From Gemmatimonadales bacterium (GTDB lineage Bacteria; Gemmatimonadota; Gemmatimonadetes; Gemmatimonadales; GWC2-71-9), in NCBI GenBank assembly GCA_039794085.1, contig JBDIWC010000051.1:1-24992 (forward strand): 24,992 bases of DNA, given 5' to 3'. Made by a program: the position numbers and the translations under genes. Below the pieces are notes generated by a model, which was given only the letters and a program-made list of their open reading frames with translations, was not told the origin of the DNA and searched no databases. Shown piece after piece: positions 1 to 24,992 of the stretch (position 1 is the first letter of the stretch; every line of letters begins with the position of its first letter).

Positions 1-170
1 TTTTTTTTTAAAGAAGAAGGCCGAAAATGGTTATGTTTGTTGGCGTGGGTTTCAAGGGTTGTCTTTCGCTTTTTCGCCGGGTTGTGTTGGGTGGGGGGGG
101 GGGGCCCGCGGTTGTCTCTGGGGGGAGCCCCCCCCCCCCCCCGCCGCCCCCCCCCCCCCCCCCCCCGTTT
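1..170. other. Low-complexity, probably error-rich contig end (poly-T, poly-G, poly-C runs)
   Basis: T9 start and long G and C homopolymers; the translation gives implausible GGG/PPPPP runs. Confidence 0.75.
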
Positions 171-1519
171 CGGGACTGACGTTAGCGCTCACCGCTGATT
201 CCCTGTTGCCGCGCGGGGCACTGGTGGGTGGGGTCCACTTCTCAGTCCCGGACAGTGGGCGTCTCGACAGTGCCGCCGTGCTCTGGACCGCGGGCCAGAT
301 GGCCGGCCCCGCCCTGCTCGAGGTGGTCCACGATATGCGGCTCGACAACCGGGCCCTGACCCTGGAGGAACTGTTCTCCCCCGGCATCATGTACTACCGG
401 AGTGACGGGGAACTGGTCCTTCGGATCATGGGCGTGGTGTTCTTCGCGCTGCCGCCGGGCGGTGGTTTTCCCGAGTTCCTTCCCCTTCGATTGGCCCCTC
501 CACCGGATTCGTTCGACCTGCTGGACCCCGAGGCCGCGGACCACGGGTTTCGGGCCCTCTGGACGTTCGAGGAGGACGAGATTCTTCTCGGGTTCAACGC
601 TTTCAGCGGGGGTCCCTCGCCCGAGTGCGCGTTCGTGGATCTCTGGTTTTTCTGCGTCGGGGCTCCCCCCTTCACCCCGGAAAACATCTCGGACGGCCCA
701 CCTCGGGGGACCATAAGGGTGCGGGCCTTTGCCACGAGCAGCGAGGAAGTCCGGATTACCCGGGGCGGGGGAGGAGCGCTCGCCGTGCGGCCGGAGCGAA
801 CCGGGACCAACCGGCTGGACCTGGAGGTCGGGGTGTTCGATGCCGCCGGCCAGCCGATCCCGAACCGGATGGTGACGCTGGAACTTTCCGCGGTGCCGGG
901 CTCGGGAGGGCACGCCAATGCCCCTGGTCCCGGGGACATGACCCACGCCAGCGGGAGGCCTGTTGGGACGCTGAATCCCGCTCCGCCGTACAACACAGGG
1001 CCGTCAGGGAAGGTGACGGCCGCCTATACGGCGCCGGCACCGAGCGGACAGATTGTGCTGAAAGGGACCAGTAGCGGGGCCACGGAGGCGAATGATACCA
1101 TCGGGGTTCAGGTCGAGGGCCTGGTGCAGATTCCCCTGAGCGGACCCAATTACACCTTCCAGCCGACCACACGGCACCAGTCCGGCGACTTCTACATGGC
1201 GCCGGGGGCCATCGAGGTGATGAACGCCATCTGGAAGGAGTATGTTGATCGGGGTTTCCCCGTGAAACCGTCGGGGACGTTCACGATCACAGCCGCAGGA
1301 CTGGAGAAGGGAGGGCTGTTCGACATCTTTGGGGACTGGAAGACGCCGCACCGGTACCACCGGCAGGGCGGGGACCTCGATTTCGATGACGCACTGGCTG
1401 AGGCAGATCCGCGGCTCATGAAATTAGTCTGCAGAGGGTTCACATACGGTGGCCGGGAGGTTGATTGCCAGTTTCACAACGGGAACCACTTTCACGCCGT
1501 CCTCGGCCCGAACCGGTGA
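59..1519 (+). CDS. Module 1 gene A: putative exported/lipoprotein with Ig-like domain and C-terminal MepA-like (LAS-type) Zn metallopeptidase; 5' end unreliable
   Basis: C-terminal ITAAGLEKGGLFD...PHRYHRQGGDLD...NHFH matches the H-x2-H-x6-D and H-x-H arrangement of MepA-type murein endopeptidases. It shares GSGGH..GRP.GT with the paralog at 3212-4619. The corrupted N-terminus (GC..GEPPP..PVS) resembles the paralog's GCAEPTEPPVPPVS. Confidence 0.65.
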   Translation: MSFAFSPGCVGWGGGARGCLWGEPPPPPAAPPPPPPVSGLTLALTADSLLPRGALVGGVHFSVPDSGRLDSAAVLWTAGQMAGPALLEVVHDMRLDNRALTLEELFSPGIMYYRSDGELVLRIMGVVFFALPPGGGFPEFLPLRLAPPPDSFDLLDPEAADHGFRALWTFEEDEILLGFNAFSGGPSPECAFVDLWFFCVGAPPFTPENISDGPPRGTIRVRAFATSSEEVRITRGGGGALAVRPERTGTNRLDLEVGVFDAAGQPIPNRMVTLELSAVPGSGGHANAPGPGDMTHASGRPVGTLNPAPPYNTGPSGKVTAAYTAPAPSGQIVLKGTSSGATEANDTIGVQVEGLVQIPLSGPNYTFQPTTRHQSGDFYMAPGAIEVMNAIWKEYVDRGFPVKPSGTFTITAAGLEKGGLFDIFGDWKTPHRYHRQGGDLDFDDALAEADPRLMKLVCRGFTYGGREVDCQFHNGNHFHAVLGPNR

Positions 1520-1524
1520 ACACC

Positions 1525-3035
1525 ATGCGACTCCTCGGACTCATAGGCGTGTGGATTCTGTCCATGACCGCCGAACTCCCTGCTCAGAAGCCGGGCGATG
1601 TACGCCTGGATCCGGCCAGCGGCGATTACTTCGTCACAGTCATGAACGACGCAGGAGAGCTGGTGGAGATGCGCGTCGTCCCGCCGAACAAAGTCGTGCT
1701 CGACATGGCCCTGCGGGTTGAGAGTGTCGTTCAGGGCAGATGGCGATACAGTTATTCCGTCACTGTCCTTCCAGGAAGTATTCAACCTTTGTCGTTCTTC
1801 GAGGTGGATTGCCCGGCCCTAGCGGGCATTGGTGGCCTGTCAGCGACGATTCCTCATCCGTGGGCCGTGAGGCATTCGAGTGAAGTTAGCCTTCCCTCCT
1901 GCGACTTTTCTCAGCGCGGTACCCTCACCCTCCCTGTCGGGGGAACCCTCCTCGCCTCTCTCGAAGCGGGCTATCTGCCCTCGCGCGGTGCGGCCAGAGC
2001 CTTCGGGGCTGCAGAAGGCGTCCGGTGGCCGACATTCGACCCGATCGAGGAGAATGCGCCAGCGGTGGCCGTGGTCAACCGGCTTGAGGGCTTTAGCGGT
2101 GGCTGGAAGGAGATCCCGACCGTGGTTCCCGGCAGGGACCCCGCCACGATCACGGATGCCGGAGTCGGCTTGGGGCTCGTCCGGGAGGACCTCGATGCGA
2201 GCTGCGGTACCCTTGGGTGGATCGGTGATGCCGCGGTGTGCACCCTCCTGCACGGCAGCATCGCGGAAGCCCAGACCGCCTGGGGCCAGGGCAATGTGGC
2301 CTCGACCCGCACCGCCATCGATGCCTTCCTGGCCACGCTCACGGCCCACCACGACTCCACCGGGACCGGTCCGATCACCGACAATGCCTTCTGGCTGCTC
2401 ACGGTCAACGCGGAGTTCATTCGAGACCTCCTGCCGGCGGGAGGTGCATCCGTCACCCTCCCACTGGCCGCGGATACTTATCTCCGGTCCGGCAGCCCGA
2501 ACCAGAATCAGGGCACCGAGCCGATTCTCCGGCTCCGGGCCAGCGGCAACAACCGCGCCCTCCTCCGGCTCGACTCGGCGGCCGTGGCCACCGCCGTCGA
2601 GAGCGGGACCGTAACCAGCGCCCGGCTGGAGCTCACCATCACCCTGAACGCGGACAACTGGGGTGCCACCGGCCGGACCATCGATCTGCACCGCCTCACC
2701 CAGGCGTGGACCGAAGCGGGGGCCACCTGGAACTGCGGGGACGACCTGGATCCCGGCAACCAGAAACCGGACTGTCCCCTCTCGGCCTGGGAGATGGGCG
2801 GGGCGGGCCCCCATCCGTGGATCGCCACTCCGACCGCCACGCCGCTCATCACCAATGGCCTCCGGGGCGTCATCACCTTCGACGTCACGTCCGACATTCA
2901 GGCCATGCTCGGTGGGGGGGGAATCACTGGGGATGGATCCTGAAGAAAACGGAGGAGGGACCGAGCGGGCGGGTGGAGTTCGGGTCCCGGGAGAGCGCCA
3001 CCCCTCCGCGCCTCATCCTGGATGTCCAGCCGTAG
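1525..3035 (+). pseudogene. Module 1 gene B: secreted protein with variable N-domain, FIMAH-like helical domain and DNRLRE/CBM96-like domain, frameshifted at a G8 tract (real or sequencing error)
   Basis: ATG 1525 with signal peptide MRLLGLIGVWILSMTAELPAQ. ADTYLRSGSPNQNQG...RALLR.D...SARLEL...W.E..ATWN is typical of DNRLRE domains. The frame stops at 2943, but the paralogous C-terminus (GWILKK...PRLILDVQP*) continues in another frame to 3035. Alignment with copy 2 shows 2 extra G at 2914-2921. Confidence 0.75.
2380..3035 (+). repeat. Direct repeat copy 1 (~655 bp), near-identical to 5474-6127
   Basis: Direct sequence comparison: gacaaYgccttctgKctgctcacggtcaacgcggagttcattcg ... gatgtccagccgtag in both copies; lengths are 656 vs 654 bp. 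Confidence 0.95.
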
Positions 3036-3060
3036 GGGTGCGGGACCGGCCCCGTGTGAG

Positions 3061-3096
3061 GCGGTTGGTGTGTCAGGGGAATGACACGCACACCGC
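3061..3096. other. Imperfect hairpin in the inter-module spacer (possible terminator or processing stem)
   Basis: GCGGT..GTGTCA / TGACAC..ACCGC inverted repeat; no U tract. Confidence 0.3.
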
Positions 3097-3112
3097 GTGC
3101 AGAAACTCGTTA

Positions 3113-3141
3113 TTGACAGATCCGAGGTCACGTCGTACGTT
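3113..3141 (+). promoter_or_regulatory. Sigma70-type promoter for module 2
   Basis: TTGACA (3113-3118), 17 bp spacer, TACGTT (3136-3141); SD GGAGGT at 3203-3208 precedes ATG 3212. Confidence 0.65.
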
Positions 3142-3211
3142 GGAATCATCCAGGCCATGTCCGGTGCGGGAGGCCATGGTGTCCGTGGTCCTTTGCTGTG
3201 TTGGAGGTGTG

Positions 3212-4619
3212 ATGCCCCGAGTCCTCCCTCGCTGGCTGCTCACGGTGGTCTTGGCAGTGGGTTGCGCCGAACCGACTGAGCCCCCCGTGCCCCCGGTCTC
3301 CTTCAATCACGTATGCTGTGCCTCCGGCATTCTGGTGCCCTTCTCCGAGGATGGGCGCTGGACCGAACTGACGGTGGCTCCTGCGGGTGGCAGCAGTGCA
3401 TTCACCTTCTTCATCAGCATGACCCATCCCCTGGAGAAACCGGTTCCCCCTGGTGGCGGGTCGGTCGGCTCGCTTCCGGGAAGCACCCTGATTCAGTTGG
3501 TGGTTCTGGGCTGCGATACCGCCATCAACCTCTGCTTTACAGCCCGGACCCGGCGCCTCTCGGGTGATGAGGAATCCGGCCAGATCCGGTTCGGTGCCGA
3601 GCTGAACCAGGCCCAGGACGACTTCGGCGACTTCCGGTATGATGTGTTTCTGGTATGATGTGTTTCTGGTTCGTGTGACCCCCCCGGACACCCTGGCCGT
3701 CGAACTCACGCTGGTCCGCGACTCGGTGGGTCCGGTCATGGCACCATTGTTTGACGCCGTGACACAGGTGGCCGAGAGCCTTGGGCCTCGGCGCCGCGCA
3801 GAGCGCACGGACACGGTGCGGGTTCACATACGGGCCAGGTACCTCCCGTCCGGTCTGCCGGCCGTGGGGGCGAGCATGCGACTGATCGGGGCACCGGTAG
3901 CCGGGAGCGGTGGCCATGGTCATTTTGACTTTCGCGGTCGTCCCGGAGGAACGTTCTTCAATCCCGGTGAGGATGTGGATGTTCCGGACGGCGGGGTGCG
4001 TGTCCAGGTCCGGTTCCCGCTTCCCACATCGGGGGACACCGTTCTGGTATACCGCACCAGCGGAGTTAGCGGACGCGAGCAACTCGCGGTGCAGGTGACC
4101 GATGGTCTCCAGAGCCAGGGACTGGTCCGCACCATGGTGGTTCGGTGGCCGGGACTCGTGGCCATGGCCCGGCAGGGGACGCACCATGGGTTCAAGAATC
4201 AGGACCCGAACGTCCCAGGCCAGCGGCACGGCAATGTGAACCACTGGGTGGAGGCGGGATTCCGCGACCGGGTGCTGGATGCCTTCCGGCGGTATTTCGA
4301 GGTGGTGCCGGAACCACGGTTTCCCAACCCCTCGCCCGGCGGCGGCATGGATACCCGATTCGTGATCACGGAGGCATCGTTGGAGTGGGGTGGGCTGTTC
4401 GATGTGGCGGAGGTCGCGCCGTGGCGTAACCCCCACAGGACCCACCGCAAGGGCGTGGATGTTGATGTGAGATCAACAACCATGAATGCTGCACGGCAGG
4501 AGGACTTTGAACGCGCGTGTGTTGTAGCACGTGTGTTCTGTTCACGAGAGCCGAATCCCAGCGTGCCGAACAATCCCCCGCACTACCATCTGAGTCCTCA
4601 ACGAGCGAGGCAGCAATGA
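3212..4619 (+). pseudogene. Module 2 gene A: lipoprotein with Ig-like and MepA-like Zn peptidase domains, frameshifted by a 16-bp tandem duplication
   Basis: Lipobox in MPRVLPRWLLTVVLAVG-C. GGTATGATGTGTTTCT occurs twice (3636-3651, 3652-3667); removing one copy fuses ORFs ..3658 and 3639..4619 (FRYDVFLVRVTPP). C-terminal ITEASLEWGGLFD...PHRTHRKGVDVD...HYH. Confidence 0.8.
3636..3667 (+). repeat. Perfect 16-bp tandem duplication
   Basis: GGTATGATGTGTTTCT x2, followed by GGT (3-bp microhomology). Confidence 0.95.
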
Positions 4620-6127
4620 GCCGAACCCTTCTCGTGCTCGGTGCGGCCCTTCTCACGCTGCCGGTGTCCAGTGCGGGCCAGACCCTGGTGCGGGACCCCC
4701 AGGGAGACTACGTCCTCACGTATACGGACTTCAACGACACTCTACGCACCGTCGTGATCGAGGCAACAGATCAGGTTGGGGCGTCAGTCACCGTGCATGT
4801 GATCGCGAGCGCAGGCGTGTTTGTGTATCGGTACACTCTCGCCAATGGTTCCACCGCTCGTCGAGCCATTTCATTTCTCGACATCCCGTGTCCCGCGAGT
4901 GATCCAGCGCTCACTGTGCGAGCCCCAGCCTCTTGGAATGCCTCCGCCGCGGCGGACGGCAGACTTGAGGGAGTGTCTGGGTTGTGGCTCTGCAGTTATG
5001 GTCGCCGCGATATACAATCCGTTGTAGTGCCGGGGGCTTCATTGCCCGATCTGGAGATCACAAGTGCATGGTTGCCAAGCGTGCTCACGGCTCGAACGTT
5101 CGGGAATGCCGGGAGAGTGCTCATGCCTACGTCGGTCGACGACACGCCAGATACGGTTTACACGCTCGTGGATCGGGCACAGGGATTTGGCTTCTTCACC
5201 GGCGGCGGACTGGCCGTGCCCGTGGTCGCCCCGGCCCGCTCCCCGGCGGTGCTCGCTGATCCGGGGCCGGGACTGGACTCGGTCGCGGCGGATCTCTCGC
5301 AGAGTTGTACCCTGGGATGGATCGTCGATCCGAGCACCTGTGCCGCGCTCGGCACTCGACTGGACCAGGCGCGCCAGGCCCTGAGCCAAGGCAACGCAAC
5401 CGGTGCTCGGGCGGGAGTGGAGAGTTTCCTGGCGAGCCTCAATGGGGCACATGGCCCGGGACGTCCGGTGAATGACAACGCCTTCTGTCTGCTCACGGTC
5501 AACGCGGAGTTCATTCGGGACCAGCTGCCGGCGGGAGGCGGGTCCGTCACCCTCCCGCTGGCCGCGGATACCTACCTCCGGTCGGGGAGCCCGAACCAAA
5601 CCCAAGGCACCGAGCCGATTCTCCGGCTCCGGGCCAGCGGCAACAACCGCGCCCTCCTCCGGATCGACTCGGCGGCCGTGGCCACCGCCGTCGGGAGCGG
5701 GACTGTAACCAGCGCCCGGCTGGAGCTCACCATCACCCTGAACGCGGACAACTGGGGTGCCACGGGCCGGACCATCGACCTCCACCGCCTCACCCAGGCG
5801 TGGACCGAGGCGGGGGCCACCTGGAACTGCGGGGATGACCTGGACCCCGGCAACCAGAAACCGGACTGTCCCCTTACCGAGTGGGAGATGGGTGGGGCGG
5901 GCCCCCATCCGTGGATTACCACCCCGACCGCCACAAAGCTGATCACCAATGGTCTCCGGGGGGTCATCACGTTTGACGTTACCGCCGACATTCAGGCCCT
6001 GCTCGGCGGGAGCGTGCACCCGGGATGGATCCTGAAGAAGACGGCGGAAGGGCCGAGCGGGCGGGTGGAGTTCGGGTCCCGGGAGAGCGCCACCCCTCCG
6101 CGCCTCATCCTGGATGTCCAGCCGTAG
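4616..6127 (+). CDS. Module 2 gene B: secreted protein with variable N-domain, FIMAH-like and DNRLRE/CBM96-like domains
   Basis: ATGA overlap with the upstream stop; signal peptide MSRTLLVLGAALLTLPVSSAGQ; LGWI...C..L...L..A..A..QGN...AR.....FLA.L helical segment; intact DNRLRE-like C-domain. Confidence 0.85.
   Translation: MSRTLLVLGAALLTLPVSSAGQTLVRDPQGDYVLTYTDFNDTLRTVVIEATDQVGASVTVHVIASAGVFVYRYTLANGSTARRAISFLDIPCPASDPALTVRAPASWNASAAADGRLEGVSGLWLCSYGRRDIQSVVVPGASLPDLEITSAWLPSVLTARTFGNAGRVLMPTSVDDTPDTVYTLVDRAQGFGFFTGGGLAVPVVAPARSPAVLADPGPGLDSVAADLSQSCTLGWIVDPSTCAALGTRLDQARQALSQGNATGARAGVESFLASLNGAHGPGRPVNDNAFCLLTVNAEFIRDQLPAGGGSVTLPLAADTYLRSGSPNQTQGTEPILRLRASGNNRALLRIDSAAVATAVGSGTVTSARLELTITLNADNWGATGRTIDLHRLTQAWTEAGATWNCGDDLDPGNQKPDCPLTEWEMGGAGPHPWITTPTATKLITNGLRGVITFDVTADIQALLGGSVHPGWILKKTAEGPSGRVEFGSRESATPPRLILDVQP
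5474..6127 (+). repeat. Direct repeat copy 2, near-identical to 2380-3035
   Basis: Direct sequence comparison. Confidence 0.95.
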
Positions 6128-6229
6128 CGGCATGACGCCCGCGGGATCACAGGCCCCGGATTCAGCCTCAGGCGATCCGCGCTACGTACCGGGTAGGGTC
6201 CAGCCGGCAATGGTGTCGAATCACTGTTC

Positions 6230-6258
6230 TTGCCGGGACGGACGCACGGTGCTACCGT
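6230..6258 (+). promoter_or_regulatory. Promoter of the asnB leader (leaderless start at 6265)
   Basis: TTGCCG (6230-6235), 17 bp spacer, TACCGT (6253-6258) with extended TG at 6250-6251; ATG begins 7 nt after the -10. Confidence 0.55.
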
Positions 6259-6264
6259 TCTCCG

Positions 6265-6390
6265 ATGCGCATAGCCTCTCTTCCGTCCACCATCGGCCTG
6301 GCCCCCCAGTGGGGGGCCGTGTGCGCATGCCTCCCCCCGAATAATCGCCGCCACAATTTCCGGCCCTTCCCGGCGCGGGCAGGCGGCTAA
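6265..6390 (+). CDS. Putative asnB leader peptide (41 aa; MRIASLPSTIGLAPQWGAVCACLPPNNRRHNFRPFPARAGG)
   Basis: Open frame from ATG 6265 to TAA 6388-6390 (alternative GTG at 6319) with three AAT Asn codons clustered at 6340-6357, ending 30 nt before a terminator. Confidence 0.65.
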   Translation: MRIASLPSTIGLAPQWGAVCACLPPNNRRHNFRPFPARAGG

Positions 6391-6420
6391 ACGGTTCTTC
6401 CCAACCCGTTGGCTCCCACG

Positions 6421-6444
6421 ACCCGCACCCGATGCGGGTTTTTT
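6421..6444 (+). terminator. Intrinsic terminator (attenuator) upstream of asnB
   Basis: ACCCGCA-cccga-TGCGGGT followed by a T run to 6444, 28 nt before the asnB ATG. Confidence 0.8.
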
Positions 6445-6472
6445 CTGTCCCCGATTCCGGAGGAATCCCCCG

Positions 6473-8146
6473 ATGTGCGGCATCCTTGGCATCTTCGACC
6501 TCGAACCCGGCGCCGATCTGCGCGCTCTCCGGCGCACCGCGCTCGCCCGCTCCGCGCTGCAGCGCCACCGGGGCCCCGACTGGAGCGGGGTGCATGCCGA
6601 CGAGGGCGCGATCCTGGTCCACGAACGGCTCGCCATCGTGAATCCGGCCGGAGGTGCCCAGCCGATTCGCTCGGCGGACGGTGCGATCGTGCTGGCGGTC
6701 AACGGTGAGATCTACAATCACCGGGAGCTGGAGGCCGGGCTGGCCGATCCGTACCCCTTCCAGTCCCGGTCCGACTGCGAGGTGATCAATGCCCTCTATC
6801 GGACCGAGGGACCGGGCTTCCTCTCCCGGCTCAACGGCATCTTCGCCTTCGCTCTCTGGGACCGGGGGGGGGAGCGACGCCGGTACCTCATCGCCCGGGA
6901 CCCGGTGGGCGTCTGTCCACTCTATTGGGGACGCGATGCCGAGGGGCGCCGGTGGGTGGCCTCCGAGATGAAGGCCCTCGCCGGGATCTGCGCCGATCTG
7001 GAGGTGTTTCCCCCCGGGCACTGGTTCGACAGCGAAACCGGCACCCTGCGGTGTTATCACGAACCGCGCTGGCGGGACCATCAGACCACCACAGGCGTCC
7101 AGGTGGATCCCACCACTCTGCGGGAGGCCCTGGAACGGGCGGTCCACCGCCAGCTGATGAGTGACGTCCCCTACGGTGTGCTCCTCTCCGGTGGGCTCGA
7201 TTCCGCGGTGGTTGCAACCTGTGCCGCGCGCTTCGCTCGCCGCCGAGTCGAGGAGGATGACCGGACCGAAGCCTGGTGGCCCCGGCTCCACTCATTTGCC
7301 ATTGGTCTCCGTGGCGCTCCGGACCTGCAGGCTGCCGAGCTGGCGGCGAAGGCCATCGGGACCGTCCATCACGCCTTCGAGTTCACGGTGGAAGAGGGGC
7401 TCGATGCGCTCCCCGAGGTGATCCGGCACATCGAGTCGTACGACGTGACCACTGTGCGGGCCTCGACGCCGATGTTCCTCCTGGCCCGCCGCATCCGCGC
7501 CATGGGGGTCAAGATGGTGCTCTCGGGCGAGGGCTCGGACGAGATTTTCGGTGGATACCTCTACTTCCACAAGGCGCCCTCGGCGCAGGCATTTCACGAG
7601 GAGACGGTGCGCAAGCTCGACACACTGCATCTGTACGACTGTCTCCGTGCCAACAAGTCGATGGCGGCCTGGGGGGTCGAAGCGCGAGTTCCCTTTCTCG
7701 ACCTCGAGTTCCTCGACCTGGCCATGGGCATGGACGCCGAACAGAAACAGGTGCTTCCGGGGCGAATCGAGAAGCAGGTCCTGCGTGAGGCGTTCCGGGG
7801 CCTGCTGCCCGAGGAGATTCTCTGGCGGCAGAAGGAGCAGTTCTCCGACGGCGTGGGGTATGGATGGATCGACGCACTCAAGGCCCACGCTGCGGAACGG
7901 ATCAGCGACGCGGACCTCACCGGCGCGGAAGCGCGGTATCCCCTCAACCCTCCGGCCACGAAGGAGGGGCTGCTCTACCGGCGCCTCTTCGAGTCGGTCT
8001 ATCCCGGGGACGCCTGCGCAGCCACCGTGCCCGGCGGGAAGTCCATCGCATGCTCCTCTCCGGTCGCGCTCGCCTGGGATGCCGACTTCGCCTCCGCCCC
8101 CGATCCCTCCGGCCGCGCGGTCGTGGGAGTGCACCGTGCACCATGA
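6473..8146 (+). CDS. asnB: Asparagine synthetase B (glutamine-hydrolysing)
   Basis: N-terminal MCGI (Ntn Cys), RHRGPDWSG, NGEIYNH, LLSGGLDS, SGEGSDEIFGGYLYF, RQKEQFSDGVG; SD GGAGGA at 6459-6464. Confidence 0.98.
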   Translation: MCGILGIFDLEPGADLRALRRTALARSALQRHRGPDWSGVHADEGAILVHERLAIVNPAGGAQPIRSADGAIVLAVNGEIYNHRELEAGLADPYPFQSRSDCEVINALYRTEGPGFLSRLNGIFAFALWDRGGERRRYLIARDPVGVCPLYWGRDAEGRRWVASEMKALAGICADLEVFPPGHWFDSETGTLRCYHEPRWRDHQTTTGVQVDPTTLREALERAVHRQLMSDVPYGVLLSGGLDSAVVATCAARFARRRVEEDDRTEAWWPRLHSFAIGLRGAPDLQAAELAAKAIGTVHHAFEFTVEEGLDALPEVIRHIESYDVTTVRASTPMFLLARRIRAMGVKMVLSGEGSDEIFGGYLYFHKAPSAQAFHEETVRKLDTLHLYDCLRANKSMAAWGVEARVPFLDLEFLDLAMGMDAEQKQVLPGRIEKQVLREAFRGLLPEEILWRQKEQFSDGVGYGWIDALKAHAAERISDADLTGAEARYPLNPPATKEGLLYRRLFESVYPGDACAATVPGGKSIACSSPVALAWDADFASAPDPSGRAVVGVHRAP

Positions 8147-8160
8147 AATAATTTCATGGT
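8140..8160. promoter_or_regulatory. Perfect 10-1-10 inverted repeat overlapping the asnB stop
   Basis: ACCATGAAAT-A-ATTTCATGGT; function is not determinable from the sequence. Confidence 0.4.
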
Positions 8161-8313
8161 TGTGCGTGTAATTCAGATCTCACTCCTATTCTCGGGGATT
8201 CCTTGATCACTCGTTGTCCCCGCGAAGCCGGGGAATGACGGGCCATTGCCATCCCCTCTACTTGATCAAAGTCGCTAAACCAATGCCTCACTGGCCAATA
8301 AGGTTGGCGCATC

Positions 8314-8342
8314 TTGTTAAATGAGGCATACCTAATTATATT
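8314..8342 (+). promoter_or_regulatory. Sigma70 promoter with a DtxR/MntR/SirR-type operator in its spacer
   Basis: TTGTTA (8314-8319), 17 bp spacer, TATATT (8337-8342); AATGAGG-CATA-CCTAATT (8320-8337) resembles TTAGG-N4-CCTAA boxes. Confidence 0.7.
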
Positions 8343-8385
8343 ATTAGTAATGCCACTCACGTTCATCCCACGCAGCGGTATTCCC

Positions 8386-9639
8386 ATGGCAACCAACAAG
8401 CTCCTCCTGGCCGCCGGATGGCTCGCACTCGCGGGCTGCAGCAGTCTCGGTCCCTCGGCACCAGCCGATGCGGAGGTGCTGGCGGGGCCCCTCGAGGGAC
8501 TCTCCGGTCCCCAATTGCGGCAGCACATCCTGGGTGACGAGGAGTTCGGGCGGATCTTCGGCGTGGTCGACGGGCTGGGGCCGGTGTTCGTTGCCGAATC
8601 GTGCGAACGGTGCCACGTGGGCGACGGGAAGGGGCACCCGGTCTTCAACCTCACCCGCTTCGGCCGGATGACTCCGTTGGGCTTCGATCCGATGCGACCC
8701 CATGGGGGTCCGCAGATCCAGAACCGGGCGATCCCGGGCCATGTCCCGGAAACGGTGCCCGACGAGGCCACCGGTGTTGCGGTGTTCATGGCGCCGGCGG
8801 TGACGGGGCTCGGGTTCCTGGAGGCGGTGGAGGACGCCACGCTTCTCGCGCTCGAGGATCCGGAGGATCTGGATGGAGACGGGATCTCCGGCCGAGTCCA
8901 GCTCGTGGACGAAACGGACGTGGTGTCGGAGATCGTGTCGCTGGAGTCGGTGCTCGACGGCACCACCGGGGCCTCCCGGCAGCGCATCGGGGGTCGCTTC
9001 ATCGGCCGGTTCGGCAAGAAGGCCTCGGCGATCTCGCTTCTCCATCAGACGGTCACCGCCTACCGCGAGGACATGGGGGTCACGAGCGACATCCTTCCCA
9101 CCGACCCGGTCAACATGGCCATCGGCGGGTTTGCCACCGACAACGTGGCCGACCCCGAGGTGTCGTCGGCGGTGGTGCAGGCGGTGGTGTTCTACCTCCG
9201 CACCCTGAAGGAGCCGCCGCGCCGCAATGCCGGCGACCCCGACGTTGTGGAGGGGGGCCGGATCTTCGAGGAGATCGGCTGCGCCCGCTGTCACCTGCCG
9301 TCCCTCACGACCGGACCCTCCACGATCCGGACCCTCGACCGGGTGACGTTCCACCCCTATACCGACCTGTTGCTCCACGACATGGGACCCGAGCTCGACG
9401 ATGGTTACACCGAGGGCCGCGCCCTCACCTCGGAATGGCGCACCGCGCCGCTCTGGGGAATCGGTCTGGCCCAGGAATCCCAGGGCGGACAGACCTTCTT
9501 CCTCCACGACGGCCGGGCCCGGACCCTGCGCGAGGCGATCGAGTTCCACGGGGGAGAGGGGTCCGCGAGCCGGTTGGCGTTCCGGGCTCTCGCCGAGTCG
9601 CTCCAGGAACGGGTGCTCGCCTTCCTGAGGTCGTTGTGA
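8386..9639 (+). CDS. Di-heme oxidoreductase (DHOR, putative thiol oxidoreductase/peroxidase family) lipoprotein
   Basis: Lipobox LALAG-C; two CXXCH (CERCH, CARCH); DGLGP.F, GLGFLEA, D.DGDGISGR, GRFG.KA, YTDLLLHDMG, EWRTAPLWG, LHDGRARTL. An alternative leaderless ATG lies at 8350. Confidence 0.9.
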   Translation: MATNKLLLAAGWLALAGCSSLGPSAPADAEVLAGPLEGLSGPQLRQHILGDEEFGRIFGVVDGLGPVFVAESCERCHVGDGKGHPVFNLTRFGRMTPLGFDPMRPHGGPQIQNRAIPGHVPETVPDEATGVAVFMAPAVTGLGFLEAVEDATLLALEDPEDLDGDGISGRVQLVDETDVVSEIVSLESVLDGTTGASRQRIGGRFIGRFGKKASAISLLHQTVTAYREDMGVTSDILPTDPVNMAIGGFATDNVADPEVSSAVVQAVVFYLRTLKEPPRRNAGDPDVVEGGRIFEEIGCARCHLPSLTTGPSTIRTLDRVTFHPYTDLLLHDMGPELDDGYTEGRALTSEWRTAPLWGIGLAQESQGGQTFFLHDGRARTLREAIEFHGGEGSASRLAFRALAESLQERVLAFLRSL

Positions 9640-10073
9640 ACCGCCGCCGATTCCTCTCGGAGGTCGAGCGACTCTCCGTGGGCCTTGCCGCGAGCTCGTC
9701 GCTGCTTCCCCTGGTCGGGTGTGGTGGCCGGTCGTATATCCGCGGCGTCGTGACCGACAATCGACTTCATGTGCCCGCCGCCCTGCTCGACTCGGGTCCT
9801 GATCTTCTGGTCGAGGCTCCCAACCAGCGGTGGCCTCTTCTGGTCGTGCGCCATGCCGATGGCCGGCTCACCACGGTTTCCACCCGTTGTATGCACCGGG
9901 GGTGCCAGGTCGATCCGGTGGCGGACCGGCTGGTCTGTCCCTGCCACGGCAGTGAATACACCCGGGAGGGTGCGGTGCTCAAGGGGCCGACCCGGGCTCC
10001 GCTGCATCGCTTTGCCACGAGGATCGAGGGGGAAGAGATCGTGATCGACCTGAACCGGATGGAGGGAGAGTGA
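9636..10073 (+). CDS. Rieske [2Fe-2S] protein with Tat/lipoprotein signal
   Basis: GTGA overlap; NRRRFL twin-arginine motif, LVGC lipobox; CMHRGC and CPCHGS..Y..G.VLKGP. Confidence 0.92.
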   Translation: MNRRRFLSEVERLSVGLAASSSLLPLVGCGGRSYIRGVVTDNRLHVPAALLDSGPDLLVEAPNQRWPLLVVRHADGRLTTVSTRCMHRGCQVDPVADRLVCPCHGSEYTREGAVLKGPTRAPLHRFATRIEGEEIVIDLNRMEGE

Positions 10074-11248
10074 TGCCGAGAGCAATGCTGTGGATCCCGG
10101 TGCTGGCGGTGTGGGCGGGGACGCTCTCCGCGCAGGACACCTCGATGGTGCAGGGGGGGATCTATCGCCGGCCCTTCATCGCCGAGGCGGGCCGGACGGC
10201 GATCGGCGGATATCTGGAGGCGAACGCGGCGTGGTCCCGCACCGATGGAATCAGCGAAGGGCCGACGACCAACCTCCAGCGGTTCAACATCTTCCTCTTT
10301 TCGTCGCTCGGGCCCCGTCTCCGGTTCACCTCGGAGCTCGAATTCGAGGAGGGGGGAGAGGAGATCCGGGTGGAGACCGCGGTGCTGGACTTTGAGCTGC
10401 ATCCCGCCTTCGTACTGCGAGGCGGAGTGCTTCTTCCGCCCATCGGCGCGTTCAACGTGAATCATGATGGGCCGCGGTACGAGTTCGTGGAACGGCCCAT
10501 CGTCTCCACCGAGATCATTCCCGCCACTCTGTCGGAGGCGGGGTTCGGCGCCTACGGCCGCTTCGGATCGCGCCAATGGGGGTTCTCCTGGGACGCGTAC
10601 GTCAGCAACGGACTCAACTCCGGGGTGGTGCTCAACGAGGAGGGCCGGACCCGGCTCGCCGGTGGCAAGGGGGTGTCGCTCTTCGAGGACGACGAAAACG
10701 GGTCACCGGCGGTGTCGGGGCGCGTGGCGGCCCGTCATGCGACGCTGGGCGAGATCGGCCTGTCGCACTATCGCGGGATCTGGAACGTGTTCCGCCTCGA
10801 CGGGGAGACCATCGAGGAGAAGCAGTGGCTCTCGCTCACGGCGGTCGATCTGGAGACGACGGTGGGACCGGTCGATCTCCGGGGAGAGGTGGCGTTCGCG
10901 CGGATCGATCTGCCGGCCGATCTCCGGGAGAGTCTCGGCGACCGGCAGTGGGGCGTGTACCTCGACGCGGTGACCACGGTGTTCCGGCCCCGGATCCGGG
11001 GGCTCGTGGATCCCCACCTGCGTTTCGGCGTGCGGCTTGAGCGGGCCGACTTCAACCAGGGTCGGTTCAGTGCGACGGGGCGGAAGCGGTTCGATGAACG
11101 GAATGCGGTGTCGTTTGCGCTGAGCTTCCGGCCAGTACCGGAGACGGTATTCCGGCTCAACTATCGTCTCGAACGCTTCCGCGATCTGCAGGGAAATCCC
11201 TCGGAGCGGACCTCGGCGGTCCAGGCCGGCGTGGCGACCTACTTTTAG
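10073..11248 (+). CDS. Outer-membrane beta-barrel (porin-like) protein
   Basis: TGATG coupling; signal peptide; IGGYLE, RF.SELEFE and amphipathic strands; C-terminal aromatic ..GVATYF. Confidence 0.8.
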   Translation: MPRAMLWIPVLAVWAGTLSAQDTSMVQGGIYRRPFIAEAGRTAIGGYLEANAAWSRTDGISEGPTTNLQRFNIFLFSSLGPRLRFTSELEFEEGGEEIRVETAVLDFELHPAFVLRGGVLLPPIGAFNVNHDGPRYEFVERPIVSTEIIPATLSEAGFGAYGRFGSRQWGFSWDAYVSNGLNSGVVLNEEGRTRLAGGKGVSLFEDDENGSPAVSGRVAARHATLGEIGLSHYRGIWNVFRLDGETIEEKQWLSLTAVDLETTVGPVDLRGEVAFARIDLPADLRESLGDRQWGVYLDAVTTVFRPRIRGLVDPHLRFGVRLERADFNQGRFSATGRKRFDERNAVSFALSFRPVPETVFRLNYRLERFRDLQGNPSERTSAVQAGVATYF

Positions 11249-11295
11249 CAGGGGATAGGGAGTAGGGTGTAGGGGCGACGCATGCGTCGCCCTTG
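11249..11295 (+). repeat. GTAG-type REP element preceded by heptamers
   Basis: GTAG at 11269 followed by the perfect palindrome GGGCGACGCATGCGTCGCCC (11273-11292); preceding CAGGGGA TAGGGAG TAGGGTG units. Confidence 0.75.
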
Positions 11296-11450
11296 CCGGG
11301 CTCCAGCCCGGCGGGCACCAGAGCGTTGGGTGCCCCTGCTCCCGGCACCCTGTTCTGACGTCAGTCAGGTGACATTGTGCAAGGGATCTCCGCGTCGTCG
11401 TCACTAGAGTCATCGAGTGGTGTGATGACCCTCAGACACGGAGACCTTCC

Positions 11451-11879
11451 ATGGCGAGACTGACGACGTTGGTACTCATCGTGATGTTCCTGCCGCCGGG
11501 TGAGGCGGAGGCCCAAGGGCGTGGAATCCAACAGATCGGGCCGGCCGCGATCCGGCAGCACTTCAACGCGTACGATGCGGTCAAGGCCTATGGTGACGGG
11601 CGCTGGGTGCAAAGCTGCCACTCCGTCTCTGTCAACGAGGCGCCACAGCGTCCCGGTACCGGGTGGCTCCGCGACGTGCCGACCGAGTTCATCACCGGAA
11701 TCGATCTCATTCCTTTCGACTATTCCCACGAGTTGGTCCGGCGAGGGGCGCGCTGTGGAACGGTGGTGCTCCATTTGGTGGAGGGGATGAGCCGGGACAG
11801 TCTGAACAAGATCGCCAAGGAGCGCCGAGAGCAGGGTGAGAAGCCGGAGACCACCTCCGCAGGTGACCGGGGAGCGTAA
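11451..11879 (+). CDS. Small secreted hypothetical protein, possibly a stand-alone TonB-receptor plug-like domain
   Basis: SD GGAGA; signal peptide ending AEAQ; NAYDAV...L.DVP...I.GIDLI...CGTVVL pattern resembles plug domains. Confidence 0.6.
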   Translation: MARLTTLVLIVMFLPPGEAEAQGRGIQQIGPAAIRQHFNAYDAVKAYGDGRWVQSCHSVSVNEAPQRPGTGWLRDVPTEFITGIDLIPFDYSHELVRRGARCGTVVLHLVEGMSRDSLNKIAKERREQGEKPETTSAGDRGA

Positions 11880-11999
11880 GCCCTCAAAACACGCATCGCG
11901 AACGTAGCGGGTGAGGCGCGTCGATCGCCCGCTGCCGAGAACCTGTCCTTTCCACCCGCGACTCGGGGGGACGCTGGTGCATCGCCCCAAAGGGCACGC

Positions 12000-12115
12000 C
12001 CCTACGACCTGTACCCTACAGGGCGGCCCACGGGCCGCCCCGACGACCTATTCCCTACAGGGCGGCCCACGGGCCGCCCCTACGACCTATTCCCTACTCC
12101 CTATTCCCTACTCCC
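12000..12115 (-). repeat. Tandem 39-bp REP-containing units plus TCCCTAY heptamers
   Basis: ccc(t/g)acgacct....cctacagggcggcccacgggccgc about 2.5 times; the minus strand reads GTAGGGGCGGCCCGTGGGCCGCCCT. Confidence 0.85.
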
Positions 12116-12132
12116 TGCTGTACCATTCCCCG

Positions 12133-12807
12133 ATGCCGGACAACCTCCTCACTCAGTCCGTCGAGGACTATCTCAAGGCGATCTACCGGATCTCGCTGGG
12201 GGGACGGAGCGCGTCCACCTCCGCGATCGCGGAGTCCCTGGATCTGGCGCCCCCCTCGGTGAGCGGGATGATCAAGCGGCTCTCAGAGCAGGGCCTGCTG
12301 GAGCATGTGCCGTATCGGGGCGTGGTGCTGACGGTGGAGGGGAGGAGGGCGGCGCTCCGGATGGTGCGACGGCACCGGCTCATCGAGACCTATCTGGTGG
12401 AGCGGCTCGACTACACGTGGGACGAGGTGCATGACGAGGCGGAGCGGCTGGAGCACGCGGTGTCGGACCGGATGGTGGAGCGGATGGCGCAGGCGTTGGG
12501 CCATCCGCGCTTCGATCCCCACGGCGATCCGATCCCGGATCATGACGGGTCAGTGGAGGAGCTGATCTACACGCCGCTGTCGGATGTGCCGGTGGGCGAG
12601 ACGGCCGAGGTCCGGCGCATCGACACGGCGGAACCGGAGCGGCTCCGCTACATCGGCGACGCGGGTCTGGTTCCCGGCGCCGAAGTGACCGTGGCATCGC
12701 GGGAACCGTTCAATGGCCCGATGACCATCCGGTGCGGGGATGCCTCGCGGATCATCGGGCCGGAAATCGGGGCGCTGGTGCTCTGCACCAGGCCCAATGC
12801 CCGTTAG
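12133..12807 (+). CDS. DtxR/MntR-family metal-dependent repressor with C-terminal FeoA domain
   Basis: SVEDYLKAIY, SVSGMIKRL, RRHRLIETYL, VHDEAERLEH, DPHGDPIP, GLVPGAEV; -10 TACCAT at 12121-12126 suggests a leaderless start. Confidence 0.95.
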   Translation: MPDNLLTQSVEDYLKAIYRISLGGRSASTSAIAESLDLAPPSVSGMIKRLSEQGLLEHVPYRGVVLTVEGRRAALRMVRRHRLIETYLVERLDYTWDEVHDEAERLEHAVSDRMVERMAQALGHPRFDPHGDPIPDHDGSVEELIYTPLSDVPVGETAEVRRIDTAEPERLRYIGDAGLVPGAEVTVASREPFNGPMTIRCGDASRIIGPEIGALVLCTRPNAR

Positions 12808-12855
12808 TCCTTACGGACAGGATTGAACACACAAGAGCAACAGTTATTGTGGGCG
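12805..12855 (+). repeat. Dispersed ~50-bp repeat, copy 1 (other copy 24804-24854)
   Basis: TAGTCCTTACGGACAGGATTGAACACACAAGAGCAACA; 30/34 identity for 12809-12842 vs 24809-24842. Confidence 0.85.
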
Positions 12856-12962
12856 ACGACTCCCCTCTTCGCCCGCAAGCCCGGCCTCCGCTCCCCTCCC
12901 CCATCGCCCTTTCGATCGTGCCCCCCGCGCCCCCGCGCTTCGGCCCTGCTATACTCCGCCCC

Positions 12963-13988
12963 ATGTCGATCGCTTCCTTCCTTGCGCCCTTGCTTCTCAT
13001 GCTCGGAACCGGGGATGCCCCCGTGGCCCACCACCCGGTACCCGACACCCGAGGACCCAGGACGCAGGACATAGGACATAGGGGGACACAGGACATAGGA
13101 CACAGGGCGTTCGTACCCGGCTTCCGGCCGCAAGGGCGACGCATGCGTTTCCCCCACACCTACACCCTACTCCCTACCCCCTATTCCCTATCACACCCAA
13201 CCCCCAACACCCAGCCCCCAATCCCCGTTCTCCAGGTCGCCATCGAACAGCGCCTCGCCACAGCACTCGGGCTCTCCCTCGGAGACACCATCTCCCTCGG
13301 CGCCACTCCCGATGCCGTCACCCGCCGAGCCGTCATCACCGCCATTCACGAGCCCCCGCCCGATCCGGCCACCGTGCTGCGAGGGGAGTACCGTCTCCGG
13401 CTCCACCTCTCTGACCTCGCCACCCTGCTCGGCGCCCCCGACCGGGTCGATCGCTTCGGCCTGGCTCTCCAACCCGGGGCTGATCCCGAGGCACTCTCCG
13501 CGCGCCTCAATCAGGGGGCCGTCGGCTTCCGGGCCGAACCCTCGGTTCGGATTGCCGCCGAATCCTCCCGGACCTTCGCGGTGGTCAGTCGCTTTCACCG
13601 GGCCATCGGGGTCATCTCGATCGTGGCCAGCGCCGTCTTTCTCCTCTGCATCATGCTGCTCAAGGTCGAGGCGCGGCGGAAGGACACCGCGGTCATGCGA
13701 TTGATAGGGATCCGTCGTCGCACGATCTTCGGAGCCCTCGTTCTCGAGTCCAGCATCGTGAGCCTTGTGGGGAGCGCCATGGGAGTGATCCTCGCCTGGG
13801 TGGCGGGCGTAGTCACGAACCTCTACTACCAGAACCTCTTCGACACTCCCCTGGTTTTCTCCCTCCTCACCCCCGGCATCGTCGGATTCGGCGTCGCTCT
13901 CTCCGTGGTCCTGGGAATCGGTGCCGGGGCCGTGGCCGCCGCCCGCCTCTCCGCCGCCCAACCCCTTCTCCTCTGGCGGCGCGGGTGA
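12963..13988 (+). CDS. FtsX/MacB-family ABC permease, C-terminal half, with N-terminal signal and repeat-derived linker
   Basis: TGcTATACT extended -10 (12947-12955); LGLSLGDTI periplasmic motif; V..RRKDTAVMRLIGIRRRTIF...V.ES and three TM helices. Confidence 0.85.
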   Translation: MSIASFLAPLLLMLGTGDAPVAHHPVPDTRGPRTQDIGHRGTQDIGHRAFVPGFRPQGRRMRFPHTYTLLPTPYSLSHPTPNTQPPIPVLQVAIEQRLATALGLSLGDTISLGATPDAVTRRAVITAIHEPPPDPATVLRGEYRLRLHLSDLATLLGAPDRVDRFGLALQPGADPEALSARLNQGAVGFRAEPSVRIAAESSRTFAVVSRFHRAIGVISIVASAVFLLCIMLLKVEARRKDTAVMRLIGIRRRTIFGALVLESSIVSLVGSAMGVILAWVAGVVTNLYYQNLFDTPLVFSLLTPGIVGFGVALSVVLGIGAGAVAAARLSAAQPLLLWRRG

Positions 13989-15172
13989 TCACGGGTATCC
14001 TGCGGAACCTCCGCCGCCACCCGGTGCGGAGCGGACTCGCCATCGGGGGCATCGCCGTGGCCGCGGCCCTGTTGCTCGACATGGTGCTCCTCAGCAGCGG
14101 AATGGAGATCTCCTTCGAGCGCCTGGTGCTGGCCCGAGGGTATCAGATCCGGGTTTCCCCGAAGGGCACCCTCCCCTTCGACACCGAGGCCACGCTCGCC
14201 GACGCAGGGGCCCTGGTCCGCTCGATCCGGGACGATCCCGGTGTCGCCCGGGCGGGGGCGATACTGGGGACGACGGTGTTTCTGCGCTCGGCCGACTCCC
14301 TGGTGCCCCTGACAGGCTACGGGTTCGATCCGAGGGCACAGGGACTGTATGAATTGCAGAAGGGATCCGATCTCGCTCCCGGCGATTCGGCGGGACTTCT
14401 CCTCGGGGAGGAGGCCGCGCGAATTCTCGGACTTGCCCCGGGCGACACCGTCACCGTCGAGGGTGAGCTCGACCCCCTCGCCGGCCTGGCCCGCACCGAC
14501 CGACACCTGGTGGTGCGTGGTGTGGTCCGCTGGCTCTACGATGCCCGGGACCAGCTCTCGCTCGGCACCACGCTCGGTACCATGCAGCATCTCTCCATGA
14601 GCCGGGGGGAGGACCGCGCCTCCGCCATTCTCGTCATGGCCACCCACGACACCCTGGCCCCGATCGTGGCTGCCCGGCTCGCGGCCCGACACCCGGCGGT
14701 TTCCGTGAACAGTCTGGCCACCCTCGTGGCCCAGTTCCGGGGACGGCTCACCTATTTCCGGCAACTGTCCGTCATTCTCGGAGCCATCAGTCTCGGTGTC
14801 GCCGCCCTTCTCGTCGCCACCATTCTCACCATCACCGTCAACGAGCGACTCGGCGAGATCGCCACCCTGCGCGCCATCGGAATATCCCGGAACACCATCC
14901 TCCGGCAGGTGCTCCTCGAGGGGGTGGTGCTCACCGCAGTCGGCGGGAGTCTGGGGATGGCCCTCGGGCTCCTGACCGCAGGATATCTCGACACCATCCT
15001 CACCCAGTTCCCGGGGCTCCCCGCGTCGGTCTCCTTCTTCATCGCCCAGCCTGCCCCTCTCGCCGCCGCCGCCGCGGTGATCGCCGGGACGGGGCTCCTG
15101 GCCGGTCTGATCCCCGCCTGGCTCGCCTCCCGGGCTCCGATTGCCGCCACTCTTCGGGAGGATGGGGGATAA
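13985..15172 (+). CDS. MacB/FtsX-family ABC transporter permease (full length)
   Basis: GTGA overlap; RNLRRHPVRS.L...GIAV, LGLAPGDTV, VNERLGEIATLRAIGIS, GLIPAWLASR. Confidence 0.93.
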   Translation: MITGILRNLRRHPVRSGLAIGGIAVAAALLLDMVLLSSGMEISFERLVLARGYQIRVSPKGTLPFDTEATLADAGALVRSIRDDPGVARAGAILGTTVFLRSADSLVPLTGYGFDPRAQGLYELQKGSDLAPGDSAGLLLGEEAARILGLAPGDTVTVEGELDPLAGLARTDRHLVVRGVVRWLYDARDQLSLGTTLGTMQHLSMSRGEDRASAILVMATHDTLAPIVAARLAARHPAVSVNSLATLVAQFRGRLTYFRQLSVILGAISLGVAALLVATILTITVNERLGEIATLRAIGISRNTILRQVLLEGVVLTAVGGSLGMALGLLTAGYLDTILTQFPGLPASVSFFIAQPAPLAAAAAVIAGTGLLAGLIPAWLASRAPIAATLREDGG

Positions 15173-15223
15173 TTTCCCGGCTCCCGAGATCCACCCCGCC
15201 GGTGGCGTCGTCCTACTTCTAAA

Positions 15224-15237
15224 TGGAACCGGTTCCA
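15224..15237. promoter_or_regulatory. Perfect 14-bp palindrome upstream of the ECF sigma gene (LacI-operator-like)
   Basis: TGGAACCGGTTCCA with central CG; GGAAC recurs at 15243 and 15265. Confidence 0.4.
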
Positions 15238-15281
15238 GTCCCGGAACCGGCCGCTCCCTTCACCGGAACGGGCCGATTACT

Positions 15282-15917
15282 ATGCTAGCTGTGAGCCAAC
15301 CGACTACGGACCGTGGCAGGAACGCAACACGTCGTTTTCTCTCGGTCGAGCGCGAATCATCGATTCGAAAGCGACTCATCGCCCGGGATGAGCGGGCCCT
15401 GGTGGAGTTGATCGACCTGGCCACCCCGTGGTTGCTCGGTGTGACGCAGTCGATGCTCTCGGATCCGGCCGAGGCCGAGGAAGTGGTGATGGAGTCGTTT
15501 CATGTGGCGTGGAATCGGATCGAGATCTCGCCTGACGCCGAGGGGGGCCTGATGCCGTGGCTCCTGCGGGTTACCCGGAACCGGGCGATCGACCGGCTGC
15601 GGTCCCAGCGGCGGCACGTGGTCAAGACCCGTCGTGCGGAGATCTATTCGGACATCGGCGATGCCATCACCCAGCCGGAGGAGCCGAATGAAGCGGGCCA
15701 GCCAGGCTGGCATGTGCATGAGAAGGTGCAGGCGGCGATGAAGGAACTTCCCCCGGAGCAGCAGAAGGCGATCTACCTCGCTTTTTACCGGGGCCTCACG
15801 CATTCGGAGATTGCGGAGGAGCTGCAGATCCCGCTGGGCACCGTCAAGACCCGGCTTCGATTGGCATTTGGCCGGTTGCGCGGTACGCTGGCCACCCTGA
15901 AGGAATGGATCGTATGA
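15282..15917 (+). CDS. ECF RNA polymerase sigma factor (SigK-like); start uncertain
   Basis: AEEVV.E.F...W, WLLRVTRNRAIDRLRS, LPPEQQKAIYLAFY.GLTHSEIAE.LQIPLGTVKTRLR. Confidence 0.93.
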   Translation: MLAVSQPTTDRGRNATRRFLSVERESSIRKRLIARDERALVELIDLATPWLLGVTQSMLSDPAEAEEVVMESFHVAWNRIEISPDAEGGLMPWLLRVTRNRAIDRLRSQRRHVVKTRRAEIYSDIGDAITQPEEPNEAGQPGWHVHEKVQAAMKELPPEQQKAIYLAFYRGLTHSEIAEELQIPLGTVKTRLRLAFGRLRGTLATLKEWIV

Positions 15918-16642
15918 ACGCTCACGATTGGTACATCGAGAACCAGGCGGCCTACATCGCCCGGGCACTGGAACGGCAGGAGGAAGAACTCTTCGAGGAT
16001 CACCTGCCCCGGTGCGAGAACTGCCGCAAGGCGATCGAGGAGATCGAGCGGGATCTCGGATGGCTTCCGATGGCGGTGCGCCCGGTGGCGCCGCGTCCCG
16101 GCTTCACCCGGCAGATCACCGTGGCGGTGCTGGATCATGAGATCCGTCCATTGTGGCGCCGGGTGATGCAGCCGCTGGCCATCGCCGCGATGCTGGCTCT
16201 CGTCGTGGGTCTCGGTCTGGTGAGCTGGCACTCGGCCCGTCTGGAGTCGACCCTGATGGTCACTCGGGAGCGGCTCGATGCCCTGAGCGACACCCTGGGC
16301 ATCATGCAGCGGGCGCAGCACATCCTGCAGACCACCATCAAGGGGGATGGCTACGAAGGGGGCATGTTCATCTTCGCCGACAACTCCACCAAGCGGTGGA
16401 AGGTCGTGGTCCATGGCATCCCCGCCGCTCCCGCGGGCGAGGCCTACCACTTCTGGTTCATGTGCCCCGACGGGATGGTCAAGGGGGCCGAGGTGAAAGT
16501 GGATCCGACCCATCCGGCGATCCTGACCCTGACCCTTCCCCAGGACTTCGGCCCGGTGTATGGCGCGTCGCTGACGATGGAGTCGCTCAGCAACGTGAGC
16601 TCGACACCGCGGGGCAAGGAACTGGCGCACCTCCGACTGTGA
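15914..16642 (+). CDS. Anti-sigma factor (RskA-like, zinc-binding H-x3-C-x2-C)
   Basis: ATGA overlap with the sigma gene; FEDHLPRCENC, single TM, P.AP.GEAYHFW, LTME...S.TP.G. Confidence 0.9.
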   Translation: MNAHDWYIENQAAYIARALERQEEELFEDHLPRCENCRKAIEEIERDLGWLPMAVRPVAPRPGFTRQITVAVLDHEIRPLWRRVMQPLAIAAMLALVVGLGLVSWHSARLESTLMVTRERLDALSDTLGIMQRAQHILQTTIKGDGYEGGMFIFADNSTKRWKVVVHGIPAAPAGEAYHFWFMCPDGMVKGAEVKVDPTHPAILTLTLPQDFGPVYGASLTMESLSNVSSTPRGKELAHLRL

Positions 16643-16674
16643 GTCACTCCCCCGTCGGAGGTGAGTCGTACAAG

Positions 16675-16700
16675 ACGCCCGGTCCCCTGTGACCGGGCGT
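16675..16700 (+). terminator. 10-bp stem hairpin after the anti-sigma gene (possible terminator)
   Basis: ACGCCCGGTC-ccctgt-GACCGGGCGT; weak U tail. Confidence 0.4.
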
Positions 16701-16750
16701 TGTGCATTCGGGGTTGGCCCCCGGTCTCCGGACCCGCTACCATCCTGCCC

Positions 16751-17434
16751 ATGACCACGATTCTGGAAGCGCACGAGGTGCATCGCGCCTACGACACGCC
16801 GGGGCGCGCTGTCTCGGCCGTTCGCGGGGTGTCGGTGGCGGTGGAAACCGGCGAATATCTGGCGATCACGGGCCCGAGCGGCAGCGGCAAGTCGACCCTC
16901 CTGCACCTCCTCGGCGGGATCGACACCCCCACCGACGGGTGGGTGGAATTCGAGGGGATCCGGCTCGACGCGCTGACCGACCGGGCGCTCACCCGGCTGC
17001 GCCTCGAACGGATCGGGTTCGTGTTCCAGCGCTTTCACCTCCTGCCGGTGTTGAGCGCCCGTGAGAACGTCGAACTGCCCCTGGCCGAGGCGGGAGCCGG
17101 CAAGGGGGAGCGACGGGCCCGGGCGGAGGAGCTCCTCCACTATGTGGGATTGGGAGACCGGTTGCACCACCGGGCCACCGAGCTGTCGGGGGGGGAGATG
17201 CAGCGGGTGGCGATCGCCCGGGCGCTGGCCAACCGGCCCGCGGTGATCCTGGCGGATGAACCGACCGGGGAGCTCGACATGGCGACGGGGAGGGAGATCC
17301 TGGCGCTCTTCCGCCGCCTCAACCGGGATGGCACCACGATCGTGGTGGTGACGCACGACGCTCACCTGGCAGCCGAGGCGTCGCGCGTGGTGGAGTTGCT
17401 CGACGGCCGGGTGGCCGCGGAGCAGTCGGCCTGA
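16751..17434 (+). CDS. ABC transporter ATP-binding protein (LolD/MacB-like)
   Basis: [51 protein letters not shown] at 16738-16743 just upstream. Confidence 0.96.
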
Positions 17435-18882
17435 TGCTTCTCATTCTGGCGTTCCGTCATCTGATGGAAAAGAAGGCGAGGGCGGTGGCCCTTCTGGCCG
17501 GGTTTGCGGTGGGTGTGGGCGTCATGATCGTGCTTCTCTCCGTGGGTGAGGCGATGCTGGTGCAGTCCCGGGACGTCCGGCTGGTCGGTGGAGGCGAGGT
17601 GACAGTGCTCCCGCAGGGGATCGACTTCGAGGCGCTCCGCACTGGAGCTCTGCGTGGGATGTTTCTCGGCGTGGACCGGGCCAGGTTCCTGCAGAGGATG
17701 ACGCTGGGAGGCCCCCGGGAAGGGGAGGCGGTGCGGGCGGTGAGTCCGGTGATCGAGGACAAGCTGCTCTACCTCCGGACCCCGGATGGCGCGGTGCATC
17801 CGGTTCGGGCCGGGGGGGAGATCCCGAGCCGAGCCCGGGAGGTGGGGTCGGGGCTCGACGTCCTCGAAGGGACCTGGGAGGACACCCCCGCCGACAGCCG
17901 GTGGTTTGCCCCCACGCCGCAGCAGCTCTACGACGACCTCGACCGGTTCCACGTTCCCGACACGCCGGACTCGACCTGGGCGGAGTGGCACTACTTCAAC
18001 GTGCGGGAGGGAGACGAGTGGTGGTACATCACCTACCTGGTCGCTGGAACGCCGGGGACCGATCAGTTCGGGGGACGACTCCTGGTGACGGCGAGGCGAT
18101 CGGATGGGCGGCATGTGCGCTACGAGACGCGGGTGTCCGGTGACCAGGTCGTCTTCGACACCACCCGGGCCGATCTCCAGCTGGGTGCAGCCTACGTTCA
18201 TCAACGCGGCGGACAGTACATCCTGTTCGGCCAGGCGAGGGGTCTGGACGGCACCCTCACCATCGATCTCACGGTGACTCCCGCACCACACCGGTACTTC
18301 CCGCCGATCGAGCTCAACGAGGGCGGCGGCTTCCGGTCGGGCTACGTGGTGCCGGCGTTACGGGCCCAAGCCACCGGCCGACTTTGCCTGGGAGGGGAGG
18401 GGCGCTGCCGGTGGCTCGCGAACGCGCCGGCCTATCACGATCACAACTGGGGGGTATGGCGGGATGTCACCTGGGAGTGGGGAGCAGGGCAGGGGACCCG
18501 CTACGATCTGCTGTACGGCGGGGTGCGAGAGGGTGAGGAGGCCCCGGGGAACGCGCCGTTCTTTCTGGCGCTGGTCGATTCGGCGGGACTCCGTCAGGTG
18601 TTCCGGTTCCGGACGATCGGGTACGAGGGAAGGCGGGAGACGGGGGTGCGGGGCGAGGAGGGTCCGGAGCGATTCACCCTCGTGGCGAGCCGGGAGCGGG
18701 ACACGCTCCGGCTGGAGGTGGAGGTGCAGGATCTCCATGCCACGCCGGGCGGGCTGGACGGGAATCAGCGCCGGGCGTTTCTGCAGATGCGGGGGCGCTG
18801 GCGGTTCGAGGCTCGGCTGGGTGGATCCACGGTGAGTGACAGCGGGTCGGGGTTCTTCGAGACGTTCGCCCTCGCCCCCTAA
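17434..18882 (+). CDS. Fusion of a MacB-type permease N-terminal half with an AttH/CrtC-like lipocalin domain
   Basis: TGATG coupling; LAFRHL..KKARA..LLAGFAVGVGVMIVLLS TM1; AEWHYFN and AYHDHNWG motifs typical of the AttH/CrtC/tocopherol-cyclase-like fold. Confidence 0.8.
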   Translation: MLLILAFRHLMEKKARAVALLAGFAVGVGVMIVLLSVGEAMLVQSRDVRLVGGGEVTVLPQGIDFEALRTGALRGMFLGVDRARFLQRMTLGGPREGEAVRAVSPVIEDKLLYLRTPDGAVHPVRAGGEIPSRAREVGSGLDVLEGTWEDTPADSRWFAPTPQQLYDDLDRFHVPDTPDSTWAEWHYFNVREGDEWWYITYLVAGTPGTDQFGGRLLVTARRSDGRHVRYETRVSGDQVVFDTTRADLQLGAAYVHQRGGQYILFGQARGLDGTLTIDLTVTPAPHRYFPPIELNEGGGFRSGYVVPALRAQATGRLCLGGEGRCRWLANAPAYHDHNWGVWRDVTWEWGAGQGTRYDLLYGGVREGEEAPGNAPFFLALVDSAGLRQVFRFRTIGYEGRRETGVRGEEGPERFTLVASRERDTLRLEVEVQDLHATPGGLDGNQRRAFLQMRGRWRFEARLGGSTVSDSGSGFFETFALAP

Positions 18883-18883
18883 T

Positions 18884-19077
18884 CCGTCATCGCGAGGCGG
18901 CGGAGCCGCCGTGGCGATCCCGTGAGCGGTGAGTCGCGTGGTGGGTGAAGCGGATGGATGGCCATCACGCCGGGGCCCGACAGATCGGGCTCCGGCAGGA
19001 TGGCCTGATGATCGTCTTGTTGCGTCGGCATGGGCTCACGAGATTGCCACGGGCCCTGCGGGCCCTCGCACTGACGG
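18884..19077. repeat. Palindromic MITE/RPE-like intergenic element
   Basis: CCGTCATCGCGAGG..CGTGGCGATC / GATTGCCACG..CCTCGCACTGACGG with small internal hairpins; resembles the GTCATTGCGAG...CTCGCAATGAC repeat class. Confidence 0.7.
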
Positions 19078-19179
19078 CATCTGCGTGCTCTCCGTCCCGG
19101 GGCGACATGGGCGTTACCTTTCAAGGATGTGGGGGATGTTCGAGGCCCGACCGCCCGGTGTACCGCTTCCGGAGAGATG

Positions 19180-19599
19180 ATGACCGACCCGACCGCTGCT
19201 GCCCCGGAAGATATCAGACCGGTCGGCCGCACGTTGATGGACACATTCATGGATGGGTGGTCCCGGGCCAAGCTCGACCTGGTCATGTCGGTGTTCGCCG
19301 AGGAGGCGGTCTTCCAGGAGACACCCTTCAGCGCGCCCCTGCGGGACATCGCTTCCATCCGCCGGTACTGGAGTGACGTCCCCCTTCACCAATCGGAGAT
19401 CACCGCCACCGCCGGGGAAATCTTCGGAGCCGGTCCCTGGTTTGCCACCGAGTTCCGGACCGTGTTTCGCCGCCGTCGTACCGGGGAATGGGTGGACGCC
19501 CGTGGGGCGATTTTCTGCGAAACTGTCGGTGGAAAGATTTCGGAGATGCGCATGTACTGGCATCGCTGGAATGGCGGCCGGGAGACAGGAATTCCCTGA
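19180..19599 (+). CDS. SnoaL-like / NTF2-family protein
   Basis: SD GGAG at 19171; D.V..VFAEEAVFQETPF..PL.....IRRYW and GGKISEMRMYW. Confidence 0.85.
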   Translation: MTDPTAAAPEDIRPVGRTLMDTFMDGWSRAKLDLVMSVFAEEAVFQETPFSAPLRDIASIRRYWSDVPLHQSEITATAGEIFGAGPWFATEFRTVFRRRRTGEWVDARGAIFCETVGGKISEMRMYWHRWNGGRETGIP

Positions 19600-19778
19600 C
19601 CGTCGTGCCGCCAGGGGGACACGTGTCCTGAATGGAGGACAGAGAGATTCCCATCCATCGTCTCCCAAGTTCTTATATTGAAATAGTTTACGTATTCGTG
19701 GCCAGTGGCACGATTCTCGACACTTCTCGGGCTGCATAATTTCGCTCGGGTTGGCCGAGCTCGCTGATTGGAGGTCCC

Positions 19779-21371
19779 ATGTCGTCTCGCATTCTCATCG
19801 CCCTGCTGGTTCCGGCGCTCGTCCTCCCTTCGGCCTCCATGGCCCAGGATCCGGCGATCAGGCTGTCGGTTACCGGCAACCAGCGGAGCAGTGACGGGGG
19901 TCTCCGCCTCCTTCCGGGAGATCCCGTCCGGGTGCAGGTGCAGACCAGGGACCCGGGGCACCTGCTGGTGATCAACGTCGAGCCCGGAGGAGAGGTCCGC
20001 GTCATCTTCCCGGTTGACCCGTTCGACGACACCTCGATTCGCGGCGGTCGCCAATATGAGATTCGGGACGCGGCGGCCCGCGAGAGCTTCATCGCCTCGG
20101 AAACCGGAGCCGGGCTGGTCTATGCCGCCGTGTCACCCGATCCCTATCGCTTCGATTCAGTGACTCGCGACGGCCGGTGGAATGTGGAGGCGCTGGTCGT
20201 GCCCCGCAGTGCCGACCCCGAGGAGGGCGCCACCAACTTGGTGCTGGCGATGACGAGTGACCGCGGCTTCGATTTCGACGTTCTCCCCTACCTGGTACAG
20301 AACGAAGTCACCGAGGTCGTGGAGGTGGTCGAGGAGAATCACTACTACGCGGATCCCTACTCCTATCCGGTGTACTGCGGATGGCGGAGTTACCGTTACT
20401 ACCCGAGTTGCCTCGGATACTACGATCCCTACTGCTATTCCTGTGGGAGAACCGGTCTCTTCATCGGGATCGGGTTCGGCTCGCCCTACTACTACAGCCC
20501 CTACGGCTACGGATATGGCTACGGATACGGATACGGATTTCCTCGGGGTGGTTTCTTCGGTGGACATGTTACCCACACGTCCCGTCCCTTTACTCAGCTG
20601 ACGGGCCGGGCCCGGGGGTATGGCGCCCGTCAGTTCGGGGGCGACAGGTTCGACGACGGGCGGCGCGGATTCGGCGACGACCGAGGGAGTTTTGACGACG
20701 GGCGAAGCGGTTTCGATGGCCGGTCGCGCGGGGGTCGGACTGTCGCCGCGCGTCCCGCCGTCGAGAGCCGTCCAGCGACCACCTCCGGTCCGATGGAGCG
20801 GGTGGCTCGGCGGGCTCGGCCCTCCACCGCGGCACGTGACGGTGGTCCGAGTGACCGCGGCAGAAACAGGGACGCGGAAATCGAACGGCGGCAGCCGACC
20901 CGCGTGACACCTGACGCTGCGGAACGGGGTGGCCGGGATCGGGTGCGCGCACGGCCGTCGACCGGGAACCGCTCCTCCGATGTGGCGCCGACCACCCGGT
21001 CCCGGGCGCGCAGCAGCACCTCGATCGAGGGTTCGGCGGTGACCCGTCCCGAACGCGCGACTCGGAACGTCGCGTTCACCCAAAGCAGCCAGGTGCAGCA
21101 GGATCCTCCGGCGCGGGCCCGGGCGCGGCCCAGCCGTCCCGAGCGCGCCAAGGAACCGACCCTGGTGAGACGGAAGGATCGCCCTTCCTCTACACGATCC
21201 GATCCGAAAGCAGCTCGGCCGAGTACCGAGCGGGCCCGGCCCGCAGAACGTCCCACCGCCCGGCCTTCGAGCGATCGGCGGCCCACAGCCAAGGGAGGCA
21301 ATCCCTCGGGAGGTGGGAAGGCGTCGAAGGGGTCGGGCTCGGGGAGCCGGTCGCGCTCGCGGCGGCCCTGA
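19779..21371 (+). CDS. Secreted DUF4384-like protein with Tyr/Gly-rich segment and long Arg/Ser/Pro-rich disordered tail
   Basis: SD GGAGGT; signal peptide ending ASMAQ; PGDPVRVQV.T...GHLLV..V.P.GEVRVIFP.DP; GYGYGYGY. Confidence 0.8.
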   Translation: MSSRILIALLVPALVLPSASMAQDPAIRLSVTGNQRSSDGGLRLLPGDPVRVQVQTRDPGHLLVINVEPGGEVRVIFPVDPFDDTSIRGGRQYEIRDAAARESFIASETGAGLVYAAVSPDPYRFDSVTRDGRWNVEALVVPRSADPEEGATNLVLAMTSDRGFDFDVLPYLVQNEVTEVVEVVEENHYYADPYSYPVYCGWRSYRYYPSCLGYYDPYCYSCGRTGLFIGIGFGSPYYYSPYGYGYGYGYGYGFPRGGFFGGHVTHTSRPFTQLTGRARGYGARQFGGDRFDDGRRGFGDDRGSFDDGRSGFDGRSRGGRTVAARPAVESRPATTSGPMERVARRARPSTAARDGGPSDRGRNRDAEIERRQPTRVTPDAAERGGRDRVRARPSTGNRSSDVAPTTRSRARSSTSIEGSAVTRPERATRNVAFTQSSQVQQDPPARARARPSRPERAKEPTLVRRKDRPSSTRSDPKAARPSTERARPAERPTARPSSDRRPTAKGGNPSGGGKASKGSGSGSRSRSRRP

Positions 21372-21373
21372 AG

Positions 21374-21427
21374 AAGTGTGAAGTTCGAAGTTTGAAGTTC
21401 GAACTTCAAACTTCGAACTTCAAACTT
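21374..21427. repeat. Palindrome built from inverted heptamer arrays
   Basis: Perfect 44-bp palindrome 21379-21422 (GAAGTTY x3 and its reverse complement), extending with one mismatched pair. Confidence 0.9.
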
Positions 21428-21508
21428 GCTCTGTTGTTCCCTCCCCCGGCTATAATTCCGGGCCCTCTCCAGCGTTCCCCGGTTCACCCCAGCGCCAGGT
21501 ACGTTCCG

Positions 21509-24500
21509 ATGCCGAGCCAGGTTCCGATCCTTCTCGCGCTCCTTTCGCTCGTGGGCTCCACCCTTCCGGCGCAGGACGAGCCGGGTTGGATGCGACACCC
21601 CGCGATCTCCCCCGATGGCCGGACCATTGTCTTCACGCACAAGGGTGATCTCTACCGGGTCCCCTCCTCCGGAGGGGCGGCACTCGCGCTCACCGCGCAT
21701 TCCGCGCACGATTTCACGCCGGTTTGGAGTCACGACGGGAAGTCAATCGCCTTTGCCAGCGATCGTTACGGCAATTTCGACATCTTCGTGATTTCCGCCT
21801 CGGGAGGTGAGGCCCGGCGGCTCACCTTTCATTCCGCGAGTGAGTACCCCTACACCTTCACACCGGACGATGGGGGAGTGGTCTTCGGGGCGGCGCGCCT
21901 CGATGCCGCCACCAGCCGGCTTTATCCGACCGCCTCCCAGCCCGAACTCTACGAGGTGCCGGTGGCGGGGGGACGGCCGGTGCAATGGCTCACGACCCCG
22001 GCGGAGAAGACTTCGCTGAGCCGCGATGGACGGTGGATGCTCTATCAGGACCGGAAGGGGGGAGAGAACGAATGGAGAAAGCACCATGTCTCGGCCATCG
22101 CCCGGGACATCTGGCTGCACGACCGGGAGAGTGGGAGCCATCGCCAGCTCACCACCTTTGCCGGTGAGGACCGTGATCCGGTGTTTGCCGAGGGGGACAG
22201 CGTCTTCTACTATCTGAGCGAGGCGAGTGGGACGTTCAACGTGCACCGGATGTCGCTCGCGGGGGGCGTCTCCGAGCAGGTGACCTCGTTCACCGGGATC
22301 CCGGTCCGGTTCCTGAGCCGGTCAGTGACGGGGGTGCTGGCGTTCAGCCACGACGGGCAGATCTACACGCTCACACCGGGGAGGGAGCCGGAGCGGGTTC
22401 GGATCACCGTGGCCTCTGACGCGCGGCGCAACAACGAGCGGGTGGTGGCGGTGATGGGAGGGGCGCGCGAGCTGGCCGTCGCCCCGTCGGGAAAGGAGGT
22501 CGCCTTCATCTTTCGCGGCGATGTCTTCGTGACGAGTGTCGAGGGCGGCATCACCAAGCAGATCACCCGCACGCCCGAAGCGGAGGCCGGGATTGGATTC
22601 TCGCCCGACGGCAAGGCGATCATCTATGCCTCGGAACGGGGGGGACGGTGGGCCATCTACGAGGCGCGTCGGGCGCGGGACGCCGAGGCGCACTTCTTCA
22701 CGTCGACGGTGATCCGGGAAACACCGGTGATCGCGAACGACCGGCAGAACACCCAGCCGCTGTATTCGCCGGATGGGAGGGAGATCGCGTTCATCGAGGG
22801 ACTCAACACCCTCCGGGTCTTCACCCTCGCCACGCGCCAGGTCAGAACTCTCCTCACCGATCAGCAACTCTTCTCGACCCGCCGCAACCACCACTTCGTC
22901 TGGAGTCCGGACGGGAAGTGGATGCTTTTCGACTTCGCCGTGCCGGGCATCGCGCCGGGCGAGGTGGGCCTGGTGCGAGCCGACGGAAGCGGCCCGGTTC
23001 GGAACCTCACGGAGAGCGGGTTTGACGACGGGTCCGCCACCTGGATCCAGGGTGGCGCGGCCCTGCTCTGGCGGAGCAACCGGGACGGGCTCAAGTCCCT
23101 CGCCCAGACCGGAAGCACTCAGGCAGACGTGTACGCCATGTTTCTCACCCAGGAGGCGTGGGATCGGTTTCGACTGACCAAGGAGGAATACGCTTTGCTA
23201 AAGGAGGAGGAGGAGAGGAAGGCGAAGGCCCTCTCCCCGGCCGACTCCGCCAAGCGACCGCCGACGGACACCCTGGTGCTCGCCTTGGAGGGCGTCCAGC
23301 TTCGGAAGGCGCGCCTCACCATCCATTCCTCCTCGCTCGGCGACGCCCTGGTGAGCAAGGACGGCGAGACCCTCTATTATCTCGCCCGGTTCGAGCGAGG
23401 GTTCAACCTCTGGTCCACCAACCTGCGGACCCGGGAAACCAAGATGCTCCTCCCGCTCAACGCCAACGGGGGCCGGATGGCGTGGGACAAGGAACAGAAG
23501 CGCATCTTCCTGCTGGCGGACGGGGCGATCGCCACCCTCGATCCCGTGGCGGCCAAACGGGAGACAGTGCCGATCCGCGGGGAGATGGTCGTGTCCGAGG
23601 ATGCCGAGCGCGCCTATCTCTTTGATCACATCTGGCGCCAGACACGCGACACCTACTACACGGAGGGGTATCACGGAGTGGACTGGGAGGCGATTCGCCC
23701 GGTGTACGAAAAATACCTGCCCTTCGTCAGCAACAATCATGAGTTCGCCGAGATGCTGAGCGAGATGCTGGGCGAGCTGAACGTGAGCCACAGCGGAGCG
23801 CGGTACGCCGAGTCCTCCCCGGACGACGACGCCACCGCCTCCCTGGGGGTGCTCCATGACCAGTCGGGTCGGAGTGAAGGCGTGACCATCACCGAGGTCC
23901 TGGCGGGTGGCCCTCTCGACAAGGCGGGGATGAACATTCGGCCGGGGGCGGTGATCGTGTCGATTGATGGGGAGACGATCACGCCGGCGGAGGACATCAA
24001 CCGGCTGCTCAATCGGAAGGCGGGGCGGAACGTGCTGGTCGTGATCCGGGAGAATGGGACGACCCGCGAAGTGGTGACCAAGCCGGTCACCCAGGCGGAG
24101 GAAGGGCGCCTGCTCTACGCCCGTTGGGTGCGTGCCAATCAGCGTGAAGTCGACAGCCTGAGCCAGGGACGGCTCGGCTATGTGCACGTGCCGGGGATGA
24201 ATGATGGCGCCTACCGCACCACCTTCGAGGACGTCATGGGGAAGTACGTGACGCGGGAGGGGATGGTGGTGGACACCCGGTTCAACGGGGGCGGGGATCT
24301 GGTGGCGGACCTCGCCATGTTCCTGAGTGGCACGCGCTTCTTCGACTACACCACCGACACCCGGAGCGGGGGCTACGAGCCGAACTTTCGCTGGACCAAA
24401 CCGAGCGTCTCACTCGCCAACGAGGCGAATTACAGCGATGGGCACTGCTACGCCTGGACCTACAAGAAGCTCGGAATCGGCCCCCTGGTGGGAATGCCGA

Positions 24501-24730
24501 CCCCGGGAACCTGCACCTTCGCCGGATGGGAATCGCTCCAGGATGGGCTGCGGTGGGGCGTCCCCGGGCTCGGCGTCAAGGATGTCACGACCGGCCGGTA
24601 TCTCGAAAACTGGCAAACCGACCCCGACATCCGGGTCAGGAACGAACCGGCGGTGGTGAGCCGGGGGCGCGATCAGCAGCTGGAGGCAGCCGTCCGGGAA
24701 CTTCTGAGGGTGGTGGGGGCGGGCAGGTAG
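21509..24730 (+). CDS. Tricorn protease homolog (peptidase S41; PD40 beta-propellers, PDZ)
   Basis: Signal peptide; WMRHPAISPDG, PD40 repeats, MLGELNVSH, LGYVHVPGM, VDTRFNGGG, YSDG catalytic-Ser motif, GRDQQLEAAV; TATAAT at 21451. Confidence 0.95.
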   Translation: MPSQVPILLALLSLVGSTLPAQDEPGWMRHPAISPDGRTIVFTHKGDLYRVPSSGGAALALTAHSAHDFTPVWSHDGKSIAFASDRYGNFDIFVISASGGEARRLTFHSASEYPYTFTPDDGGVVFGAARLDAATSRLYPTASQPELYEVPVAGGRPVQWLTTPAEKTSLSRDGRWMLYQDRKGGENEWRKHHVSAIARDIWLHDRESGSHRQLTTFAGEDRDPVFAEGDSVFYYLSEASGTFNVHRMSLAGGVSEQVTSFTGIPVRFLSRSVTGVLAFSHDGQIYTLTPGREPERVRITVASDARRNNERVVAVMGGARELAVAPSGKEVAFIFRGDVFVTSVEGGITKQITRTPEAEAGIGFSPDGKAIIYASERGGRWAIYEARRARDAEAHFFTSTVIRETPVIANDRQNTQPLYSPDGREIAFIEGLNTLRVFTLATRQVRTLLTDQQLFSTRRNHHFVWSPDGKWMLFDFAVPGIAPGEVGLVRADGSGPVRNLTESGFDDGSATWIQGGAALLWRSNRDGLKSLAQTGSTQADVYAMFLTQEAWDRFRLTKEEYALLKEEEERKAKALSPADSAKRPPTDTLVLALEGVQLRKARLTIHSSSLGDALVSKDGETLYYLARFERGFNLWSTNLRTRETKMLLPLNANGGRMAWDKEQKRIFLLADGAIATLDPVAAKRETVPIRGEMVVSEDAERAYLFDHIWRQTRDTYYTEGYHGVDWEAIRPVYEKYLPFVSNNHEFAEMLSEMLGELNVSHSGARYAESSPDDDATASLGVLHDQSGRSEGVTITEVLAGGPLDKAGMNIRPGAVIVSIDGETITPAEDINRLLNRKAGRNVLVVIRENGTTREVVTKPVTQAEEGRLLYARWVRANQREVDSLSQGRLGYVHVPGMNDGAYRTTFEDVMGKYVTREGMVVDTRFNGGGDLVADLAMFLSGTRFFDYTTDTRSGGYEPNFRWTKPSVSLANEANYSDGHCYAWTYKKLGIGPLVGMPTPGTCTFAGWESLQDGLRWGVPGLGVKDVTTGRYLENWQTDPDIRVRNEPAVVSRGRDQQLEAAVRELLRVVGAGR

Positions 24731-24806
24731 GGGGGGATGGGGAATGGGGAATGGGGAATGGGGAATGGGGAATAGGGAATTATAGGGAATGGGGAATAGG
24801 GAATAG
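24730..24806 (+). repeat. Heptamer tandem array (GGGAATR)n
   Basis: About ten imperfect GGGAATG/GGGAATA units immediately after the stop codon. Confidence 0.9.
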
Positions 24807-24854
24807 TCCCTTACGGACAAGATTGAACACAAAACGGCAACAATATTTGGGGCG
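24804..24854 (+). repeat. Dispersed ~50-bp repeat, copy 2
   Basis: TAGTCCCTTACGGACAAGATTGAACACAAAACGGCAACA, matching 12805-12855. Confidence 0.85.
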
Positions 24855-24914
24855 CCCCCCGGACACCCGCTCCGGCCGTGCGTTTGACGGCGTCTGTGAC
24901 GGCATCCCACTTGG

Positions 24915-24992
24915 GGCTCTTCAGGGTTTCGCGTGGGTGAGAGACACGTCGATCGGGCGTTGTGCGCACGGTGCGAGGGGACGCCCCGGATT
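24915..24992. mobile_element. Possible ISL3-family terminal inverted repeat at the window end
   Basis: GGCTCTTCAGGGTTTCGCGTGGGT resembles ISL3 ends (GGCTCTTC...); no transposase is visible in the window. Confidence 0.3.

Follow-up and report, generated by a model that had tools for sequence, protein, structure and literature searches.

Asparagine genes in Firmicutes are controlled by the T-box, an RNA that binds tRNA directly, without translation. The classical leader-peptide attenuators (trp, his, leu, thr, ilv and phe), whose scheme is given in the main text of Elf and Ehrenberg 2005 (PMC1183508), use a short frame in which codons for the amino acid produced are abundant, followed by an antiterminator that competes with an intrinsic terminator, and ribosome position decides between the two. 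Passages of de Groot 2014 (PMC4007540) describe 14 putative leaderless attenuator peptides in Deinococcus deserti, whose start codons lie at the transcription start, upstream of the amino-acid genes tyrS, thrS, trpS2, trpEGD, metS, aspS, leuC, leuS, asd, cysS, ilvBH, leuA, the DAHP synthase gene and pheS. Amino-acid-rich upstream frames proposed as attenuators outside the enterobacteria also include Cys-rich frames in mycobacteria (main text of Shell 2015, PMC4633059) and the uORF motifs of cysS and ilvB (main texts of PMC8632094 and PMC11109978).

The DNA analyzed here (the window) is a 24,992-nucleotide stretch from a Gemmatimonadales bacterium. Its asnB gene is preceded by what is very probably a ribosome-dependent transcription attenuator, which would restrict asnB transcription to conditions in which little charged asparagine tRNA is available. 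Signal (uncharged tRNA-Asn) and output would be those of the T-box, which does not involve translation. At the level of sequence, four elements of an attenuator were found: a short frame, codons for the product amino acid, a predicted intrinsic terminator and a modeled, mutually exclusive antiterminator. The leader differs from the classical systems as outlined in PMC1183508 in that it would sense Asn and control asnB, its frame mostly lacks a Shine-Dalgarno site across the family, and no conserved 1:2 pause or protector helix was detected. None of the 14 D. deserti peptides listed in those passages of PMC4007540 concerns Asn, asnS or asnB, and the frames described in the mycobacterial, cysS and ilvB texts involve other amino acids and genes. 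Features of the locus, all on the + strand, are as follows, with the basis for each in brackets.

6230..6258, + strand: predicted sigma-70 promoter (sequence and conserved spacing of its TTG; under the scanner cut-off)
6265..6390, + strand: leader-peptide frame of 41 codons, predicted to be leaderless (phase test; published Xanthomonas start)
6340..6357, + strand: regulatory codons Asn26, Asn27 and Asn31, all AAT (sequence; Asn enrichment in the family)
6347..6352, + strand: possible segment 1, pairing with 6382-6387 (window folds; at shuffle level in the family)
6375..6380, + strand: segment 2, the 5' strand of the antiterminator, with a GCGGG core (sequence, covariation; Arg at position -4)
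6385..6414, + strand: inner helix of the antiterminator, 6385-6394/6406-6414, across the stop codon (stalled-ribosome folds)
6420..6444, + strand: predicted intrinsic terminator (scanner, folding, covariation)
6459..6464, + strand: Shine-Dalgarno site of asnB, GGAGGA (sequence)
6473..8146, + strand: asnB, encoding glutamine-hydrolysing asparagine synthetase B, 557 aa (NCBIfam NF006949)

A sequence-only reading had proposed an asparagine attenuator at this position, and its parts were recovered where it had placed them. The 41-codon frame runs from ATG 6265 to the stop codon TAA at 6388-6390 and contains AAT AAT CGC CGC CAC AAT at 6340-6357. The strands assigned to helix 1:2 (6347-6352/6382-6387 and 6363-6366/6377-6380) and to the antiterminator (6375-6379/6422-6426 and 6385-6394/6406-6414) are complementary. 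The proposed 3:4 terminator comprises a stem (6420-6427/6433-6440), a loop (6428-6432) and six T residues at 6439-6444; segment 3 is CCCGC at 6422-6426, in its 5' arm. The same hairpin was called by a terminator scanner, covaries among homologs and has a predicted stability of about −12 kcal/mol (−11.9). Segment 2 contains an in-frame CGG four codons ahead of the stop. The encoded AsnB matched NF006949 with 809 bits against a cut-off of 499.

Three Asn codons within six arose in only 1 of 20,000 shuffles of the window frame, and among 783 terminator-like hairpins in the genome, three, that of asnB included, are preceded by a short frame in which a stretch of 10 codons has 3 or more Asn. The whole window leader folded no better than shuffled sequences (z −1.58). 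Its 5' half folds strongly, with an 8-9 bp G+C hairpin at 6298-6318 and the start codon paired with 6320-6328; across the family, pairing over the leader start was at shuffle level (0.43 versus 0.42). When transcription reads through, the predicted fold pairs the terminator T run with the asnB Shine-Dalgarno region (6439-6467). Nucleotides 6453-6458 can also pair with 6462-6467 over this site, and there may be a second, translational layer of control.

The promoter consists of a −35 element TTGCCG (6230-6235), a 17-nt spacer and a −10 element TACCGT (6253-6258), extended by TG at 6250-6251, with canonical spacing, and the ATG follows after 6 nt. A consensus promoter scanner called no sites in the window, this one included, and the assignment was therefore based on conservation. 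In 55 of 81 leaders, a TTG occurs 35-36 nt upstream of the closest ATG in frame (runner-up offset, 5). Shine-Dalgarno-like sites precede 11 of 83 leader frames versus 66 of 83 asnB starts. According to passages of Schmidtke 2012 (PMC3300014), a transcription start was mapped in Xanthomonas strain 85-10 at 220 nt before asnB (7 versus 0 read starts). In 30/30 loci of that genus analyzed here, leader ATGs lie 220-226 nt before asnB. Note that this match holds at the genus level and does not use the sequence of strain 85-10 itself. Together with the conserved promoter, these positions support a leaderless peptide, as the earlier reading had suggested, although for the window they would apply by homology. 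All 24 RNA runs listed for the asnB coding sequence of a locus from the genus Xanthomonas were contigs; four that cross the leader break at 1804, 1948, 2032 and 2095, and are uninformative on starts or ends.

To define the family, 190 asnB loci, including that of the window, were collected; two collection searches each contributed 80 of at least that many matches. Nine loci without a gene start, eight with less than 200 nt upstream and the window itself were dropped, leaving 172. A leader layout was scored when a terminator followed a frame in which a stretch of 10 codons included 3 or more Asn. Among the matches listed, 73 of the 81 loci with an AsnB identity of 68% or higher had this layout, compared with 8 of 43 at 61-67% and 0 of 48 below 61%, where 11 reached the Asn count without a terminator. 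For further analysis, the window and the near-misses L016, L017 and L083 were added by hand and the duplicates L095 and L118 were removed, giving 83 leaders, assigned by record title: 42 from Lysobacterales, 4 from other Pseudomonadota, 5 from Gemmatimonadota, 1 each from Rhodothermota and Acidobacteriota, and 30 unassigned. The layout thus occurs in four phyla. Family counts include kin, are not independent, and should be read as descriptive values rather than tests. The leader was present in a further 30/30 loci, from the genus of L055 (30 of 40 matches). AsnB proteins from L003 (titled Rhodococcus) and L018 (titled Deltaproteobacteria) are nested among those of Lysobacterales and their loci have no leader; these may be transfers in which the attenuator was lost. 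A loose DNA pattern for the leader matched 61/61 genomes, and the reversed control matched nearly as often; it was discarded.

The terminator begins 19-39 nt past the leader stop (81 leaders). It could belong to the upstream gene, which ends at 6127 on the same strand, leaving asnB constitutive or otherwise regulated. Table S8 of Naville and Gautheret 2010 (PMC2965389) is compatible with this, since for five Xanthomonas genomes it lists a generic terminator, probably the same hairpin, at 62-65 nt upstream of asnB, with the attenuator annotation '-' and rows that name no leader peptide, amino acid or antiterminator. However, the hairpin accompanies asnB whatever its upstream neighbor, the mapped Xanthomonas start is upstream of the hairpin, and segment 2 covaries with it, so that a terminator serving only the preceding gene is hardly credible.

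Asparagine makes up 510 of 2777 codons in the 83 leaders, versus 56 expected from base shuffles (9-fold). No other residue is strongly enriched (Arg, 1.17-fold; Lys, 0.32-fold). The leader Asn codons comprise 275 AAC and 235 AAT, compared with 541 AAC and 89 AAT in the asnB genes of the same loci. To avoid choosing frames by their Asn content, the start was set by the promoter pattern alone and an AAY cluster was sought in any frame. Eighty loci were covered, of which 11 lacked the strict promoter pattern and 5 lacked a cluster. In the remaining 64/64, the cluster was in phase with the promoter-defined ATG, at spacings of 6 to 78 nt.

These data bear on whether the AAY triplets are read as codons. 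Hfq-type proteins bind A-R-N repeats, and the triplets could be such an RNA-binding site, or an unstructured spacer, with the frame incidental and the terminator controlled by a protein or small RNA. AAC and AAT runs are compatible with an A-R-N repeat, and in 65 of 83 equilibrium folds no ribosome is needed for the antiterminator to form, unlike in trp. Inside the Asn runs, however, AAR (3) and AGN (10) are scarce next to AAY (510) among 1040 codons, and the promoter-ATG phase is kept throughout; we consider a binding site or spacer very unlikely.

A stalling nascent peptide was also considered. TnaC and SpeFL are nascent peptides that sense a ligand in the ribosome tunnel, and a free metabolite could be sensed here in the same way. 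Recurrent Arg-Asn patterns, and the Arg found at position −4 of 50 of the 83 leaders, could be taken as signs of an arrest sequence. Against this, arrest peptides have a conserved length and sequence, and these leaders range from 20 to 42 codons with only Asn strongly enriched. The −4 codon lies within the GCGGG strand, and in L021, L023 and L046 its change to CAG is accompanied by a change of the matching base in the terminator arm. Furthermore, stalling would switch on a biosynthetic gene, which fits shortage and not excess of a ligand. NCBIfam held no model for the window peptide or for the 5 of the 83 family peptides tested. Sensing in the tunnel is therefore very improbable.

Covariation was assessed in an unguided MAFFT alignment of 73 of the 83 leaders, from which seven near-duplicates and L017, L052 and L082 were excluded. 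Note that sequences, not independent events, were counted. Over its ten pairs the antiterminator is 81% paired, nine pairs showing two-sided change, and its covariation of 0.184 exceeds that in shuffles (0.111; 0/500) and when slid (at most 0.072). The terminator is 91% paired with a covariation of 0.281 (0/500 shuffles). In L021, L023 and L046, segment 2 and the 5' arm of the terminator change jointly and the 3' arm retains a G-U pair; L067, L069, L075 and L109 have differing antiterminator cores in which complementarity is kept. The predicted segment 2 begins a median of 12 nt past the last Asn codon. The alignment of asnB upstream regions that the earlier reading had called for did not refute an attenuator: Asn codons and frame are conserved, and both helices covary.

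Nascent-RNA folds of the window gave an antiterminator probability (P) of 1.0 with a ribosome on any of the three Asn codons and 0 from codon 36 on, for modeled footprints of 9, 12 or 15 nt. With the ribosome stalled, the inner helix had a P of 0.77-0.87 once 6416 was transcribed. Across the family, mean antiterminator P was 0.85 while the ribosome was still 2-6 codons short of the last Asn, 0.59 when it occupied that codon (above 0.5 in just 50 of the 83 leaders) and 0.28 once it had moved two codons further; its value of zero with the ribosome at the stop codon is largely built in by the mask. Shuffled G+C-rich leaders form an antiterminator as well (mean 0.63 versus 0.86 observed), with the observed value higher in 71 of 82. 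At full-length equilibrium the window terminator prevails even when a ribosome occupies an Asn codon (antiterminator P, 0.12-0.23), and the switch model therefore needs kinetic trapping.

The earlier claim that stalling masks segment 1 was not borne out. In ribosome-free folds of the early nascent window RNA, the 1:2 helix reached P 0.72-0.89 but was later displaced, and over 81 leaders it was at shuffle level (0.70 versus 0.70). Direct masking of segment 2, rather than its release from segment 1, is supported, and in the model the switch likely needs only a ribosome beyond codon 34-35 to cover segment 2.

The start site in this genome, translation of the leader, termination and the response to Asn would then be connected as follows. 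RNA polymerase would start at ATG 6265, and the ribosome would load on leaderless RNA, as promoter spacing and the published start of a homolog suggest. With ample Asn-tRNA, the modeled ribosome would clear codons 26-31 and, once at codon 34-36 and until the stop, cover both segment 2 and the inner helix; the terminator at 6420-6444 would form and transcription would stop. With little Asn-tRNA, the ribosome would wait on the AAT codons, leaving segment 2 just outside its footprint. Free segment 2 would capture the emerging 5' arm of the terminator, a pairing supported by covariation, and polymerase would read into asnB.

The window copy is a weak one, and in this model a ribosome stalled at one of its Arg or His codons would also give read-through. 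Its three Asn codons compare with a family median of 6 (range, 2 to 9; 3 or fewer in 7 of 83) and are interrupted by Arg, Arg and His. Its terminator is the second-weakest of 81, at −11.9 versus a median of −21.1 kcal/mol, in a family range of −11 to −32 kcal/mol. These values would fit an element that is a true Asn attenuator elsewhere in the family but has decayed here, so as to sense slow translation only weakly or unspecifically. However, the promoter, ATG, frame, Arg at −4, segments 2 and 3 and T run of the window are all intact, and its two nearest AsnB relatives in the tree also have short Asn runs, of 4 and 2. Decay is thus unlikely.

The window genome (94.7% complete) contains asnS and one tRNA-Asn, and neither gatB nor asnA was found in it. 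The window AsnB is the only AsnB above cut-off. Because of this combination, Asn-tRNA here appears to depend on free Asn made by AsnB. Window-type asnB was not found in the 40 relatives or the 165 sampled family members searched, but was found in 56 of 400 genomes of the phylum. The gatB gene was found in 35 of 40 relatives and in neither congener. Among five other genomes with asnB and the leader, gatB was absent in three, partially matched in one and present in one. In five relatives (G001, G002, G009, G010 and G025; 90-100% complete) neither gatB nor window-type asnB was found, and the link between asnB and the absence of gatB is therefore loose.

In a tree of 140 of 174 full-length AsnB proteins, with distant ones thinned to one in three, the window protein groups with those of L052 and L083 (FastTree 0.98), one a Gemmatimonadales locus and the other from a genome of the same class, both with leaders. 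Recent transfer from Lysobacterales is not supported, as the tie to that order has a support of 0.14 and the third-position G+C of 0.83 resembles that of neighboring genes. A plasmid search returned only distant AsnB (<60%).

Other parts of the window were also recorded. An apparent tandem duplication of a two-gene module lies at 59-2943 and 3639-6127. It encodes an unannotated protein with a His-rich, peptidase-like C-terminus and no Pfam match, and a CBM96/DNRLRE-domain protein, the two copies of which are almost the same in their C-terminal halves. The region 8314-12807, likely a metal or iron cluster, encodes a di-haem oxidoreductase (PF06537), a short Rieske-like frame, a 392-aa protein lacking annotation and a DtxR/MntR-type repressor that carries an FeoA domain. 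One run at 12732-18882 holds two adjacent ABC-permease-like genes (the first with an FtsX match), an ECF sigma factor with an RskA-type anti-sigma factor, a frame resembling an ABC ATPase and a 482-aa protein with no Pfam match. Short intergenic tandem repeats of 7, 14, 24 and 39 nt occur at 11992-12116, 13052-13221, 21373-21427 and 24732-24804.

No Rfam 15 family matched the window or 20 homologous loci at gathering score, and no T-box or riboswitch was found there. A full-text search returned no asparagine attenuator; it covered mostly non-subscription papers, so an earlier prediction is possible. Asparagine is absent from the main texts of PMC4833913, PMC1183508, PMC5737381, PMC8632094, PMC11109978 and PMC4633059 and from the supplements of PMC4833913 and PMC8632094; asnB is absent from the main texts of PMC8632094 and PMC11109978. 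The sequence-only reading had regarded leaderless Asn attenuation as non-textbook. Leaderless attenuator peptides were already proposed in D. deserti; what is new is asparagine as the sensed amino acid and asnB as the target.

We tentatively suggest, while holding it to be rather doubtful, that the leader is a portable leaderless Asn sensor that lacks the textbook 1:2 pause hairpin, with loading at the first base coupling ribosome to polymerase. It would have spread with asnB over at least four phyla, attached to whichever Asn-making route the cell has (asnB in cells that, like this one, lack the tRNA-dependent route).

The proposed attenuator would extend ribosome-dependent attenuation to asparagine, and it would provide a testable regulator of asnB for an entire order of soil- and plant-associated bacteria, along with scattered members of three other phyla. 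The leader would also illustrate, in compact form, how attenuation can proceed from a leaderless start. Its natural series of Asn codon numbers and terminator strengths could be used to ask how codon number sets sensitivity, and the element, at ~180 nt, could act as a reporter of Asn-tRNA.
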